Of a stretch of 64,000 bases of DNA, positions 1 through 64,000 are shown piece after piece. The DNA lies in IMG/VR virus record IMGVR_UViG_3300033153_015023, positions 16,026 to 80,025 of that record; one strand, written 5' to 3'. The stretch is from a virus. Numbering within the stretch: the stretch's first letter is position 1; each line of letters starts with the position of its first letter. Position numbers and translations under genes: made by a program. A model generated the notes under the pieces. The model had not been told where the DNA came from, searched no databases, and was given only the letters and a program-made list of their open reading frames with translations.

Positions 1-2
1 AT

Positions 3-662
3 TCACAACTTTTAGAGTTAGAACAGGATATGGGTAAAAATGAAGTTTCTCTTAGAGGAATATCTGATAAGGTAGTAGAACTAAAATTAATAGAAAAACA
101 GATAGATGAATTAGATATAGAGTTGTCAAAAAAAGAAGATGAGCTTAAAACAACAACAGAACAGGTTTCTACTTTAGAATTATTACAGAGGCTATTTGGA
201 AAGACAGGTGTATCTTTTTATATTGTCAAGAAAGTAGTGAAGTCTTTCTTAGAAAAGAACTGTAATCAAATATTAGAAAAGCTTTCTCCATATAGAGTAG
301 AGTTTAATTTAAAAACTTCTACAGATAAAAATACTTTGGATATTCTTATTCGTAGAAATGATGGTATGCGGAAGTATGAAACCTTTTCTGGTGGTGAAAA
401 AGAATTATTGAATTTTGCAATTAGAATGTCATTAAGTCAGCTATTAAAGAAAAGAGGGACTGGTGCAGCAATTAAGTTTGTGGTACTTGACGAAATCTTT
501 GGTTATCTTGATAATTACAATAAGGGTGTTTTAGAGAATGTATTAATGATGTTACGAAAAGAGTTTAGTCAACTTTTTGTTATATCGCATATTCCACTTG
601 ATTTATCTTTTGATCAAACAGTTACTATTAAAAAAGTTGGCTCATATAGTATTATAGAATAG
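3..662 (+). CDS. SbcC/Rad50-like ABC ATPase, C-terminal part (5' truncated by window edge)
   Basis: Signature FSGGEK, Walker B VVLDE, D-loop GYLD and ISH switch; frame is open from base 3. Confidence 0.9.
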   Translation, partial: SQLLELEQDMGKNEVSLRGISDKVVELKLIEKQIDELDIELSKKEDELKTTTEQVSTLELLQRLFGKTGVSFYIVKKVVKSFLEKNCNQILEKLSPYRVEFNLKTSTDKNTLDILIRRNDGMRKYETFSGGEKELLNFAIRMSLSQLLKKRGTGAAIKFVVLDEIFGYLDNYNKGVLENVLMMLRKEFSQLFVISHIPLDLSFDQTVTIKKVGSYSIIE

Positions 663-671
663 GGGGTTAGA

Positions 672-1211
672 ATGTTTGTAGGAGATCTTTTTACTGGGGT
701 CCGCTTTGGCGGTAAGCACCACGGTATGTTGGGCGTGTTTGTATTGCTATCTTCACTCGCTGAAGATACTATATCTCCAATAAAGTTAGTTAATCGTGTC
801 AGTAAGTTAGTAATACCAAAGCATCGAAGAGTCTTTGTTGTAGGTAATGTGTCTGCTCAAAGTTCTCATGAGCTTGCTCTGTTTATAGGAGATCTATTAG
901 ATACAAAATGTGAGGTGATAGTTGAGTTGAATGAAAGAGAATCTCTGGGAGGGGTTCATAAAATGCCTTCCTGGGTTATTGTAAAAACAAATGGTGGTAT
1001 GTGGATTTCTGAAAGGGTAGATGAACTAATATGGGTAGTTGATAATATGTCACTTTTAACACAACCAACAGATATTCGACCAGCTTTAAAAATACCTGTG
1101 AGTGTGGTACCTATGAAGACAAAGGATATTCCAGAGTGTTTTAATATCGTAGAAAGCAGGCCAGGTTGGAAAATGTTTTCTGAAAAAACATCTGTATTGA
1201 GAAGACGATAA
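672..1211 (+). CDS. Degenerate QueE-like protein lacking the CxxxCxxC motif
   Basis: By-eye colinear similarity to QueE at 30198 (F..G...G...FV; E.N; W..V; DE; P.W[KR]) with the Cys triad absent. Confidence 0.55.
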   Translation: MFVGDLFTGVRFGGKHHGMLGVFVLLSSLAEDTISPIKLVNRVSKLVIPKHRRVFVVGNVSAQSSHELALFIGDLLDTKCEVIVELNERESLGGVHKMPSWVIVKTNGGMWISERVDELIWVVDNMSLLTQPTDIRPALKIPVSVVPMKTKDIPECFNIVESRPGWKMFSEKTSVLRRR

Positions 1212-1212
1212 A

Positions 1213-2364
1213 ATGATATCTAAAGACCTGCAAAAAATACTTACTAAAAAGTTTGGTACTGGTGTTATTGCAAAAGCTTCAGATGCAAAGGCATTGATTT
1301 ATAAACGTATCCCAACAGGGTCAATGCAATTAGATGCAGCTTTGGGGGGTGGTATTCCATTAGGTAGGATTATAGAATTTGCAGGCCCGGAAACTCATGG
1401 TAAAACAACTGTTCTGTTAAAAATTATAGCAGAAAATCAACAAAAGGGTGCAACCTGCGCTTTTATTGATACAGAAGGATCGTTTGATTCTACCTTTGCA
1501 AAAAAGTTAGGTGTCAATTTAAAAACTTTAGAATTTAATGCCCCTGTTTCCCAGGAAGCAATGATCGATCTGGTAGAAATATTTGTTGCTTCTAGGGAAG
1601 TAACTGTAATAGGAATTGATTCTATAACAGGCCCTGTCCCTACCCATATACAGGGTAGAAGCGCTGCTGATCCTACAATGGGTGTTGAGGCAAAACTAAA
1701 TAATTTGTTTTGTAGGAAAGTTGTAACTGCTATGGCCCCTGGTGATTTAACAAAAAAAGAAAACCAACCCTGGTGTGCAGTTATTTATACTAATCAATTA
1801 CGTGATACAATAGGGAAGCTGCACGGTATCCCAACAGGTGGTGGTGGTTGGGGGTTAAAGTTTTTTAAATCCATCGGTGTAGAATTCAGAAGATTAAATT
1901 GGTTAGGTAAAGATGGGGAATCAATTATAGCTACAAAGGCTGATAAGTGGGGGCAGACGATTTCTTTTGTAGTGAAGAAAAATAAAACTGCTATCCCTCA
2001 TAGTGTAGGTGAGATAGATTTTTATTTTAAAGATACTGCTATTATAAAAGCTGGTGAATATGATCTTTTAAAAGAAGCTATTATAACAGCAACTAAAAAT
2101 AATATAATTAGACAAAGTGGCGCTTATTTTTATATAGGCGAAAATAGTTTTCAAGGGATGGATAATTTTGTTTCCGCTATAAGAACAGATCGAGGGATAG
2201 TTACTTATCTTGAAAAACAATTTGTTGATGAGAAGAAGTTCTGGTATTTTAAACAGGATATAAAAAGATTACCACGGGGATTAGTTGATGAACAAACTAC
2301 CATCATGGGTAGAGAAAGAAAACCACAAAAGGGAAAGTCAAAAGCAGGAAAAAAGGATAGCTAA
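1213..2364 (+). CDS. recA: RecA/UvsX family recombinase
   Basis: IPTGS..LD.ALGGGIP.GRIIE, Walker A GPETHGKTT, AFIDTE, TNQLR, VKKNK. Confidence 0.93.
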   Translation: MISKDLQKILTKKFGTGVIAKASDAKALIYKRIPTGSMQLDAALGGGIPLGRIIEFAGPETHGKTTVLLKIIAENQQKGATCAFIDTEGSFDSTFAKKLGVNLKTLEFNAPVSQEAMIDLVEIFVASREVTVIGIDSITGPVPTHIQGRSAADPTMGVEAKLNNLFCRKVVTAMAPGDLTKKENQPWCAVIYTNQLRDTIGKLHGIPTGGGGWGLKFFKSIGVEFRRLNWLGKDGESIIATKADKWGQTISFVVKKNKTAIPHSVGEIDFYFKDTAIIKAGEYDLLKEAIITATKNNIIRQSGAYFYIGENSFQGMDNFVSAIRTDRGIVTYLEKQFVDEKKFWYFKQDIKRLPRGLVDEQTTIMGRERKPQKGKSKAGKKDS

Positions 2365-2611
2365 AGAGTTTGATGGACATGCTCAGCCTGCTTCAGGTGC
2401 AACCCCTCTTTTTAAAGGTGATGTCAGGAACAAAAATTATCTTATCGAGTGTAAACGGACAGGCCATGCCTCTTATACAATATTCTTAAAAGATTTAAAA
2501 AAGATAGAACGTTTTGCAAAAGACAAAACAAAATTGCCGATGATGATTATTGAGTTTGTTGGGAATAAAGAATATGTTATATTAAGGAAGGAAGATTTTT
2601 TGAATGTATGA
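2285..2611 (+). CDS. Hjc-like PD-(D/E)XK nuclease / Holliday junction resolvase
   Basis: E..IA...SGA...KGDV...IECK pattern directly after recA. Confidence 0.75.
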   Translation: MMNKLPSWVEKENHKRESQKQEKRIAKEFDGHAQPASGATPLFKGDVRNKNYLIECKRTGHASYTIFLKDLKKIERFAKDKTKLPMMIIEFVGNKEYVILRKEDFLNV

Positions 2612-3425
2612 TATTTGTGTAATAGATGCAAAAAACTTTGTCTATAGAATGGATTGGGCTTATAGAGTTCTCAAAGATTCTAAAGATAGATCTACCAGTG
2701 TTTTGTATGGAACCATAAAAGGTCTTTTAAACTTAAAAAAATATTATCCTATAAAACGATTTATGTTTTTATGGGATTCCTTTAACAGTTGGCGTGTTAA
2801 TATCTATCCGGAATATAAAGCAGGTAGAAAAAAAGACTATCAGAATACGTTTACTGATCAAATAGATATTCTAAGAAAAGATATACTTCCATATATTGGT
2901 ATAGATCAATTAGAGGCGAATGGTTATGAAGCTGATGACTTAGCTGCATGGATAGTAAAAAATTGTTGTGGTGATATATTATTAGTTTCTAATGATCATG
3001 ATTGGAAACAACTTTTATGGAATGATTACATTTGGTTATTTGTACCTATTAAAAAAACTGTTCTAGGTAAACATTTAGTTTTAAAAGAAGAGGGTTTGAC
3101 GCCACAACAGCTTCCTTATTATTGGAGTATAATTGGTGATACTTCAGATAATATAAAAGGTATTTATAGATTCCCAAAAAAAGAAGCTAAGTTATTAGTT
3201 TTAAAAACAGATTGTTTTATTAACTTTTCGCCTATTCAATCTAAATGGGAAAAGGTGCTAATAGAAAATATTGATATTGTAGAACGCAATTTAAAATTAA
3301 TTCAATTGAATGGTAAAATAACTAATATTGCATGGACTAGATCTCTTAAAGATAAAAAGGTTTTTCAAGAAATTTGTAATGAATATGGTATTGTATCCCT
3401 GGTTGTAAAATTTGGGTTTTTATAA
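2604..3425 (+). CDS. 5'-3' exonuclease / flap endonuclease (PIN fold with H3TH)
   Basis: IDAKN, YPEYKAGR, YEADD, SNDHDWKQL, IIGDTSDNIKG. Confidence 0.92.
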   Translation: MYDICVIDAKNFVYRMDWAYRVLKDSKDRSTSVLYGTIKGLLNLKKYYPIKRFMFLWDSFNSWRVNIYPEYKAGRKKDYQNTFTDQIDILRKDILPYIGIDQLEANGYEADDLAAWIVKNCCGDILLVSNDHDWKQLLWNDYIWLFVPIKKTVLGKHLVLKEEGLTPQQLPYYWSIIGDTSDNIKGIYRFPKKEAKLLVLKTDCFINFSPIQSKWEKVLIENIDIVERNLKLIQLNGKITNIAWTRSLKDKKVFQEICNEYGIVSLVVKFGFL

Positions 3426-3988
3426 TGCTGTGGTTTATTATAACTTTACCAGCAAAACTTGCAGAATACCATCTTGAAAAAGCAATTAGACGGGGGTTAT
3501 TGAACAGTCATTTTATTAGAAAAGATATAATTATCTATATTCCAGTACTTACACAGATAACAAATGGACATACAACCAGCATATCTTTATATGAAGGTTA
3601 TGCGTTTTTAGGTCTGCCTGATAAAGAAGACGTCTTTCAATTTTTTGAAGGTTTTGAAGACAGATATAACTTTTTGACGGTGCTACGAAAGGTTGTTACT
3701 GAAAAAAATCATGTTGGGAAATCTGTTGATAATAAAATACCTGCAATAATCTCTCGAAGTATTATAACTGATGCAAAGCGCAGATGTAGTACATCACGAA
3801 GGGAATCAGATAAATCTTATCGATTTAAAATTAAGGATAGAGTCCATATTACAAAAGGTGTGTTTGAAGGATTTGAAGGAACTATAAAACAAATAAGTTC
3901 TTTAGGGACAGAAGTGTTTGTCGATATTTTCTTTTTAGGTGCGACTACATCAATTCGTACGGATAAAGAAGATCTTGAAAAAATATAG
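3425..3988 (+). CDS. NusG-family transcription factor (NGN + KOW)
   Basis: N-terminal WFII, IYIP, LYEGYAF; C-terminal KOW DRVHITKGVFEGFEGTI and VDIFFLG. Confidence 0.8.
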   Translation: MLWFIITLPAKLAEYHLEKAIRRGLLNSHFIRKDIIIYIPVLTQITNGHTTSISLYEGYAFLGLPDKEDVFQFFEGFEDRYNFLTVLRKVVTEKNHVGKSVDNKIPAIISRSIITDAKRRCSTSRRESDKSYRFKIKDRVHITKGVFEGFEGTIKQISSLGTEVFVDIFFLGATTSIRTDKEDLEKI

Positions 3989-3997
3989 GAGCCGTTT

Positions 3998-6424
3998 ATG
4001 TCATCAAAGAAACTTAGTAAAACAGCAGAAGTAATTTTAAAAGAAAGATATTATAATCCAGGAGAGGATTGGCAGAGGTTATGCAGGCGAGTTGCAAAGT
4101 ATATAGATATAGATGGAAAATATGAAGATCAGTTTTTTGAGATGATGTATGAATTGGATTTTTTACCTAATTCACCGACATTGATGAATGCAGGAACTGA
4201 GTTGAAGAATCTGAGCGCATGTTTTATATTACCTATTCCAGATTATATGGATGGTATTTTTAATACTCTTAAAGTCGCTGCTTTGATTCAAGCATCTGGC
4301 GGAGGAACTGGATTTGATTTAAGTGACTTGCGACCGAAAGGATCTCGAGTTAGTAGTACAGGTGGGGTTACTTCTGGTCCCATTAGTTTTTTAAGAGTTT
4401 ATGATTCTGCATCAAATGTGATTAAACAAGGAGGAAAACGGCGTGCCGCGAATATGGCTATTATGAGATGTGATCACTTAGATATAAAGGAATTTATACG
4501 ATGTAAAGCTGCGGAAGATAAAATTACGAATTTCAACGTTTCTGTGGCTGCTACAGATGATTTTATGAGAGCATGTGAAGAGGATACAGATTGGAAGCTT
4601 GATTTTAACACTCATAATTTAGAGCCTATTACTCTTCCTGCAAATGAATTAATGGATATGATTATCAATGGTGCGTGGAAGAATGGAGAACCTGGATTGT
4701 TTTTTATCGATACTGCTAATCGTTTATCTTCTATCGATGAGCGTATTGTTGCTACAAATCCGTGTATTGCTGGAGAGAGTCGTGTTGAGATTGTAGGAGA
4801 TCGATTAAAATATCCGGAAGGTGTTCCGATCAAGAGTCTTGTAGGAAAGTCCGGTTTTTACGTACACAGCTATTGCAATAAAAGAAAGCGACTTGTATTA
4901 GGAAAGGTATCTCGCGTATGGAAGACCGGCAGAAAAAAAGTCTATAGAGTCACATATCAGTGGAAGGGTGGTAAGGGAAGAAAGGTACTAAAGGTAGGTT
5001 CTATTTGTGTTACAGCAGATCATGAATTTATGATGAGAGGTGGTCGTTCGAATGCTCACTCTCGGTTTATCGACGGAGAGTATGTTGCTGCTAAAGACTT
5101 AAGAGCGGGAGATGCTTTGATGCCATTAAACCATAAAGTTGTGTCTGTAGAGGAAGTCGGCTATAGAGATGTGTATGATATGGAAGTTGAAAAATATCAT
5201 AATTTTGCTGTTGAAGGTATAATAGTTCACAATTGTGGGGAAATTCCACTCCCACCGTATGGAAGTTGCAATCTAGGTTCAATTAATCTTTCTCAGTGTG
5301 TTGATGATGAGAGTGTAGCCTGGGATAAATTGAGCCAATTAATACATCTTGGAATTCGATTTTTAGATGATGTAGTTGAGCGGAATGAATATATAATTCC
5401 GGAAATTGGCGATTCTGCAAAAAAATATCGTTCTCTCGGTTTAGGTATAATGGGTTGGGCAGATATGCTTTTAAAGATGCAGATTAGATATGGTAGTGAT
5501 AAGAGTTTAGATCTTGCTCGACGGATTGGTTCCTTTGTGAAAAAGGAGGCTAAAAAGGAGAGCTGGCGACTCTGTAAAAAAAGAGGAGAGAACAGCGAAG
5601 GTAAAGATCGGAGAAATGCAATGCTAACATCTATAGCTCCTACCGGAACGATTTCTATGTTAGCTGGATGTAGTTCTGGAATTGAACCGAACTTTGCATG
5701 GACGTGGCAATCAAATAGAATGGATAGAGTATTTGAACATTTTCATCCTTTAGCACAAAAATATTTAAAACAAGGAAAAGAGCTGCCGGATTATTTTGTA
5801 ACTGCATTTGACGTATCTCCGAGCGATCACGTTCGAATGCAGGCTGTGTGGCAGGAAAACATTGATCATTCTATTTCGAAGACGATTAACTTGCCTAATG
5901 ATGCTACGAGAGGAGATATTAGAAATGTATTCTTTCAGGCGTGGAAACTTGGTTGCAAAGGAATTACTGTTTATAGAGATGGTAGTAGGAGAGAGCAAGT
6001 TTTGGTTTCAAAAACAAAGACGGATATTGTCGGAGTTGAGAAAGTGGCTCCAATAAAGAGACCAGAGAAACTGTATGGAACTACAATAAAACAGCAGACG
6101 AAAAGCGGTACTGTGTATACGACAGTGAATTTTATAAGTGACGCTCCGGTGGAAGTGTTTCTCAATACAGAGACTCGTCCGACAATTGATGGTTTAGGAA
6201 GATTGATTTCTCTTTCGTTGAGAAGCAATATCTCTGCGGAGGAAGTTATTGAGCAATTAAAGCAGAGTGGTGGAGTTGTTGAAGTTGCTGTTGCAAATGC
6301 AATTGATACATCTATTACAATAGAGAAGGATGAGCCGTGTCCGAATTGTGGTGTTAATTTAGTTCGCCGTAACGGTTGTAGAGAGTGTCTTTCGTGCGGA
6401 TGGTCTGCATGTACAATATCATAG
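3998..6424 (+). CDS. nrdJ: Class II (B12-dependent) ribonucleotide reductase with intein and C-terminal zinc ribbon
   Basis: FLPNSPTLMNAG, LSACF, GGGTG, RRAANM, NP^CGE, CNLGSINL, IAPTGT, SISKTIN, KGITVYRDGSR; ends CPNC..CLSC. Confidence 0.93.
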   Translation: MSSKKLSKTAEVILKERYYNPGEDWQRLCRRVAKYIDIDGKYEDQFFEMMYELDFLPNSPTLMNAGTELKNLSACFILPIPDYMDGIFNTLKVAALIQASGGGTGFDLSDLRPKGSRVSSTGGVTSGPISFLRVYDSASNVIKQGGKRRAANMAIMRCDHLDIKEFIRCKAAEDKITNFNVSVAATDDFMRACEEDTDWKLDFNTHNLEPITLPANELMDMIINGAWKNGEPGLFFIDTANRLSSIDERIVATNPCIAGESRVEIVGDRLKYPEGVPIKSLVGKSGFYVHSYCNKRKRLVLGKVSRVWKTGRKKVYRVTYQWKGGKGRKVLKVGSICVTADHEFMMRGGRSNAHSRFIDGEYVAAKDLRAGDALMPLNHKVVSVEEVGYRDVYDMEVEKYHNFAVEGIIVHNCGEIPLPPYGSCNLGSINLSQCVDDESVAWDKLSQLIHLGIRFLDDVVERNEYIIPEIGDSAKKYRSLGLGIMGWADMLLKMQIRYGSDKSLDLARRIGSFVKKEAKKESWRLCKKRGENSEGKDRRNAMLTSIAPTGTISMLAGCSSGIEPNFAWTWQSNRMDRVFEHFHPLAQKYLKQGKELPDYFVTAFDVSPSDHVRMQAVWQENIDHSISKTINLPNDATRGDIRNVFFQAWKLGCKGITVYRDGSRREQVLVSKTKTDIVGVEKVAPIKRPEKLYGTTIKQQTKSGTVYTTVNFISDAPVEVFLNTETRPTIDGLGRLISLSLRSNISAEEVIEQLKQSGGVVEVAVANAIDTSITIEKDEPCPNCGVNLVRRNGCRECLSCGWSACTIS
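4763..5233 (+). mobile_element. 157-aa mini-intein in NrdJ (no homing endonuclease)
   Basis: Starts CIAGESRV, block B VTADHEF, block F VYDMEV, ends IVHN before Cys+1; splits NP/CGE. Confidence 0.92.
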
Positions 6425-6942
6425 TCGGTTTAGATTTATCTCTTACTCATACTGGTGTAGGTATTATCTTTAATGGTAAGAGGGGTTATTTTAGTCTTAT
6501 CCCAAAAAAGCTTTCTGCTGTTAAAAGATTAGCTTGGATTGAGACTCAACTAAAGTTGTTTATTGATTCTACATCGATTTGTTGTGCTGTGATTGAGGGT
6601 TATAGTTTTGGTAGTGTGGGAAGAGCTATTTTTAATATTGGTGAGTTAGGTGGTGTTGTTCAGTTATTATTATATAAACATAATATCCGTACTATAATTA
6701 TTCCCCCAGCAATTGTTAAAAAGTTTTGTTGTGGGAAAGGCAACGCTTCTAAAGATATTATGATAGAAGCTTATAACTTATCCCACAATACAAATTTTAC
6801 GTTAAAAGATAATAACGAAGTGGACGCTCTTTTATTAGCAGAAATACTGTATTCTTATTTCTATAGATATAATGTATTCTTATTTAACTATCAGGAAGAT
6901 ATTATAAATTCTTTGGGGAAAACATGCGAGGTATTATATTAG
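6409..6942 (+). CDS. RuvC-like Holliday junction resolvase
   Basis: VGLDLSLTHTG, IEGYSFG, GELGG, KKFCCGKGNASK, DALLLA; ATG 6409 preferred. Confidence 0.85.
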   Translation: MYNIIVGLDLSLTHTGVGIIFNGKRGYFSLIPKKLSAVKRLAWIETQLKLFIDSTSICCAVIEGYSFGSVGRAIFNIGELGGVVQLLLYKHNIRTIIIPPAIVKKFCCGKGNASKDIMIEAYNLSHNTNFTLKDNNEVDALLLAEILYSYFYRYNVFLFNYQEDIINSLGKTCEVLY

Positions 6943-7541
6943 TAGATGATATTGATAAGCTTGCATACAAGCCTGCTTTTCCACATCAACTCGCAAAAGA
7001 TCGTTGTCGAGAGGATAGACGTAAAAGATTGATGCTGAAAAAAATAAATGTGATTGCCGGCAAGTTCCTTCTTTTTCGAGAAAGAGAGATGTTAGAGATC
7101 TATATGTATCACAATCATCGAGTAAGAGATCTTAGGCCGTTTGTCCATTCGAAAACCCGATATTTAGTTTTATCGAAGATGCATCATATACTATATCTGC
7201 TTCAGCAATATCTTAAGTTTTTTTTCGAATACGATTATAAAGAAATCGATCAAGTTGCGAGAGAAGTATTGCTTCCAAAACAGTATATCTTTCTTTGTGA
7301 TTATTTACGTTTGCATTCTTATCGTAGATGTAGTTTGTTGTATAGTATTTCTATTCAAGCGGTTTATTGTCGATTGCGGTATATTAAAGATCGGTTGCAA
7401 GGAAAATTATTTGTGGATAAAAAAGATATTGAGTTAAAAAAGGTTCGTAAAAATATAGAACGGGCAAGATATGTCCTGGAAGTAACAAAGCCTTTGGTAG
7501 AATTAATTACAACCTTACAAAGATATAGAGCAAAATTATGA
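6924..7541 (+). CDS. Basic protein with possible sigma region-4-like HTH
   Basis: LLPKQYIFL..Y....SYRRCSLLYSISIQAVYCRL resembles a sigma-4 HTH; weak. Confidence 0.35.
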   Translation: MRGIILVDDIDKLAYKPAFPHQLAKDRCREDRRKRLMLKKINVIAGKFLLFREREMLEIYMYHNHRVRDLRPFVHSKTRYLVLSKMHHILYLLQQYLKFFFEYDYKEIDQVAREVLLPKQYIFLCDYLRLHSYRRCSLLYSISIQAVYCRLRYIKDRLQGKLFVDKKDIELKKVRKNIERARYVLEVTKPLVELITTLQRYRAKL

Positions 7542-7897
7542 CCATTGTATTTGATTGGAGTGTGTTGTGTATTCCTTCAAAGAAAACACGCTTCGGGTAT
7601 CCTAGAAGATTCTCACGCAGCCTTGTAAAGTGGTTGATAAGACATGGTTGGAGAGTTTGTGTTATAAGCCCATTCTGGTTAGAAAGATTTCCTACAATGG
7701 AATTAGCAAGGCATTTTTTACGATTGAAATTTCCTTTTGTTGAAATAGTTCGTTTTAAATCACGTCCTGAATTTTCTATAATTGTTTCTTTTGATCAATT
7801 TATACAGAAAAAAAGATTTTTCTTTCTAAGATTATTTTTAAATTTACGTAAACTAACTAAGAGAAAACATCGTATTACTGTATGGAAGAAAAGATGA
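7538..7897 (+). CDS. Hypothetical protein, possibly degenerate HAD-like
   Basis: TIVFDWS resembles HAD motif I without the second Asp. Confidence 0.3.
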   Translation: MTIVFDWSVLCIPSKKTRFGYPRRFSRSLVKWLIRHGWRVCVISPFWLERFPTMELARHFLRLKFPFVEIVRFKSRPEFSIIVSFDQFIQKKRFFFLRLFLNLRKLTKRKHRITVWKKR

Positions 7898-8045
7898 AAA
7901 AAGAAAATGAAGTTGAGAAAGAAACTTATGCTCCATTTTGGGCTTTTGGTCATAAATTTATTGGGTATTATTATCAAACAAAAGAAGGAAAACAATTTAC
8001 TTGTATTGCTGCGGATATAACTATAGCAAGATGGAAAAGAGATAA

Positions 8046-9659
8046 ATGGTTAAAAAAATGATTTGTGAAAGTTATGAACCATATACTGGTTTTTATGATT
8101 TACGTACATTCATATTGCCTAAAAGAGTGTTTATAAAATTATGGATAGGACAGGATATGCTGGCGCATATGCGGGATAGGGCTGAATACTATAAACGTTG
8201 GCATCCTAGCCAATGGCAAAAGGCAAAAGAAATGTGTGGTCAATATCAACAAATATTATTTCAATATAGGAGAAAGGAAAAATGAGTAGAATAGAAAAGG
8301 ATATGTGTGATAGTTGTGGTAGAATAACATCAGATAGATATGCTGAGACAGGATGGATACACTTTGCTGTTAATGGTGGGCTTACTATTACAGTATCGGA
8401 AGGGCGTGATAAAAAAGATCAAGCAATAACTATTTTTCATAAATTAAGTGATGATCTTGATTTCTGTTCTTTAGCATGTTTTAGTGAATGGATTAAAGAG
8501 GAGAAAAGCTAATGCGTTTAACAGGTTTTTATTTAACAGATGAACAAATAAAAGAACGTGTAGAATGTTTTCGATATATTAGGGATGAAAAGAAGAATCC
8601 TATCGGGATTGTCGTTTTAGACAAACATGGTAGAATAGGCTGGAGTCTATACAACGATGTAGCGGAGAGAAGAGCTGCTGAGGAGAATGGATGTATACAG
8701 GAGATGGCTACTACAGATAAAGGATTGTTGATTGCTTTAAATAGAGCATCGGATGTTGCTGATCCAGAAACTGATATTCGTACCAGAATTGCGCAGGCTC
8801 ATGAATATCGTATTGTAACAAGGTTGCTTGCAACACATATAGTTATCAAGGAAATGATTAAGCTAAGATATATCTGGAAAAGTGTTCCGAAGGAGTAAAA
8901 ATATGGATACAGATAATAGATTGTGTATTAATTGTAGATATGTAAAAAGACTAGATAGTGTTGTTGGTAGATGTTTGGCAGTGAAAGGACGTGTATTTGC
9001 GTTTTGTAAACTCAAAGAACCGGGTCATGTTTGTGAAGATTTTAAATTGGCTAAAGAAGTAAAAACATGATCGAATTAATTTTATTGGTTGTGGGATGGG
9101 TTGCAATTATCTGGATGATAATAGGGATAGTTAAGATTTTTATAAATAGGAAACAAGGAGGCAAAATGCCATGACAGAAGAGACAAGAGTTCGTTTGGGA
9201 GCGAAACAAAGTGCAAAAGGCGGGATTCAGCTTGACATTACCGCAGAAGCTTCTACAGTAGAAAAGGCTGGGGAATTACTTGGTGAAGCGTTGGATACGT
9301 TAAAAGTGAAACTCCAGGAAAAAGGCTTTGAGTTAGTCAAAGCAGGGTAAAATTATATAAGGGGGTGGATGATCTTATAATTATTTATCCCCTTGCCCTA
9401 AATATATAAGGAGAAAATAAAAGTGGCAGGGTATGAAGATATTACAACAGAAAAAATTGATGCAAGTAAGATTACTGCTGAGAGATATGATCCTAAAACT
9501 TTTGAGCAATTGGATACTACTTATATAGGTCCGAAAAGAGATAAAGAATTACATAGAAAAATCTTAGAAGCGGAATTTCTTAAAGAGAAGATAAAGAAAA
9601 AAGTAGTCAAAGAAAAAAACTGGCTATGGAAGATATTAAACCAATCTACGGAAAAGTAG
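8046..9659 (+). CDS. Run of small hypothetical phage genes (8046-8285, 8282-8512, 8512-8898, 9171-9349, 9423-9659)
   Basis: Tightly packed ORFs with purine-rich RBSs; no recognisable motifs. Confidence 0.6.
9359..9394 (+). other. Intergenic 15-bp hairpin (processing or pause site)
   Basis: AAGGGGGTGGATGAT pairs with ATTATTTATCCCCTT using G-U pairs on the + strand; no U-tract. Confidence 0.45.
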
Positions 9660-9681
9660 TAAATTACGTGGGGAGGGCAAA

Positions 9682-10320
9682 ATGAAAATAGATTTTGTTA
9701 TAATAGTTATTTCTATATTAGTTTTATTTGGAATAGGTGTGAGGATGCAGAGTGAGGCTGAGATACAGGATATTTATAAATCGAGTCAACATACTATAAC
9801 TATGCAACAAATTGAGATCACTGCTCTTACTAGATCAATTAAATATTTGGAGACTAAAAGGAAAATTGTATATCCATATCTTTGCCCGATTCATGTAGAT
9901 GATTATAAACGGTTATCTTCTCCTTTTGGATTGCGAAAAGTACCATCTGGAATATATACAGGTGGTTCATTGACACGGGAACATTTGGGAATTGATTTGG
10001 TGGGTACTAAATGGGCACGTGTTGTGCCTGTAGCTGCTGGAAAAGTACTTGAAAAATGGTATGTACCAGATGGTAAGCAGCGGGTAGGACATCCGTTGAT
10101 GGGGGGATATGTTAAAATCAAACATAATGATGGATATATTTCAGGTTATGGGCATCTTTCGGCTATCTACGTTAAGGAAGGTGATACTATAAAGATTGGT
10201 GACATATTGGGTCGTGTAGGTTCCACGGGGGACAGTACTGGTCCGCACCTACATTTTAGTTTACAAGATCAAACAGGTAAATATCTTCAACCATTAAATT
10301 ATATCGACATAGAGGATTAG
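9682..10320 (+). CDS. M23 family metallopeptidase with N-terminal membrane anchor
   Basis: SSPFGLR, HLGIDL, YGHLS, GSTGDSTGPHLHF; hydrophobic N-terminus and coiled coil. Confidence 0.92.
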   Translation: MKIDFVIIVISILVLFGIGVRMQSEAEIQDIYKSSQHTITMQQIEITALTRSIKYLETKRKIVYPYLCPIHVDDYKRLSSPFGLRKVPSGIYTGGSLTREHLGIDLVGTKWARVVPVAAGKVLEKWYVPDGKQRVGHPLMGGYVKIKHNDGYISGYGHLSAIYVKEGDTIKIGDILGRVGSTGDSTGPHLHFSLQDQTGKYLQPLNYIDIED

Positions 10321-10329
10321 GAAAAATAA

Positions 10330-10414
10330 ATGATTTCATATAAATTATGCAAAACGTAGAAAAATACGCTGGTTATGTGTCAAGTGTCATGGTAAGTTAA
10401 GGAAGAAAAAATAA
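10330..10414 (+). pseudogene. Remnant of an HNH-type nuclease C-terminus
   Basis: Reads NYAKRRKIRWLCVKCHGK, out of frame with the upstream ATG. Confidence 0.45.
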
Positions 10415-10909
10415 TATTAGAAGGGTGGTTATATGAGTAAAACTGGAACTGTTAGAAGACTACCTTCAAGAAAACCAGTAGGGACTTTTATTAAAATTGC
10501 TAATAGAGACCCAGAAGGTTCCCGAAAAGAGAGACGGAAGAAGTTTAAGAACTTCAAAAAAACTTATAAGTCCCCCTGGGGTTATAAGGGAATAACTAAA
10601 AGTATTATCTACTGGTATAAACGTATTAAAAAGAGACGTGTTCGTAGAAAACTGGCTTTAAAAAGTCAAAGGGAAAATAGGAAATGATGGAATCCTTTAT
10701 TGTTTATTATCATTATGTAGTTAACAACAAAACAATTCTTGCTCATAGTGTAATAAAGGTTAATTCTATTGATGAAATAAGGGATATTATGAAAAGAAGG
10801 ATGCTCAAAAATAAACTTCAGGGATTAGAAATTGATTCAATTATAACTAAAGAAAAAGAAACAGCTATGAATAGAGGAAGATTAAATACGTTATAAGAGG
10901 GTATGATAA

Positions 10910-11296
10910 TTGAATACAAAAGAACTTAAATTCAGGATTACATATCAACATGAAGATACAGGACGATTTGTACAAAGAATTATAGAGCTGGGTGAGGCCT
11001 TTCCATATTTAGCAGAAAAGTGGTTTATAGTTGGAAAGGATCAATATATTGGCCTTAAGGATAAATCAGGTAATAAAATATATGATGGGGATATTGTTTA
11101 TATATATGGAAGCGAATTTAATGATATACCTATGAGCAAAAGAACAAAGCAAAAAGTTGTTTGGGCTGAACCATGTTATGCTTTTGTGAATATGGATGTA
11201 GATATAAATACTACCTGTTGTATTTCAACTTATATTACTGGTAGGGATATGGAAATCATTGGTAGTATTTATGAAAATCCAGAATTGTTTGATTGA
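10910..11296 (+). CDS. YopX family protein
   Basis: ELKFR, QYIGLKDKSGNKIYDGDIV, EIIGSIYENPEL. Confidence 0.88.
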   Translation: MNTKELKFRITYQHEDTGRFVQRIIELGEAFPYLAEKWFIVGKDQYIGLKDKSGNKIYDGDIVYIYGSEFNDIPMSKRTKQKVVWAEPCYAFVNMDVDINTTCCISTYITGRDMEIIGSIYENPELFD

Positions 11297-12188
11297 ATAA
11301 GGATAATAAGATGAAAGCAGGTTTAAAAAAACCTTACTGGTGTGGAATCTGTGGTCAAGAATTAGATAAAGAGGATATAGAAGATGGATTAAAGGTGGGT
11401 GAGTTTATCGCAATTTTTTGTAGTAACTGTGATCAATATATTATTATAGATGTAAAAGATGATAAGAAAATATAAGTATATTCATTTTATAAAAATAAAA
11501 GAGAGGCTTAAGAGGTCAGTTTGGATATGTTTAATTAATGACAATGGCCCTGAGATAGGTATTATAAAGTGGTATCCACAGTGGAAAAAGTATTGTTATT
11601 TTCCGCATTGTATGGCTGTTTACAGTATTATCTGTCTTAAAGATATTGCTGATTTTATAGATTGGTTGGGAAAATATAGGGGTAAAAAAGAATGTTAGCG
11701 ATAATGATACTATCTCTTATAATAGGTTGGTGGTTAGGTTTTTTCACCTGCGCACTTTTTAAAGTGGATGGACAGGCACCAAGACCTTTAAAAGATAAAC
11801 AGAAAAATAATTATAATAGGGGATAAAGAGCATGTGTAGAAAATGGCTAGTTCACGCAGTAGCTGAATGTAGAGATTGTGATTTCAGAGAAGAAGATTAC
11901 AAGAAGGCGCAGAAAACCGGTAGAAGTCATTATATAAAAACTGGTCATATGGTTACAATAGAAACTGGATATTGTCAGATTTATGGTGATAGGGGGCAAG
12001 GGAAATGACTACTAAACAGTTAATTAAAATATTAAAAAAAGTACCAGCAAATACACGAGTATATATTATAGGTAAAAGAGAAGATATTTATGATGAGACT
12101 GTCGATAATGTTTTGATTCAATTTGAAAAAAGAACTGGAGAAACAACAGTATATCTTGATAGTGATTATATAAATTGCGGAGATTAAA

Positions 12189-12527
12189 ATGAGTAGAAAA
12201 CTATTATTTTCTGTAACTAAGAAAGACTTAAAGATAACTTGGTTCTCCGGTAAAGGTGGTGGAGGACAGTATAGGAATAAGCACCAAAACTGTTGTAGAA
12301 TTCAGCATGAAGATAGTGGAGTAACTGTAACCGGTCAAGATGAAAGGAGTCAGAAGCAGAATTTGAAGAATGCTTTTTTGAGACTGACAAAACATCCTGA
12401 TTTTAAGAAGTGGTTGAGAATAAAGGCGTCGGAAATGACGTTGGATAAGATTGAGTTTGAAAGGGAAGTGCAAAGGGCTGTAGATGAAATGATGAAATCA
12501 GAAAATCTAAAGATAGAGTATTTTTAA
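12189..12527 (+). CDS. Stand-alone class I release factor peptidyl-tRNA hydrolase (GGQ) domain
   Basis: GKGGGGQYRNK...CRIQH..SG......ERSQKQN...AF.RL; 112 aa with no codon-recognition domain. Confidence 0.87.
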   Translation: MSRKLLFSVTKKDLKITWFSGKGGGGQYRNKHQNCCRIQHEDSGVTVTGQDERSQKQNLKNAFLRLTKHPDFKKWLRIKASEMTLDKIEFEREVQRAVDEMMKSENLKIEYF

Positions 12528-13496
12528 GGAGGAATAGTATGTTAGAATGGACAGAAGAAAAACCGCAGAATGAAGGTAGATATCTTTTCAAATCTTGGAA
12601 AGAGTGGAGGGTGTGTGTAGTAGAAGTTCATTACGGAAAGTGGCAGAGCGCTCAAAATCCTGATTGGCTTTATGCTACTACCGATCCTATAGATAGTATG
12701 AAAGGTCAGTGGTACGGACCTATTCCGGAGCCGTTGAAATGATTCCTAATATGGTTCATCCTCTAAGTAAGCATTGGGATCAGCCTAGTAGAAAAGATAT
12801 TGCAATAGACGATATGTATGCACTTATGGGCAGGGAATCTTTTCAACAATTAAAAAGATATTCTACGTCAATCCCTACTGGAATTTATGAAGGTAAGATG
12901 TGGAAAGCAAGAATTGGAGGCAAATGGTTTTTGAGATGGTTTGGAATTGAAAATAAAGAGGGGTTATTGCCACTTCTGATTAGAGAGATAATTGTAGTGT
13001 AGAGCGAAGGAGCGCGAAAAATGAGTGATAGTATGAGTGAAGAAATTAAAATCTTCGATCAACTAAAGAATTTGGCTGATGGTATTATTGATAATATTAG
13101 TAATATATCAGATGAAGAGATCATCGAAGAAGTAAGAGAAGAGCATAATGATCCCGAATTCGAAGCTAATATCATGCGAGATATCATTAAAGAAGTAAAA
13201 GGTAAGATGGAGAGAGGGGATGAGTGAAATACAATTAATAAATAAACTAGATGTGCCTCTCTATATAGATGTAATATGTTATGGTTGTAAAAGACGTGTA
13301 GCATTATCAAATACACATGAATTTAAATTGATACTATTATAGTGGCAGTTAGGAACTGGAGTATTGCTAGACGTTTAGAAATATTAGAACACAAAACAGG
13401 TATATCAAGGAGAAAACTGAAAAAGTTTGTATGGTAAGGATTTTTACTGATTGAGGAAGAGTGTGTAAAAATAAATCAATTTAAAACATAACTTGG

Positions 13497-14903
13497 TTGG
13501 AAATAATGAGAAGGATAAAATTAGATTATAGGGATAAAATACTTTGTGGTGATACATTGGAGGTTTTAAAAAGTATGGAGGCTGGTATTGTAGATATGTG
13601 TATAACATCCCCGCCATACTGGGGCTTAAGAGATTACGGCACGGCACAATGGGAAGGTGGGGATAATGGATGTGATCATATAAAAGAATATGCTAGAGCA
13701 AACGAATCATTGAAAAATAGTACCCTAGGGCCTTTAAAAAAAGGGCTAGGGGCTAACAATGCGGCTCATATTGCACAAGAAAAACAATATGGAAAAACTT
13801 GCCTTAAATGCGGCGCTATCCGAATAGATAAGCAACTCGGCCTTGAACCGACCATCGATGAATATATCAGCAACATGACGGCAGTATTCGAGGAAGTGAA
13901 AAGGGTGCTGAAGGATACGGGAGTACTTTTTTTAAATATGGGGGATGCTTATGCGAGTGCCAATAGTTGTCGTATCATTGATGGTAATGGGCGAGCAGGT
14001 TTATCATATAATAGCACACCACCCCATAAACGTTCTAATAGATTAGCGAGTAATATTAAAGAAAAAGACCTGATCGGCCAACCCTGGCGCCTTGCTTTCG
14101 CTCTCCAGGCCGACGGATGGTATCTTCGCAGCGATATTATCTGGCATAAGCCCAATCCCATGCCTGAGAGCGTAACTGATAGACCAACCAAGAGTCATGA
14201 GTATCTATTCCTGCTCACTAAGAAAAGCAAGTATTTTTATGATGCGGATGCGGTGAGGGAAGAGCATAAGGAAATCAGCATAAAGAGAAGTCATAGAAAA
14301 TGGGATGGTAATAGGGATATAGGGTCCATTAAGCCTTCTTGGTCAACCTTGAAGGCAGAGAATATGTGTCATCCCGCTGGCCGCAACAAGCGCACTGTCT
14401 GGACTATAGCAACACAAGCATATTCTGGAGCCCACTTCGCAACTTTTCCCGAAAAACTTGTAGAACCATGTATCCGTGCTGGAACCAGTGAGAAGGGTAA
14501 CTGTGCTGAATGCGGCAAGCCGTGGGTGCGGATGGTGGAGAAAACAGATCCTCCCCGGCGTGATGTGAATAGTACATATCCCGGCAGGCAAACCCTTGCG
14601 ACTCAAAAATATAAACATGATGAATCGGGTCCCGTAAAGCATACCATCGGCTGGAAACCTTCCTGCTCCTGCGGTGCGGATACCGTGCGGCCTATTGTAC
14701 TTGACCCATTCATGGGCAGCGGGACCGTCGGCCTAGTAGCGAAAAAGCTGAATCGGGATTATGTTGGCATAGAATTAAATCCAGAATATATTAAAATGGC
14801 GGAAAAACGGATCCGGGGGCAGATGGGATTATTTGTAAAAAATAATGAGCCTTCAGTTAAGATAAAAAAGAAAAGAAGAATAAGAATGAGTATAGGAATA
14901 TGA
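13497..14903 (+). CDS. DNA N4-C/N6-A methyltransferase (beta class) with Cys-rich inserts
   Basis: TSPPYWGLRDY, IIWHKPNPMPES, HFATFP, DPFMGSGT. Confidence 0.92.
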   Translation: MEIMRRIKLDYRDKILCGDTLEVLKSMEAGIVDMCITSPPYWGLRDYGTAQWEGGDNGCDHIKEYARANESLKNSTLGPLKKGLGANNAAHIAQEKQYGKTCLKCGAIRIDKQLGLEPTIDEYISNMTAVFEEVKRVLKDTGVLFLNMGDAYASANSCRIIDGNGRAGLSYNSTPPHKRSNRLASNIKEKDLIGQPWRLAFALQADGWYLRSDIIWHKPNPMPESVTDRPTKSHEYLFLLTKKSKYFYDADAVREEHKEISIKRSHRKWDGNRDIGSIKPSWSTLKAENMCHPAGRNKRTVWTIATQAYSGAHFATFPEKLVEPCIRAGTSEKGNCAECGKPWVRMVEKTDPPRRDVNSTYPGRQTLATQKYKHDESGPVKHTIGWKPSCSCGADTVRPIVLDPFMGSGTVGLVAKKLNRDYVGIELNPEYIKMAEKRIRGQMGLFVKNNEPSVKIKKKRRIRMSIGI

Positions 14904-14976
14904 TCAATTCCTTTATATTCCCTATGTTTTTATGTTATTATGAAGTTTAGAAAATATATTTTTAAAAGAGAGTATT

Positions 14977-15177
14977 ATGAAACTTGGAAAAATAGTAGAA
15001 GGATTGAGGGATAAAAGTTTCCCTTTTTCAGTACGTATTGCTTGTGAAGGTAAAGAGTATATAGAACTAGATGTTTTTAAAGAGTTTCAAGGGAAACTCA
15101 AGACACGTACAGAGACAGATATTATAAAAATATTAAAATCTATTCGTGGGCCGTCTTCTAGCATTACAATTATATAA
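14977..15177 (+). pseudogene. N-terminal fragment of a ParB-like domain, frameshifted from the downstream methyltransferase
   Basis: ...IIKILKSI runs straight into GRLLAL in another frame; the GF..P..DGH core is missing. Confidence 0.5.
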
Positions 15178-16219
15178 GAAGATAGGTGGAAAAATACCTA
15201 AATTACCTGCTTGTCGAATAGAGGCTAGAAATGAAGCGGATGCAAAACAAAAATTATTACGGCTTAATAGTAGATATGGTATAATTGATTTTGATGGTAT
15301 GAGTGAGTTTGTTAATGATATGGAAATTAATATTGATGATTTAGCGTTACCTGATATTAATATAGATGATTTAAAAGTATTATTAACTGGTGAAGAAGGT
15401 ACAAAAGCTGATGATGAGCTGCCTGAAGATATCCTTGTAATATCTAAGTTAGGTGATTTATGGGAATTAAATAATCATAGGATACTATGTGGGGATAGTA
15501 CGGACGCTGAACAGGTTGGAAAACTGATGGCTGGAGAGAAGGCGGACATGGTGTTCACCGATCCGCCTTATGGGATGTTTTTAGATGCTGATTATTCGAG
15601 CATGGAAGGGATAGGGAAAGGGAATAAATACAGCAATGTTAAAGGAGACCATAAAGATTTTAACCCTGAATTAATCAACTCAATTTTTATAAACTTTTCG
15701 TATTGCAGAGAAATATTTTTATGGGGAGCCGATTATTATGCCGAATTGATCCCGAAAAGAAATAAAGGTTGTTTTATCGTATGGGATAAAATGAAAGGCG
15801 GAGAAGGTGCCAATGATAAATATGATAAAATGTTCGGGAGCAATTTCGAATTGTGCTGGAGTAAAACAAGACATAAAAGGGCGATTGCAAGAGTCTTATG
15901 GAAAGGCATATTTGGATTAGAAAAAGAACACGATCACAAAAGGCATCATCCCACCCAGAAACCGACAGAGCTTGTTTTATGGTTTTTGGATAAATTCTCA
16001 AAAAACAATAAACCGATCACCGACCCCTTCCTCGGCTCCGGCTCTACCCTCATCGCCTGTGAGAAAACCGATCGCATCTGCTACGGCATGGAAATCGAAC
16101 CGCACTATGTAGATGTATCTGTTCGTAGATGGATTGATTGGTGTAAACAAAATAATAGAGCTATAAAAATAAAACTGAATGGGAAGATTGTAAAAGAAGA
16201 TATATTGATAAATAAGTAA
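15146..16219 (+). CDS. DNA N6-adenine methyltransferase with truncated ParB-like N-terminus
   Basis: GDLWEL..HRILCGDST, FTDPPYG, HPTQKP, DPFLGSGSTLIAC. Confidence 0.9.
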   Translation: MGRLLALQLYKKIGGKIPKLPACRIEARNEADAKQKLLRLNSRYGIIDFDGMSEFVNDMEINIDDLALPDINIDDLKVLLTGEEGTKADDELPEDILVISKLGDLWELNNHRILCGDSTDAEQVGKLMAGEKADMVFTDPPYGMFLDADYSSMEGIGKGNKYSNVKGDHKDFNPELINSIFINFSYCREIFLWGADYYAELIPKRNKGCFIVWDKMKGGEGANDKYDKMFGSNFELCWSKTRHKRAIARVLWKGIFGLEKEHDHKRHHPTQKPTELVLWFLDKFSKNNKPITDPFLGSGSTLIACEKTDRICYGMEIEPHYVDVSVRRWIDWCKQNNRAIKIKLNGKIVKEDILINK

Positions 16220-16250
16220 AAAGTTATTATGTTAATATATGAGGTAAGAG

Positions 16251-16610
16251 ATGGTAATTAAATTAACAGAAGATTTAGAAAAACAAATATGCACATATGT
16301 AGGGCAGGGAAATACGTTTGAAAGAGCATGTAGATTGGTAGGTTTAAATGATAAAATATATAGGTTATGGAAAACACGAGGTGAAAAGGAAAAGAGTGGT
16401 AAATATTTTAAGTTACTACAAAATGCAAAAGTTGCTGAAGATAAATATAAAGCGTTTAATATTGCAACTATTCTAACTGCTGCAAAGGGTGGATCATGGC
16501 AGGCATCAGCATGGTTACTTGAACGTAATTATCCTGTAGAATTTGGTAAACAACAGCATACTTGTTCTAATAGTAGCACAAAAATGGCTAAAAATGCTGG
16601 TTTAGAATAA
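16251..16610 (+). CDS. HTH protein, terminase small subunit-like
   Basis: KLTEDL..QIC.....GN....AC...G, SWQASAWLLER; upstream of terminase. Confidence 0.55.
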   Translation: MVIKLTEDLEKQICTYVGQGNTFERACRLVGLNDKIYRLWKTRGEKEKSGKYFKLLQNAKVAEDKYKAFNIATILTAAKGGSWQASAWLLERNYPVEFGKQQHTCSNSSTKMAKNAGLE

Positions 16611-16718
16611 GATTTCTTTGTGTTTTTATGTTATTATGGATCATATTTGATTAAAAAACGTTTATTATTATATAGAATTTGATTGTTTTTTAGTCTTTGT
16701 TAGAGGAATAGGGATAAA

Positions 16719-17195
16719 ATGAAATTATCTGATAGGCAAAAAATAGCAGCTCGATTGATGGCAGCAGGGGTTTCTCAAGTAAGAATTGCTGAGCGGTTAG
16801 GAGTAGACCCTAATACTGTTCATCTTTGGAGAAAGAAAAAACCTTTTCGTAAAGAATGGGATTTCTGGAGAAGGAAGGGTGTAGAAGTTTTTGAAAAACG
16901 AATGGAACAATTACTTGGGCTTGGAGCAGACAGGGTAACGGATATTTTATTAGATGGTAAAGATAATGATGCACTAACAGCTTTTGATAAAGTTATGAGA
17001 GCTACTGGGAGGTATAAAGACAAGATAATTGTTGAGGAACCTAAGCCGGAGGAGGATCCGATTGAGCAAATCAGAGGCATTGTTAGAGATATCAACGATA
17101 CTCTCGGAATCCCAGATACAAAAGTGGGAGAAGAAGATAGCAAAACTGAAGAAGGCAGGCGACCCAGACAGCTTGATGAAAGCAACTCTAAGTGA
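16719..17195 (+). CDS. HTH protein, probable terminase small subunit
   Basis: LSDRQKIAA.L.A.G.SQ..IAERLGVD.NTV..W; overlaps the terminase large subunit start. Confidence 0.65.
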   Translation: MKLSDRQKIAARLMAAGVSQVRIAERLGVDPNTVHLWRKKKPFRKEWDFWRRKGVEVFEKRMEQLLGLGADRVTDILLDGKDNDALTAFDKVMRATGRYKDKIIVEEPKPEEDPIEQIRGIVRDINDTLGIPDTKVGEEDSKTEEGRRPRQLDESNSK

Positions 17196-18864
17196 AGATA
17201 AATTTAACGAGTTAATAGATTTCCATATAGAGATAAAAAAAGTACATCAAGAAGAGAAAATATTAAAAAGATATGAAACAGATCCGGCTACTTTTATAAA
17301 TAACGAATGTTGGGTTTTCAACCCAGATAAAAGTCCATCTATTCTTAGATTTAAACTATATGATTATCAGAGAGAATTTGTTAAAAAACTATATAAAAAG
17401 TATTTGAACCAAGAAAATATATTGGATGAAAAAACAAGGCAGATGGGATTAAGCTGGTTATACATGGCTTTTTTCTTATGGGGATTACTATTTGATCCAG
17501 GTTTTTCTGGCTTTGTAATGTCATATAAAGAGAAGTTGGTTGATGATGGTGGTTCAGAATCTACAATAGATAGTTTACTTGGCAAACTTAGATTTATGAA
17601 TGATTATCTTGGTAGGGATAGTGAGAGTAAAATCATTAATGAAGATATAAGCAGACTGAGCCAGGAACTTCATTTTAAATATCTTAGAATTAACAATAAA
17701 ACAACTGGTGCATATTTAGTCGGCTCAAGTGCTAATCCTAATGCTGGTAGAGGAGGTAGTTATAGAATAGGTCTTTGGGATGAGACTGCATCTACTCCTA
17801 AATCAGAAATCATCTTTCCTGCGTTTCATCAAGCAGTGAGATGTCAGTGTTTAAATAGTACAGTTAGAGGTAAAGGGAATGTCTTTGCAAGACTTCGACA
17901 CACACCGGATTCCGACTATGAAGTTGTAACACTACACTGGGCTTTGCATCCGGAGAAAGCGGAAGGGATGACGTGGGAGAATGGGAAGCCGACTTCTCCC
18001 TGGTATGAAAAACAATGTCTTGATCTTTCCCCAACACAGGTAGCACAGGAAATTGATATTGATTATGAAGCATCTGTTGAAGGAAGAGTTTACGATAAGT
18101 TTAGTAGATTAGTACATGTAAGAACGCTAGACTTTAATCCAGATTGGAAGAGCAGTTCGATTATTGCTTGGGACTTAGGTGTATCTGATGAGACGTTTGG
18201 TAGTGTAATGCAGATGGATAATCAAGGTAGTATTGGCGTTATAGATGAGATAGTAGGAACAGATGAAGAGATTTCGTTTTATATAGGTTTGATTTGTGGA
18301 GTTGAACCTGCGGAGTTGAAGTTTATGTCTGCGGATAGAAAGAAGATGTATTTAGACTTTTTAACTCGATCTCGAAAGTTTGGATATAGAGATTTGATTC
18401 AAGTTGCAGGACCAGATGCTGTTCAGCGTAGTATAACTTCAAAGAGATCTGTTAGAGATCAGTTTTTGAGAGCCGGTTCGTTAGGAAGAGATTCACAGGG
18501 TAAAATTACTGATCGTCGGTATAGGAACTTAAGGATGATTCCTCTAACTGGCTATAAGATAATGGATCGGATTATTGCTGCAAAGAAGTTGATGAATCCT
18601 CAAAATAATCATTTAGTTATTTCAGATAGATGTGTTAATTTAATAGAACGATTGTTAAACTATAAGTGGACAAAAACAACTGAAGGGATGAATAAAGAGT
18701 CTCCAGAGCATGATTGGGCAAGTCACGGAAGTGACTCATTTGGATATGGAATTTTGTGGTATATGAAACATAGAAGTGTTTTGAGAAAACCATTACTAGG
18801 AGAAACAAGATCAAGGGGGCAAAGGCAGGGAATAATTTCAGTAATGAAGGTAGGTACAAAATAA
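17176..18864 (+). CDS. Terminase large subunit
   Basis: LYDYQ, Walker A EKTRQMGLSW, Walker B GLWDE, coupling NST, nuclease AWDLG and HGSDSFGY; ATG 17176 preferred. Confidence 0.9.
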   Translation: MKATLSEDKFNELIDFHIEIKKVHQEEKILKRYETDPATFINNECWVFNPDKSPSILRFKLYDYQREFVKKLYKKYLNQENILDEKTRQMGLSWLYMAFFLWGLLFDPGFSGFVMSYKEKLVDDGGSESTIDSLLGKLRFMNDYLGRDSESKIINEDISRLSQELHFKYLRINNKTTGAYLVGSSANPNAGRGGSYRIGLWDETASTPKSEIIFPAFHQAVRCQCLNSTVRGKGNVFARLRHTPDSDYEVVTLHWALHPEKAEGMTWENGKPTSPWYEKQCLDLSPTQVAQEIDIDYEASVEGRVYDKFSRLVHVRTLDFNPDWKSSSIIAWDLGVSDETFGSVMQMDNQGSIGVIDEIVGTDEEISFYIGLICGVEPAELKFMSADRKKMYLDFLTRSRKFGYRDLIQVAGPDAVQRSITSKRSVRDQFLRAGSLGRDSQGKITDRRYRNLRMIPLTGYKIMDRIIAAKKLMNPQNNHLVISDRCVNLIERLLNYKWTKTTEGMNKESPEHDWASHGSDSFGYGILWYMKHRSVLRKPLLGETRSRGQRQGIISVMKVGTK

Positions 18865-18867
18865 ATG

Positions 18868-18897
18868 TAAAGAAATTTGGTTAAAGATATGTATTAT
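18868..18897 (+). promoter_or_regulatory. Promoter-like motif TAAAGA-N17-G-TATTAT, copy 1
   Basis: Intergenic, after terL and upstream of the oxidoreductase/acyltransferase block. Confidence 0.7.
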
Positions 18898-19073
18898 AGA
18901 GTAGAGAGGTAATATAAAATGGAAGCAAGACTTGAAGTTAGTTATGATGGATTCGATCCAAAACTTGATGAGAAGATTATAGAGATCATGAAAAAAATTG
19001 ATGCTGAATGGTATATATCGGGGTATGATCATAAAACAAAAAGACGAGATATTTGTTTTGATTTGGAGGTAAA

Positions 19074-19391
19074 ATGAAAAGACCGGAGAAGGTGAAGTTG
19101 GGATGGAAGGAATTAGAGATTACATACAAACCGCATGTGATTTCAGAAGACGGAAAGGATTGTTTTGGTTTGGCTCAATATCATAAGGGAGTGATCTTTA
19201 TTTCTGAAGATCACTATACTGAGGCAAATCTAAAGATCAGGGGTTTGCTTCATGAGCTGCTGCATATGATCGACTTTCACTATGCAACCGAGCTTTCGGA
19301 AGCACAGGTATCTATGCTTGCAATTGGATTGGGAGATCTCTCTGCACAGAATCCAGGATTGATGAAATACATATTTGAGGATATGAAATGA
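19074..19391 (+). CDS. Small HEXXH metallopeptidase-like phage protein
   Basis: CFG......I.I.......LLHELLH. Confidence 0.65.
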   Translation: MKRPEKVKLGWKELEITYKPHVISEDGKDCFGLAQYHKGVIFISEDHYTEANLKIRGLLHELLHMIDFHYATELSEAQVSMLAIGLGDLSAQNPGLMKYIFEDMK

Positions 19392-20338
19392 TTGACGTTG
19401 CTCTTGTAGGTTGCGGACGAATATCTAAAAGGCATGTTGAGGCAATTTCAGCTACACGCGGCATTCGTATCAATATGGTATGTGATATTGATAAAGTGAG
19501 AGCACATGCACTTGCAGGTCCACTTGGTGTTTCATATTCAACAGATATGCAAATGATTCACGAAGCAGATGTAATTGTAGTTGCAACTCCCTCAGGTCAT
19601 CATCCGAAGCACGTAATCAGTATAGCAGAGAATTGTAGCGTGAAGTACATTCTCTGTGAGAAACCTCTTTCGCTTACCGTTAGGGAAGCTATTGAGATGT
19701 ATAATTTTACAGAGAAGAAGGGTAAGTGTCTGTTGCCTATTTATCAGAATCGATATAATCCAATCATTCAGTACATGAAGCAATTTCTGACTAATAGAAG
19801 GTTAGGAACGATTTATCAAGTAATTGTAAATGTGTTATGGAATAGGGATGATGAGTATTATAAAATTGGTTGGCATGGGACAAGAGATCTTGATGGAGGC
19901 GTTCTATATACACAAGCAAGTCATTATGTGGATATGTTACTCTACCTCTTCGGACCAATTTCAGAAGCGAAAGGATTCGGAACTCATCGGAGAGGTTGGG
20001 AAGTTGATGATTCGGTTTCTGCGACAATCCGGTTTGGAGAGGGTGCCGTTGCGAGTCTAAATGCTACCGTTAGCGTATACGAAAAGAACTTTCTTACTGA
20101 GATGACAATAATTGGTGAGGAAGGTACTGTTCGACTTTCTGGAACAAATTTGAATGAGGTTGATTTTTGGAACGTTGAAGGAATGAAGAAACCTGATATC
20201 GATTTCAAGCAGGATCACATTTATGGTAAAGGACACGATGCTGTGTATAAGTATATTGTCGATGAGAATTGGAAAATGTTTCCGGCAAAACAGGAAGTGA
20301 TAGATGGAATTTCATTAATGGAGAAATTATCTTTTTAG
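19388..20338 (+). CDS. Gfo/Idh/MocA oxidoreductase, WbpB/WlbA-like sugar-nucleotide 3-dehydrogenase
   Basis: GCGRIS..H, ATPSG.H, CEKP, QNRYN, WNR...YY, WHGT..LDGG...QASHYVD. Confidence 0.85.
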
Positions 20339-20346
20339 GAGGTTGC

Positions 20347-20880
20347 ATGCAGGGTTATTTTATTCATGAAAGTAGTTATATCGACAGCAACGTTGATATT
20401 GGAGATGGTACAAAGATATGGCATTTCTCTCATATTTTAGAGGGAGTGCGAATTGGAAAAAATTGTACTATAGGGCAGAATGTAATGATTGGTCCAGACG
20501 TTGAAATAGGAGATGGATGTAAGATCCAGAACAATGTTTCTATTTATAAAGGAGTTACTTTAGAGGACGGTGTCTTTTGTGGACCATCATGCGTATTTAC
20601 AAATGTTATCAATCCACGGGCTTTCATTGATAGGAGGAGAGAGCTTAAACCGACTCTCGTTAAGACGGGAGCAACTCTCGGAGCTAATTGTACAATTATT
20701 TGCGGCGTTACAATTGGTGAGTATGTAATGGTAGCTGCCGGAGCTGTTGTAACAAAAGACGTTCCTGATTATGCATTGGTTATAGGAGTTCCTGCTCGAA
20801 ATATAGGTTGGGTATCGAAAGAAGGAATAAGAGTAAAGAAAACACCATGTAAACAGGTATTATATAATAGAAGGAGGTAG
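20347..20880 (+). CDS. WbpD/WlbB-like hexapeptide-repeat N-acetyltransferase
   Basis: [38 protein letters not shown]. Confidence 0.9.
20834..20863 (+). promoter_or_regulatory. Promoter-like motif, copy 2
   Basis: TAAAGA-N17-G-TATTAT at the 3' end of the acyltransferase gene, upstream of the RNA region. Confidence 0.7.
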
Positions 20881-21074
20881 AGAGGTTTGAATAGGGATCT
20901 TAAAAAGGTTAGAGAAATTGGAATAATTAGATGGTTGCTGATTTCTCTAACCGAAGGAGAAGCCAATGAAGTAGTGAAAGCTCGCGAGAGTATAAATCAA
21001 GAACTTGTTTTATAGATTAAAGTATTTCGTTGCGGAAAATCGAAAGCAATTTGTAGTGAGATTGTGAGTAGGGT

Positions 21075-21192
21075 AGCAAGGTGGTGGAATTGGTAGACAC
21101 TAAAAAGCGCAAGATGTAGCGACCTTGCGGTGTCCGATTAAGTTACGGTTCGATAAGAAAACGTCTTGCAGGTTCGACTCCTGCCTTTGCTA
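21075..21192 (+). ncRNA. tRNA-Leu-like RNA with a 67-nt central domain and no canonical anticodon arm
   Basis: Acceptor AGCAAGG/CTTTGCT, D arm GTGGAATTGGTAGACAC, T arm GCAGG-TTCGACT-CCTGC, discriminator A, no encoded CCA. Confidence 0.75.
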
Positions 21193-21254
21193 TAGCTTCT
21201 TCTTACAATATAGAGGAAGCAGTTCTCCCGACATCAATTGTTTGAGGAATTTGG

Positions 21255-21414
21255 AGCTGTGAAAGGTATTGGCAGTACCTGGGTAAAGCTTATTCAGCTG
21301 CCACTGAGTAAGTGAGGATCTAATAAAGTGGTCACCTCTACTAGAATTGGAAACTGGAAGAGGAGCTGTTATTGAAGGCAGCGGTTGCCTGTGGTGGTAA
21401 GCAGGCTCACAGTT
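21255..21414 (+). ncRNA. Candidate multi-stem RNA with kissing loops
   Basis: Closing helix CTGTGA/TCACAG, several internal hairpins, loops TGGCAG and CTGCCA exactly complementary. Confidence 0.6.
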
Positions 21415-22054
21415 TTTATTTAGAGGAGAATAAAATGCTTTGCAAATGGTCTCACGGACGCGATGTATATGAGTTTGATGCAAATACGAAAGCAGAAGAA
21501 ATACAGAAGATAAGAGGGCTTGCAAAGGCTCAAGGTTGGAAGTTTAAAGATATGAAGAAGGAAAATAGCAATGAATAAAGGATTAAGAACATATGGGGCC
21601 ATTGTTATCCTCGACGATCGAATAACAGAGCTGGAAACTGAAATGAAACAGGTACTAAAAGAATTTGATGAGGTCGAGAAACAACGCGATGAGTTGCTTG
21701 AGATATGCAGAACAGCGGAAAAGACAGCAATAGAAATACACTCTGGCAGAAGGCATGAAGGCTCTATGCCTTGTGGAATATTGGCAAGAAAACTAGAAGA
21801 CATTATAGGGAAAATAGAGCTTGTTATATAATGTGTAACCACGGTAGGACTATAAATTGTCCAAAATGTAAAGACTACTATGCTTGCTTAGCAGAAGAGA
21901 CGCCAATTGATTGGGATAAGTTTCCACCTGAATTCTGGATTGCTGCACATAGAAGAGTTTTGAGAAGATTAATGCGAAAGCATCCTGGATTCTTTCTTAA
22001 AAGATTTGGTATAATAAGATCGGTTGGAAAGTATGTGCGTGTAGGGAAACCATA

Positions 22055-22381
22055 ATGATACTAGAAGACGCATTAAAATTATTCCAGATTAATATTTCTC
22101 AAAGAATGGGGGGTGTAAGAAGCTTTGGAGAAGCAACTACTCGACTAGAGAATCTAAAGAAATCCGCTCGGAAAGAATATCGTAGGAAGGCAAAAGAGCT
22201 TCATCCAGATATAAATGGTTCACATGAAAAGATGGTTGAGTTGAATACTGCAATGCAGTTAATTGGCATGATGCATGTAGAACCTCCTCGACCACAACCT
22301 GTAGTGATAGTTTATAGACAATCATATCCTAGTTATTCTGAGGGAACCTCGACTACTGGAACGTGTACTTTTTCATGGTAA
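22055..22381 (+). CDS. J-domain (DnaJ-like) protein
   Basis: RKEYRRKAKELHPDINGS.EKM.ELN.A. Confidence 0.8.
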   Translation: MILEDALKLFQINISQRMGGVRSFGEATTRLENLKKSARKEYRRKAKELHPDINGSHEKMVELNTAMQLIGMMHVEPPRPQPVVIVYRQSYPSYSEGTSTTGTCTFSW

Positions 22382-22682
22382 GGAGATAAAGAATGGGATT
22401 TTTAGCAGAAGATACAAAACATGAAGGAGCAGATATTGTTACTAAAGCAACTCAAGCTTTAGCTAAAGAAACAAAAGCCAGACGTATCTTTCTTTGCTAT
22501 TCTATCCTTAATCCAGATGCGGTACATGATGATGATGAAGTGGTTTTCTTTTCCGAATTAGTAGATGTTAATCGAAAATCTCACCCTGTAGAGGAGCTGG
22601 CTATTTTGCGGAAATATATTGCTGAATATATTTGTCAACCACCTAATTTTGAAGACGCTAAAAAATAAAAGGAGAATAAAAT

Positions 22683-22952
22683 ATGAAGTACAGAAAAAAA
22701 CCAATGGTAGTTGAGGCGATGCAGTTTTGGAATGGTGATGGGAAAAATACTATTAAGGAATGTGAAGAGTTTGTTAAGAATTCGGCGTATTATTTCTCTG
22801 ATGTCGATGGATGTTTGCATATTTTTACTCTTAAAGGTGAAATGATATCTAATAACGGTGATTGGATTATCAAAGGGATTCAAGGCGAATTTTATGCATG
22901 TAAACCAGACATATTCGAACAGACATATGAAAGGGTAACGGAGGAAGAATAA
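22683..22952 (+). CDS. Conserved small phage protein
   Basis: MKYRKKP.VVEA.Q ... GDWIIKG..GEFY.CKPDIF..TYE, a common phage family of unknown function. Confidence 0.75.
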   Translation: MKYRKKPMVVEAMQFWNGDGKNTIKECEEFVKNSAYYFSDVDGCLHIFTLKGEMISNNGDWIIKGIQGEFYACKPDIFEQTYERVTEEE

Positions 22953-23661
22953 TGGCAATAGGAAAGTTTTCTAATGATCGTAGACCACAAAAGAAATCGG
23001 GAGCTGTTAAAACTCGAGGTAGTGTTGATGAATCTCGAAATGACGATATTCTGAGAAACAGAGATTTTTCAATGGAGGAAACAACTATTGGTAAGAGTGG
23101 AGTACTCAAACCAATCAGACCTGGTTATAGCAAGTCCGGTGTAAAATCTGTTGGTGGCTATGAAGAAGGTGAAGTAAGAAAAAAAGCGTAGGAGGAATAT
23201 TATGGCTGAAGTTATGTCTGCAGAGAGTCGACGCTGGCAAGCAGAGAGCGATGCGCGTACTTTAATCGATGCGGAAACAATTAATTTAGACGCTGGTCGA
23301 AAGAGAAGAGCATTAACAGAAGCAAAGAAGATTGCTCTGTTAAAAAAGAAAGAAATGAAAGCAGCAGAAAAGGTTGCTAACAAGAAAACCAAGAAAAAGG
23401 GTAAATAAAATGACTATAGAAGAATGGGAAAAAAGAATGGATACGGCTACGGATGAAGCCGAAATAAAAAGCTTGTTCAGAAATAAACCGAAGGGAGCAA
23501 AGACTATTAGAACAGGTGCTCCGATGGTAGGTGCTGGAGATATGGGCAATGGAGTTGGAGTTCTATTACCTGGAGATGCCCGGGGAGATTTACCGCTTCT
23601 CAATAGATTGACAAGAAGCAAGAAATAGTAAGAGATTCCTTACAAAACAAGGAGTCATTAA

Positions 23662-25323
23662 ATGTACGAAAGAAACGACGAACAAGGGATTCGTAAACTC
23701 AATTACTCTCGATATAGGAAACTAGTCGAGAAAGGTTATTCTATTGCAGAGGATACTGCAAATACTTCTCTATACTACATCAACGAGGATCCATTTGGTA
23801 GAACATACTACCAAAAATCTTTAGGTGAGGTAACAATTCGAGATCCTCTTACAGGAAGGATGTATACACAAGAGGAGTGGGCAACAAAGGAATTTATTGT
23901 TGACAATAAAGCACAGTTGGTTGCAAAGGTTAGTGCTGATTTGGTTGTAGGAAAGAGCGTATCTATAAAGTTTAAGGATACAGATAGTCCTAAAGAAGAA
24001 AAAATTGCATGGTTGGAAGAGTTTATAAAATGGAATAAGTTGCGGACTAAACTTTATGAGTCTGCGATGAGAAATAGCGGCTTAGGAGATCAATACTTTG
24101 AGTTAGAAGTTATAGATGATAAGATAAAGGTTATTTATCGGGATCCATACTATGTGGATATAGAGTATGAAAATGACGATGTAAAGTTTTATGAGATTGC
24201 GTGGGAGATTGATGTAGAGAAACCTGTCTCTCGAAGTCTTCTTAAAAAGAAGCGGCAAAAAACTACTTACATTCAAAAGAAGCTTCATTATAAGGGAATG
24301 ATTCGATGGGAGCTATGGGAGAAGAGGAAAAAGGAAATGATCCCAATTCCTCTCAATGAGAATCCAGAAAATGAGGAACTGTTGACGCGTGCTTTGAGCG
24401 AATCGCATATGAAGACGTTATTGGCTCGAGAGTCCGGAGAGGAATATGAAACCGATGATATAAACTATGTATATGTAGTTGAGGAGTATACAGGGATAGA
24501 CACCTTCCTTTTAATTCATTGGCCAAACTATCGAATGTTTGATCTCTTCGGTGTTTCAGATGCCGGTATGATAGAGAATTTACAAAACGCTCTCAATAAC
24601 AGACAGACTCAGCTTCACGACATTCTCGACAAGCATGCAGATCCTCCTATGTATGGTAGTGATTCATATTTAGATGAGAATGGTAATCTGGTAATGACTG
24701 GTGGAGGAGGAAGATACTTTCCAGTTACAGAGGGCGGAGATCCTCCAGGTTATTTAACATGGAATGGGAATATAACTGATTCACAGGATGAAATCAAACG
24801 TCTCTATGAAGCAATTCTTGACAATACAGAAACTTCGCCAGCGCTACTCGGTAGAGACAAAGGTGGCATAGAATCTGGTAGAGCTTTGATGTACAAGTTA
24901 ATCCGATCTCTTGCAATGGCAGCTCGAAAATCTGTGTATATGAAAACAGCAATTAATGAGTTAATTCTAACTGCGCAGAAACTTGAAGAGATTTGGATAG
25001 TTGGTGATGGGATAAAGAGCCTGGATGAAGAGATAAAAACAGAGTGGAGTGATCTTCTTGAAGTAGTGATTGAAATTCAGTCTGCTATTCCAACCGACAC
25101 TCAAGAGATAATTGGTGAAGTTGGGACGTTAGTAGAGAGAGGACTTATTTCAAAGGAAACTGGATTGTTGATTATTGAGAAATATTTTGATGAGATTGAT
25201 CCAGAGACGGAAAAGAAACTACTTGCTGCACAAGAGGATCGGGAAGCGGAATTAGAGAAGAAGAGAATGCCTGATCTGTTAGCAGGTATTCCAGAAGAAA
25301 CAGAACCAGGACTTAATGAATGA
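23662..25323 (+). CDS. Portal protein (SPP1 gp6-like)
   Basis: 553 aa downstream of terL; FGVSD, ILDKHADP, YLTW, ESGRAL, GLISKET. Confidence 0.85.
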   Translation: MYERNDEQGIRKLNYSRYRKLVEKGYSIAEDTANTSLYYINEDPFGRTYYQKSLGEVTIRDPLTGRMYTQEEWATKEFIVDNKAQLVAKVSADLVVGKSVSIKFKDTDSPKEEKIAWLEEFIKWNKLRTKLYESAMRNSGLGDQYFELEVIDDKIKVIYRDPYYVDIEYENDDVKFYEIAWEIDVEKPVSRSLLKKKRQKTTYIQKKLHYKGMIRWELWEKRKKEMIPIPLNENPENEELLTRALSESHMKTLLARESGEEYETDDINYVYVVEEYTGIDTFLLIHWPNYRMFDLFGVSDAGMIENLQNALNNRQTQLHDILDKHADPPMYGSDSYLDENGNLVMTGGGGRYFPVTEGGDPPGYLTWNGNITDSQDEIKRLYEAILDNTETSPALLGRDKGGIESGRALMYKLIRSLAMAARKSVYMKTAINELILTAQKLEEIWIVGDGIKSLDEEIKTEWSDLLEVVIEIQSAIPTDTQEIIGEVGTLVERGLISKETGLLIIEKYFDEIDPETEKKLLAAQEDREAELEKKRMPDLLAGIPEETEPGLNE

Positions 25324-25858
25324 ACACAGAGGAAGCAGAATTTCGAGTAAAAGAAATAATGGAAGATGTTCGTCAAGTAGAAAAGCAAAAAGTATTTTTA
25401 GGGAAGGGTTGGTGGGGGTGTAAAGAGAGACATCGGTTAGCTCGTATTTTAAGTTGTATAAGAAAGAAAGGAAAAGATGAAAAGTGTCTTTAAACCAGAA
25501 AAATCTTATGGAAATAGATTCTTTAGAACTACCTATGCTATCGTTGCTCGACGATTGAAAATTGATCCCGTTGCAGAGGGGGCAATTTTACACAAGCGTA
25601 TTCAGAACCTCTTCTGGGGAAACGACTTTGTTAAGCTGGAGAGTAAAAAAGAAAGAGAGAAGCGACAGGAGCTTGCAGATCGACTAGTAGATCGGTATGG
25701 TAGGCGATCAAGAAAGTTTTATCGAATTTTCCAATTATACTGCTACTCTCGAGGACAGTTGAGAGGGCTCGCTTCTATGCAAAACTTTATATTAGGTGAA
25801 GAAGATAAGCGAGAAAGAATAGATAATAGCATAAAAAAATTATTTAGGGATAATTAAT

Positions 25859-26656
25859 TTGAGAGCTGATTTATACCAGGGTGATTGTTTACAAGTGATG
25901 GATTTACTTATTAAAAAAGGTATAAAAGTAGATGCAATTATTACGGATTTACCTTATGGAATTACGGCGTGCAAGTGGGATTCAGTTATTCCATTAGAGC
26001 CTATGTGGATATTGCTAAAACAACTTATTAAAGACAAGGGTGCTATAGTATTATTTGGTAGCCAGCCTTTTACAAGTAAAGTAATTGTAAGTAATTTAAA
26101 GATGTTCAAATATTGTTGGGTATGGAATAAACGATTGGCAGGAAATGGAATATTAGCAAAAAAACAACCACTAAAAATACATGAAGATATAATGGTTTTT
26201 AATAGTAGGATATATTATCCAGAAATGAGGAAAGGGAGGGCAAGATGGAAAGGTGGGATTAAAGATAAACATGGTACTTTCTCAAATGCGGAAAGTAAAA
26301 AAGTATGGAATGATAAGTATTATCCAACTTCTATTCTTGAATTTTCAGGAGCAGGGATGAGGTATATAAGAGTTCATCCTACTCAAAAACCAATACTATT
26401 ACTAGAATATTTAATTAAAACATATACGAATGAAAAAGAACTTGTTCTTGATTTTACTATGGGTTCAGGCACAACAGGGATAGCTTGTAAAAATCTAAAC
26501 AGAAATTTTGTAGGAATAGAATTAGATAAGAATTATTTTGAAATAGCAAAATATAGAATTTTAGATATAGCAAATAATGATGATAGTATAATATGTCATT
26601 TAGAAAGAACTTTATATAGTAAAAGGAGGATAAAGAATGAAAATCAGATTACCTAA
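25859..26656 (+). CDS. DNA N4/N6 methyltransferase
   Basis: GDCL, TDLPYG.TACKWD, HPTQKP, LDFTMGSGTTG. Confidence 0.92.
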   Translation: MRADLYQGDCLQVMDLLIKKGIKVDAIITDLPYGITACKWDSVIPLEPMWILLKQLIKDKGAIVLFGSQPFTSKVIVSNLKMFKYCWVWNKRLAGNGILAKKQPLKIHEDIMVFNSRIYYPEMRKGRARWKGGIKDKHGTFSNAESKKVWNDKYYPTSILEFSGAGMRYIRVHPTQKPILLLEYLIKTYTNEKELVLDFTMGSGTTGIACKNLNRNFVGIELDKNYFEIAKYRILDIANNDDSIICHLERTLYSKRRIKNENQIT

Positions 26657-27011
26657 AACAGGAGAGGTGAATGTAAGGAATGGCAGCCCTCCTTATGTTG
26701 CACCGAAGAGATTGGCATGTAATGCAATCGCTCGACATAACCGCAAATGTGAGCAGGCAGAAAAAGCATATCTTCGAAAATGGGGTGTAGGTAAAAAACA
26801 TCCTATCGGTATAAAGAAGAGATCAAGAGTGTTGGAGGGAGAATGAAAACAAGTTCCGGAACTGGAAAGAAAGGTAGTCGAAAAATCGGTCGTAACTCTA
26901 CAAAAAGTGCTCGTTACAAGTCTCAAGGAATAAGGGAGAAGAATAAAGAAAGACGGAGACTGAAACGAGAGAGAAAGTTTGCACGTAATAAAGAGAAACG
27001 GAGTTTAGTTA

Positions 27012-27647
27012 ATGCCTTATAAAGTAGTGCACAGCGATGAAAACCATATTTGGTATCGTGAAGGAACTACAGATTTAGAAAGAATTCAGGAGCAACCTAT
27101 ATATCGAGAGTTGTTTTTTAATGATATAGATACCGCTCTCGATGTTGGAGCTCATATAGGAGCATTTGCTCGTTATGCAATACAATTTGTTAAAAGAGTT
27201 GTTTGCGTGGAACCTGAGAAAGATAATTTTTCGATGTTGCTTCGAAATATAGAGGATTTGAATACCATTATTCCTATTCGAGCTGCAGTTACTGATGATA
27301 AAAAGCTTTTGTATGGAGGTAGTGCCGCGTTTCGACTGGCAAGTAATCTGTCAGCACACCATTTAGGGGTAAGTACGTTACGTGTTCCTGTTATTTCATT
27401 TCGAAAGCTTATTTGCGTTTTTGAACCAGATGCAATAAAGATAGATATAGAGAAGGAAGAGAGGAAATTAGATTTTCAAAATCTTCCTCCTTTTGTAAAG
27501 TCTATTGCGATTGAGTATCATCCAGCATCCTCTGGTAGAAGAGTTCACGAGATATTACTAAAGCAAAATTTCGACGTTGTTCGATTGCCGAATTTTTTAA
27601 AGGGAACTAATGATGTAGGGATTTATCGGAGAGTAAAAAATGCCTAG
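27012..27647 (+). CDS. FkbM-family SAM-dependent methyltransferase
   Basis: LDVGAHIGAF, VCVEP...NF..L..N, IKIDIE. Confidence 0.85.
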   Translation: MPYKVVHSDENHIWYREGTTDLERIQEQPIYRELFFNDIDTALDVGAHIGAFARYAIQFVKRVVCVEPEKDNFSMLLRNIEDLNTIIPIRAAVTDDKKLLYGGSAAFRLASNLSAHHLGVSTLRVPVISFRKLICVFEPDAIKIDIEKEERKLDFQNLPPFVKSIAIEYHPASSGRRVHEILLKQNFDVVRLPNFLKGTNDVGIYRRVKNA

Positions 27648-29379
27648 CAAAGGGTGGTATGTAAATGGGTTGGATGAACTCCTCGAAGACTCTATTGATC
27701 GGATGAAGGGATTCAACCGTCAATATATGAGAGATATGAGAAGTCTGTTTTCCGTAGAGAAAGTCTTTCAAGGTGTTGATATGAATGAGTACTCTATCCC
27801 CGACCTCAAAAAAATGGCTCTAGATACAATCCACAAAAAGAATTTGCTGGATCCTGCTCACGGTGGAAAACTTCCAATTCTTTGTAAAGACAAAAAGGTT
27901 CGATACTATAATCCAGAGCAGTGGTCAGAAACAATAGCAAGAACGAGATCGAGAGCGCTGCAAGAAAAAGGCTTGCACAATGAAATGGCGGAAGCAGGAT
28001 TTGATTTGGTGATTGTGTCTATTGGTGGCTCCGGTGATATGTGTAAACACTGGGAAGGGAAGATTCTTTCTATCTCTGGAAAGACATCTGGTGTTGAAAC
28101 GGTAACTCATGCTCAAAGTATTCATTTGTTTCATCCAAATTGCGCACACAGCAGTTCTCCCGTAATTATTACAGAAGATGAAGCTGGTCCGAAGATATGG
28201 GGTAGAAGTGACTTACCTAAGGTTGCAAGAGAGAGTTTGCGACAAATACTAGATCAAGCAAAAGCGTTTCAACTAGAACTTCAAATGACAGGTCTTCAAC
28301 AGTTTGCAGGCTCTGTAGCTGCGTTAAAACCTGGTACGCGAAAGTATTTTGTTTATAAAAAGATTAGTGATGGAATAGATGAAGATGAGTTAATACGACT
28401 TTTTGCAAAAGAGTATGGAATGGACGAAGCTACAGCTCGCGGAAAGGTTCGATTTTATATTAGTGATTTAAAGAAGAATGCAAAGTTGCCTGTTCTTAAA
28501 AAAGATGGATTTCTAAGCGTCGAGAAACCTGTTAAACCGCATTTTGTAAGTTCTGTGAAAGCTTTGAAATCTGATACGAAAGAATATTTTGTCTATAAAA
28601 GAATAAAAGTTGGAGTAGATGAACATGAATTGATGAGACTTTTTGCAGAGGAATATGGATTAAAAAAAGCAGAAGCTCGAGGATGGGTTAAGTTTCATAT
28701 CCGCAATTTGGAAAAAACTGGAAAGTTGTCTATAGTCAAAAAGGACGGATTCTTAAGCACGGTTAAACCAGTTAAACCGCTCTTTGCCGCAGGACCTCCT
28801 TCAGAAGAAGAGATGTTACATCCTTGGTTATCTAAAAAAGAGGCGAAAAAACTTATGGGTGATGCTGATCTTGAAAGACTTGTTAAAGAAGATAGTCCAA
28901 AAACAGATTTTGAAAGAAAAGTCTATGACAGAATACGTGATTGGACTAAGAGGGGATATGTTTCTATAAGAAGTACTGAACAAGAATTATTTAGTGGAAT
29001 TGCTGTTGATAAATTAAAAATAAAAGATAGGTTTGTTGATGTAGTATATCTTGAATCGTTTCTTGATAATGCTCCAAAGTACCATGGTAGTGTTGCTCGA
29101 GGGACGAATACTCTGTTAAAAAAGAAGATCGGAGATGTTTATGAAACAAGAGCAATGTCGTCTTTTTCTAAAGGCACTCGTCCTACGGAAGCGTTCAGTG
29201 AAACGAATACGGTTCTTGTTATTGAAAATAGTAGAAAGGGAGCTGATATTTCTAAACTCTCTGCCGTCGGAGTAGAAGGTGAGGTGCTTATGCCAAAAGG
29301 TCGATATTATATAAAGAAAATCATAGAGAGCTTTGAGACATCTGTTAATCAGAAGATTTATTTTTTAGAAGAAATGTAA
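27640..29379 (+). CDS. Minor capsid (MuF-like) protein fused to a C-terminal ADP-ribosyltransferase
   Basis: IART, C..WEGKILS, LFHPNCAH; C-terminal R-S-E pattern VARG / MSSFS / EGEVL. Confidence 0.8.
   Translation: MPSKGWYVNGLDELLEDSIDRMKGFNRQYMRDMRSLFSVEKVFQGVDMNEYSIPDLKKMALDTIHKKNLLDPAHGGKLPILCKDKKVRYYNPEQWSETIARTRSRALQEKGLHNEMAEAGFDLVIVSIGGSGDMCKHWEGKILSISGKTSGVETVTHAQSIHLFHPNCAHSSSPVIITEDEAGPKIWGRSDLPKVARESLRQILDQAKAFQLELQMTGLQQFAGSVAALKPGTRKYFVYKKISDGIDEDELIRLFAKEYGMDEATARGKVRFYISDLKKNAKLPVLKKDGFLSVEKPVKPHFVSSVKALKSDTKEYFVYKRIKVGVDEHELMRLFAEEYGLKKAEARGWVKFHIRNLEKTGKLSIVKKDGFLSTVKPVKPLFAAGPPSEEEMLHPWLSKKEAKKLMGDADLERLVKEDSPKTDFERKVYDRIRDWTKRGYVSIRSTEQELFSGIAVDKLKIKDRFVDVVYLESFLDNAPKYHGSVARGTNTLLKKKIGDVYETRAMSSFSKGTRPTEAFSETNTVLVIENSRKGADISKLSAVGVEGEVLMPKGRYYIKKIIESFETSVNQKIYFLEEM
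28303..28782 (+). repeat. Two tandem 240-nt (80-aa) repeats inside MuF-ART
   Basis: F..SV.ALK..T..YFVYK.I..G.DE.EL.RLFA.EYG....ARG.V.F.I..L.K..KL...KKDGFLS..KPVKP occurs twice. Confidence 0.9.
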
Positions 29380-29406
29380 AGATAGTAAATAGTATCTTCG
29401 TATTAT
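29377..29406 (+). promoter_or_regulatory. Promoter-like motif, copy 3
   Basis: TAAAGA-N17-G-TATTAT directly after MuF-ART, upstream of two small ORFs and queD-queE-folE. Confidence 0.7.
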
Positions 29407-29424
29407 ATAATAGAAGGGAATAAA

Positions 29425-29595
29425 ATGACAGAAGATGAAAAGTTTGATAATATATTTAACGAACCTCTCTCAGATAGAAGGGGAAAACCTGATCCTAACT
29501 ACAAGCCTCCACAGAAGATGAAAAGGGAGTCTTGGGAAGAATATTTTGAGAGAGTAGCAAAATATGAAGAGGAGTACAAAGAGGAGAAAAAATGA
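29425..29595 (+). CDS. 56-aa charged protein, candidate immunity protein for the ART
   Basis: MTEDEKFDNIF...; has an RBS, follows the toxin gene, below the ORF-track cutoff. Confidence 0.45.
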   Translation: MTEDEKFDNIFNEPLSDRRGKPDPNYKPPQKMKRESWEEYFERVAKYEEEYKEEKK

Positions 29596-29872
29596 AGAAG
29601 GTTTTTCTAATGGAGTTTGCTTACCTTAAGGATGCAGAAGGAATTGCTGAATCGTTTGGTACAACACCAGAGGAGTTATCAAATGTATCAGCACAGATGA
29701 TGAAACTTGGTTGTAAGGATGAGATTACGAAAAAGACTACATCACTAATGGAGTTAATCGAGTCCGGAGAAATTACAGGGGGTCAGGTACTAGCACTGAC
29801 AACTATGCAGTTGGCGGATACACAAGAGAAAGCTATGATTCATTTTTTGAAGACGTTGATGAAAGGAAAAAT

Positions 29873-30223
29873 ATGAAAAAGCGATACAGAATCAAATTAG
29901 ACTTTGATGCAGCTCACTACTTACCTCACTACGCTGGACCCTGTGCCAATCTCCATGGTCATACTTGGCATATTGAGTTCTATATTACAGTTCCAAAGAA
30001 GTTAGATGAGAGTGGAATTGGACTTGATTTCAAGGTTTTGAAAGAAAAGCTGAAAGCAATTCTACCGGATCATCAACTTATAAACGACATCATAGAACAT
30101 CCGACAGCAGAGATTATTGTTGAGAAACTCTATTATAAAGCTGCAATGGAATTTCCGATGATGGTGGAAAAAGTTATATTATGGGAGACAGAGAAAAATG
30201 GAATTGAGTTTTCCAATAGTTGA
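29873..30223 (+). CDS. queD: 6-carboxytetrahydropterin synthase
   Basis: FDAAHYL...GPCANLHGHTW, DH..IN, PTAE, LWET. Confidence 0.93.
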   Translation: MKKRYRIKLDFDAAHYLPHYAGPCANLHGHTWHIEFYITVPKKLDESGIGLDFKVLKEKLKAILPDHQLINDIIEHPTAEIIVEKLYYKAAMEFPMMVEKVILWETEKNGIEFSNS

Positions 30224-30788
30224 GGTATTCGATAGCATCCAGGGAGAAGGTGCTCGAGTAGGTACTGCTTGTCGCTTTGTACGTTTTGCGGGATGCAATT
30301 TAAAGTGTGACTTTTGTGACACTGATTACAAAGAGCGAGAAAGAGTTGGGATAGACGAACTTGTGAGAAGGATGGAAGGAGCTCCTGGAAAGAATATTGT
30401 CATTACCGGCGGTGAACCTACTATTCATAAAGATCTACTTAAGTTTGTTTGGAAATTACGTGCTCATGGATATCATATCGCTCTTGAGACAAATGGTGAA
30501 AACAACGTTGGGTTTGAGGTCGATTGGCTCACGGTTTCTCCAAAGAGTTATTTGTTTAATCAATTATACGGTGATGAAATGAAGGTTCTTTGGATGCGTA
30601 ATAATGCCTCTGATAATGCTGTCCGCTCTCATTCTTTACGAAGAGGTAGTAATTTTAAACACTATTTCATCCAACCAATTGAGCGAAAAGGTAAGTTTGA
30701 AAAAATAGATGAGATAATAGAATTTATAAAGGAGAATCCAGAGTGGAGACTGAGTATACAAGCACATAAGATATTAGGAATTCGTTAA
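30198..30788 (+). CDS. queE: 7-carboxy-7-deazaguanine synthase (radical SAM)
   Basis: FDSIQGEG, GCNLKCDFCDT, ITGGEP, ETNG, VSPK, WRLSIQAHK. Confidence 0.95.
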   Translation: MELSFPIVEVFDSIQGEGARVGTACRFVRFAGCNLKCDFCDTDYKERERVGIDELVRRMEGAPGKNIVITGGEPTIHKDLLKFVWKLRAHGYHIALETNGENNVGFEVDWLTVSPKSYLFNQLYGDEMKVLWMRNNASDNAVRSHSLRRGSNFKHYFIQPIERKGKFEKIDEIIEFIKENPEWRLSIQAHKILGIR

Positions 30789-31318
30789 TAGACATTATTT
30801 CTTACATTGGAGATGATCCTAGTCGAGAGGGTTTAGTTGATACACCAGATCGAATAATTCGTTCCTGGAAAAAACTGTTAGGTGGTTATAAGGAAGATGC
30901 AATAGAGATTCTTCAAAAAGCAAGTTTCGATGCTGAGGGTTATGATGAGATGATTATGTTGAAGGAAATTGAATTCTATTCGACATGCGAACATCATTTC
31001 ATGCCTTTCTTCGGGAGGGCTACTGTTGCATATATTCCTCAAAACAGAGTAGTTGGTATATCAAAACTTGCACGTATTGTAGAAGTGTTTGCAAGACGAC
31101 TGCAGATTCAGGAAAGAATGACCACTCAGATTGCTAATGCGATAGACGATATTTTACTTCCGCAGGGAGTAATGGTTGTATTAGAGGCGCAGCATTTATG
31201 TATGGTTGCGAGAGGTGTTGAGAAACAGCATTCGTCAATGGTCACATCTGCTGTCCGAGGAGTTTTTCGGACGGAGTCAGAAGTAAGAGCAGAATTTTTT
31301 AGTTTGAGAGATAAATAG
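30788..31318 (+). CDS. folE: GTP cyclohydrolase I; start uncertain, probably non-AUG near 30788
   Basis: IGDDPSREGLVDTPDR is in frame upstream of the tracked ATG; STCEHH..PF.G, GISKLAR, RRLQIQER, HLCM..RGV. Confidence 0.9.
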   Translation: MDIISYIGDDPSREGLVDTPDRIIRSWKKLLGGYKEDAIEILQKASFDAEGYDEMIMLKEIEFYSTCEHHFMPFFGRATVAYIPQNRVVGISKLARIVEVFARRLQIQERMTTQIANAIDDILLPQGVMVVLEAQHLCMVARGVEKQHSSMVTSAVRGVFRTESEVRAEFFSLRDK

Positions 31319-31329
31319 GAGGTAGAGAG

Positions 31330-31752
31330 ATGAAGAAGGTTGTATGTTTACTAAGTTTATTGTTTCTTCTAAGTTCTTGCGCTTATGAATTGACTTCAAC
31401 TATTGAAGCGTGGAACTGGACCTTTAGTCCAATTCGAGACTTAGAAGTAAGTGTTGATGGAGATGTGAAAGTTGTTCCTGGTTTGGCTCCTTATATGAGG
31501 TCGTGGGAAGTTACTTGGGAAGTTGGTTTTTTGGGAAGTGAAGATTACGATCTTGAAATAGGAGTAAAAGAAATTGGTGGTGCATGGATATGGGTAACAG
31601 GAATGATTAATACTACTGACACTCATTATATCACTATATACGATACCTATTTTACATATCCTAAAAGTATTTCTGTGGATGATAACCTGCATATGATGAT
31701 TTCAACTGAACCTCCGAATATTAAAGAGCTTGTAAAGTTGAAAGGAGAATAA
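31330..31752 (+). CDS. Predicted lipoprotein
   Basis: MKK + hydrophobic stretch + LLSSC lipobox. Confidence 0.7.
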   Translation: MKKVVCLLSLLFLLSSCAYELTSTIEAWNWTFSPIRDLEVSVDGDVKVVPGLAPYMRSWEVTWEVGFLGSEDYDLEIGVKEIGGAWIWVTGMINTTDTHYITIYDTYFTYPKSISVDDNLHMMISTEPPNIKELVKLKGE

Positions 31753-31991
31753 AATGCCTATAACATCATGTACAAAGAAAGGTAAACCTGGTTTCAAGTG
31801 GGGTAAGAGTGGGAAATGTTATCCTTATACTCCTGGAAACAAAGTAAGTAAGACAGCTGCAAGGAAGAAAGCTGCTAGACAAGCCGCCGCGATTCATGCT
31901 TCTGGATATAGAGAGAAAAAATAATACCTCCTCTTTTCCTTTATGAAACCTATGTATTTCTATTATTACAGATAAACAGAAAAACTTTTAA

Positions 31992-32684
31992 TTGGAGGAC
32001 GCAATGGAAATGTTGCACGAGTATCTCTTTATGGATCTACAGTGGTTCGCAGAAGGGGATGAAGGGGAAACAGAAGAAGAAAGAGAAGCAAGAGAGGCAA
32101 AGGAAGCTGAAGAGGCTACTAAAAAGCTTGAAGTAGATGGTCTTTCTGAAGAAGAACTAAAAACTCTTGTTAGAAAATTGGATGAGAACAATAAGAAGCT
32201 TTCTGGTCTCTCTCGAGAGCGGCTTCATGAAATCATGGAGAAAAAAGCCAAGTTGAGAGAGATTGAGAAAAAGGAGAAAGAGGAAAGGGAAGCAGCTCTT
32301 AAAGAGAAAGAGAAGTATAAAGAGCTGTACGAAGGACTAAAACCAAAATATGATGTTCTTGAGAAAGATGTAGCAAAGACACACACTCTTTTTGAAGAAG
32401 AGTTTGAATTGCTAAAGGAAAGTCTTCCAGAAGAGTATCATAAACTGATTCCGAAAACAGACATTCGAGAACAGGTAAATTGGATAAAGAATTTTCAGTT
32501 GACTGTTGTTGAAAAGGAAGAGCCTGCTGGCGAGAAAAAGAAAAGTGTTGGCGGTGGTAGTGAACCTTCTAAGAAGGGTTCAAAGGAAGAAGCAGGGAAA
32601 TCTGCAATTGAAGAGCAAATTCAAAAATGCGAGACGGCAGAAGAACTAGAAGAACTGCTAAGTAAATACGGTCGTACTGTATAA
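31992..32684 (+). CDS. Capsid scaffolding protein
   Basis: Highly charged coiled coil upstream of the capsid gene; N-terminal DLQWFAE. Confidence 0.8.
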   Translation: MEDAMEMLHEYLFMDLQWFAEGDEGETEEEREAREAKEAEEATKKLEVDGLSEEELKTLVRKLDENNKKLSGLSRERLHEIMEKKAKLREIEKKEKEEREAALKEKEKYKELYEGLKPKYDVLEKDVAKTHTLFEEEFELLKESLPEEYHKLIPKTDIREQVNWIKNFQLTVVEKEEPAGEKKKSVGGGSEPSKKGSKEEAGKSAIEEQIQKCETAEELEELLSKYGRTV

Positions 32685-32761
32685 AAAAGAATTGTTGAGA
32701 TTACAACTAGGCTTGGATCCAGGATAGGACAACAAAAAAATCTAACACAAGGAGATAAGCA

Positions 32762-33745
32762 ATGAAAACTAAACTTTTCAGTAATGTCCATTTACAGTGG
32801 TTTGCTGAGACTACAACTGCGACCCTAACCGGTCTTGTTCAGACTGCTTACAGTAAAGCTGTTGAGTTTGCTTTCCAGCCCAACTTGCTCTTTGCACAAT
32901 TTGCTCAGAGCAAAACGTGGAAGATCAGCGACAGAGATCCAATGCCTGGTGACGTTGTTACCTTTACGATCTTTGGCGCGCTTAGTACCGCGACAGGCGC
33001 TCTTTCTGAGACAGGAGATCCTACTGCAGCTACAATGACTAAAACTCAGAGGAGTGTAACTCTTGCTGAGTACGGTCAGTTAGTGACTACTACTTCAAAA
33101 CTTCGGACTCTGTCTTTTGCGAACATCGATCTTTCCGCTGCAAGAGTGGTTGGTGACAGTATGGGGAAGAGTATAGATTTAATCGCTCGAGCTGCTTTTG
33201 ATTCTCATACAGGATCTTCGTACGTTAAGTACGCAAGTGGTTCAAATGCTACTGCAGTTTTATCTTCATCAACTATTACAGCTGCAGACATTCGTTATGC
33301 GCACAACAGGTTGGCAAGAGGTAATGTTATCAAGCCCGATGGTATGTTTTATGTTGCAATAGTGCATCCAGATGTATCTCATGACTTGAGAGCAGAGACA
33401 GGCAGCGGTGCTTGGCGTGCTCCGAAAGAGTATGTCGATCCGGCAAATATCTACAATGGAGAGATTGGCTCTTTCGAAGGCTTTCGCTTCGTTGAGACTT
33501 CAAATGCAAATCTATCGACTGATGGTGCTTCTGGTTCTGTTGATCTTTATACTTCGTACTTCTTCGGCTATCAAGCTGTTGGGTATGGAGAAGGGATTGC
33601 ACCGGCGATGGGTATATCAGGTCCGTTTGATGCCCTGCAACGCCTGATGAATGTGTATTGGTACAGTTTGTGTGGGTTCGGAGAATTACGGAGAGAGAGT
33701 CTCTTCAAGTTCTACAGTGCATCCAGCGTAGGTTCTAATAGTTAA
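32762..33745 (+). CDS. Major capsid protein (N4-gp56-like, HK97 fold)
   Basis: G..VTF, LSE...P, VTLAEYG, VAIVHP.V.HDL, GEIGSFEGFRFVET; follows scaffold. Confidence 0.88.
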   Translation: MKTKLFSNVHLQWFAETTTATLTGLVQTAYSKAVEFAFQPNLLFAQFAQSKTWKISDRDPMPGDVVTFTIFGALSTATGALSETGDPTAATMTKTQRSVTLAEYGQLVTTTSKLRTLSFANIDLSAARVVGDSMGKSIDLIARAAFDSHTGSSYVKYASGSNATAVLSSSTITAADIRYAHNRLARGNVIKPDGMFYVAIVHPDVSHDLRAETGSGAWRAPKEYVDPANIYNGEIGSFEGFRFVETSNANLSTDGASGSVDLYTSYFFGYQAVGYGEGIAPAMGISGPFDALQRLMNVYWYSLCGFGELRRESLFKFYSASSVGSNS

Positions 33746-33765
33746 GAGTAGTGAACAAAAAAAAT

Positions 33766-33798
33766 AAATGGGGAGCTTAAACTAGCTTCCCATTTTTT
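33766..33798 (+). terminator. Intrinsic terminator after the capsid gene
   Basis: AAATGGGGAGCT-TAAACT-AGCTTCCCATTT followed by a T tract. Confidence 0.85.
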
Positions 33799-33823
33799 CT
33801 AAAAAAGAAAAGGAGCCAAGAAA

Positions 33824-35929
33824 ATGGTAGAGAGTGTAAAAAGAGCAACAGTTTCTGTTGCTTTGATCGTAAAGGATGAGGCAGCTACATTAAATCCTTG
33901 CCTCAAGAGTGTGCGAGATGTAGTTGATGAAATAGTCGTTCTTGTAGATGATCGAACTACTGACAGGACCTTTGAGATTGCAAAGAAGTACGCCGACATA
34001 GTAGAGTATTTCAAGTGGAGTGATTTTTCTACCGCAAGGAATGCTTCTATTAAAAAGTGCGGTAGTGAATGGATTTTGATAATGGACGGTCATGAAGTCC
34101 TGCATCCGAAATCAAAACCTATTCTCACTAATCTTTTAGAGAGAGTATTGCCTCAGAAAGATTTAAGTGATACCGGGATGTTTAGCGCATTCGTTTATAT
34201 GAACCCGAAGGGAAAAGGTTCTATTGAGGAGATGATTCCGGATACATTTTTTCTTCAGCCACGGTTGTTCATAAACAATGGAGATTATGCTTATACCGGA
34301 CGCGTACATAATTGGTTAAATACGAAAGCAAAAAGTAAGTTACAGAAACGTCCGGTGAATGAACTAGTATTCATTCACAAGAGAACAGAGAAGAATAGTA
34401 AGCTTCGAAAAGAGGAGCGACGGAACGTAAATATTCCAGCACTTAAATTAGATATTAAAGATAATCCAAAAAGTCCTCGTCCATATTTCTATCTTGGGAA
34501 TGCATATAATGAATTAGAAGAGTGGGAAGAAGCGCTTTCGTGGTATAAGAAATATCTAAAGTTATCTACTTGGGGAGCAGAGCGTGCTCATGCAATGTTG
34601 ATGATGGGAACAATCTACGCACAGAAAAAAGAATATAAGGAAGCAACTCAGATATTAAAAGAAGCTATTAAAGAAGATTGGGAAAGAGCTGAAATATATC
34701 TAGTGCTCGGTGATATTGCATTCGATCAGAAAGATCTTTATCAAGCAGAGCATTGGTGGAAGTCTGCAATAGAGATGAAACCTCCGATGAATAATCTATT
34801 TTTACATGGTCCTGCTTATACATACATGCCTCATCAAAGTTTAGCAAAGTTATATTCTACAGTTGGTGAGTGGATGAAAGCTCTTCAACATGCAGAGAAG
34901 GCAATATCTCTTGGTTGTGCCAATCAGGATATGATATCGAAAATGGCTATATGGAAAACGAAATTAGGTTTAGATTCTAATAAGAAGAATATTATCCTTT
35001 ACGATGAAAACAATCAGTTTGCTTTTCTGAAAGATATCCGGAGGAACTTGACAAAGAAGTTTAATGTCGCTACTTCTGTAGAGTATGATACCGAGCAAGC
35101 TGGTTGGGCAGATGTTGTTTGGTTCGAGTGGTGTAATAAGAACATTTTACGTGCGTCTGAAATGGTGAAACCGGAAGGGCAAACATGGATCGTTCGTCTG
35201 CACGGATATGAAGTATTCAATCCTGATAGAATGACATATGTAAATTGGAGTAAGATTGATGTGTTGATATTTGTTGCCGATCATATACGGAAACACTTTG
35301 ACGAGAATTATTGGATTCCAGATAATGTAAAGACTGTTGTAATTCCAAATGGTGTTGATCTTAACAGATGGAGTTTTGCAAAGAGAGAGTATAGCAAACA
35401 AAAGAATATTGGTATTATAGGTATTTTGACTGAGAAGAAAGGGCCCCTCCTCCTTGCAAAGGTGATAAGACATTTTTCAAAGACACATCCTGATTATAGA
35501 TTTCTGCTCCGGTTTGATTCTTTGAAGAAACCAAACGTTTTTGAGCATGTCTTGCAGTATGAATTGAGAGACTTGACAAATTGGGAATGGATAGACCGTG
35601 TTGAATCAATAAATAGCTGGATGGAGGATATAAAGTTTCTTATATCAACAAGCGTATTAGAGTCGTTTAGCTACGTAGTTGCAGAGGCAATGGCGAAAGG
35701 AATTAAACCTCTGATTCATGATTTTAAAGGATCGAGGGATCTATATCCAGCAGAGTTTATTTGGCGTGATATAGATGAGCTAGAAAAAGTGTTTGATGGA
35801 GAATATAAGTCTGATGAGTATCGTAAATGGATAGAAGATCATTATTCTATTGACAAACAGATGAAGCAGATTTTTGAGTTGCTGGAAGATAAAACCAATA
35901 AAGAAAATAATCCTCAGAATAGTGGGTAA
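33824..35929 (+). CDS. Multidomain glycosyltransferase (GT2 + TPR + GT4)
   Basis: IVKDEA..L..CL.S, DFSTARN, ILIMDGHE, GRVHN; TPRs; IPNGVD, ESFSYVVAEAMAKG. Confidence 0.88.
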   Translation: MVESVKRATVSVALIVKDEAATLNPCLKSVRDVVDEIVVLVDDRTTDRTFEIAKKYADIVEYFKWSDFSTARNASIKKCGSEWILIMDGHEVLHPKSKPILTNLLERVLPQKDLSDTGMFSAFVYMNPKGKGSIEEMIPDTFFLQPRLFINNGDYAYTGRVHNWLNTKAKSKLQKRPVNELVFIHKRTEKNSKLRKEERRNVNIPALKLDIKDNPKSPRPYFYLGNAYNELEEWEEALSWYKKYLKLSTWGAERAHAMLMMGTIYAQKKEYKEATQILKEAIKEDWERAEIYLVLGDIAFDQKDLYQAEHWWKSAIEMKPPMNNLFLHGPAYTYMPHQSLAKLYSTVGEWMKALQHAEKAISLGCANQDMISKMAIWKTKLGLDSNKKNIILYDENNQFAFLKDIRRNLTKKFNVATSVEYDTEQAGWADVVWFEWCNKNILRASEMVKPEGQTWIVRLHGYEVFNPDRMTYVNWSKIDVLIFVADHIRKHFDENYWIPDNVKTVVIPNGVDLNRWSFAKREYSKQKNIGIIGILTEKKGPLLLAKVIRHFSKTHPDYRFLLRFDSLKKPNVFEHVLQYELRDLTNWEWIDRVESINSWMEDIKFLISTSVLESFSYVVAEAMAKGIKPLIHDFKGSRDLYPAEFIWRDIDELEKVFDGEYKSDEYRKWIEDHYSIDKQMKQIFELLEDKTNKENNPQNSG

Positions 35930-35941
35930 AGGATTTAGTTT

Positions 35942-36832
35942 ATGGAACAAATTAGAATATTTCCAGTTTGTAGAGGTAGACGCGATCTCTTCCAAAAGCT
36001 TGTAGATTATTGGGATACTGTTTCTTATTATATCCCTGTTAATTCATTTGAGGATGCAGATGTTATATGGGTTGAGTGGGCAAACGAACAGAGTGTGTAT
36101 GCTTCTCAAAAATCTCCAAAGAAAAATGTGATAGTTCGGATTTGTGGTAGTGAATACTATCAAGAATTTTGGAAGGAGTGGGGATCACAGATCGCTAGAG
36201 TGATTTCTATAAATGCAGTTTTTAAGACACCATTTCCAACTATACATATTCCGAACTTTGTTGATACTGAGTTTTGGCGTTCTTTGACAAGAGAGAGATC
36301 GAGAACTATTGCAATGCTGGGAGATTTTACTTATCGTAAAGGACAGATTGGATTGTTACGAATGCTTACTGAGCGATCAAAGTTCTTTGAAAAGGTGTTG
36401 ATGGTAGGTCCATTAAAGTTGGATAATAAAGGATATGAAGCAGAGGCGAGAGGGAATATAATGCAGCTTAAATATCTCGCTGAAGACCAGGGAGTTGAAT
36501 TAGAAATTCGGGATGTTCAATCTCCTGAAGACGTAAGAGAGATTATTAACTCTGTTTCTTTTGTTGTAAGTAGTTCAATAAGTGAAATGTGTCATCGTGT
36601 GATGCAAGAGGCTATGAGTTGTAATACTCCGGTACTAATAGCAAATTGGTTGGGCTCAAAAGAAGTGTATCCAAAGGAATTAATATATTCAAACGCAAAA
36701 GAGTTTTGGTCTCTCGTAGATAATTATCCAAATATAGATTTAAGACAGTACGTTTTGGATCACTTCGCACGAGAAGTTATCCTTCCACAAATTGATAGAG
36801 TAATCAAGGAAGTTGCGGAGGAAGTGAAATGA
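35942..36832 (+). CDS. GT-B (GT4-like) glycosyltransferase
   Basis: IPNFVD, YRKG, SSISE......EAMSC..PV; resembles the C-terminal domain of the preceding gene. Confidence 0.8.
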   Translation: MEQIRIFPVCRGRRDLFQKLVDYWDTVSYYIPVNSFEDADVIWVEWANEQSVYASQKSPKKNVIVRICGSEYYQEFWKEWGSQIARVISINAVFKTPFPTIHIPNFVDTEFWRSLTRERSRTIAMLGDFTYRKGQIGLLRMLTERSKFFEKVLMVGPLKLDNKGYEAEARGNIMQLKYLAEDQGVELEIRDVQSPEDVREIINSVSFVVSSSISEMCHRVMQEAMSCNTPVLIANWLGSKEVYPKELIYSNAKEFWSLVDNYPNIDLRQYVLDHFAREVILPQIDRVIKEVAEEVK

Positions 36833-37830
36833 AAATATTAATTACTGGTGTTGCTGGTCTATTAGGATCAAGATTAGCCGATTGGATTATAGAAAATACA
36901 GATAATACAGTTATCGGTATTGACAATCTAAGTGGAGGATATATAGAAAATGTAAATAAAAGTGTAATTTTTTATAAGTTTGATCTATCTACAGAAGTAA
37001 TAACATTAGATAGTATATTTTCTAAATATAAACCAAGTATTGTATATCATTTTGCAGCATATGCCGCTGAAGGATTGAGTCCATTTATGCGACGATTTAA
37101 TTATATGAATAATTTAATCGCATCTATCAATTTGATCAATAGTAGTATTAAATACAGCGTAAAAAGATTCGTTTTCGCAAGTTCAATGTCAGTATATGGA
37201 GATAAATATTCGACACCATTTGATGAAAATATGATACCGGCTCCTATAGATCCATATGGAATAGCAAAGTATGCTGTTGAGCAAGATTTACATGTTGCAT
37301 ATATACAACATAATCTGGAATATACTATTATACGACCGCACAATTTTTATGGCGTTAATCAAAATATATGGGACAAGTATAGAAATGTAATAGGGATCTG
37401 GATGTATCAAATACTCAATAAGATTAGACCAACTATATTTGGAGATGGAGAACAAAAAAGGGCGTTTAGTTATGTTGACGATTCGATCGTACCTTTTTGG
37501 AATGCATCGCAGAGAGATTTATGTATAGGAGAGATTATAAATCTAGGCGGTATTAACGTATATACTATTAATCAAGCTATGAAATTAGTGTTAAAAGTTA
37601 CCGGTACTAGTTTGAAACCTGTTTATTTAGAAAAAAGACATGAAACAAAAAACGCGTGGAGCACATGGAAGAAATCTGTTGAACTGCTGAATTTTAAACA
37701 CAGAACCGCATTGCAAGATGGTATTCAAATAATGTGGAATTGGGCTAAGAGGCAACCAAACAGAGAACGTCGTATTTGGAAGCAGTATGAGTTAGAAAAG
37801 AATATTTACAATTATTGGAAAATAATGTAA
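36829..37830 (+). CDS. NAD-dependent sugar-nucleotide epimerase/dehydratase
   Basis: ITGVAGLLGS, HFAA, SSMSVYG, YGIAK, RAFSYVDD. Confidence 0.92.
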   Translation: MKILITGVAGLLGSRLADWIIENTDNTVIGIDNLSGGYIENVNKSVIFYKFDLSTEVITLDSIFSKYKPSIVYHFAAYAAEGLSPFMRRFNYMNNLIASINLINSSIKYSVKRFVFASSMSVYGDKYSTPFDENMIPAPIDPYGIAKYAVEQDLHVAYIQHNLEYTIIRPHNFYGVNQNIWDKYRNVIGIWMYQILNKIRPTIFGDGEQKRAFSYVDDSIVPFWNASQRDLCIGEIINLGGINVYTINQAMKLVLKVTGTSLKPVYLEKRHETKNAWSTWKKSVELLNFKHRTALQDGIQIMWNWAKRQPNRERRIWKQYELEKNIYNYWKIM

Positions 37831-38066
37831 AAACCGTCTTGAGAAGTAGAAGACAATTAAATGATATAGAAATAATTATCTCATAGAAGGGAGTGGATAA
37901 TGGCTAAGAAAATAAAGAAAGGTGTTCCGAAGAGAGATGGTAGTGGAAAAGGAATAGGAGCAAATCGAAATACCGACAGTTGTTCAAAAGGCGGCCCTGG
38001 ATTTGGTCGAGGTGGTGGTAGAGGAAAGGGGTCTAACAGAAAGAAGTAAACCAAGGAGTTTATGAT

Positions 38067-38612
38067 ATGGGAGAGCAGGCGTATTATATAAGAAAATTAC
38101 TTAATATAGTGATGGGGAATAGAGATACCTCTTTTGTGGTAATCGACGCCGCTTATGAGATGATTCGTCTTGGTTGGAGTTTTTCTCGATCTACATCATT
38201 TACAAAAGGAGATGGAGAGAATGCGGATGTTCTCATTGTGGTACCTGATATTGACATTGAGTTTCATTTTATAATGGCTTACTCTTCATCTGGTCCGGGA
38301 ACAATTTATTTATATGAAGGGGCAGATGGTAGTGGTGGTTCTGCAATTCCTTTGTATAATGACAATCGGAACTCTTCAAATATAAGCAACATTATTGCAA
38401 CATCTACTCCATCAATCACTACACCTGGAACGGAGTTATCCTCAAAACAAATTGGATCTAATGGAATAGGTCAGACGTCTTTCGGTGCAATAAGTGCATC
38501 GCGACATGAATGGATTTTAAAGCGTAATACAAAGTATTTGATTCGCTTTTCATCAACAGCTGCGGGAAATGTAATGGTTTTAACTGTCAATATATTTGAA
38601 TATGGTCATTAA
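38067..38612 (+). CDS. Hypothetical beta-rich protein, possibly virion-associated
   Basis: S/T/G-rich; lies within the morphogenesis region. Confidence 0.5.
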   Translation: MGEQAYYIRKLLNIVMGNRDTSFVVIDAAYEMIRLGWSFSRSTSFTKGDGENADVLIVVPDIDIEFHFIMAYSSSGPGTIYLYEGADGSGGSAIPLYNDNRNSSNISNIIATSTPSITTPGTELSSKQIGSNGIGQTSFGAISASRHEWILKRNTKYLIRFSSTAAGNVMVLTVNIFEYGH

Positions 38613-38621
38613 AGAGGTAAG

Positions 38622-39521
38622 ATGAATAACTTAATTACGGTTGTAATACCGACGTATAATGAGAAGGAAGAGCTCCTTCGAAAAGCGATTGAGAGCGTGC
38701 TTAATCAGACCTACAGAAAAATTGAGTTAATTGTAGTAGACGACGGCTCTACAGACAGTACTCCAGAAATCCTAAAGGGTTATGGAAAAGACATTCGAGT
38801 GTTTCGACGAGAGAGAGATTCTGAATTCAGATCTGTCTCCCAAGCACGTAACATAGGATTGGAAAAAGCAAAAGGGAAGTGGTGGAGTAACTTAGACGCG
38901 GATTGGTGGCTCGAAAAAGATTGGGCAGAAAGATGTATTGAATTTATCGCTGGGAGGGAGAATGAGATTCTCGGTGTTCACGTCGACTTTGCTGTACATC
39001 ATTTTGATGGTAGGATAGAACATGTGCATGTTGGCGAAAGATACGATCCTTGTCTAAGCACTCTCGAAAACTACAAGAAACATGAAGCTTTGTTTGGTAA
39101 GTTTTTTAGGATGGACGTCTGTAGGAAAACCGGTCCTTTTGATACGAGATTTCCTAGAAAGCAAAATCGAGAGTGGACTCTTAGATTTCTTCAGCATGGA
39201 AACTTAGTTTATCTTCCAAAGGAGTTGGCTCACTTTGTCTTTCACGAACCCGATCAAATGAAGGAAAGGGCTTCTGTAAAGTATCGGATTCTTGCCGATT
39301 TAAAGAATGGAATCGACATCGAGCACAATATGAGAATCGCATATGATTCTGAAGATGGTAGGTATTCTATGGTGGATGCCTTTAGAACATTTTTTACTGT
39401 TCCTGAGTGGAGTAAAGAAAGAACCTCCGGAAAAACTTTCGAGAGAATCGAAAAAGCAAAAAAAATCTGCGATGAGGAAGCATCCGAATCGTGGGAGAGA
39501 GGGTATAGTAGAAAGAAATGA
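38622..39521 (+). CDS. GT2 glycosyltransferase, paralog A
   Basis: VVIPTYN, VVDDGSTD, ARNIG, LDAD. Confidence 0.9.
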   Translation: MNNLITVVIPTYNEKEELLRKAIESVLNQTYRKIELIVVDDGSTDSTPEILKGYGKDIRVFRRERDSEFRSVSQARNIGLEKAKGKWWSNLDADWWLEKDWAERCIEFIAGRENEILGVHVDFAVHHFDGRIEHVHVGERYDPCLSTLENYKKHEALFGKFFRMDVCRKTGPFDTRFPRKQNREWTLRFLQHGNLVYLPKELAHFVFHEPDQMKERASVKYRILADLKNGIDIEHNMRIAYDSEDGRYSMVDAFRTFFTVPEWSKERTSGKTFERIEKAKKICDEEASESWERGYSRKK

Positions 39522-40399
39522 ACAATTTAATTACTGTTGTAATTCCTACTTACAATGAAAAAGAAGAGCTTCTCAGAAAAGCGATTGAGAGTATCCTTAA
39601 TCAGACGTATTCAGAAATTGAATTAATTGTTGTAGATGATGGAAGTACAGATGACACTCCCAGAATCTTAAAAGAATATGGAAATGATATTCGAATGTTT
39701 CGTAGAGAACGAGATTCTGCGTTTAGGTCTGTTTCACATGCATTTAATATTGGATTAGAGAGTGCAAAAGGAGGTTGGTGGCATCATGATGCAGCAGATT
39801 GCTATCACGAGCTTGACTGGGCTGAGCGCTGTATGGATTTTATTGCCAGGAGAGAAGATATTGTTCTCGGTGTTCATACTGATTTTGCTGTACATCATTT
39901 TAACGGACAAATCGAACACGTTAAAGTAGGACAGCAGTGGCGACGAGGTCTCAATTCTCTTGAAAATTATCGAAGATGCGAAGCACTTGGTGGAATGATC
40001 TTTCGAATGGATGCTTGTAGAAAAGCAGGACCTTGGGATATTCGATTTCCTCGAAAACAAACAAGAGAGTGGACGATGAGAGTTTTACAGTTAGGAGATC
40101 TTGCTTATCTACCCAGAGAACTCTGGCATTTCGTATTTCATGAGAGTAATCAGATGAAACGGAATGCTACCGTAAAGTATCGAATTCTTGCCGATCTGAA
40201 AAACGGATTTGATATTCAAGGAAATATAGAAATCGCTTATGGCTCTGAGAGCGGTAGATATGCGATGGCAGATGCATTTAGAACATTCTTCACTACTCCG
40301 GAATGGGGGAAAGAAAGGTTATCAGGAAAGACTTTCGATCAATTAGAGAAAGCAAAAAAAATCTGTGACGAGGAAGCGTCCGAACAATGGGAGAAGTAA
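39518..40399 (+). CDS. GT2 glycosyltransferase, paralog B
   Basis: Same motifs as paralog A; DXD region reads HDAAD. Confidence 0.88.
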   Translation: MNNLITVVIPTYNEKEELLRKAIESILNQTYSEIELIVVDDGSTDDTPRILKEYGNDIRMFRRERDSAFRSVSHAFNIGLESAKGGWWHHDAADCYHELDWAERCMDFIARREDIVLGVHTDFAVHHFNGQIEHVKVGQQWRRGLNSLENYRRCEALGGMIFRMDACRKAGPWDIRFPRKQTREWTMRVLQLGDLAYLPRELWHFVFHESNQMKRNATVKYRILADLKNGFDIQGNIEIAYGSESGRYAMADAFRTFFTTPEWGKERLSGKTFDQLEKAKKICDEEASEQWEK

Positions 40400-40400
40400 A

Positions 40401-40823
40401 ATGGCTTGGACTGAAATATCTACAGTAGCACAGCTACGAAAAAATATTCCGATGCTAAAAGATACAGACATTAGCGAAGCAACTCTTGAAGCTAATATTG
40501 AGGATGCAAAGGATATAATATACGACGATTTGAGTAAGTTTGTAGATTGGGATGAGGCTGAAAAACTCGATGTTGTTCCCAGAGTCATTAACCGTCTTGC
40601 TCAGTACCAAGCAGCAATGGTAACAATCATCCGAAACTTTCATAGTGATGAAAATATGATTGGAAGTGAAGAAGGTGAAAATACAATTTACAATCACTAC
40701 AAAGGTCTCTATGACAAATTAATGGCTCAAATAGAGACCGGAGATATTCGCATCTTAGATAGTGATAATGAAGAACTGGAACCAGATGTAATGCGGAAAC
40801 CTGGTCTAGGAAGGATAATATAA
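40401..40823 (+). CDS. Head-tail adaptor (Mu gp36-like)
   Basis: IEDA..II...L, VP.VI.RLA...A, Y......M.QI..G.I.I; position. Confidence 0.65.
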   Translation: MAWTEISTVAQLRKNIPMLKDTDISEATLEANIEDAKDIIYDDLSKFVDWDEAEKLDVVPRVINRLAQYQAAMVTIIRNFHSDENMIGSEEGENTIYNHYKGLYDKLMAQIETGDIRILDSDNEELEPDVMRKPGLGRII

Positions 40824-41303
40824 TTGGCTGAAACTGCCGTTACAATCGACTTTCATAATACACTTCACGTTCTCAAGTCAATTAAGCTAATTGCAAAAGA
40901 TCAGCGTAAGTACAAGCTCTTTCGAAAAATAGCAAAGCTGCTTTTTCATAGTTGGTGGGGAGAGACATTTCAAAAGCAGGGTGCTAGGAGAGGACATCCG
41001 AGATGGAGACCACTAAATTCTAAATACGCGAGATGGAAAAGAGTGCATGGAAAGGCAACAGAGCCTTTGATTCTTACAGGACACTTACAAGGTTCTCCTC
41101 AGATACTAAAAGAATTTAAAACAAGATTGATTTGGGGAACAAAAGTTCCGTATGCTCAATATCATCAGAAACCTACTGTTTCTGGTAGACCTCCGAAGAG
41201 AGAAATGGTTTTCATTACTGCAAGAGATAAAGTTGAACTAAAGACTTTCATTGAAAGGTTTATTGAGAATGTATTAAGGAAGGCAAATAAAAATGGTATC
41301 TAA
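40824..41303 (+). CDS. Virion morphogenesis / tail completion protein (Mu gpG-like)
   Basis: F..QG......W.PL..KY, LILTG.L..S, GT.VPYA.YHQ, P.R...FI. Confidence 0.8.
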   Translation: MAETAVTIDFHNTLHVLKSIKLIAKDQRKYKLFRKIAKLLFHSWWGETFQKQGARRGHPRWRPLNSKYARWKRVHGKATEPLILTGHLQGSPQILKEFKTRLIWGTKVPYAQYHQKPTVSGRPPKREMVFITARDKVELKTFIERFIENVLRKANKNGI

Positions 41304-41466
41304 ATGTCGTATATGGGATCGAGTACTCACTGACGATGAAATAAAAACTATGTACAAATATCCTTATTTAATACCTGCGGGCAGCGAGGTTTTAATAATT
41401 TATAAACCTTTCTTTCAAAAGGTAAAGGAAATGTTATTAAATGTTTTTAAAGGGATAAATAAATGA
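41293..41466 (+). CDS. 57-aa ORF carrying only the terminal LamG motif
   Basis: CRIWDRVLTDDEIKTMY resembles LRIYNRVLTEAEIKYLY of the tail protein. Confidence 0.45.
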   Translation: MVSKCRIWDRVLTDDEIKTMYKYPYLIPAGSEVLIIYKPFFQKVKEMLLNVFKGINK

Positions 41467-41933
41467 GTCGATTATACATGGAAGATGCTCTTGATAATCT
41501 TAAGAGCTACTATGAGGACAATCTCGATGGTAAACTTACTACAATCGAAAGTGAGCGAGGAGAGAACATCCCTCGGTTAGGAAATCTCACGGTTGGAGAG
41601 TCTACTGTTCAAAAGTTTCCTCGAATGGAGATTCTTCCTGATGATACAGATCACGATTATGGATTCGAAGATCGTCCTCTCACTCATCCATGGTTAGTTC
41701 ACTCGATTTTGATTTGGGTTGAACATACATCTGGAAGCAAAGAAGTTGTGAGAAAGACGTTGATGAGATATGTCGAAGCAATAAATAAACTAGCAGAAGA
41801 TAATAACAATACATTTGCAGGATTTGTAAATGTGGAATTGGGGGTAGAAGATTACACTCCTATGATCGAGGATCAGAAAGAGAAAAAAATGATCCAGGGT
41901 GTTTCAATGCAAATGACGTGTAAGTCTTTGTAA
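41463..41933 (+). CDS. Probable tail terminator protein
   Basis: Acidic 156 aa directly before the tail tube gene; assigned by synteny. Confidence 0.55.
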   Translation: MSRLYMEDALDNLKSYYEDNLDGKLTTIESERGENIPRLGNLTVGESTVQKFPRMEILPDDTDHDYGFEDRPLTHPWLVHSILIWVEHTSGSKEVVRKTLMRYVEAINKLAEDNNNTFAGFVNVELGVEDYTPMIEDQKEKKMIQGVSMQMTCKSL

Positions 41934-41954
41934 ATATTTTAATGGAGGAAAACA

Positions 41955-43259
41955 ATGCCTAGTATAAATAATATAAAATTGACTGTAGGTGTTGAAAGTG
42001 GTATGTCTGCTGGGTCGGCGGCTCCTCGTACAAAGGTAGTTCCGATCTCTGGCGTTGTTTCTATTGATCGAAAAGCAAATACAGGTGAAGACCCTGCGAT
42101 CGTAGGAAATAACATGACGTCCGGAGAATATATTCTCTTTGCAGATGTAGGAGGTGAAATTCCTTTAGCAGTTCGTCCTACTGGAGGTTATGCAGCACTT
42201 GTAAAATCTGCTCTTGGAACTGAGGAGGATCCACCCGTGCAAGTTGGTGGGTGTATGAGATTTCGGTATACCGGATCAGAAGCAAGTTGTCAGGTAGAAG
42301 TGAAACCTGATACTGATAATGAGATAGTATCGAAAATTGGTGTGAAGGGTTCAGAGGCTGTTGACAGTAATTTTGGAGCCGATGGTATTCTTGATTTGTC
42401 TGCAGTAGATCAAGATACTCTCGGAGAACTTGTAACTGTGATTGATGCGTATGATGACTATGATGCAGAGAAGGTTTTCGGCGGAGATTCTTTAGACATT
42501 AAAACGGTTGCTGTAGAACTTCAGTATGGACAAGGAAAAAATACTTGGGTGTATGTTTGGTTTAGTGCCGCTGCATCTGGAGTGTATCGTCATGTTTTTA
42601 CAGCAGATTTAAGTAGCTCAGAAAAGCCGACTCTCTCACTTCAGAAAGACGGTTACCAGGACAACTTCCTTTATGCAGGATGTGTTATTGATGTACTTTC
42701 TCTAAGTGGTGCATTAAAAGCTATTATAGAGGGGAGCGCGACTGTTCTTGGTTTTACAGAAACAGCAAGTCAGAGTGCAAGCAGCTTATCTCTTGCAGAT
42801 GTTGATCCGGTTATCTTTTACAACGGAGACTTTTCGATTGGTGGTAAGGACTATGACTACATCCGGAACTTCGACCTTTCAATTGCAAATAATCATAATC
42901 CGGATGGGTATGGAGTTGCATCACTTGATCGACAGTATCATCAAAAAGGGAAGATGGAGATTACTGGGACGATGGTAGTCAGATTAGATTCAGATTCTTT
43001 TGCAGAAAGAGCAAAGGTATTTGCAGATACACAAGTTGCACTGAGCTTTTATTTTAAAGGCGATGATATTGCAACAGATATTCCAGAATTAATGCTTATT
43101 GAATTACCTTATTGTAGCTTACAGAACTTCGACTTCTCCGAGAATGCTGGAGTATTTGATGCTTCTATGGGATTCAAGGCAACTAAGCCAAAGGGTACTG
43201 TATACAATGAGCCGATTACTTTTACGATGCTGAATACAGATAGTGCTGTGTGTAAATAA
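41955..43259 (+). CDS. Tail tube (major tail) protein with internal insertion
   Basis: VGVES, V.GEI, YRHVFT, PTLSL, YAGC.I, FDLSIANN, EITG.M. Confidence 0.78.
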   Translation: MPSINNIKLTVGVESGMSAGSAAPRTKVVPISGVVSIDRKANTGEDPAIVGNNMTSGEYILFADVGGEIPLAVRPTGGYAALVKSALGTEEDPPVQVGGCMRFRYTGSEASCQVEVKPDTDNEIVSKIGVKGSEAVDSNFGADGILDLSAVDQDTLGELVTVIDAYDDYDAEKVFGGDSLDIKTVAVELQYGQGKNTWVYVWFSAAASGVYRHVFTADLSSSEKPTLSLQKDGYQDNFLYAGCVIDVLSLSGALKAIIEGSATVLGFTETASQSASSLSLADVDPVIFYNGDFSIGGKDYDYIRNFDLSIANNHNPDGYGVASLDRQYHQKGKMEITGTMVVRLDSDSFAERAKVFADTQVALSFYFKGDDIATDIPELMLIELPYCSLQNFDFSENAGVFDASMGFKATKPKGTVYNEPITFTMLNTDSAVCK

Positions 43260-43274
43260 TAAAGGAGAAAAGAA

Positions 43275-43733
43275 ATGGGTTGGAAAGATGATGCCAGAAA
43301 GGTGCAAAGAGAACATAAAGTAGAGTTAAAAACTTTACCAGAACATTGGGTTATCGTTCGCAAGTTTACTATTTTACAAAATGAAAAAATGAATGCTTGG
43401 CGGGATCGTATTGAGTTGGATAAAGACGGAATTCCGAAGCTAAAGAAGGAAGGAGAGTTTCACGGGTTTTTTAAACTTGTGCTCTCTTTTGGCATTCTTG
43501 ACTCCAATTTTACAAAAGAAGATAATGTTACTGAAAGCTTTCAAGATACAGAGTTTTTAGATGAGTTAATGCAGTATGCAGAAGTTGCAGAAGAAATATA
43601 TACTGCAGTGTTGGAGTATAACCGCCCTTTAGCAAAAGCGAACGACAAGCTATTAGAGACTGTACAGAATGGATTAGTAGAGGAACAAAGTTCAAAGAAG
43701 GAGAAAAACTCCCAGACGGAACAGACCCGGTAA
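43275..43733 (+). CDS. Tail assembly chaperone (G form)
   Basis: Between tube and tape measure; contains a slippery heptamer. Confidence 0.8.
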   Translation: MGWKDDARKVQREHKVELKTLPEHWVIVRKFTILQNEKMNAWRDRIELDKDGIPKLKKEGEFHGFFKLVLSFGILDSNFTKEDNVTESFQDTEFLDELMQYAEVAEEIYTAVLEYNRPLAKANDKLLETVQNGLVEEQSSKKEKNSQTEQTR

Positions 43734-43960
43734 ATAAACTTCAGAAATGGGGTCCATTTATCGCTGACTGCCTTCGGTTTCTTGATGGTGATGGAACATA
43801 TCGGCATTGGAAGTATGGCTCAGACTACAGTGAACAGCCGTGGATAGACGTTCAGATTTACGATGAGATTCGTAGTAGACATGCACAACTAGAGAACGAA
43901 AAAATTAAACAGATGACAAAAGTATCACCTAATCTTTCTATGCGACCGAGGAGTAGATAA
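43625..43960 (+). other. Programmed -1 frameshift site and GT extension of the chaperone
   Basis: C CCT TTA at 43625-43631; the -1 frame is open to TAA 43958-43960, abutting the TMP ATG. Confidence 0.8.
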
Positions 43961-46339
43961 ATGGGTACTCGTACCAATGTTGATATAGAAATAAGAGCAA
44001 AAGATAAAGCCTCAAAAGAAATAAAGAAGACAGAGAAGTCTCTTGGTGGTATAGAAAAGAGTGCCGGTGCTCTGATTGGAAAAATGGCTGGAGTAGCTGC
44101 CGGGGTTGCTGTAGCTGGAGTAGCTTTGACAAAAGCATTCGATGCTGCTCAATATGCAGCGACAGTTCAGCAGACAGAAATGTCATTTCGATCAATAGCA
44201 GCTGAAGCTGGAGTGATGGCAGACGATGTTATTGATAATATGAAGAGAATGTCCGGAGAGACAATTAATGAACTTGATATGATGTTAGCTGCAAATAGAG
44301 CTAACTTATTAGGTTTGCCTGTAGATAAGTTTGATGAGTTAATGGCAATTGCTCGTGCGTCTGCTACTGCTACCGGTGGTGCAGTAAAAGATATGTTTAG
44401 CGATATTGTAGTTGGTATTGGTCGTGCGTCTCCAATGATTTTAGACAATTTAGGTATTGTAGTAAAAGTCGGTAAAGCCAACCTGGACTATGCAACTGCA
44501 ATTGGTAAAACTGTTAAACAATTAACTGATCAAGAAAAGAAAACTGCTCTTCTTAATGCTGTTCTCAAAAGCGGTGAAGATATAATTCGAAAAGTAGGAG
44601 AAGCAGGCCAAACAGTTACAGCAGCAGAATACTTTCAGCAAGCAGAAGCCGCTGCAACCGATTTAAAGGCGACTATCGGTGAGCTTCTACTTCCTACCTT
44701 TATAACATTTTCAACCTACCTTACAAAAGCCCTTCGTGCAATTCGTGACATGATTCAACAAACTCAGGCAGTTAGAGAAGCAATGTCTATTGATGTTTTA
44801 ACCGGAACACTGGCAGAGCTACAAAAAAGTTATGATGTATTAACAGAACAGATTAATACGTTAACCGCTTCTCAGGAAGCAGGAATGAAAACACAGGGTA
44901 GAACTAGAGAGGAAACCGATGCGGAAATACGTGCGTTAGGACAACAGAGAGAAGCAATTGGTGCCAATATCTATTGGCTAAAGCTTCAAGCAGCAACAAA
45001 AGAGAATAATATTGACGCAGCAAAGGGTCTTATCGAAGTAGAAACTAAATTAAAAAATCTTTGGACAGATACTCATGGTTTGGAAGAATATGGTAAATGG
45101 TTGGATAAATTGTATCAGCAGACAGAGCAAGCGGGATTAGATAAGCTTTGGATTCAAGTAGAACGTGCCCAAGCTAATCTTGTTACTGCAACTGGAGAAG
45201 AAGCAGATAAATTAAAATTAGTTATTGACATGCTTCAAGAAAAGATACTAGCACAGTCAAAGTATGTTGATGACGAAGCAGAGATCATGGCTATTCTTGA
45301 TGCAGAAAATGAAAAAAGAAAAGCTCTGTGGGAAGAAGAAAAAGCACGTCAAAAGGAATTGGCAGATGCAAAAAAGGTAGCAGAAGCCACTTTAGCTCAA
45401 TTAATGATGACGGATTTAGAAAGACAATTATCAATGATTGATATGCAAAAAGATGCCTTTATAGAAGCAGGTCTCTCTCGAATAGAAGTAGAATTATGGT
45501 ATCAACAGGCACAGGAAGAGACATGGGAAAAGAACAAAAAAATTACAGAGGAGATGGAGAGGCAAGCTGAGATAGCCGCTAGTAGAGCTGGTTTTGGAGT
45601 TTTCCTAGGTGCAGCAGAAAGTTTTGCAAAGACAGAAGTTGGAAAAGGAGCCGTTGGTGAAAAGCTTGGTTTAGACGTCAATCCATTAATGGATGCAATA
45701 ACTGCAATCGCAGATGCATTTTTAAATGTTACTTCCATCCTTGCTCTTTTTAATCCAATAAAAACAATATTGCAAGGAGTGATGTCCGTTTTAGGTCCTC
45801 TAATAGATGAAGTACTTGCTCCGATTATTGGTATTCTTAAAGTTATAGGAAACGTTGTTGGAAAATTGTTAGTGCCTGTTTTTAAAGTATTGGGATTAGC
45901 AACTGAAGCGATAGGAAAAGCATTTGTTTGGTTATATAATAACGCCATTAGACCGCTAGGTAATTTTATTTTGAAGGTAATTACTACTGTTGGAAACTTT
46001 TTTATCGGTGCTATAAATGCAGTAATCCGAGCATTAAATAAAATCCCTTTTGTAAATATTAGGACTATTGCAAAATTAAATTATGAGGCAATGAAGTTAC
46101 AGGCAATTACGTATGAAGGTCTGGTTGGTGCTGGAACCGAAGGTGAACCAGGTGAGCCGGGTGCACCGGGTAGTACCACTTCTATTCAACGTGCTCCAGA
46201 TATTTATATTACAATTAATGTAGATGGTAGTGTTTATGGCGCAGGAGGTCCTCTAGAAGTAGGAGAACAAATGGCAAGAGCTCTTGAAGAGTATGCTGGA
46301 ATTGGTGGAAGAATTCACATTGCGGAGGCAATAGCATAA
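43961..46339 (+). CDS. Tail tape measure protein
   Basis: I.I.AKDKAS, GIGR.S.MILDNLGI, Ala-rich helices, IYITINV near C-terminus. Confidence 0.9.
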   Translation: MGTRTNVDIEIRAKDKASKEIKKTEKSLGGIEKSAGALIGKMAGVAAGVAVAGVALTKAFDAAQYAATVQQTEMSFRSIAAEAGVMADDVIDNMKRMSGETINELDMMLAANRANLLGLPVDKFDELMAIARASATATGGAVKDMFSDIVVGIGRASPMILDNLGIVVKVGKANLDYATAIGKTVKQLTDQEKKTALLNAVLKSGEDIIRKVGEAGQTVTAAEYFQQAEAAATDLKATIGELLLPTFITFSTYLTKALRAIRDMIQQTQAVREAMSIDVLTGTLAELQKSYDVLTEQINTLTASQEAGMKTQGRTREETDAEIRALGQQREAIGANIYWLKLQAATKENNIDAAKGLIEVETKLKNLWTDTHGLEEYGKWLDKLYQQTEQAGLDKLWIQVERAQANLVTATGEEADKLKLVIDMLQEKILAQSKYVDDEAEIMAILDAENEKRKALWEEEKARQKELADAKKVAEATLAQLMMTDLERQLSMIDMQKDAFIEAGLSRIEVELWYQQAQEETWEKNKKITEEMERQAEIAASRAGFGVFLGAAESFAKTEVGKGAVGEKLGLDVNPLMDAITAIADAFLNVTSILALFNPIKTILQGVMSVLGPLIDEVLAPIIGILKVIGNVVGKLLVPVFKVLGLATEAIGKAFVWLYNNAIRPLGNFILKVITTVGNFFIGAINAVIRALNKIPFVNIRTIAKLNYEAMKLQAITYEGLVGAGTEGEPGEPGAPGSTTSIQRAPDIYITINVDGSVYGAGGPLEVGEQMARALEEYAGIGGRIHIAEAIA

Positions 46340-49300
46340 TGGCACTTTTTGTTCCTACAACTGAAAACTTTAGAACCGCTGTAGAAGATAGGAAATCTCT
46401 CCGCTATATAAAAGTTTTAATTGATATAGATGATGATGATGTACTTGAAGATGTTACTTCTAAACTCGATAGTAATTATGTTCAGGGCGGAGGAAGCGGT
46501 CAAGGTGAGCTGGGTGTTTCCACAAAACAATATTCTGTAAAATTAAGAAATTCTGATCAAACATACGCAGACGGTGATTTTGCCGGAGCTATCTGTGCAA
46601 TTGAAGCTCAGGTAGGATCGACAGAATATGTGCGTATTTTTACAGGGATTGTTTCTGATGAAGGGTGTCAAAGAAGTAAGAAGACGAAGTCAGATGATGT
46701 GGTTACAATCAGAATGCACGACTCTTCCAAGTCAAGAGGAATGCGTGTAAAACCCAGACCAACTACATACATAGGTTATAAAATATGTGATACCGTAACT
46801 CCAGCAGCTTCTCTCTTTCACCAATTAGCCTATCTATTGGGTCTCTCAGAATCCGATCTTGTAACAGTTACAATTGACCAGACAAAAGACTATTTACCAC
46901 TCGATGGAAAAGTTACCGCATGGCAGGAATTACAAAACCTGTGTGCACAGTATATTGGACACATGTGTTTCCGTTATGACGGAAAACTACTATTTGTTTC
47001 AAGGCATCAAACAGGTTGGACTGATCCTACTTCGGAATGGACTTTTGATGACAGTAATATTCATAGCTGGAATGGAAGAAACAGCTCAGTTGTTTGTAAT
47101 AAAGTAAAAACAGTTTTTGAAAAATATGAGAATCTCGGTGCAAGAACAATATATAAAAATACCGATGATTGGGATTCGACGAACGAGAGAAATGCAATTA
47201 CAATAGCAGCAGGTGATTATTGGCCGGGACCTAATTCTCAGGATTTAGCCAGACTTATGTATAAAGATCCTGCCTCTGGTGAAAGTTTTCCTATTGGAAT
47301 TAGTATTCAACCACCTTCAATTGGTGCTGTTGGTAGCGGATCTGATATTGAATGTGAAGGTGGTTTATTAACTCTTATCAGTTTTAATGGTTCAACTGGA
47401 GACACTCATCAAAATCCTGGAAGCTCTGAAATAATTCTACGGAATAATACAGGTTCTACTATTACTATTCGTAAGTTCATAATTAGAGGTACTCCTTTAA
47501 GAATACAAAAAAAATGTATTGTAGAGGATGTTGATGCTGATATTGTTGATGACTGGGATTATATAGAAAAAACAATTTCTGGAAAATACGCTGTTAGTGA
47601 TACACAGGCTCATATTTCTACACAGCGGTGGCTTGAGTTTGGAAAGGTTCCGAGAAAGATTTTTGATTTTGTGACTGATTGGATTCCGCAGATTCAGGAA
47701 GGCGCTGTAGTTACATTCAATCCTGACGCTTCGATCGATCTATCTGGTGTTGTCGAATCGTATTCTCATACAATAAATGGTCCTTATCGAAAATGGAAAA
47801 CAAAAATATCTATACGTGAGAAAGAAGATTTTACACCTTCAGGTGATGCAAATGTAGTAGAGGAGGATCAAGGTGATTCCGCTACAGAAACAGCAGAAAC
47901 TTTTGTAACTCATGAAGAAGCTCAAAATGGTTATGATGATGCCCCTAGTGGAGGAACAACTACTCCTACTCAACCTACGGCAAATGCTCAAGGTTACTAT
48001 AAAACTATCGTAATAAAATGGGATCGGCAATTGAATCTTACCAACTTCGATCACTATGAAATTCAGGTTTCAGAAGATCAATCGGATTGGTATAGTCTTG
48101 CATTTGATGGTGAAGGTGCTTTTAAAGGTTGGGGTGGTGCACTTGCAGGACTTACTGAAGTACCAATTGAATATATCCTCCATGAGAATATTCCTGCTGG
48201 CGGAACAGAAGATAATCCAACTGCAACAACTCTTTATTATCGTGTACGAAGGGTAACAAAAGCAGCAGATAATTCAGATTGGTCTGCAATTGTAAACGGA
48301 AGTACGGCTGCAATTGCATCTGGTGATATTTTAGTAAAAGCAATTTCTGCTGCAAAAGTAGACGCAGAAAACTTCTTGTTATTAAATGAAACCGGGCTTG
48401 TAGGATATTGGTCTTTAGATGATGGATCAGGAGTTACTGCTTTAGATCAAAGTGGGAATAAAAATAATGGTACTTTAGAAGGCTCTGCTCCTACATGGGT
48501 AGATGGAATAAGTGGAAAGGCTGTTAATTTTCCCGGGACAAATGAAAGATTAGATTGCGGGAACGGTGCTCCTTTAGATGAAATAGGCAACGGTAGTTTC
48601 TCAATATCTTTTTGGATGAAGAGTAAAGATACAGTACCATTAAGTAACGGTAGATTGTTTGATAAAGTAGAAACAGGTAATAATTATATTCTTTTAGATA
48701 GCTTCGGTACTGCTAATCGTTTTCGTTTCGGATTAAAGATTGGAAATATAGGAGCTATAGCAAATTTTAGTGAAGATACAGCTCCCTTTGATACGAATTG
48801 GAATCATATCGCTTTAATAATAAATAGAACTACTGATTTAGCCACTCTTTATATGAATACAATAAAAGATGCTACAGAAATTGATCTTAGTAGTTGTCCT
48901 GCTAATTGTTCTAATACAGCTAATGTAGCATGGGGAGGGAAAAATGATGGGGCCAATCCCTATGAAGGCTATCTTGACGAACTCCGTATCTACAACCGAG
49001 TATTAACTGAAGCAGAAATAAAGTATCTTTACATGAATCCTTCCGGCAATATTCCCGCTATGTTCGCAGCAGAGAGGATTATCGCAGAATCTATTACTAC
49101 AGATAAACTTCATGCAGAAGCAGTTACAGCAGAAAAAATAGCTTCTCTTGCAATCACTACTGCCAAATTATCTACTGTTGCAATCAAAGCTCCCACTGAA
49201 GGTCTAGTAGGTTGGTGGACTCTTGATGATGGTAGTGGGACTACTGCTATTGATTCTTCGGGGAATGGAAACGATGGGACACTTACTGCTGGTGCGGGTG

Positions 49301-50907
49301 CTTGGGAGGATGGGAAATCAGGGAAAGCTTATCATTTTGATGGAGCCGCCTCTTTTATAGATTTGACCACTGAGTATATTTTCCAGGCAGCGGGTGCTTG
49401 GTCTATATCTCATTGGTTTAAATCTGATGATGTATCAATCTTACAAAACTTTCTCAGTTCAGAGGCCAACTATAATTTAAAATATTGGGGGATTACTGGT
49501 TCAAAATTGGCAATTTGGGGTATAACAGAAGCGGGCTGGAGGTACGGTGACACAACTTTAGTTTCGGATACCTGGTATCATGTTGTGCTTGTTCATAATG
49601 GTAGCGGTCAATTAAAATATTATCTTAATGCAGATCTCGATGCAACCCATGAATTAACTACAGCAGAATGTGCTGGGAGATTTAGACATATTGGAGTCTG
49701 GAGTGATAGGTCTAGTCGGTTTTTTGGTGGCATTATTGACGAACTCCGTATTTACAACCGTGCTCTAACCCACGCTGAAGTATTAGCTCTCTACATAGCC
49801 CCTGGTGGATACAACCCTGGTCTTATTACTACGGATAGACTTCAAGCAGGTTCTGTAGTAGCTGATAAAATAGAGGCTGGTACTATTACTGCTGTTCAAA
49901 TGGCAGCCACTGCACTTGAAGCACTCTATGCTAAAGTTGCCTACGTACTGACAATTGGGCAGGATTACACGGGAGATCCTGTTGCAGGCAATCAACGGCT
50001 TCGGCTTGATAAGAATGAATTTGCTCTTCAGGAATACGATGGATCTGCGTGGAAAGCTATTACTCAGTTTGGTGGTGATGATTCTTTAAAATGGTATTTG
50101 CAATCAAGGGGTCTGATTAAAACCGGTACCGATATATCAGGACTGGTTATGGGACATAAAATTCTTAGTTCTTCCGCTGACTTTTTTGACTTTGAGGATG
50201 ATTATAAGGACCAAAATGAAAATGATCCCTGGGATACAAAGAAAGACCTGTCTTTTTCTTCAAGCTTTAAATTCGGCACAAAAGCTCTTGTTAATGCGAC
50301 TGATAAGATAGGTGTTTTGAGAGACTTAGCCGCACTTGGGATAACCAACACTGATTTTAGTTTAGCGGGTTGGCATTATAAACCATCCGTATCAACAGAA
50401 CGTATGCTGTTCGGTATAACGAAGGGCGGAATTACCTGGACAATAAGAACCAGTGCTGCTGATAATAGTTGGTTTAGTGTTTGTTGGAGTCCTGAACTAA
50501 GTTTGTTCTGTGCCGTTGCAGATTCCGGTATAGGCAATCGAGTAATGACATCTCCCGATGGAATTACCTGGACAATAAGAACCAGTGCTGCTGATAATAA
50601 TTGGCTTAGTGTTTGTTGGAGCCCTGAACTAAGTTTGTTCTGTGCCGTTGCAGCCAACGGTACAGGCAATCGAGTAATGACATCTCCCGATGGAATTACC
50701 TGGACAATAAGAACCAGTGCTGCTGATAATAGTTGGCTTAGTGTTTGTTGGAGTCCTGAACTAAGTTTGTTCTGTGCCGTTGCTTATTCCGGTACAGACA
50801 ATCGAGTAATGACATCTCCCGATGGAATTACCTGGACAATAAGAACCAGTGAGGTACTTCTGTTTCTCAAACACGTGATGCAGCAGCTTCTCAATGGCAT
50901 CATATAG
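46339..50907 (+). CDS. Large tail tip / receptor-binding protein (FN3-like, two LamG domains, beta-propeller repeats)
   Basis: GLVG.W.LDDGSG.TA.D.SGN.N.GTL ... DELRIYNR.LT twice; LYYRVRRV; S.DG.TW repeats; apparently frameshifted near 50850. Confidence 0.8.
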   Translation: MALFVPTTENFRTAVEDRKSLRYIKVLIDIDDDDVLEDVTSKLDSNYVQGGGSGQGELGVSTKQYSVKLRNSDQTYADGDFAGAICAIEAQVGSTEYVRIFTGIVSDEGCQRSKKTKSDDVVTIRMHDSSKSRGMRVKPRPTTYIGYKICDTVTPAASLFHQLAYLLGLSESDLVTVTIDQTKDYLPLDGKVTAWQELQNLCAQYIGHMCFRYDGKLLFVSRHQTGWTDPTSEWTFDDSNIHSWNGRNSSVVCNKVKTVFEKYENLGARTIYKNTDDWDSTNERNAITIAAGDYWPGPNSQDLARLMYKDPASGESFPIGISIQPPSIGAVGSGSDIECEGGLLTLISFNGSTGDTHQNPGSSEIILRNNTGSTITIRKFIIRGTPLRIQKKCIVEDVDADIVDDWDYIEKTISGKYAVSDTQAHISTQRWLEFGKVPRKIFDFVTDWIPQIQEGAVVTFNPDASIDLSGVVESYSHTINGPYRKWKTKISIREKEDFTPSGDANVVEEDQGDSATETAETFVTHEEAQNGYDDAPSGGTTTPTQPTANAQGYYKTIVIKWDRQLNLTNFDHYEIQVSEDQSDWYSLAFDGEGAFKGWGGALAGLTEVPIEYILHENIPAGGTEDNPTATTLYYRVRRVTKAADNSDWSAIVNGSTAAIASGDILVKAISAAKVDAENFLLLNETGLVGYWSLDDGSGVTALDQSGNKNNGTLEGSAPTWVDGISGKAVNFPGTNERLDCGNGAPLDEIGNGSFSISFWMKSKDTVPLSNGRLFDKVETGNNYILLDSFGTANRFRFGLKIGNIGAIANFSEDTAPFDTNWNHIALIINRTTDLATLYMNTIKDATEIDLSSCPANCSNTANVAWGGKNDGANPYEGYLDELRIYNRVLTEAEIKYLYMNPSGNIPAMFAAERIIAESITTDKLHAEAVTAEKIASLAITTAKLSTVAIKAPTEGLVGWWTLDDGSGTTAIDSSGNGNDGTLTAGAGAWEDGKSGKAYHFDGAASFIDLTTEYIFQAAGAWSISHWFKSDDVSILQNFLSSEANYNLKYWGITGSKLAIWGITEAGWRYGDTTLVSDTWYHVVLVHNGSGQLKYYLNADLDATHELTTAECAGRFRHIGVWSDRSSRFFGGIIDELRIYNRALTHAEVLALYIAPGGYNPGLITTDRLQAGSVVADKIEAGTITAVQMAATALEALYAKVAYVLTIGQDYTGDPVAGNQRLRLDKNEFALQEYDGSAWKAITQFGGDDSLKWYLQSRGLIKTGTDISGLVMGHKILSSSADFFDFEDDYKDQNENDPWDTKKDLSFSSSFKFGTKALVNATDKIGVLRDLAALGITNTDFSLAGWHYKPSVSTERMLFGITKGGITWTIRTSAADNSWFSVCWSPELSLFCAVADSGIGNRVMTSPDGITWTIRTSAADNNWLSVCWSPELSLFCAVAANGTGNRVMTSPDGITWTIRTSAADNSWLSVCWSPELSLFCAVAYSGTDNRVMTSPDGITWTIRTSEVLLFLKHVMQQLLNGII
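50428..50850 (+). repeat. 3.2 near-identical 132-nt (44-aa) tandem repeats
   Basis: Units begin at 50428, 50560, 50692 and 50824 with GGAATTACCTGGACAATAAGAACCAGT. Confidence 0.95.
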
Positions 50908-51626
50908 GGATAACTGTTAGAGATGATGCTGGACAACAGAAATGGGGATTGGTTGTAGATAGTTGGAGCGTTGAAACTAATATCGCTGCTCATCCTATTG
51001 CAACAGGTAGCAGCCTCCAGTTCTATCTTCGAGACGGTAGCAGGCTTGATGACTGGATAGTACATGCCTCTGATGCTGTTTTGACCCTAGCTGAAATTAT
51101 AATCCATTACCAATCTGGGCAACCCTGGGTAAAAAATAGCGATATAGATTATTTGCTAGATTTGATTATCAAGACAAAAAGCGGCGGGGATGTAGTTATA
51201 GATGGGGATGTAGTTATAGCTGATGGACTTTCTTTTGGTAGCGAGGAAGCTATAGGCTCGGGATGGCATAAAATAGCCAATCCACCCACAGGTTGGAAAG
51301 CCTCGAAAACCAGTTGGGCTACTGCCGATAATTTTGATCAAGGATTAGAGGTTACTTTTTCGGAGGTTCCGGCAGGGGCAAAAGCTGTTAGATGTGTATA
51401 CCACAAAGGAGCTACAGCAGGATATATTTATTGGAGAAAATCTGGAGACACAAATATATCTAATACTCCTCATGCTTCAAATGAGTATTCTCATGCTCCT
51501 TTTACGCTTGAATTATATCGTGGGATTGCAGTTTTTTGGCTTAGTAGTGATTATAAAGTCCAATTTACAGTAGCTAATTCAGGTACTGATTTATACATAG
51601 CCTATCCTACGGAGTATCTAATATGA
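50853..51626 (+). CDS. Out-of-frame C-terminal continuation of the tail protein
   Basis: Frame open from 50853 reads GTSVSQTRD...QWHHIGITV...LDDW, completing the third LamG domain. Confidence 0.65.
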   Translation, partial: GTSVSQTRDAAASQWHHIGITVRDDAGQQKWGLVVDSWSVETNIAAHPIATGSSLQFYLRDGSRLDDWIVHASDAVLTLAEIIIHYQSGQPWVKNSDIDYLLDLIIKTKSGGDVVIDGDVVIADGLSFGSEEAIGSGWHKIANPPTGWKASKTSWATADNFDQGLEVTFSEVPAGAKAVRCVYHKGATAGYIYWRKSGDTNISNTPHASNEYSHAPFTLELYRGIAVFWLSSDYKVQFTVANSGTDLYIAYPTEYLI

Positions 51627-51876
51627 CCATGTATAGACTATTTGAAGGTGGTTATGAGGGTTTTCTTGATGATAGGGTTCCAGCGGAATACAAAGATATT
51701 GTTGTAGATAAATTGCCACAAAGTATTATTGACGCTGAAAAAGCGATAGAGCAGGAAATAAAAGAGAAAGCTGATTATGTAGAAGCCATGCCAAACCTGG
51801 TTAAAAACATGGCAGTAGAAATAGAGAGCCTGAAAAGCAAAGTAAAAATATTAGAAGCAGCAAAGGAGATTGCAAA

Positions 51877-52110
51877 ATGACACTAAGGGAACTGCAAGAC
51901 CATTCAGATAAAAGGGACGATATTCTTGAAGGCAAGCTGGATAAGATCGATTATTTTCTCAATAACGGGTTATCAGAGAAAATCATTAAAGGGATTACCG
52001 ATTATCTTGATAAACAGATGGCAAAGAGGGTAAGGCTATTTTGCAAGGTATTCATCACTGCCGTTATTGTAACTTTGGTGAGCTGTGGATTAAAACTGTT
52101 GTTTTTTTGA
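51877..52110 (+). CDS. Small protein with C-terminal transmembrane helix (lysis region)
   Basis: Coiled-coil N-terminus and hydrophobic C-terminus. Confidence 0.5.
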   Translation: MTLRELQDHSDKRDDILEGKLDKIDYFLNNGLSEKIIKGITDYLDKQMAKRVRLFCKVFITAVIVTLVSCGLKLLFF

Positions 52111-52119
52111 GGTGATAAT

Positions 52120-52530
52120 GTGATTGAATGGATCCAGGTAATAAAAGCGGATATTGCAAGACTGGACAGAATGTCGGCTGCTGAAAAGTTTCGGTATTGG
52201 TGTTTAAAGCTTGTAGATGTACCTTATATATGGGGAGCCGAAAATTTTAACGATTATTCGGATAACCAGGCAACTATGGCCGTTTTTTATGGACAAAATA
52301 AAATGACGCATGTAACGCCGGTAGTCGGTAGATATGTTATATTAGATGCTGTTAATATTAATGATCCGGCAAGATTAAAAACTACTAAAAGCGTGCGGGA
52401 ATGGTATGAGCAAAGAGGATATAAAGCGGAATGGCGGCAAATAGACTGGGATAAAATAAAAGAACTTTCTAAGCTGGATAAGAGTAGCTGGGATGTCGAC
52501 CCTGCATTGAAATTATTGAGAGGTGTATGA
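52120..52530 (+). CDS. NlpC/P60-like protein lacking the catalytic DCSG segment
   Basis: VPYIWGAE and VFY....THV are present; the Cys motif between them is absent. Confidence 0.5.
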   Translation: MIEWIQVIKADIARLDRMSAAEKFRYWCLKLVDVPYIWGAENFNDYSDNQATMAVFYGQNKMTHVTPVVGRYVILDAVNINDPARLKTTKSVREWYEQRGYKAEWRQIDWDKIKELSKLDKSSWDVDPALKLLRGV

Positions 52531-52766
52531 TGAAAGACATTAAAGAAAAAACCGCATGGGAAGTTATAAAAGATATTCCTGCACGCCTACTTAGATTGAT
52601 TTGGAAACTGCTCTCCAGGAAAGGGATTATCTTAGCTCTAACAGTTTGGCTAATAAAAACTAACACATTTCCAGAAGGTTCAGAACCTTATCTTTACGGC
52701 TTTATTGTTTTATTAGTTTTATTTGGTATTGAAGGATTAAAATTTCTTAAAGATTTAAAAAAATGA
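52527..52766 (+). CDS. Holin-like membrane protein, paralog A
   Basis: Two TM helices and a basic tail; VLFGIEGLK. Confidence 0.55.
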   Translation: MMKDIKEKTAWEVIKDIPARLLRLIWKLLSRKGIILALTVWLIKTNTFPEGSEPYLYGFIVLLVLFGIEGLKFLKDLKK

Positions 52767-53272
52767 TAGGAGAAAAAATGAATGATATTAAAAAAGTTTT
52801 GTTTTATATTTTTATTACTATTTGTTTCATCCTTATTATTTTCGCAATCATTAAATATATTAGAAATGAAAAAGAACTTACAGAAGCTATTGAAAAATTG
52901 CAATCAGCAGAAAATAGAATTCACAAAAGAATTGTTATATCTGGTTCAACTAAAATATTTGTTACTGGGTTTAGTTTAGGTGGCGCTATCGCTGTTTTAT
53001 GCGCTATTGATATACAATATAATAATCTTTGTGAGAAGATAATTTGTGTTCCATTGGGTTCCCCTAGAATAGGAAATAAATATTTTGTTGAATCTTGTAA
53101 CAAAAGGTTATCTGATAATCATAGGATAGTTTATGGTAATGATATAGTTACTTATTTACCACCTAAATTATTTGGTTATAAACATGCTGGAAGATATGAA
53201 CGAATTGGAAAAAGGTTTACCTGGTGGAAACATGATGTAGAAAAATATTATATAGAATTAAATAAGAAGTAA
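52763..53272 (+). CDS. Membrane anchor fused to the C-terminal half of a class 3 lipase
   Basis: VTGFSLGGAIA, GSPRIGN, RIV..NDIV..LPP, Y.H.G, terminal His. Confidence 0.75.
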   Translation: MIGEKMNDIKKVLFYIFITICFILIIFAIIKYIRNEKELTEAIEKLQSAENRIHKRIVISGSTKIFVTGFSLGGAIAVLCAIDIQYNNLCEKIICVPLGSPRIGNKYFVESCNKRLSDNHRIVYGNDIVTYLPPKLFGYKHAGRYERIGKRFTWWKHDVEKYYIELNKK

Positions 53273-53276
53273 AAAT

Positions 53277-53537
53277 ATGAATGATCATACAAATAACGTA
53301 GAGATGATTGCAGAAAAACCTATTGCTGATATGACCTATAAAGAAGTATGGAATATCCTGCTAAAACGATTAATAGCTTTACCATCAAAATTAATAGGCT
53401 TCAAACCTTTTTGTATCTATTTAACAACCTGGCTTTTGTTCCATAGCAAAGTTGAAGACTGGGTTTGGTTAATTGTTTTGATAGCAGTTTTGTTCGGCAG
53501 GGAAGGGCTCAAGGCAATTGCAGGGTTGCGAAAGTGA
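53277..53537 (+). CDS. Holin-like membrane protein, paralog B
   Basis: Similar to 52527-52766; VLFGREGLK. Confidence 0.55.
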   Translation: MNDHTNNVEMIAEKPIADMTYKEVWNILLKRLIALPSKLIGFKPFCIYLTTWLLFHSKVEDWVWLIVLIAVLFGREGLKAIAGLRK

Positions 53538-54508
53538 AAACAATACTAAAAAAAATAGGTATAGCAATTCTTAAATTTCTTAAAAAAGAAACGTTATGGA
53601 TAATTGCTATTGCAGGTGCAGTGGTTACGCTGAAAATTATTGTCGCTAAAATAGGTAAAGTAGATAAACCGACAAACTTTGTGAGTAAACCAGGAACTGA
53701 TAATATAATCCAGGTGTTAGATGAAGAAAAGAAAGTATGGGTAGATTTAAAATTATCTAAAAATAAAAAGGCAAAAGATGTTGTTGCCGCTGGACTAGAT
53801 AAAAAGAAAAAATGGGTGGTGGAAATAAAACATGAAAAAATTTATACTGATATTTTTGATGATTAGTGTTTTTGCTTTTGCAGAAATGCCAACAAATGCA
53901 GATATTGAAAAAAAATATATAGAAAATCCAGTAGTAATTTACGATATGATCCGAGCCCTTTACAATGTTGAACACGCTATACCAGAATTATCACCAGTAC
54001 AATATGCAGCATTTATTTTAGGGGATGATTTGATTGTAGCGCCTATTGAACCTTATATGACTATTAAAATAGCTCATTTAAAATATGCGATATCAATTCC
54101 AGAACAGGAATATAAAGATATAATTCCAAGATGTAAATTCCTTTGGTGGATAATTCCTACAGTAGCGGTGGGTGGATTAAGTATAGGATTATTACTACCA
54201 TATATTATAGGAGGTTTAAAATGAGTAGTATAGTCTGGGCATTTATCAATCAACCTCTCCGTATTAGAGCGACCTCAAGCGATTCCTTTAGTGCTGTTAC
54301 TGGAGGCATTAAATATTGGAATCCTGATGAATCTGTATCTGGATTTATAGAAGGTTCTATCAGCGGCTCTGATATGGTGACCGCGACCGCTCCAGCAAAC
54401 ACATTTAATGTGACTGGCGAATGGTCTATAAAATCTAGGATATTGAACGGTGGAAAAGAGTATCTTGGAAAACGAGTACGGTTGCAAATCTATAAGAGAG
54501 AAGAGTAA
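53534..54508 (+). CDS. Three hypothetical genes (53534-53866 TM, 53832-54224 signal peptide + C-terminal TM, 54221-54508)
   Basis: Overlapping ORFs with hydrophobic segments; starts chosen by RBS and overlap. Confidence 0.55.
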
Positions 54509-54648
54509 ATGGATGCTTTTACCATAGATATTGAAAGTGATATTGTACAGCAGGTAGATATATTTGTTGATACAAAACAACAAGTGGATATAGAATCAGA
54601 TATTGTTCAACAGATTAATATGCCTATATTCCATAATAAATAGACCTA

Positions 54649-55128
54649 TTATTCTCTAAACCTATTTTTTATTATATCAGGTTCATAAATTATTAAATTT
54701 TCTTCATGAACAACTTTTGCAAGTACATCATATTTTCCACGTTTTGTAGTAACATATTTCCCATTTATATTATGTGCTGTCTTCACTTCAATTTTTATCA
54801 TTTTTCCATCTACTTCGAGTAGAATATTAAATGGCATTTTTGATCTTACTGGTCTAAAGGGTTCATAACCTTTTTTTATCAAGTCAAGTAAAACAACAAA
54901 TTCACTTGCTTGACTAAGAAGAGATGTGGGAATATTTTTTTGCCATGAAGGGGTTATATCCGATCTCATTTTATTTTTATCTGCTTGGTTGCATTCTTTA
55001 GAACAGTATTTTTGTCGTATTATACCTGTTGAAAAATCACCGCCACAAAACTTACATTGTTTTGTTATTTGCTCTTTTTTCTTATATCTCATATAGTATA
55101 ATATATCCTCGTAATTTGTAAAAATCAA
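54649..55128 (-). mobile_element. Free-standing zinc finger + PD-(D/E)XK homing endonuclease-like gene
   Basis: CKFC..F......QKYCS.EC; SE.....L...GY..F.P.....PFNIL......IEVKT; inverted relative to neighbours. Confidence 0.65.
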
Positions 55129-55241
55129 GGTGATATCAGGACTTTATACAGATAATAGTATATTATCTCATCGAGCTTGTTTTCCAGTTATTTTACGTGT
55201 TATTTGGTATATCTTATTAAATGAGTTACATTCAAAAAAAT

Positions 55242-55271
55242 TAAAGATTTGAGAGATATTTGTGGTATTAT
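55242..55271 (+). promoter_or_regulatory. Promoter-like motif, copy 4 (probably leaderless transcript)
   Basis: TAAAGA-N17-G-TATTAT; ATG follows at 55277 with no RBS. Confidence 0.72.
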
Positions 55272-55276
55272 AATAT

Positions 55277-55882
55277 ATGAAAGACGTTTTATTTATCAGT
55301 CCACATACCGATGATGTAGAGCTTTCTTGTGGTGGGACTATAGCAAGATTTGCAGAAATAGGCATATCTGTTAGAGTATTATGTTTAGCAGATGGAAAAA
55401 ATCTTTATCTGGATATACCTTTATTTGAAGAATTTCGTAATTCTATGAAGGTGCTTGATGTAAAATGGTATCAACTCCAGGAGTTTCCAATTCGTGGTTT
55501 TTCAGAATATCGACAAAAAATTTTAGATTGTTTTATTTTTATCAGAGATTCTCTTTCCCCTGGGGCTGTTTTTATCCCATCACGATATGACACACATCAA
55601 GATCATAAAACAGTTTATCAGGAAGCAATAAGAGCTTTTAAATATTGTAACGTTTATGAATATGAACAACCATGGAACCACTCTATATTTGAACCACAGT
55701 TTTTTGTTTCTCTTCAAAGGAACCATGTAACAAAAAAAATAAACTCTCTTCAATGTTATGCCTCACAAGCCAGCAGACCTTATATGCAAAAAAACCATAT
55801 ACTTTCTCAATTAACATATCGCAGCTTCTTTGCAAAAACATCATGGGCAGAAGTATATCAAATCAGAAGGATTATAATATGA
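55277..55882 (+). CDS. PIG-L/LmbE family N-deacetylase
   Basis: SPHTDDVELSCGGTI, DTHQDH, KINSL.CY.SQ. Confidence 0.9.
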   Translation: MKDVLFISPHTDDVELSCGGTIARFAEIGISVRVLCLADGKNLYLDIPLFEEFRNSMKVLDVKWYQLQEFPIRGFSEYRQKILDCFIFIRDSLSPGAVFIPSRYDTHQDHKTVYQEAIRAFKYCNVYEYEQPWNHSIFEPQFFVSLQRNHVTKKINSLQCYASQASRPYMQKNHILSQLTYRSFFAKTSWAEVYQIRRIII

Positions 55883-56919
55883 AGGTTTTAGTAACTGGTA
55901 TAGGTGCTCCTGGAATAAGAGGAACTATTTATTCAATTCGAAAAGCGTTTCCTGCTGTAGAAATTATCGGTGTGGATATAAAAAAGAATGTTGTTGGAGA
56001 GTGGTTTGTCGATAGATTCTATCAAGTTGCTGAACCGGAGTACTTATCATACATTTACGAACTACAGAAGATTTGTGAAGAGGAAAAAGTAGATGTCCTT
56101 CTTCCTCAATGTACACGAGAATTAATTCCATTGTCGCAGTTTAAAGACGATTGGGAAAAAACAGCAGTTTGTATTTCTTCAACGAGAGCGATAAAGCTGG
56201 CTCTCAACAAGTATGACGTTATACAGGTAGGTAAAAAGGCAGGATTGCCTTGTGTAGAAACGATGTTAGCAACTACTTTTTCAGAGCTAATTCAGACTAC
56301 GGATGCCTTAGGTTATCCAGATAAACCAGTAGTCGTAAAGCTTTTGGATTCGAGTGGATGTAGAGGTGTAAGAATATTGTCCTCTTCCTCTCTTACTTTA
56401 GAGGACTTTGTAGACAAGAAGCCGGATGGTTTGACATGTTCTAGAGAAGCAATAATAAATACATTTGCCAGCGCAGAAGAGGTTCCAACATTATTAGTAA
56501 TGGAATATCTGCCTGGACCAGAGTATACTGTCGATTGTTTTAAAGGAAAGAGTTCTACTGTTATTGTTCCACGTCTTCGAAAGAAGATGGTAAATGGAAT
56601 TTCGTTTGAAGCAAAAGTTGAAGTGAGGAATGATATTATCGAGCAGTCTCGACTGTTATTAGAGGAAATTGGATTGAAGTATGTCTTTGGATTTCAGTTT
56701 AAACTAGATGAAAACAATAAACCTTTTTTACTCGAATCGAATCCTCGTGTACAAGGGTCGATGGTTGCAAGTACTTTTGCAGGAGCGAATGTAATTGAGT
56801 ATGCGATAAGGGAGGTATTAGGAGAAGATGTTAAAGTGTCTCCAGATATTAAAGAGATTGAATTTCAAAGATATTGGGGTGGAGGAAGTGTAGTTGATGA
56901 TAAATACTACGAAATCTGA
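55879..56919 (+). CDS. ATP-grasp ligase
   Basis: VLVTGIGAPG, NKY, VVK....SG.RGV, MEYLPGPEYTVD, LLESNPRVQG. Confidence 0.88.
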   Translation: MKVLVTGIGAPGIRGTIYSIRKAFPAVEIIGVDIKKNVVGEWFVDRFYQVAEPEYLSYIYELQKICEEEKVDVLLPQCTRELIPLSQFKDDWEKTAVCISSTRAIKLALNKYDVIQVGKKAGLPCVETMLATTFSELIQTTDALGYPDKPVVVKLLDSSGCRGVRILSSSSLTLEDFVDKKPDGLTCSREAIINTFASAEEVPTLLVMEYLPGPEYTVDCFKGKSSTVIVPRLRKKMVNGISFEAKVEVRNDIIEQSRLLLEEIGLKYVFGFQFKLDENNKPFLLESNPRVQGSMVASTFAGANVIEYAIREVLGEDVKVSPDIKEIEFQRYWGGGSVVDDKYYEI

Positions 56920-57508
56920 TTTTGATAAAAGATGTTTATTCCATCTACATACTAATTATACTGATGGTGAGATGAATGTTGAAAACTATTTTACTTATGC
57001 TAAGAAATATAATTATACGTCCTTAGTATTTTTAGAACATATCAGAAAACATCCTTCTTATGATACGCAAAAATATATTGCTGAAATCAGGCACCATGAA
57101 AAACGAACAGGGATAAAAGCGTTTGCCGGTTTTGAAGCGTCTCTTCGTAAAGATGGATCACTGGATATATCAGAAAAGGATATTAAGAGATGTGATGTTT
57201 TAGGGATGGCAGAGCATAGACTTCCAAATGAGCTTGGAGGATATCTTCGTGCACTTACAATTGCAATTCAACAGTGGAAAGATATACCACGAGTATGGTT
57301 ACATCCTGGAATGTGGTTTCAAAAAAGAAAGATATTGAATGAGAAGTTTCTGGTGTATAGAAAAATGTTGAATTTAGCAGTAGAAGAAGGGTGGTTGATT
57401 GAACATAATATCAAATATGATTTGATTCCATATAAGATGAAAGGAATCGTTCCATCTAAACATTTAATTACTGGGGTAGATTCTCATAAAATAACTGATT
57501 TATATTAG
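56894..57508 (+). CDS. PHP-domain phosphoesterase
   Basis: HLHTNYTDG, LEH, GFEA, WLHP, GVDSH. Confidence 0.85.
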   Translation: MMINTTKSDFDKRCLFHLHTNYTDGEMNVENYFTYAKKYNYTSLVFLEHIRKHPSYDTQKYIAEIRHHEKRTGIKAFAGFEASLRKDGSLDISEKDIKRCDVLGMAEHRLPNELGGYLRALTIAIQQWKDIPRVWLHPGMWFQKRKILNEKFLVYRKMLNLAVEEGWLIEHNIKYDLIPYKMKGIVPSKHLITGVDSHKITDLY

Positions 57509-57513
57509 AGCAT

Positions 57514-57556
57514 AAAAAAAGAAGAGGCTGCTTTTACACAGCCTCTTCTTGTATTT
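57514..57556. terminator. Terminator between convergent gene blocks, probably bidirectional
   Basis: AAGAAGAGGCTG / CAGCCTCTTCTT stem with an A tract on the left. Confidence 0.88.
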
Positions 57557-57558
57557 AT

Positions 57559-58089
57559 TTATTTTACTACTTGTGGTGCAATTACTGCTGTTACATATTT
57601 ACATTCAAACAAAACTGCTACTTTATCAGGATCACCATAATATACTCTCCATTTATATCCTGTAAGATCAGAAAGATAGGATAGGTTCAGCCTGATATTA
57701 GTTTCCTTAATAAAATCAAATACTTTATTGCTGAATTTACCTATTTCTTTTTTCTTAAGGGAAGCACAGGTAAGATCGAGATCAAAACTTTTGCAATTCT
57801 CTTTTTCAGGGATTACAATTTTCCAGTCTGGAAAGCCTGTTGCTTCTGTTGATGGACTAAGAATAATATCTTTTGTATTTGCAAGTACAATTGTATAATT
57901 TTCAGGGCCCAAATCAGAAAAACCTGGGAAGATATGTAATCGTTTCCCATCAGTACATATCGCTTTTTGATCTTCTATATGAAGAATCTTTAAATGAGAT
58001 CGATACTCCTCTTTAGATGCACGTGCTTTAAGCACGAATGTTAATGGTAAAAAATTACCATTGTCTTTATTGATAACTATTGTATCCAT
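57559..58089 (-). CDS. Truncated DNA polymerase III beta-clamp-like protein A
   Basis: ICTDGKRLH, FPDWKIVIP, LN.SYL.D, AVIAP. Confidence 0.6.
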   Translation of the reverse strand: MDTIVINKDNGNFLPLTFVLKARASKEEYRSHLKILHIEDQKAICTDGKRLHIFPGFSDLGPENYTIVLANTKDIILSPSTEATGFPDWKIVIPEKENCKSFDLDLTCASLKKKEIGKFSNKVFDFIKETNIRLNLSYLSDLTGYKWRVYYGDPDKVAVLFECKYVTAVIAPQVVK

Positions 58090-58330
58090 AGATACCCCCT
58101 ATAAAATATTTTTTATCCGAAAACACTATCCTGACATTCCTGGCAAAGGCCAGAGATCTCATATTCTCTTATAGAAATAGCATCTTTAAAACCAGTAATT
58201 TCCTTTTTGCAGAAAACACATATCTTTGCTTTTTCTGCTTTTGCCTGAGTTGTGTCAAAATTCTTTTTAGTAAAATTATCCAGAAATTCTTGTATCGGTT
58301 TTGATCTTTTCATATATACCCCCTTCTTTC

Positions 58331-58390
58331 AGATCTCATCAGTGCAATTAACAATTGCAGACCAGGGCAAGTATACCCTGGTTTCGATCT
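58331..58390 (-). ncRNA. Type II hammerhead ribozyme
   Basis: AGAUC-GAAA-CCAGGG(loop)CCCUGG-UC-UGCAAUU(loop)AAUUGCA-CUGAUGA-GAUCU: full core and three perfect stems. Confidence 0.93.
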
Positions 58391-58582
58391 TTACCTCACA
58401 AGTTCATATAAAGATTTTTTATCTTCTGTAAAAACATTTAGCATAACAAATTCAGATTCTTCACACAAAGCTTCTGCATAGTTTTGTGCTGCTAAATCAT
58501 CTTTAGCTTCAAATTTTAGATTCCAAGATTTTCTACTTTTAGGACTTTTAAGAAAATATAGCGTGTAAGTCATTTTATACTC

Positions 58583-59200
58583 CTATTCTTTACCTAAAGC
58601 TGGTGCTATAATACAATACATATTTGTTGTATCAAAACAATATGAACTATCAATCCTAACAGATTTATTCACGTGAATTTCTTCCGGCAACTGGATAGAA
58701 AGTTTTTCTGGTTGAAGGAACTTTAGTATGCGCAAATCAATTGTTAATATCTTATTCTGTAATTGAGGATAGTGAACTTCTTTATAATTCAACCGCAAAA
58801 AATCTTTAGAGTCTTCTTCACCTTTATCAAATTGATCACCTACCGTTATTGATATACCCTCTTCTGTAAAACGTGTCCAGACTAAATCTTTCTTTTTTAG
58901 TTTAAAAGCTTTTAATAAAGGGTAAAAATCTTTTGGGATAAATAGTTGATAGTTAGGATTGTTATTATCAATTATGTTACAGATATTAGGCGCTCTTTTA
59001 TCAGCACCACTTTCTATTTTACCAGATTTATCTATTGTTTTAGCGCCTTCGGGAATAGTTTCAACAGTAGATAATAAAATTTTGCCATTGGTATACACGA
59101 TGGGTTTTTCCCTGTCATCAAGAAAAAGCAGGTCTCTATAAGTAGCTGGAATTTTGTTAGCATGTTTTGTAAAAGCTGTTGTGATAATATCTTTTTTCAT
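58583..59200 (-). CDS. Divergent beta-clamp-like protein B
   Basis: VYTNGKILL, APNICNII, IDLRIL, CIIAP; same motif order as protein A. Confidence 0.45.
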   Translation of the reverse strand: MKKDIITTAFTKHANKIPATYRDLLFLDDREKPIVYTNGKILLSTVETIPEGAKTIDKSGKIESGADKRAPNICNIIDNNNPNYQLFIPKDFYPLLKAFKLKKKDLVWTRFTEEGISITVGDQFDKGEEDSKDFLRLNYKEVHYPQLQNKILTIDLRILKFLQPEKLSIQLPEEIHVNKSVRIDSSYCFDTTNMYCIIAPALGKE

Positions 59201-59215
59201 CCCTTCCCCCTATTA

Positions 59216-59245
59216 ATAATACTATAGTTTTAACTAGTTTCTTTA
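59216..59245 (-). promoter_or_regulatory. Promoter-like motif, copy 5
   Basis: Minus strand TAAAGA-AACTAGTTAAAACTATA-G-TATTAT, then RBS and ATG. Confidence 0.75.
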
Positions 59246-60465
59246 CTATTATTTTTTGCCAACCTGTTTAATACTGTAGTTTTAACTCCTTTATAGAGTT
59301 CATGTTTTTTTACTGTTCCTTTTAGATCATAAGATTTTGTAATTTCAAAATTAATCTTAGTTCCACTATAGTAACTTTTAAAGTTGTTGCCATTTTCATC
59401 TTTGAAGGCAATAAGATAGGAACTTCCATAAATACTATCTATTTCTTTTATGAAAAAACAATTTAATTTTAACTCGATTCTATCCCCGATATTTCCAATA
59501 TGTTCAGAAGGTGCAAATTCTTTGTTATCTTCAACTTTTTTTAATTTTGAATCATTATTAACTTTCCAGATGGCGTAACAAACAATTCCAGGGGATTTAA
59601 TATCATCTCTGAGAGTCCCATCTTCAAAGAATAAATTATTTTTAATATTGTGTTCAAAGTCATTTTGAGGAACCATCTTTTCATAGTTATCTATGAGTAA
59701 TTGTTCTTGCCCATTCAGGAAGGCCTTTTTATTAGTAATATTTTTTTCAATATAATTTTTATAATCCTGAATAACTTCTTTGTCATAATAATTAGAAGAT
59801 TTCAAAGCGTCTTTAAGAAGATAAATATCTTTCATTGTATTGTTATCATAATCTTTAAGAGATTTCCAGGAGAGGTTAAACATTTTAGTAACATAAGTAA
59901 GATTAAGAATTAGGCTGCTTAGATCATACATAGGACAATAATTTGATCCTGAAAATTCTCTTTCGATTGTTTCTACAAAAGAAGAGTAAGTTTCTAGAGC
60001 TTTTCTAATATCCAATCCAAACCATTCATCAACACAAGAAGAACCGATAATCTTTATTTCTTTTTTCGCATCTTTAAATATAAAGAACTTAGTTCTGTAT
60101 CTTTTGATATTACAGTGATCACAGGTTAATCTGTCTTTTAATATATTTCCTAATATAATATTTTCATCATGTTTATTATTAAAAATCTCTTTTATCCCAT
60201 TTTTAATAGAAATTATTCCTAGAAAAGTTACTTTCTGTTTTCCTAAAATTTCAGGTTCTGAGATTTCGGATTCACATACTTCTACTTTATATATTTTGTG
60301 ATTAGGGGGGTCAAAAGGATCTATAATATCAGAAGTTCTTTTTTCTATTTTAGAAATTGTAGAAAGAGTTTCAATTTTTTGATTATATTTTGAAAGGCGT
60401 TTATTAAGCTTTTTGAGCTTTTCAAGAAAATCATTTTTCTTTGCTTTATCATATTTAATAATCAT
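59230..60465 (-). CDS. Conserved phage protein with zinc-binding motif and C-terminal OB-fold-like domain
   Basis: CDHC...R.R, IGSSC, SEHIG.IGDR, YG......FKD..GN, GTVK.H..Y.G...T.L.R; ATG 60465 preferred. Confidence 0.6.
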   Translation of the reverse strand: MIIKYDKAKKNDFLEKLKKLNKRLSKYNQKIETLSTISKIEKRTSDIIDPFDPPNHKIYKVEVCESEISEPEILGKQKVTFLGIISIKNGIKEIFNNKHDENIILGNILKDRLTCDHCNIKRYRTKFFIFKDAKKEIKIIGSSCVDEWFGLDIRKALETYSSFVETIEREFSGSNYCPMYDLSSLILNLTYVTKMFNLSWKSLKDYDNNTMKDIYLLKDALKSSNYYDKEVIQDYKNYIEKNITNKKAFLNGQEQLLIDNYEKMVPQNDFEHNIKNNLFFEDGTLRDDIKSPGIVCYAIWKVNNDSKLKKVEDNKEFAPSEHIGNIGDRIELKLNCFFIKEIDSIYGSSYLIAFKDENGNNFKSYYSGTKINFEITKSYDLKGTVKKHELYKGVKTTVLNRLAKNNSKETS

Positions 60466-60475
60466 CTTCTCCCCC

Positions 60476-60649
60476 TTATCCTGGATAACCGGCACTATCG
60501 AGTGAGTCAGATACGGTTTGTTCAACGGTTATGCCGTTATCGTAATTATCCCGATAGCAATAATCCGGTAGATCATTACATGATAGCCCAACTTCCTCTT
60601 CAAGTATGGTATTTATAGCAGATTTAAAATCCTTAAAACTTCTTTTCAT
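60476..60649 (-). CDS. 57-aa acidic protein, paralog A
   Basis: MKRSFKDF...GLSCNDLPDYCYRDNYDNGITV; has RBS; below the ORF-track cutoff. Confidence 0.7.
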   Translation of the reverse strand: MKRSFKDFKSAINTILEEEVGLSCNDLPDYCYRDNYDNGITVEQTVSDSLDSAGYPG

Positions 60650-60664
60650 CCCTTCCCCCTATTA

Positions 60665-60694
60665 ATAATACTATAGTTTTAACTATTTTCTTTA
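60665..60694 (-). promoter_or_regulatory. Promoter-like motif, copy 6
   Basis: Near-identical to copy 5 over about 50 bp including the RBS. Confidence 0.75.
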
Positions 60695-61109
60695 TTATAA
60701 TTAATCTTTTATTTTACCATATTCCATTTTATATTTTTCATTGCAACAAATTTGTGGATAAACAGAATTGATAATATAAAACATGGCAGGTTGTTTAATT
60801 TTGTTAAGCCATTTTTCAGCTTTTTCCATTGAAGTAGTAGTTCTAAGTCTATGTTCTTGTACCATGTTTTTTTCTTTATTATATTTTACTATTACTAGTC
60901 CTATTTTCATTTTTTCTCCTTATAAGTTTTTCGTGATAATCTTGGTACTGCCAGATTTATCATTAAACCAAAACATTAATATATCCCCTTCTTGAGTAAA
61001 GCTCTCTTCAAATGTTTTGTTTTCACAAGGAAATCTACTGCCGTGTTTTTTGATAACTTCATCTATCATAGTTTGTTTGATCTCTTCCAATCTTCAATCC
61101 CCCTATAAT

Positions 61110-61170
61110 TTATTAAGCTTAAAAGCTTTACCTGGGAGCGATCTTATATCGCTCCACAATAAAACCGTTA
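61110..61170 (-). repeat. Intergenic hairpin element, subfamily 1, copy a
   Basis: TAA-CGG-TTTTATTG-[stem-loop]-GGTAAAGCTTTTAAGC-TTAATAAA. Confidence 0.75.
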
Positions 61171-61338
61171 AATAAAGTCTGCGTTTTCTAGAGCTTCCTC
61201 AACAGTAGCTATAACGCTTATACCATTATCAAAATTATCCCGATAATGAAAATCTGGTAAATCATCTGATGTTAAACCATATCGTCTTTGTAACTCTAGA
61301 TCTACTGCCATTCTAAAACTCTCAAATAATGTAATCAT
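61168..61338 (-). CDS. 56-aa acidic protein, paralog B
   Basis: MITLFESF...GLTSDDLPDFHYRDNFDNGISV. Confidence 0.7.
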   Translation of the reverse strand: MITLFESFRMAVDLELQRRYGLTSDDLPDFHYRDNFDNGISVIATVEEALENADFI

Positions 61339-61354
61339 TTTAGTCTCCTAATAT

Positions 61355-61415
61355 TTTATTAAAGCTTAAAAGCTTTACTCGACGCCTAGTTGCCTAGGCG
61401 CCAATAAAACTGTTA
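61355..61415 (-). repeat. Intergenic hairpin element, subfamily 1, copy b
   Basis: TAA-CAG-TTTTATTG-[stem-loop]-GAGTAAAGCTTTTAAGC-TTTAATAAA. Confidence 0.75.
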
Positions 61416-61706
61416 AACTTTCGGCTTGAATTCCACATGTTCTGCAACAATTATAATTCCGCCATGCTCTTGTTCTAGTCGACCGACCACCCGTACTCCT
61501 CGGCCCTCATCAAGGTGTTCAAAACAAGTTGTGGCCAATTGGCCATAGACAGCAATATCAAAATCACTGGTTTCAGTTTCGATCTCTTCTACTTTCTTGC
61601 AATACCTTTTTGACTCGATTATAAAATTAAGCCTATCCTTAGATGTTAAACCAGTAGAAATACTTTTAACGGTTCCCTCCATTAGGACTGAATTTAAATC
61701 GTTCAT
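61413..61706 (-). CDS. ssb: Single-stranded DNA-binding protein lacking the acidic C-terminal tail
   Basis: MNDLNSVLMEG, F.I.S.R, FDI.VYG.LA, GRGVRVVGRL.Q, IVAEHVEFKP. Confidence 0.88.
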   Translation of the reverse strand: MNDLNSVLMEGTVKSISTGLTSKDRLNFIIESKRYCKKVEEIETETSDFDIAVYGQLATTCFEHLDEGRGVRVVGRLEQEHGGIIIVAEHVEFKPKV

Positions 61707-61721
61707 TTTATCCCCCTATTA

Positions 61722-61786
61722 ATTTATTTAAGCCTAAAGGCTTTATTCGGCAGTCAATATAAGATTGGCTGCCAATAAAACCATTA
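61722..61786 (-). repeat. Intergenic hairpin element, subfamily 1, copy c
   Basis: TAA-TGG-TTTTATTG-[stem-loop]-GAATAAAGCCTTTAGGC-TTAAATAAA. Confidence 0.75.
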
Positions 61787-62155
61787 AAGTTTTTCTTTTG
61801 CCGTCTCTAATTTTTCAACAGCTTTCTTTTCCTTTTCTATCCTTGCTTGGATAAAATCTGATATTTCATCCAACCAGCCTGTTGCTACATCATGGGCAAA
61901 ATTTAGGCAGGCGATACGGTCCGGCTTTTCATCCATCTGAAAATCTTGATACCCCCCAGGAGAACAAAGCGTTTTTCGATATGTCAACTGATAATTCCTG
62001 GGCAGATCGAGTAATTCTATTGGATATGCCGGTACCTCGATTTGATCACAAATGATGTCTGCAACCTCCCTCACTGCCTCTCGCAGTTTCTCTGTGCATC
62101 GGCTATTTTCCGATCCAACCCGTTCTAACCGTTTCAAACTATTAATTAAACTCAT
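61784..62155 (-). CDS. Hypothetical early protein
   Basis: 123-aa ORF with RBS, flanked by hairpin elements. Confidence 0.65.
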   Translation of the reverse strand: MSLINSLKRLERVGSENSRCTEKLREAVREVADIICDQIEVPAYPIELLDLPRNYQLTYRKTLCSPGGYQDFQMDEKPDRIACLNFAHDVATGWLDEISDFIQARIEKEKKAVEKLETAKEKL

Positions 62156-62189
62156 ACAAACCCTCCAGCGTTTTTAGCCCGCCAGCTAT

Positions 62190-62252
62190 TTTTCTCAGGC
62201 TAACAGCCCGCCAAACAGCTCCGGTCGGGGAGCCGTCCAGTAGGATGTTAGA
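62190..62252 (-). repeat. Intergenic hairpin element, subfamily 2, copy a
   Basis: ATCTAACATCCTACTGGACGGCTCC-loop-GGAGCTGTTTGGCGGGCTGTTAGCCTGAGAAAAA. Confidence 0.8.
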
Positions 62253-62471
62253 TGATCTGATATTCTCTTTTCCTCCAATAAAATAATTCCAAGGGCAGCT
62301 TTTCGGCATATCCCTGGAGCGTTTTTTTACATTCGCAAATTGCTATTTGTTGCCATTTCCATGTATGTAATACAGGACAGGCCATGCGGCTGTGATCTTT
62401 TTTATTGTCAATAATTTTATCAACCTTAATTTCTAAAATTAAATGTTTTCTCATTTATTCCCCCTTGATAT

Positions 62472-62530
62472 TTTTCACTAGCCTAACAGGCCCACCAGAC
62501 GGCACTGGTTAAAATGCCGTCCAATTGCTG
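62472..62530 (-). repeat. Intergenic hairpin element, subfamily 2, copy b (diverged)
   Basis: TTGGACGGCA-loop-TGCCGTCTGGTGGGCCTGTTAGGC. Confidence 0.7.
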
Positions 62531-63011
62531 TAAAATAATTTCGTATGGTTTCATTTTTGTACCCCCCGTATCATCAATTCATAGTGATAATCAAAGTTAA
62601 AAATTAAACCTTGTCGGTGAACATCGTCAAGTTCTGCTTTTGAGAGCAGAAAGAATTTTGATGGATTGTAACCAGTACCTTCTTTGATTTTGTGATAGCC
62701 GATACTGCAAGGTAGTTTTTCGATGTACGTCATATTTTTTCCTTTAAAAGATATTAGGATTTAGCATAGGCAATAATACGAAGAGCATCTGCAAATATTA
62801 CTGCAAAACGATCATAGATTTTGCCATTATATTTTTCAGTAATTGAATATACTGAACAGTGGATTTTGTCTACTAACGGCATGATGTCGATATGAGGATC
62901 AATTTCCTTAGAGATTTTCTCACAGATTTCTTGAAACGTAATTAAGTATGGTTTTGATACGCAAGTCATTTTATTTACTCCTATGATTTATTTATTTCCT
63001 TTACAGGATAT

Positions 63012-63054
63012 AACCTGCCCCCGGAATCGAACCGGGGGAAGAACCGTTCAGGTT
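63012..63054 (-). ncRNA. Minimal tRNA-like element (acceptor-like stem + T arm)
   Basis: AACCUG-AACGGUUCUU-CCCCCGG-UUCGAUU-CCGGGGG-CAGGUU. Confidence 0.65.
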
Positions 63055-63459
63055 GTTAAAGCGATGGTACTACAATAGATTCCACTATAACTTTTCTGCA
63101 TCTTTCTAAATAACATTCCCATAATTCTTCTTTGCCAAGATCGCTATAGATACCATTTCCCAAATAGGTCAGTGTACGATTGGCAACTTTTTTTTGATTT
63201 GCTGTCAAATCTTTTTCGTAAATCTTTCTCATTCCGTCCCCCTTATTAATCTGCATTTTTAGATTCTTTCGATCCAACGTACAACATCTTTATTGCTCAA
63301 ATCCCGATGGTCAATAATTGTTTTACTGTCAACTATTTCGTTTAATTTGGCAACAACCGCATTAAGCCGATTCTGGCATTTTTCCATCCCCGGCTGATCC
63401 CTCCAGCCATGCAAACCGCATCATTTGTCTTTGTCATTTTCTCTCCCCCTCTATAATAT

Positions 63460-63522
63460 TTTTCTCAGGCTAACAGCCCGCCAAACGGCTCCGGTTGAGG
63501 AGCCGTCCAGTAGGATGTTAGA
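63460..63522 (-). repeat. Intergenic hairpin element, subfamily 2, copy c
   Basis: Near-identical to 62190-62252; differs in the loop and by one G-U to G-C change. Confidence 0.8.
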
Positions 63523-64000
63523 TTTTAATAAGTGAGCGGCAATATCCCCAATCCTCTGGTGTTGGTTTGTTGCGGGGCTCAGCGTCTGATATGCTGCTCC
63601 CCTGTGCAATCATTTCACCTTTGTGCCAGTACTCATTCAGTCCTGGACACCGTTTTACAATTTTTCCGTATTTGCTGGTATACACTCGTTTCATATTTTC
63701 TCCCTTAATATTTATAATTAGCCCAACGGACTATTTCCCAATTATTCCTTCCGCCTTTATTATCATTGCCTTAATTTCTTTTATTGCAGTTTCTTTTTGA
63801 TTTGAAGTCCCAATTAATTGAATATTGGGTTGTCCGGTTTTCATATCCACATAAATAGTTGCTTCTACGTGTTTATAAGTTGTTCCGGTTTTGTTGGTAT
63901 TGATGTAGATTCGTTTTTGATTCCACGTTTTTACGCTTGTGATCTCAAAACCGCAACGACCATGACCGAAGATTTGTCCTTCAAGATTTTTAAGTCCATC

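Follow-up and report, generated by a model that had tools for sequence, protein, structure and literature searches.

What is encoded in a gap of about 420 nt at the entrance of the head-gene operon of an uncultured phage, and by which mode might it act? The gap lies in a window of 64,000 nucleotides (the whole stretch of DNA that was analysed). This 64-kb window was taken from the record of an uncultured virus; the record has 80 kb and direct terminal repeats. All genes near the gap are on the plus strand. The large terminase gene (terL) is followed by small genes, a GFO/IDH/MocA oxidoreductase gene, a hexapeptide acetyltransferase gene that ends at 20880, the gap and a 47-aa gene, with more small genes and the portal gene (at 23662) on its 3′ side. 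Terminase and portal are spaced by 4.8 kb, compared to about 2 kb in related phages with portals that are 50-62% identical. Judged by this larger spacing, the sugar genes, together with the RNA region, have the appearance of an accessory insert. The portal is also 26-27% identical to portals of Firmicutes siphophages, a level that is too low to infer the host.

A preliminary description of this locus had proposed that the gap contains a non-coding multi-helix RNA with two complementary loops, located downstream of a tRNA-like RNA and of a promoter copy. The gap size of about 420 nt that it gave agrees with our boundaries (21016-21434), which follow from the finding that 20887-21015 is a genuine conserved ORF. 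This 42-aa ORF is unannotated in the window. In BLASTP, its counterpart on the metagenome contig L023 (2304-2134, minus strand) showed 43% identity and 71% positives in a gap-free alignment over 42 aa, and contigs from the sequencing runs X1, X2 and X4 also overlie this stretch. A search of the 42-aa ORF against Pfam and PHROG gave no family match.

The promoter copy upstream of the RNA exists as well. The 15-nt motif at 20856 heads a unit of small ORF, tRNA-like gene and RNA, and 14 near-copies of it were found in the window (for example at 29399, 648 and 18890), compared to 4 expected. A promoter-like block of 25 nt is identical in L023, where it lies 5′ of the homologous small ORF. It may be a phage-specific (late) promoter. 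The block (window 20852-20873; L023 approximately 2358-2334) carries the TATAAT box and no −35 element; it is situated within the last codons of the acetyltransferase gene in the window and is intergenic in L023.

Fold, homologs and conserved pairing of the RNA

The minimum free energy (MFE) fold of 21193-21420 on the plus strand has −78.3 kcal/mol, compared to a mean of −62.0 kcal/mol for 200 dinucleotide shuffles, none of which folded as well (z = −3.61). The minus strand folds less well (z = −2.49). In the MFE fold, the hairpin HPa is followed by the helix P0 and then by P1, which closes a junction of six hairpins (HP1-HP6; Table 1). Every helix half named in the preliminary description was found in its place, and the MFE fold reproduces the same architecture, including a further hairpin that had been placed at 21195-21220 and that corresponds to HPa. 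The RNA has a size of about 225 nt (21193-21421, plus strand) and is present as a single copy in the phage genome.

Table 1. Positions of the RNA elements and of neighbouring features in the window
Feature	Position	Strand	Description
Large terminase gene (terL)	17029-18864	+	
Promoter-like motif ('copy 2')	20856-20870	+	15 nt, contains TATAAT box
42-aa small ORF	20887-21015	+	TTG start, GGAGG about 10 nt upstream; outside the RNA
tRNA-Leu-like gene	21075-21192	+	52-nt insertion replaces anticodon arm; directly 5′ of the RNA
HPa	21195-21220	+	9-bp hairpin, in MFE fold
P0	21221-28 / 21244-51	+	Helix; loop contains conserved 8-nt word 21236-43
P1 5′ strand	21253-62 (core 21257-62)	+	Pairs with 21407-16
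HP1	21264-80	+	6-bp stem; loop 21270-74 is one kissing half
HP2	21288-313	+	10-bp stem; 6-nt loop 21298-303 is the other kissing half
HP3	21317-33	+	4-bp stem; loop length varies (window 9 nt, L023 4 nt)
HP4	21335-63	+	5-bp outer helix; inner helix and loop variable
HP5	21365-82	+	6-bp stem, variable loop
HP6	21387-406	+	6-bp stem, invariant 8-nt loop; abuts P1 3′ strand
P1 3′ strand and U run	21407-12 (extended to 21416); U run 21413-21	+	
Shine-Dalgarno and 47-aa gene	21422-29; gene 21435-21578	+	Directly downstream of the RNA

Homologs of the RNA were obtained by two routes. In the first, contigs of public sequencing runs were aligned to the region, which resulted in three partial copies. 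Two of these are from the marine run X1, namely rec3, covering 21239-21395, and rec4, covering 21281-21417 and extended to 21252 by a 30-nt overhang. Both sequences were rebuilt from difference tables at a depth of 2-5x, and single differences in them may be errors. The third is a contig of the marine metagenome X5 that is identical over 21376-21429, has a diverged sequence on its upstream side and reaches into a 47-aa gene homolog downstream. In the second route, a 20-mer from the invariant 3′ part led to one metagenome contig, L023, that carries a full copy of the RNA on the minus strand. The gene order of L023 is terminase C-terminus, small genes, the 25-nt promoter-like block, the small-ORF homolog, a tRNA-Leu-like gene with a larger insertion, an HNH endonuclease ORF, a 39-aa membrane-type ORF, tRNA-Thr(UGU), the RNA, a 41-aa ORF and the 47-aa homolog. 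Together with the window, this gives two full copies.

Other searches did not add to this set. A blastn search of the region against 50,697 phage records gave no match, nhmmer and the covariance model R1 found no further copy among 22 related or neighbouring loci, and with R1 the RNA was absent from five whole records of related phages, two of them complete. Scans of IMG/VR, from which records close to the window may have been withheld, with four RNA or tRNA-like patterns and with the alignment of the 47-aa protein also gave no matches. Two scans of genome contigs gave no matches and then a single chance match in an Anaerolineaceae coding gene, which was rejected by the R1 covariance model. 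No RNA was found at the loci that share the acetyltransferase (L001-L006) or the downstream 86-aa gene (L021, L022). The gap beside tRNA-Gln in L017/L018 is not homologous and not significantly structured (z = −1.76). Judged by the copies recovered, the RNA is accessory and rare, and belongs to a narrow lineage that is found in marine and sediment samples. Because only two full copies and some metagenome fragments are available, the evidence is limited at present, and so is the range of readers to whom the RNA is of interest.

To compare the pairing, the window, L023, rec3 and rec4 were cut into matching helix and loop segments, with an alignment that is partly structure-fitted (HP4 inner helix and HP5). 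Substitutions were then permuted among paired bases of the same kind. The 15 substitutions of L023 cause one pair break, compared to 4.7 expected (P = 0.0009), and P values of 0.026 and 0.046 were obtained for rec4 and rec3, respectively. Across the four sequences, both partners of a pair changed in a compensatory way in HP1, HP3, the outer helix of HP4 and the loop-loop pair; approximately 10 further changes are one-sided and keep the pair, and one breaks it. RNAalifold applied to the two full sequences, as aligned by the model, recovered HP1-HP6, and in 9 pairs both bases are changed. Folded on its own, L023 adopts the same plan of HPa, P0 and P1 (z = −2.59), and with P1 enforced its fold is within 0.2 kcal/mol of the optimum. 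Helices and loop complementarity of the preliminary description are hence kept in the homologs by compatible and compensatory changes.

The individual helices differ in how they vary. The HPa sequences of the two phages are unrelated, yet a 9-bp hairpin follows right after the tRNA end in both. P0 is a helix of 9-11 bp in L023, with bases that are changed and still paired. In P1, one G-U pair is A-U in rec4 and L023, and the one break is a G-C pair that became A.C in L023. The third pair of HP1 changes from G-C to A-U in rec4. HP2 has three one-sided changes that keep the pair and no break in its 10 bp in all four sequences. In HP3, the third pair is U-G, U-A or A-U depending on the homolog, and the second pair changes from A-U to G-U. 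The fourth pair of the HP4 outer helix changes from C-G to U-A in L023, in addition to two one-sided changes, and the HP4 inner helix shifts its register between homologs. The HP5 stem is unchanged in rec3, rec4 and X5, the loops of which have 6, 7 and 4 nt, and about 3 bp of it are left in L023. HP6 carries one C-G to U-G change in L023 and is otherwise identical in the window, rec4, X5 and L023. The loops L3, L4 and L5 vary freely and the junction strands are invariant, which argues for a selected RNA fold rather than neutral drift.

Protein coding was ruled out for either strand by 1-nt indels, an unconserved antisense ORF and missing PHROG matches. The homologs differ by indels of 1, 1, 5 and 2 nt, the antisense ORF of 111 aa has no counterpart in L023, and no PHROG match was obtained for the ORFs overlapping the RNA stretch. 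Fold score, indels and lack of a coding signal are all in line with the proposed non-coding multi-helix RNA. A Shine-Dalgarno-like purine run, formed by the P0 3′ strand, is located 10 nt before a GUG at 21259 (window 21244-21315), and this GUG is an AUG in L023 via the same change that breaks the P1 pair. A leader mini-ORF starting at 21259 was rejected, since neither its length (18, 17 or 3 codons) nor its frame is conserved, and it is probably meaningless.

For the family assignment, the whole window was searched by cmscan with the 4227 models of Rfam 15 at gathering thresholds, a set that includes GOLLD, ROOL, pRNA, T-box, riboswitches, ribozymes, RNase P, tmRNA, 6S and SRP. No match was found. 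With a cutoff of E ≤ 10, 20850-21480 gave only the neighbouring tRNA-like gene and two chance matches of 14-17 bits, compared to thresholds of 50-75 bits, and the L023 copy had no Rfam match at E ≤ 1. The preliminary description could not place the RNA in a known class, and the search agrees with this. It had also drawn a parallel to GOLLD, ROOL and pRNA; kinship with these RNAs is not supported, because their models are unmatched and the sizes differ. Resemblances to T-box, RNase P, SRP and hammerhead RNAs seen by eye were rejected as unsupported by any model. Taken from two full and three partial copies, with an A.C mismatch in P1 and a nearly lost HP5 in L023 as limits of the case, our data make it highly probable that 21193-21421 (plus strand) is a real conserved structured RNA of an uncatalogued family.

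The word GGUAA occurs in unpaired parts of the RNA, twice in the window (21281-87 and 21393-400) and three times in L023, compared to 0.3 expected. The 9-mer of the HP6 loop is also found inside the tRNA-like gene of L023 (L023 positions 2082 and 1149). GGUAA could be a shared protein-binding word, or a coincidence.

tRNA-type genes on the 5′ side

The tRNA-Leu-like gene scored 30.8 bits with the Rfam tRNA model (E = 2e-4), and ARAGORN called no tRNA for it. Homologs are present in L023 (2127-1915, minus strand) and in run X4, and the acceptor stems covary. By this comparison, the tRNA-like gene is a maintained RNA in its own right. Acceptor pair 4 is A-U in the window and G-C in L023, and the stem of X4 is different and fully paired. 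The inserts differ greatly, with 52 extra nt in the window compared to about 140 nt in L023, where a stem of 5 bp with a loop of 6 nt is added. Over 91 nt, a stretch that takes in the odd insert, one contig of X4 (depth 49) differs at only 3 positions.

In the window, HPa starts 3 nt past the discriminator base of the tRNA-like gene and is on the same strand. In L023, the RNA starts about 5 nt past a true tRNA-Thr(UGU) gene (1417-1344, 65.5 bits), likewise on the same strand, and the tRNA-like gene is located about 530 nt upstream of the RNA, with the HNH endonuclease gene and the small membrane-protein ORF in between. Both full copies are therefore positioned as a tRNA trailer is, following a tRNA-shaped gene at its 3′ side with the same orientation and probably within one transcription unit. 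The proposed position of the RNA, next to tRNA-type genes and 3′ of the promoter-like motif, holds in the window and in L023. The proposal that it is one RNA with the tRNA-like domain is not supported, since in L023 the RNA adjoins a genuine tRNA-Thr and the tRNA-like gene lies apart; RNA and tRNA-like gene are separable modules. The two are probably co-transcribed. The presence of a tRNA-shaped element directly 5′ in both full copies suggests that tRNA 3′ processing makes the 5′ end of the RNA.

The HNH_3 endonuclease ORF of L023 (1905-1591, minus strand) directly follows the tRNA-like gene, and its end overlaps a second, imperfect tRNA-like 3′ end that consists of T-arm and acceptor strand (L023 1612-1590). 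From this arrangement, ORF and partial tRNA-like copy look like the footprint of a homing-endonuclease insertion.

The 3′ end and the loop-loop contact

The P1 3′ strand lies directly before the U run (five U, one A, three U), and the Shine-Dalgarno sequence starts 1 nt after it. P1 3′ strand and U run are invariant in every homolog that reaches this part. Within 21383-21430 (HP6, P1 3′ strand, U run and RBS), one base differs between the window and L023 and the X5 sequence is identical; outside this stretch, window and L023 share about 80% identity in the RNA. A simple hairpin scan calls no terminator at the 3′ end of the RNA because the stem is long-range, with the partner strand 145 nt upstream. 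HP6 is separated from the U run by 6 nt. In a terminator scan of 12-32 kb, hairpin terminators were no commoner than in shuffles.

The protein of the downstream 47-aa gene has homologs with 94% (P0001), 76% (P0002) and 59% identity. A homolog of the gene is found downstream of the RNA in all three loci where this could be seen (window, X5 and L023); X5 has the same RNA-gene junction, and in L023 the 41-aa ORF intervenes. No family match was obtained for the 47-aa protein, and its AlphaFold model (pLDDT 79) gave no PDB fold match at E ≤ 0.001. The near-invariant 3′ end would fit either a terminator-like end with partial read-through or the expression platform of a cis-acting leader.

The two loop words at 21270-75 and 21298-303 are exact complements, as had been proposed. 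The first word is not wholly a loop, since its last base (21275) already belongs to the 3′ strand of the HP1 stem, which starts with it. As U21270 is also paired with A21274 in the MFE fold, 3 nt of loop (21271-73) remain. When the loops are shuffled, any two of the six show Watson-Crick complementarity over at least 6 bases in approximately 4% of cases, and on one sequence the match is thus only mildly significant. In L023, the HP1 loop is 1 nt shorter and has a G to A change, and the HP2 loop has CC changed to UU. All loop pairs are kept in L023, with one G-C pair replaced by A-U (a double change) and one by G-U. The calculated energy of the loop duplex is −8.6 kcal/mol in the window and −4.1 kcal/mol in L023. 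Two loops with covarying complementarity, the hallmark looked for with phi29-type pRNA in mind, are thereby seen from a single homolog. The CC to UU change equally keeps a 4-bp pairing with the invariant HP6 loop, and only the G to A change is specific to HP1-HP2. As one compensatory event in one homolog, the loop covariation is supportive, not decisive. HP1 and HP2 are neighbours joined by 7 nt, which makes an intramolecular kiss the simplest reading; the loops, complementary over 4-6 bases, would most simply kiss within the molecule and compact its 5′ half.

Possible modes of action

We tentatively prefer the reading that the locus gives rise to a stable RNA that is matured from a tRNA transcript and ended at P1 and the U run, and that would be a new, rare and accessory phage RNA. 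Transcription would start from the promoter-like motif at 20856, jointly with the small ORF and the tRNA-like gene. A cut of the RNase Z type, trimming the 3′ side of the upstream tRNA-shaped RNA, would make the 5′ end, and with such a 5′ end the RNA would be a tRNA 3′ trailer. HP6 and P1 with the U run would form an intrinsic-terminator-like 3′ end, resulting in a discrete, stable RNA, and some polymerases would pass this end and go on to transcribe the 47-aa gene and the portal/head operon. The invariant single-stranded parts (junction 21281-87, HP6 loop and P0 loop) might be the contact surface for a protein or RNA partner.

Similar arrangements are known. The stable RNAs species 1 and 2 of phage T4 (rnaC, rnaD) are encoded in the T4 tRNA gene cluster. 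Like the RNA described here, they are structured non-coding phage RNAs (120-225 nt) on the same strand directly beside tRNA genes, presumably cut from a common precursor. Unlike them, the RNA described here has a P1-closed six-hairpin junction with kissing loops, and its processing and stability are predicted ones. Among the tRNA 3′ external transcribed spacer RNAs, 3′ETS-leuZ of E. coli reportedly (Lalaouna et al. 2015) is a little structured RNA of about 50 nt that acts as an sRNA sponge. It shares with our RNA the start right after a tRNA or tRNA-like 3′ end, a release that for our RNA is predicted to occur by tRNA 3′ processing, and a terminator-like stem with a U run; in contrast, our RNA has about 225 nt, a complex conserved fold and no known complementary partner.

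It is distinctly improbable that the region has no dedicated function and is a decaying spacer or terminator region, or an old tRNA-gene remnant, with a similarity that reflects recent common descent. The very few homologs, which are all from marine samples and 80-95% alike, would agree with such a remnant, as would the related phages without the RNA, the tendency of AU-rich phage spacers to yield hairpins and the loop complementarity, which alone is expected by chance in about 4% of cases. However, the substitutions avoid pair breaks (P = 0.0009 for L023), there are four double compensatory changes, HPa keeps its 9-bp hairpin with a wholly different sequence, and L3-L5 vary while the junction strands are invariant, a pattern that already disfavoured this reading. 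A more serious alternative, possible although on balance unlikely, is that the RNA acts in cis on the 47-aa gene and the portal/head operon, as a leader or attenuator of a riboswitch-like or protein-controlled type. The P1-closed junction with the kissing HP1 and HP2 would then be the sensor domain; in the folded or bound state, P1 would stop transcription at the U run or mask the translation start, and otherwise polymerases would read through. P1 abuts the U run, the Shine-Dalgarno sequence follows 1 nt later and there is no promoter-sized gap before the next gene. The 48 nt at the 3′ end are almost invariant through the RBS, which suits an expression platform no less than it suits a free RNA. 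The 47-aa gene homolog is downstream in the window, X5 and L023, and the long late operon is headed by this element, which itself follows a conserved promoter-like motif. Closure of a junction by P1 and a kiss between two loops also make up the classic layout of the purine aptamer, which the RNA resembles in that P1 closes the domain, two adjacent hairpins have complementary loops, and a U run and an RBS follow. On the other hand, it has six hairpins instead of two, the purine and other riboswitch models are unmatched, the genes downstream include no conserved one of the ligand type, and an alternative pairing that could act as antiterminator is not evident. Moreover, the immediate downstream ORF differs in L023, where the 41-aa ORF comes first, the downstream genes encode small unknown proteins and virion proteins rather than the transporters and metabolic enzymes that riboswitches usually control, and related phages run the same operon without the RNA. 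The element also sits in a tRNA-type transcription unit, for which the precedent is free stable RNAs.

Pairing of the HP1 and HP2 loops between molecules could instead assemble the RNA into a dimer or ring with a role in the virion or in packaging, which we regard as very improbable. The loop words are exact complements in the window and are still complementary in L023, with the duplex energies given above, the gene lies between terL and portal, and natural RNA-only multimers formed through kissing loops are documented for phage-associated RNAs (PMC12286853). Against this, HP1 and HP2 are adjacent with a linker of only 7 nt, so that a kiss within one molecule is favoured. The large terminase and the portal of the phage are of the conventional type, and the Rfam models of pRNA, GOLLD and ROOL are unmatched. 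The RNA is missing from related phages that share the packaging genes, including two complete genomes, and this speaks against a core or essential part in packaging. Least probable of all is that a self-assembling RNA serves as an accessory head or packaging component beside the conventional terminase; if true, this would be a combination not previously described. GOLLD and ROOL are often found near tRNAs and pRNA is linked to packaging (Rfam; PMC12286853). Like these three, our RNA is a phage-encoded structured RNA with covarying loop-loop complementarity. However, it matches none of their models, and its 225 nt are far below the size of ROOL (about 580 nt) and GOLLD (about 800 nt). The phage packages with a normal terminase and has close relatives without the RNA, and a kiss between molecules would be hypothetical here.

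Phages keep yielding structured RNAs beside tRNA genes, from T4 species 1 and 2 to GOLLD and ROOL. The present RNA is located at the entrance of the head-gene operon, beside a tRNA-Leu look-alike without anticodon arm. With about 225 nt it is small enough for direct structural and genetic work, and it offers a clear domain plan and a testable tertiary contact. As a stable RNA, which is the reading we prefer, it would be a new family among the tRNA-trailer RNAs, and might serve as a partner of the tRNA-like RNA. If it were an attenuator, it would represent RNA-based gating of late genes.

Two further observations concern the surrounding junction. In the 86-aa gene, two genes downstream of the RNA, the stretch 21611-21785 of the window is 96% identical at the nucleotide level to 3014-3188 of L021/L022, which are otherwise unrelated IMG/VR contigs; the shared 175 nt form a mosaic module with sharp boundaries. 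Ordinary tRNA genes (Gln and Glu) are found in related phages between terminase and portal (L017/L018 3211-3283 and L011 1643-1716), and RNA genes in general seem to land at this junction.

Follow-up and report, generated by a model that had tools for sequence, protein, structure and literature searches.

A complete hammerhead ribozyme of type II topology lies between two small genes on the - strand of a phage genome, and, judged by covariation across other phage copies, it is shown to belong to a large covarying phage subclass. We regard it as probable that it is a genuine self-cleaving ribozyme that acts in a polycistronic phage transcript and uncouples the two halves of an operon. The window, i.e. 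the whole stretch of 64,000 nucleotides that was analysed, is the right-hand 64 kb of a complete virus record of 80,025 bp (IMG/VR record IMGVR_UViG_3300033153_015023) with direct terminal repeats and 36% G+C. Its genes include those for portal, capsid, tail tube, RecA, ribonucleotide reductase and DNA methylases. The large subunit of the ribonucleotide reductase (3998-6424, + strand) contains an intein splicing domain (Pfam PF14890, E 1e-12). The hammerhead itself is located in a - strand gene string that runs from the right genome end to a terminator-like hairpin and includes an SSB-like gene.

On the - strand the element reads from 58390 to 58331 as AGAUC-GAAA-CCAGGGUAUACUUGCCCUGG-UC-UGCAAUUGUUAAUUGCA-CUGAUGA-GAUCU (60 nt), and its parts are listed in Table 1 together with the neighbouring features. 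All 13 of 13 core nucleotides agree with the consensus of the hammerhead ribozymes (Rfam clan CL00010), as do the pairs G10.1-C11.1 (G58335-C58386) and A15.1-U16.1 (A58382-U58361) and position H17, which is C. Stems I, II and III comprise 7, 5 and 9 bp, the last value including the U-G and A-U pairs inside the CCAGGG/CCCUGG helix given by the first-pass annotation, and the topology is that of type II as loops cap stems I and III while stem II is open to the flanks. That annotation had claimed a complete type II hammerhead at 58390-58331, and every element it listed was recovered at its place. Standard hammerhead numbering predicts scission between 58360 and 58359, which is the same bond it had named, and in hammerhead chemistry the upstream end receives a 2',3'-cyclic phosphate and the downstream end a 5'-OH. 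Its description of the placement between stop codon and ribosome binding site also stands: the first base of the ribozyme adjoins the upstream TAA (58393-58391), and 5 nt separate the end of stem II from the downstream Shine-Dalgarno sequence AAGGGGG (58325-58319), which is followed by the ATG at 58313-58311.

Table 1: Positions in the window of the hammerhead parts, the flanking genes and the other intergenic elements of the operon; entries starting with L refer to other phage records.
Feature	Position	Strand	Remarks
Stem II, 5' strand AGAUC	58386-58390	-	hammerhead positions 11.5-11.1
Core G12 A13 A14	58383-58385	-	consensus GAA
Stem III hairpin, A15.1 to U16.1	58361-58382	-	9 bp, loop UACU
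C17, cleavage-site nucleotide	58360	-	position by hammerhead numbering
Stem I hairpin, 17 nt	58343-58359	-	7 bp, GUU triloop, closed by U58353-A58349
Core C3 U4 G5 A6 U7 G8 A9 (CUGAUGA)	58336-58342	-	consensus
Stem II, 3' strand GAUCU	58331-58335	-	hammerhead positions 10.1-10.5
Upstream ORF, 60 aa	58391-58573	-	AGGAG Shine-Dalgarno; no family match
Downstream ORF, 66 aa	58113-58313	-	small CxxC...CxxC protein (phrog_19722)
Bidirectional terminator-like hairpin	57519-57550	both	closes the - strand gene string
Two-hairpin element, 3 copies	63522-63450, 62535-62465, 62260-62185	-	stop-to-RBS gaps
Two-hairpin element, copies elsewhere	L268:16115-16210, L268:16490-16590, L263:3525-3625	-	85-91% identity
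Long interrupted hairpins, 3 copies	61786-61722, 61418-61355, 61172-61105	-	stop codon to RBS
Acceptor/T-arm-like minihelix	63058-62990	-	AACCUG...CCCCCGG-UUCGAUU-CCGGGGG-CAGGUU-A

Folding of the 60-mer by minimum free energy yields precisely the three-way junction (-22.7 kcal/mol, z = -4.85, none of 200 shuffles being as good), and the junction is kept in the fold of the 141-nt context. Using a descriptor scan written for all three hammerhead permutations, we found this element to be the sole hammerhead of any topology in the whole 80,025-bp genome. The same comparison with 100 first-order Markov-shuffled genomes gave 0.4 matches per genome for stems of 3 bp and no match in which every stem had at least 5 bp. 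These numbers bear on the explanation that no ribozyme exists here and that the similarity to a hammerhead is a chance product of two adjacent intergenic hairpins with the function of a nuclease site or attenuator. Plain hairpin elements are indeed present in other gaps of the operon, but a perfect 13-nt core in register with three helices occurred in 0 of the 100 shuffled genomes, the E-value with the family model described below is 8e-12 and no U-tract follows the element; a chance resemblance is in our opinion hardly credible. A possible competitor for stem II has to be counted against the self-cleaving ribozyme as best explanation: codons 3-5 of the 66-aa ORF contain a third GAUC (58304-58301, - strand, context AAAGAUCAAAAC), which can pair with either of the palindromic stem II strands and is used in the centroid fold computed for 141 nt.

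The first-pass annotation had named a search with the Rfam type II model as a check of its assignment, and this check was negative, the window having no match at the gathering score. Over the whole genome RF02276 (Hammerhead_II, gathering threshold 37 bits) gave no match at E<=10, and Rfam scans of the whole window (at the gathering score and at E<=1) and of the local region (at E<=10) returned no hammerhead family at threshold. The only Rfam signal at the element, obtained in the local E-value scan, was a permuted, sub-threshold Hammerhead_3 alignment of 25.3 bits against a cut-off of 48.5 bits, a spurious result that arises because of the third GAUC at 58304-58301. In the published type II consensus a long loop I forms a pseudoknot with the 3' tail, and the tested type II hammerheads needed this pseudoknot for speed at 0.5 mM Mg2+ (PMC3088659). 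The window element forms no such pseudoknot of 4 bp or more, as its loop I is GUU and the 3' tail GAAAGAAGGGGG offers no complement, and RF02276 misses it because a loop I of 3 nt cannot form the modelled pseudoknot. Pairing of loop I with either flank was also considered and rejected, the only candidate being a 3-nt AAC located 12 nt upstream. Five IMG/VR hammerheads with the same stem III sequence (L001-L005) do carry the loop-I/3'-tail pseudoknot. Both the absent pseudoknot and the non-recognition by RF02276 count against the best explanation. Among 14 tested loci of the subclass with GAUC in stem II, RF02276 found none at the gathering score, and a pseudoknotted control scored 41.9 bits. 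At its curated threshold this model does not see a large phage subclass of type II hammerheads, so routine annotation under-counts them.

The subclass was collected by searching IMG/VR with a pattern that imposed only the hammerhead core and a GAUC stem II, and at least 120 stretches match it (L086-L205). Among the matches listed, 96 are distinct type II hammerheads; 95 of these have a stem I hairpin of 17 nt and 94 have C at H17, neither feature being imposed by the pattern. In the larger set of 116 distinct hammerheads among the matches listed (L086-L261 and the window) base 7 of the stem I hairpin, the loop-I U, is U in 116 of 116, and the base directly 5' of the GAUC helix is A in 116 of 116 as well. 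An A follows the helix on its 3' side in 93% of the 96 and in 98 of the 116 hammerheads among the matches listed. In the window copy the stem I hairpin likewise has 17 nt, its base 7 is U and GAUC is preceded by A. Several contigs of the subclass (L090, L092, L112, L123, L125, L163 and L205) hold two to three copies at distances of a few hundred bases.

An alignment and a covariance model (R1) were then built from 92 other phage hammerheads with the window copy left out. In the alignment 96.6% of the cells of stems I and III are paired and nine pairs show double changes; the covariation score is 0.658, and it falls to 0.119 on shuffling and to 0.107 or less on sliding of the partners. The window element scores 52.3 bits with this model (E 7.8e-12, full length 1-70), and hammerheads that were held out and differ in their stem II sequence reach 36-66 bits. 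The placement between genes also recurs in the subclass, as an upstream ORF ends within -30 to +3 nt of the element in 82 of the 92 copies (-1 in the window) and a Shine-Dalgarno sequence with start codon follows in 82 of 92 at a median of 23 nt (18 nt in the window).

Closer relatives of the phage give a different picture of conservation. No close DNA match was found among GenBank phages, and the complete 58-kb mosaic relative G006, which has several genes in common with the window at 76-96% identity as well as the other intergenic elements, lacks the hammerhead and all five genes around it. A block of three small genes (51877-52766, + strand) is 92-96% identical at the DNA level to G006 (L268:17787-18815), a degree of identity that suggests recent exchange between the two phages. 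Five portal-related records (49-62% identity, two of the five estimated to be at least 85% complete) contain no hammerhead; one 16-bit match in these records was inspected and is not a hammerhead. For the neighbouring gene of 431 aa no relative was found in IMG/VR, JGI metagenomes or the portal-related records. The 66-aa gene has 182 homologues in IMG/VR, and at the 80 of these 182 loci that were examined neither an adjacent hammerhead nor another neighbour in common was present, so the ribozyme is not linked to this gene. A likely type I hammerhead (L072:672-726, + strand; stems of 6, 4 and 6 bp, core CUGACGA) sits 2.3 kb upstream of a 66-aa homologue on an unrelated viral contig. The stretch between 60525 and 57559 resembles accessory DNA specific to this lineage. 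As the nearest available kin have neither the ribozyme nor an orthologous junction, the support for the ribozyme is at the level of the family and not of orthologues, and this non-conservation in the nearest available relatives counts against the best explanation.

Natural hammerheads make a reverse-Hoogsteen U-A tertiary pair within a UNmYN loop 1 and an RNnA loop 2, and for the CChMVd hammerheads the R:A opposition found where loop 2 begins, at its base, was reported to be essential (PMC2632901). The invariant U, the invariant A and the mostly-A opposite base of the subclass would correspond to this classical loop-loop motif with loop II opened into the mRNA. The window copy retains the conserved U (58353) and A (58390), and both are able to form Watson-Crick pairs: U58353 can pair with A58349, giving a U-GUU-A tip, and A58390 can pair with U58331, which extends stem II from the 4-bp GAUC helix to 5 bp. 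It departs from the subclass at three non-core points, namely U instead of A as the middle base of loop I, the tip closed by U-A, and U instead of A at +1. The latter (58331) is found in just 6 of the 116 subclass members, and the window copy has neither the A:A opposition nor the U-N-A-N-K tip. With U in place of A at +1 the R:A opposition is replaced by an A-U pair, and these departures together with the lost opposition count against the best explanation.

They can be read as signs of a slow or decaying hammerhead that came along with an accessory gene block, lost efficient tertiary docking and would cut little at cellular Mg2+, so that it would be of little consequence. Several observations fit such a history: the ribozyme and its flanking genes are both missing from the available kin, both tertiary partners, the U of loop I and the A next to stem II, would be taken up in Watson-Crick pairs, a pseudoknot is lacking and an A-U pair stands in place of the R:A opposition, and one extra stem II pair lowered the activity of a tested type II ribozyme (PMC3088659). 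However, decay would strike the core and the helices first, and here the core is intact throughout and all three helices are perfect. Furthermore, a closed tip combined with a fifth pair in stem II is also met in unrelated phages. On unrelated viral contigs 8 other distinct complete type II hammerheads with the U-GUU-A tip were identified, and a fifth, A-U pair in stem II accompanies 5 of 12 Watson-Crick-closed tips compared to 1 of 104 others (Fisher p = 2.8e-5, the copies being partly related). By this recurrence the variant looks like a tolerated or compensated design, and we consider a slow or decaying ribozyme unlikely, although it is not without weight. We also considered a shifted contact, in which the tertiary A would lie one step further out in copies with a 5-bp stem II, and found no support for it, as A is not a constant feature of position -2 in the other five copies of this kind.

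Hammerheads located between phage or prophage genes cleave in vitro and in E. coli, and a role in dividing long phage transcripts into mRNAs of gene length has been proposed for them (PMC3088659). Such cuts have been suggested more generally to give transcripts differing in stability or translation (PMC6765202), and in D. vulgaris cleavage in vivo is known for three type II hammerheads in the vicinity of phage-like genes (PMC8782182). For the self-cleaving ribozyme that we favour the following course of events can be proposed. Once RNA polymerase has passed 58331 the 60-nt motif would fold into the three-way junction, and attack of the 2'-OH of C17 (58360) on the adjacent phosphate would cut the message between 58360 and 58359. 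The upstream RNA, with the 60-aa ORF as its last gene, would then end in the 9-bp stem III hairpin carrying the 2',3'-cyclic phosphate. The downstream RNA of about 0.8 kb would reach from 58359 to the terminator (57550-57519) with the 66-aa and 176-aa ORFs, and would carry its 5'-OH on the very nucleotide with which the 7-bp stem I hairpin begins. The Shine-Dalgarno sequence of this RNA would be single-stranded, 5 nt beyond stem II. The terminal hairpins may protect both cleavage products, and the likely purpose would be to obtain separately stable and separately translated messages from the two operon halves. Actual cleavage, its rate and its effect on mRNA stability or translation are what we infer from the sequence. 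The idea that cleavage unmasks the ribosome binding site found no support, as the Shine-Dalgarno sequence is unpaired in the fold of the 60-mer and takes little part in pairing when 141 nt are folded.

An active ribozyme could also have the opposite effect and down-regulate the downstream genes, either because the 5'-OH marks the message for the 66-aa and 176-aa proteins for decay or because translational coupling is removed. A 5'-OH is the established product of the cleavage chemistry, and in Bacillus the 5'-OH product of the glmS ribozyme is degraded by RNase J1. The strong Shine-Dalgarno sequences and the G+C content of 36% would be compatible with a Firmicute-like host having RNase J. However, U58359, which would bear the 5'-OH, already opens a 7-bp hairpin and leaves no single-stranded 5' tail to a 5' exonuclease, and we regard down-regulation as improbable.

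The other gaps between stop codon and ribosome binding site in the - strand gene string hold three further kinds of elements (Table 1). The first is a two-hairpin element with the consensus CUAACAUCCUACUGGACGGC...GCCGUYUGGYGGGCUGUUAGCCU followed by an A-rich tail, Shine-Dalgarno sequence and start codon, and consists of a long hairpin and a small U-GUU-A triloop hairpin, of which the latter covaries with G-C, C-G and U-A at one pair. It is also found, likewise in a gene-to-gene position, in two further phage records, and could be an undescribed processing RNA. The second kind comprises long interrupted hairpins in which the lower stem is common to the copies and rich in A/U (GGUUUUAUUG / GUAAAGC) and the upper stems are variable and rich in G/C (z down to -6.5), one copy matching G006 at 88.6%; these look like sites for a double-strand-specific nuclease. 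The third is a minihelix resembling the acceptor and T arms of a tRNA, with a canonical T-loop (GGUUCGAUUCC) and with neither a D arm nor an anticodon arm, and it is not called by ARAGORN or by the Rfam tRNA model. None of the three kinds gave a match to an Rfam family or in ARAGORN. Their presence supports the view that the gaps of this operon are generally used for RNA-level signals.

The two-hairpin element and stem I of the hammerhead have the rare U-GUU-A tip in common. Hairpins with a GUU triloop are not enriched genome-wide (10 on the - strand, 7.8 expected); six of these 10 are located in this 6-kb operon, three of the six being copies of one repeat. Only tentatively, and as a rather doubtful idea, do we put forward that the hammerhead belongs to a set of interchangeable cistron separators within this one operon. 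If all of these elements were processing signals, or if one protein reads the GUU hairpin, cutting by a ribozyme and enzyme-dependent cutting would exist side by side in one phage. A ribozyme among other conserved intergenic RNA elements offers a within-operon comparison of what cutting between cistrons achieves.

With respect to known systems the window ribozyme is a clean but ordinary example, as such elements are known and common in phages: phage genomes hold thousands of hammerheads, and this copy adds a clean instance and no new principle. In outcome it would be similar to the early genes of phage T7, where RNase III sites between genes cut the polycistronic message and a hairpin remains at the new 3' end. 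Both use intergenic structured RNA at which the message is cut, or would be cut, and the analogy is a functional one, as T7 relies on a host enzyme and its sites have no catalytic RNA core. The type II hammerheads of Desulfovibrio vulgaris share the topology and the hypothetical or phage-like gene neighbours with the window copy (cyPhyRNA-seq, PMC8782182). In D. vulgaris both cleavage fragments were captured from cells for chromosomal loci of a cultivated bacterium, whereas the window phage is uncultured. The loop-loop motif of viroid, satellite and Schistosoma hammerheads (Dufour et al. 2009, PMC2632901) has its counterpart in the 5' loop-I U, the A located where loop 2 would have its 3' end and the mostly-A opposite base of the subclass. 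In contrast to that motif, loop 2 of the subclass is open with its ends running into the flanking mRNA, the contact is one suggested by conservation, and the U and A of the window copy are able to pair in Watson-Crick fashion (U-A tip; A58390-U58331).

The closest comparison is that with the type II hammerheads of bacteria, prophages and phages described in 2011 (Perreault et al. 2011, PMC3088659; Rfam RF02276). The window copy differs from them in having a loop I of 3 nt and no loop-I/3'-tail pseudoknot, in a stem II of 5 bp compared to 2-4 bp, in a score below any reportable threshold of RF02276, and in being a single copy, whereas theirs cluster flanking a gene. It is like them in the catalytic core, in the permutation, in its intergenic site within a phage polycistronic RNA and in the role proposed for it.

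Follow-up and report, generated by a model that had tools for sequence, protein, structure and literature searches.

Three intergenic spacers in the early operon of a tailed phage carry copies of a conserved RNA hairpin that pairs the stop codon of one gene into its lower helix and ends before the Shine-Dalgarno sequence (SD) of the next. The hairpin belongs to the transcript strand, combines nearly invariant arms with an upper stem that covaries, and recurs in distantly related phages. It is an uncatalogued RNA family of a known kind, the phage intercistronic hairpins. Judging from its anatomy, we propose that the element is an intercistronic RNA processing or 3'-end-protecting hairpin and probably a substrate of the host RNase III, a reading in which both cleavage and enzyme are inferred and to which we give about an even chance.

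The window, a stretch of 64,000 nucleotides, comprises bases 16026-80025 of a single contig of 80,025 bp (IMG/VR record IMGVR_UViG_3300033153_015023). The contig has a G+C content of 36% and a terminal overlap of 115 bp; the IMG/VR entry lists direct terminal repeats and rates its completeness at 100%. Encoded on it are DNA polymerase I, a DnaB-like helicase, ribonucleotide reductase, terminase, portal and tape-measure proteins, and this gene content identifies a tailed phage. Almost all genes are carried by the plus strand, the exception being one minus-strand block of small ORFs, which runs from near genome position 360, over the contig ends, to window position 57559. A sigma-70-like promoter was read upstream of this block, and its end is marked by the only terminator that the scan called on the minus strand:

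57519-57550, minus strand: canonical intrinsic terminator at the end of the block

Most proteins of the block have no known family. Family matches were obtained for an SSB-like OB-fold protein, for two DUF5419-like proteins and for PHROG 2319; the homologues of the SSB-like protein are generic only, at about 50% identity. The hairpin copies are located in an early operon of about 7 kb, which also holds other structured spacers.

The earlier note had described three copies with conserved flanks, and this was confirmed. A pattern built from both conserved flanks matched three times, where 0.13 matches were expected, and none of 100 shuffles reached three. No further copies were found in the 80,025-bp genome, also when it was searched with the covariance model described below. 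Each copy occupies an intergenic gap of 74-77 nt on the minus strand, from a stop codon to the SD of the next gene, with the following parts:

61170-61091, minus strand: copy 1, whole element (gap 61167-61091)
61118-61172, minus strand: copy 1, long hairpin of 22 pairs (model score 67.5 bits)
61170-61168, minus strand: copy 1, UAA stop codon of ORF 61168-61338, inside the lower helix
61155-61135, minus strand: copy 1, inner stem-loop
61115-61128, minus strand: copy 1, alternative 5-bp mini-hairpin (P3), overlapping the 3' strand of the lower helix
61091-61114, minus strand: copy 1, A/U-rich single-stranded leader with the SD of the next gene
61415-61339, minus strand: copy 2, whole element (gap 61412-61339)
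61365-61417, minus strand: copy 2, long hairpin of 24 pairs (model score 77.7 bits)
61415-61413, minus strand: copy 2, stop codon of the SSB-like ORF 61413-61706
61402-61381, minus strand: copy 2, inner stem-loop
61362-61375, minus strand: copy 2, equivalent of the mini-hairpin (P3)
61339-61361, minus strand: copy 2, equivalent A/U-rich leader with SD
61786-61707, minus strand: copy 3, whole element (gap 61783-61707)
61733-61788, minus strand: copy 3, long hairpin of 23 pairs with one C·A mismatch (model score 78 bits)
61786-61784, minus strand: copy 3, stop codon of ORF 61784-62155
61773-61749, minus strand: copy 3, inner stem-loop
61730-61743, minus strand: copy 3, equivalent of the mini-hairpin (P3)
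61707-61729, minus strand: copy 3, equivalent A/U-rich leader with SD

The flanks are near-identical among the window copies and the inner stems are unrelated in sequence. That the inner stems all pair despite these differences, as had been claimed, holds except for the C·A mismatch in copy 3. On the sense strand, the minimum free energy (MFE) structure is a single long hairpin in all three copies, with z-scores against shuffles of -2.9, -4.8 and -2.2 for copies 1, 2 and 3. Its lower helix joins the UAA stop and the U-rich 5' flank to the 3' flank, with the variable stem enclosed between these arms. The lower ~13 pairs, which include the stop codon and two fixed U·G wobbles, are invariant; the upper ~9 pairs covary freely. 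When ten full-length copies were folded, nine gave a helix of 21-26 pairs, irregular and with a bulge or small internal loop near the middle. The copy in a complete related phage (G002) differs by G-to-U at a base that is invariant elsewhere, and its fold is less complete. Almost every conserved base is engaged in a Watson-Crick or wobble pair; the apical loops vary between copies and lack a conserved pseudoknot partner.

It had also been suggested that a second AAUAAA offers an alternative partner, making two folds possible. The resulting Y-shaped structure, an outer helix with the downstream AAUAAA plus the 5-bp mini-hairpin, is less stable than the MFE fold by 3.4, 8.1 and 1.6 kcal/mol in copies 1, 2 and 3. 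The AAUAAA is present in the window copies but missing in several relatives, and since the relatives L014, L017, L023 and L020 and one copy of L018 lack the outer-helix partner, a Y-shaped three-way junction was discarded as a general fold. The mini-hairpin as such can form in every copy. Its reported covariation comes down to a single U-A to C-G change, common to copy 3 and L015, whose downstream SSB-like genes are weakly similar (27% identity); the double change is probably one event. Moreover, it fits the long hairpin equally well (G·U to G-C, U-A to U·G). Being neutral for the long hairpin, it does not discriminate between the folds. Masking of the first 12 nt after the stop codon, to mimic a ribosome at termination, left the upper stem and the mini-hairpin in place.

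The sequence of the lower helix is more invariant than a generic double-stranded RNA substrate needs, a hint that it may be read by a sequence-specific factor or adopt a second conformation. The element could accordingly be imagined as the binding site of a sequence-specific phage or host protein, or as a translation-sensing RNA with two states, in which a ribosome terminating on the UAA would melt the lower helix, the freed 3' arm would fold into the mini-hairpin and the RNA would thereby report translation of the upstream gene. In the lower helix about 25 bases do not vary, U·G wobbles included, the flanking proteins differ completely, and the UAA of the element always lies within the helix. 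The mini-hairpin does form once the 5' strand is masked, and in copy 3 the alternative fold is only the 1.6 kcal/mol above the MFE. However, no candidate protein was identified, and a switch would have no obvious output, as the SD is unpaired in every predicted fold. The larger energy gaps in copies 1 and 2, the ambiguity of the single covariation and the lack of conservation of the AAUAAA-based switch beyond this phage also speak against two states, and we consider a protein site or a two-state RNA unlikely.

Relatives of the element were collected from metagenomes and from phage genomes. A scan of metagenome contigs yielded 37 loci, of which 10 were true homologues with different inner stems. 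A covariance model built on 8 sequences retrieved all true homologues, with scores of 62-83 bits, and revealed a second copy in L018. With a ParB-like protein as anchor, three relatives were found in IMG/VR, one of which (G002) has a copy detected by the model; SSB-like and 431-aa protein anchors gave no relatives in IMG/VR. Exact-pattern scans of IMG/VR and of GTDB genomes returned chance or coding matches only. In total, 12 distinct copies are at hand, three from the window, eight from metagenome contigs and one from the complete 58-kb phage G002. Proteins shared with these contigs are 27-64% identical, which makes them distant relatives.

Applied to the model-based alignment, RNAalifold independently arrives at one hairpin with 23 pairs. 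Compensatory changes occur in 7 of these, and all 7 pairs changed on both sides fall in the upper stem. Standard pairs fill 96% of the cells, a share that falls to 37-56% once the 3' partners are displaced by 1-3 columns. The alignment amounts to about five independent inner-stem lineages, which is below what pair-by-pair significance needs; the observed covariation was reached by 0-1 of 500 column shuffles. The lower helix hardly varies, and one of its pairs goes through G·U, A-U and G-C.

The G-U pairs had been noted to fall on the sense strand. In the alignment, columns 10-50 form U·G in 11 of 11 copies and columns 15-45 in 10 of 11, and the model scores 62-83 bits on the sense strand against 19-38 bits on the antisense strand. 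Since U·G would be C·A on the other strand and the antisense score is low, the structure belongs to the transcript strand. A function at the RNA level, as the earlier note had argued, is therefore supported by the strand-specific wobbles, by the covariation of the upper stem and by the fixed position between stop codon and ribosome-binding site.

This position was analyzed further with respect to the neighbouring genes. Of 13 readable instances, 9 have the element's UAA as the stop codon that ends the upstream ORF. The remaining four are L015, L018, L019 and the G002 copy (L082, G002:C1:15840-15930); there the working stop codon lies 2, 2, 10 and 10 codons upstream, respectively, and in frame, giving tandem in-frame stops. 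Four in-frame stops out of four have a chance probability of about 1%. Upstream stops in frame are what small C-terminal truncations of ORFs that formerly extended to the element would be expected to leave, so the ancestral arrangement was apparently a stop codon within the helix. The element comes after the last gene of a unit in L014, L017 and L023, where a strong canonical terminator is found about 10 nt further on. Its occurrence before terminators in three relatives ties its function to the end of the upstream gene and not to the start of the next.

Two of the related loci contain matches to the int-alpA RNA (RF02996) above the gathering score, L023 at 3265-3331 (minus strand, 38.9 bits) and L033 at 330-394 (minus strand, 36.4 bits). 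The RNA lies in the 5' leader of a 196-aa gene whose 3' end has the element and the terminator. These units are compact, consisting of promoter, leader RNA, gene, hairpin and terminator.

The juxtaposition with terminators also bears on whether the element is a partial terminator or attenuator that would grade expression along the operon. Its hairpin is closed by a G-C pair and followed by UUUU in most copies. The terminator scan, which asks for a G+C-rich stem with a U-rich tract (at least 5 of 8) directly after it, does call the site at 57550-57519, but none of the elements. At its base the stem is rich in A/U and contains wobbles, the U's number only three in copy 3 and L015, and in the three relatives the strong terminator about 10 nt downstream would not be needed if the element itself ended transcription. 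Attenuation is hence a highly improbable role.

The motif had not been recognised when it was first described, and it matches no catalogued RNA. A scan against Rfam 15 gave no matches at the gathering score, and with E values up to 10 allowed only chance matches appeared (STnc490, E 1.6; mir-753, E 0.46). No promoter-like site overlaps the elements, when a sigma-70 promoter or a promoter-stem-loop cassette of the T4 type is sought as -35 and -10 hexamers with 16-18 nt spacing beside a stem-loop; the number of promoter-like sites in the region equals the shuffled expectation. Between the elements and a guide-like repeat array of the genome there are no meaningful 9-mers in common. A literal search for the motif words in papers returned unrelated primers only. 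An integron attC site was considered and rejected: RYYYAAC fits some copies only, none has the partner GTTRRRY, and no integrase is present.

Could the primary role lie in the DNA? The element might serve as a conserved linker that fosters homologous recombination and the shuffling of cassettes among phages, similar to the boundary sequences or promoter-stem-loop cassettes of T4-type phages, and the RNA fold would then be incidental. Between phages the element is 89-94% identical, whereas the flanking 200 nt do not exceed the level of unrelated sequence (about 73% under this scoring). Identical inner hairpins are found in different contexts (L014 versus L015, and L018 versus L019), and the G002 copy is chimeric: its inner hairpin is that of copy 2 and its 3' leader that of copy 1, the product expected if copies had recombined. 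Recombination alone, however, leaves the compensatory changes of the upper stem, the wobbles on one strand and the fixed register of the stop codon unexplained. The inner stems are unrelated even among the copies of one genome, and no match to the tyrosine integrase family PF00589 was found in the genome. A primary role as a DNA linker appears unlikely. We regard the invariant arms of the element as joints of cassette exchange or deletion in related phages, a by-product of repeated conserved sequence that would not be a selected function.

A further structure of the operon, 2.7 kb away from the hairpins, likewise fills a slot between a stop codon and an SD:

58331-58390, minus strand: complete type II hammerhead, read by eye, between ORFs 58391-58573 and 58113-58313

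It shows both core words, CUGAUGA and GAAA, together with the triplet GUC, three stems and a G-C pair at 10.1-11.1. In the Rfam scan it appears as a mis-permuted Hammerhead_3 match of 25.3 bits, below the gathering score; no type II hit is listed there, overlapping matches of the same clan being reduced to the best one. The sharing of an operon with a hammerhead, together with the strong conservation of sequence, would suit a new class of self-cleaving ribozyme that uses hammerhead slots, and new ribozyme classes were reportedly discovered by Weinberg and co-workers in 2015 through such association. The element itself is not a hammerhead variant, whose three-way junction would carry CUGAUGA, GAAA and a UH triplet for cleavage: the two core words are absent from the three copies and no hammerhead match falls on them. 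As for a new class, the conserved bases are almost all in regular pairs, the apical loops are not conserved and lack a conserved pseudoknot partner, and even with E values up to 10 no ribozyme of Rfam is matched. We therefore rate a new ribozyme class as a most improbable reading. Very unlikely, too, is that the element is an active RNA in the wider sense, that is, either a new small self-cleaving class or a translation-sensing switch that would couple cutting of the mRNA to translation of the upstream gene.

Other spacers of the operon and of the related contigs are structured or repeated as well. A second hairpin family (subfamily 2) occupies window positions 62156-62247, 62455-62550 and 63415-63517 on the minus strand. 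It repeats the layout of the stop-codon hairpin, with a stop codon, a covarying hairpin of about 12 bp, a small conserved hairpin whose loop resembles UGUUA, a run rich in A and, last, an SD; it has no Rfam match and recurs in L026 (oriented 1071-1147), adjoining a copy of the stop-codon hairpin. At 62970-63055 (minus strand) an intergenic hairpin resembles a tRNA T-arm, with a 7-bp stem and a 7-nt loop (GGUUCGAUUCC), and has another small hairpin after it. A weak match to RAGATH-36 (E 2.3) was obtained for this spacer, which may be a tRNA-like processing signal. A near-identical unstructured leader is present at two junctions, 59201-59229 and 60650-60700 (minus strand). This leader repeat (D5) is 90% identical over 69 nt, and its SD-proximal words also occur downstream of copy 3, which suggests gene conversion or a translational leader shared among junctions. 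L018, a contig with two element copies, contains a hammerhead-like type I sequence at oriented positions 828-915 (CUGACGA, GAAA, GUA). It has U·U at 10.1-11.1 and no Rfam match and was not counted as evidence; it may be a decayed or variant ribozyme.

Processing or 3'-end protection by a hairpin is the reading that we prefer. The element would act in cis as an RNA punctuation hairpin in the polycistronic early transcript of the phage. The 5' arm (UAA, three bases and a U-rich run) pairs with the 3' arm and closes the variable upper stem, and a double-strand-specific endonuclease, most likely the host RNase III, would cut in or near the defect in the middle of the helix. Alternatively, a single-strand nuclease could cut in the A/U-rich leader just downstream of the helix. 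The upstream cistron would keep the hairpin at its 3' end as a barrier to exonucleases, and the downstream cistron would be freed with an unpaired SD. The outcome would parallel what the hammerhead of the same operon would achieve by self-cleavage.

Two properties expected of an RNase III-type site can be compared with the element. Such a site has a helix of at least about 20 pairs, and the element has 21-26 in nine of ten copies and 23 in the consensus. It also lies between cistrons of an early polycistronic transcript, as do the elements of the window, three relatives placing theirs before a terminator. No RNase III gene of the phage's own was found in the genome. The earlier note had put forward an RNase III site, a protein-binding switch or a self-cleaving RNA. 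The regular helix, 21-26 pairs long and bulged in its middle, favours an RNase III-type or stability hairpin. Since the element directly precedes a terminator in L014, L017 and L023, separation of cistrons cannot be its sole role; 3'-end protection still fits there.

Early phage operons punctuated by ribozymes have been known since 2011, and the non-ribozyme spacers in those slots are uncatalogued. The element provides a clean example, with invariant arms, a covarying upper stem and a stop codon in the helix, kept across phages with unrelated neighbour genes. If cleavage is true, transcript segmentation by ribozymes and by nucleases would be linked within one operon, and the element would amount to a compact and portable insulator between genes.

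Several known systems share features with the element. Integron attC sites likewise bound gene cassettes and enclose a variable, structured centre between conserved ends, and their 5' end often contains a stop codon; the element differs from them in having no GTTRRRY core partner, in the absence of a tyrosine integrase from the phage and in a strand asymmetry that follows transcription. REP sequences of E. coli, as in malE-malF, and the Correia elements of Neisseria, which are cut by RNase III, belong to the stabilising hairpins between cistrons and the repeated palindromes that are read as RNA. They resemble the element as repeated hairpins just past stop codons that shape the fate of the mRNA and mark points of rearrangement, but they conserve the whole copy, whereas the element conserves its arms only and its interior covaries.

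The RNase III sites of T7 (R0.3-R1.3) and of SP82 are repeated hairpins between early genes in one long transcript, with conserved sequence among copies; in T7 the hairpin remains on the upstream message as a 3' stabiliser. The likeness lies in the repetition of early-gene hairpins, in a length of about two helical turns, in the mid-helix defect and in the sequence shared between copies. There is, however, no sequence similarity, cleavage is only inferred for the element, its helix includes the stop codon and it also precedes terminators. According to its title, a study by Panganiban and Whiteley (1983), cited in PMC4838370, deals with B. subtilis RNase III cleavage sites in the early mRNA of phage SP82. 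Clustered hammerheads that flank prophage genes and cut polycistronic phage RNA were described by Perreault et al. (2011; PMC3088659). The element resembles these in using the slot between stop codon and SD in the same type of operon, but it has no CUGAUGA/GAAA core and forms a simple helix instead of a three-way junction.
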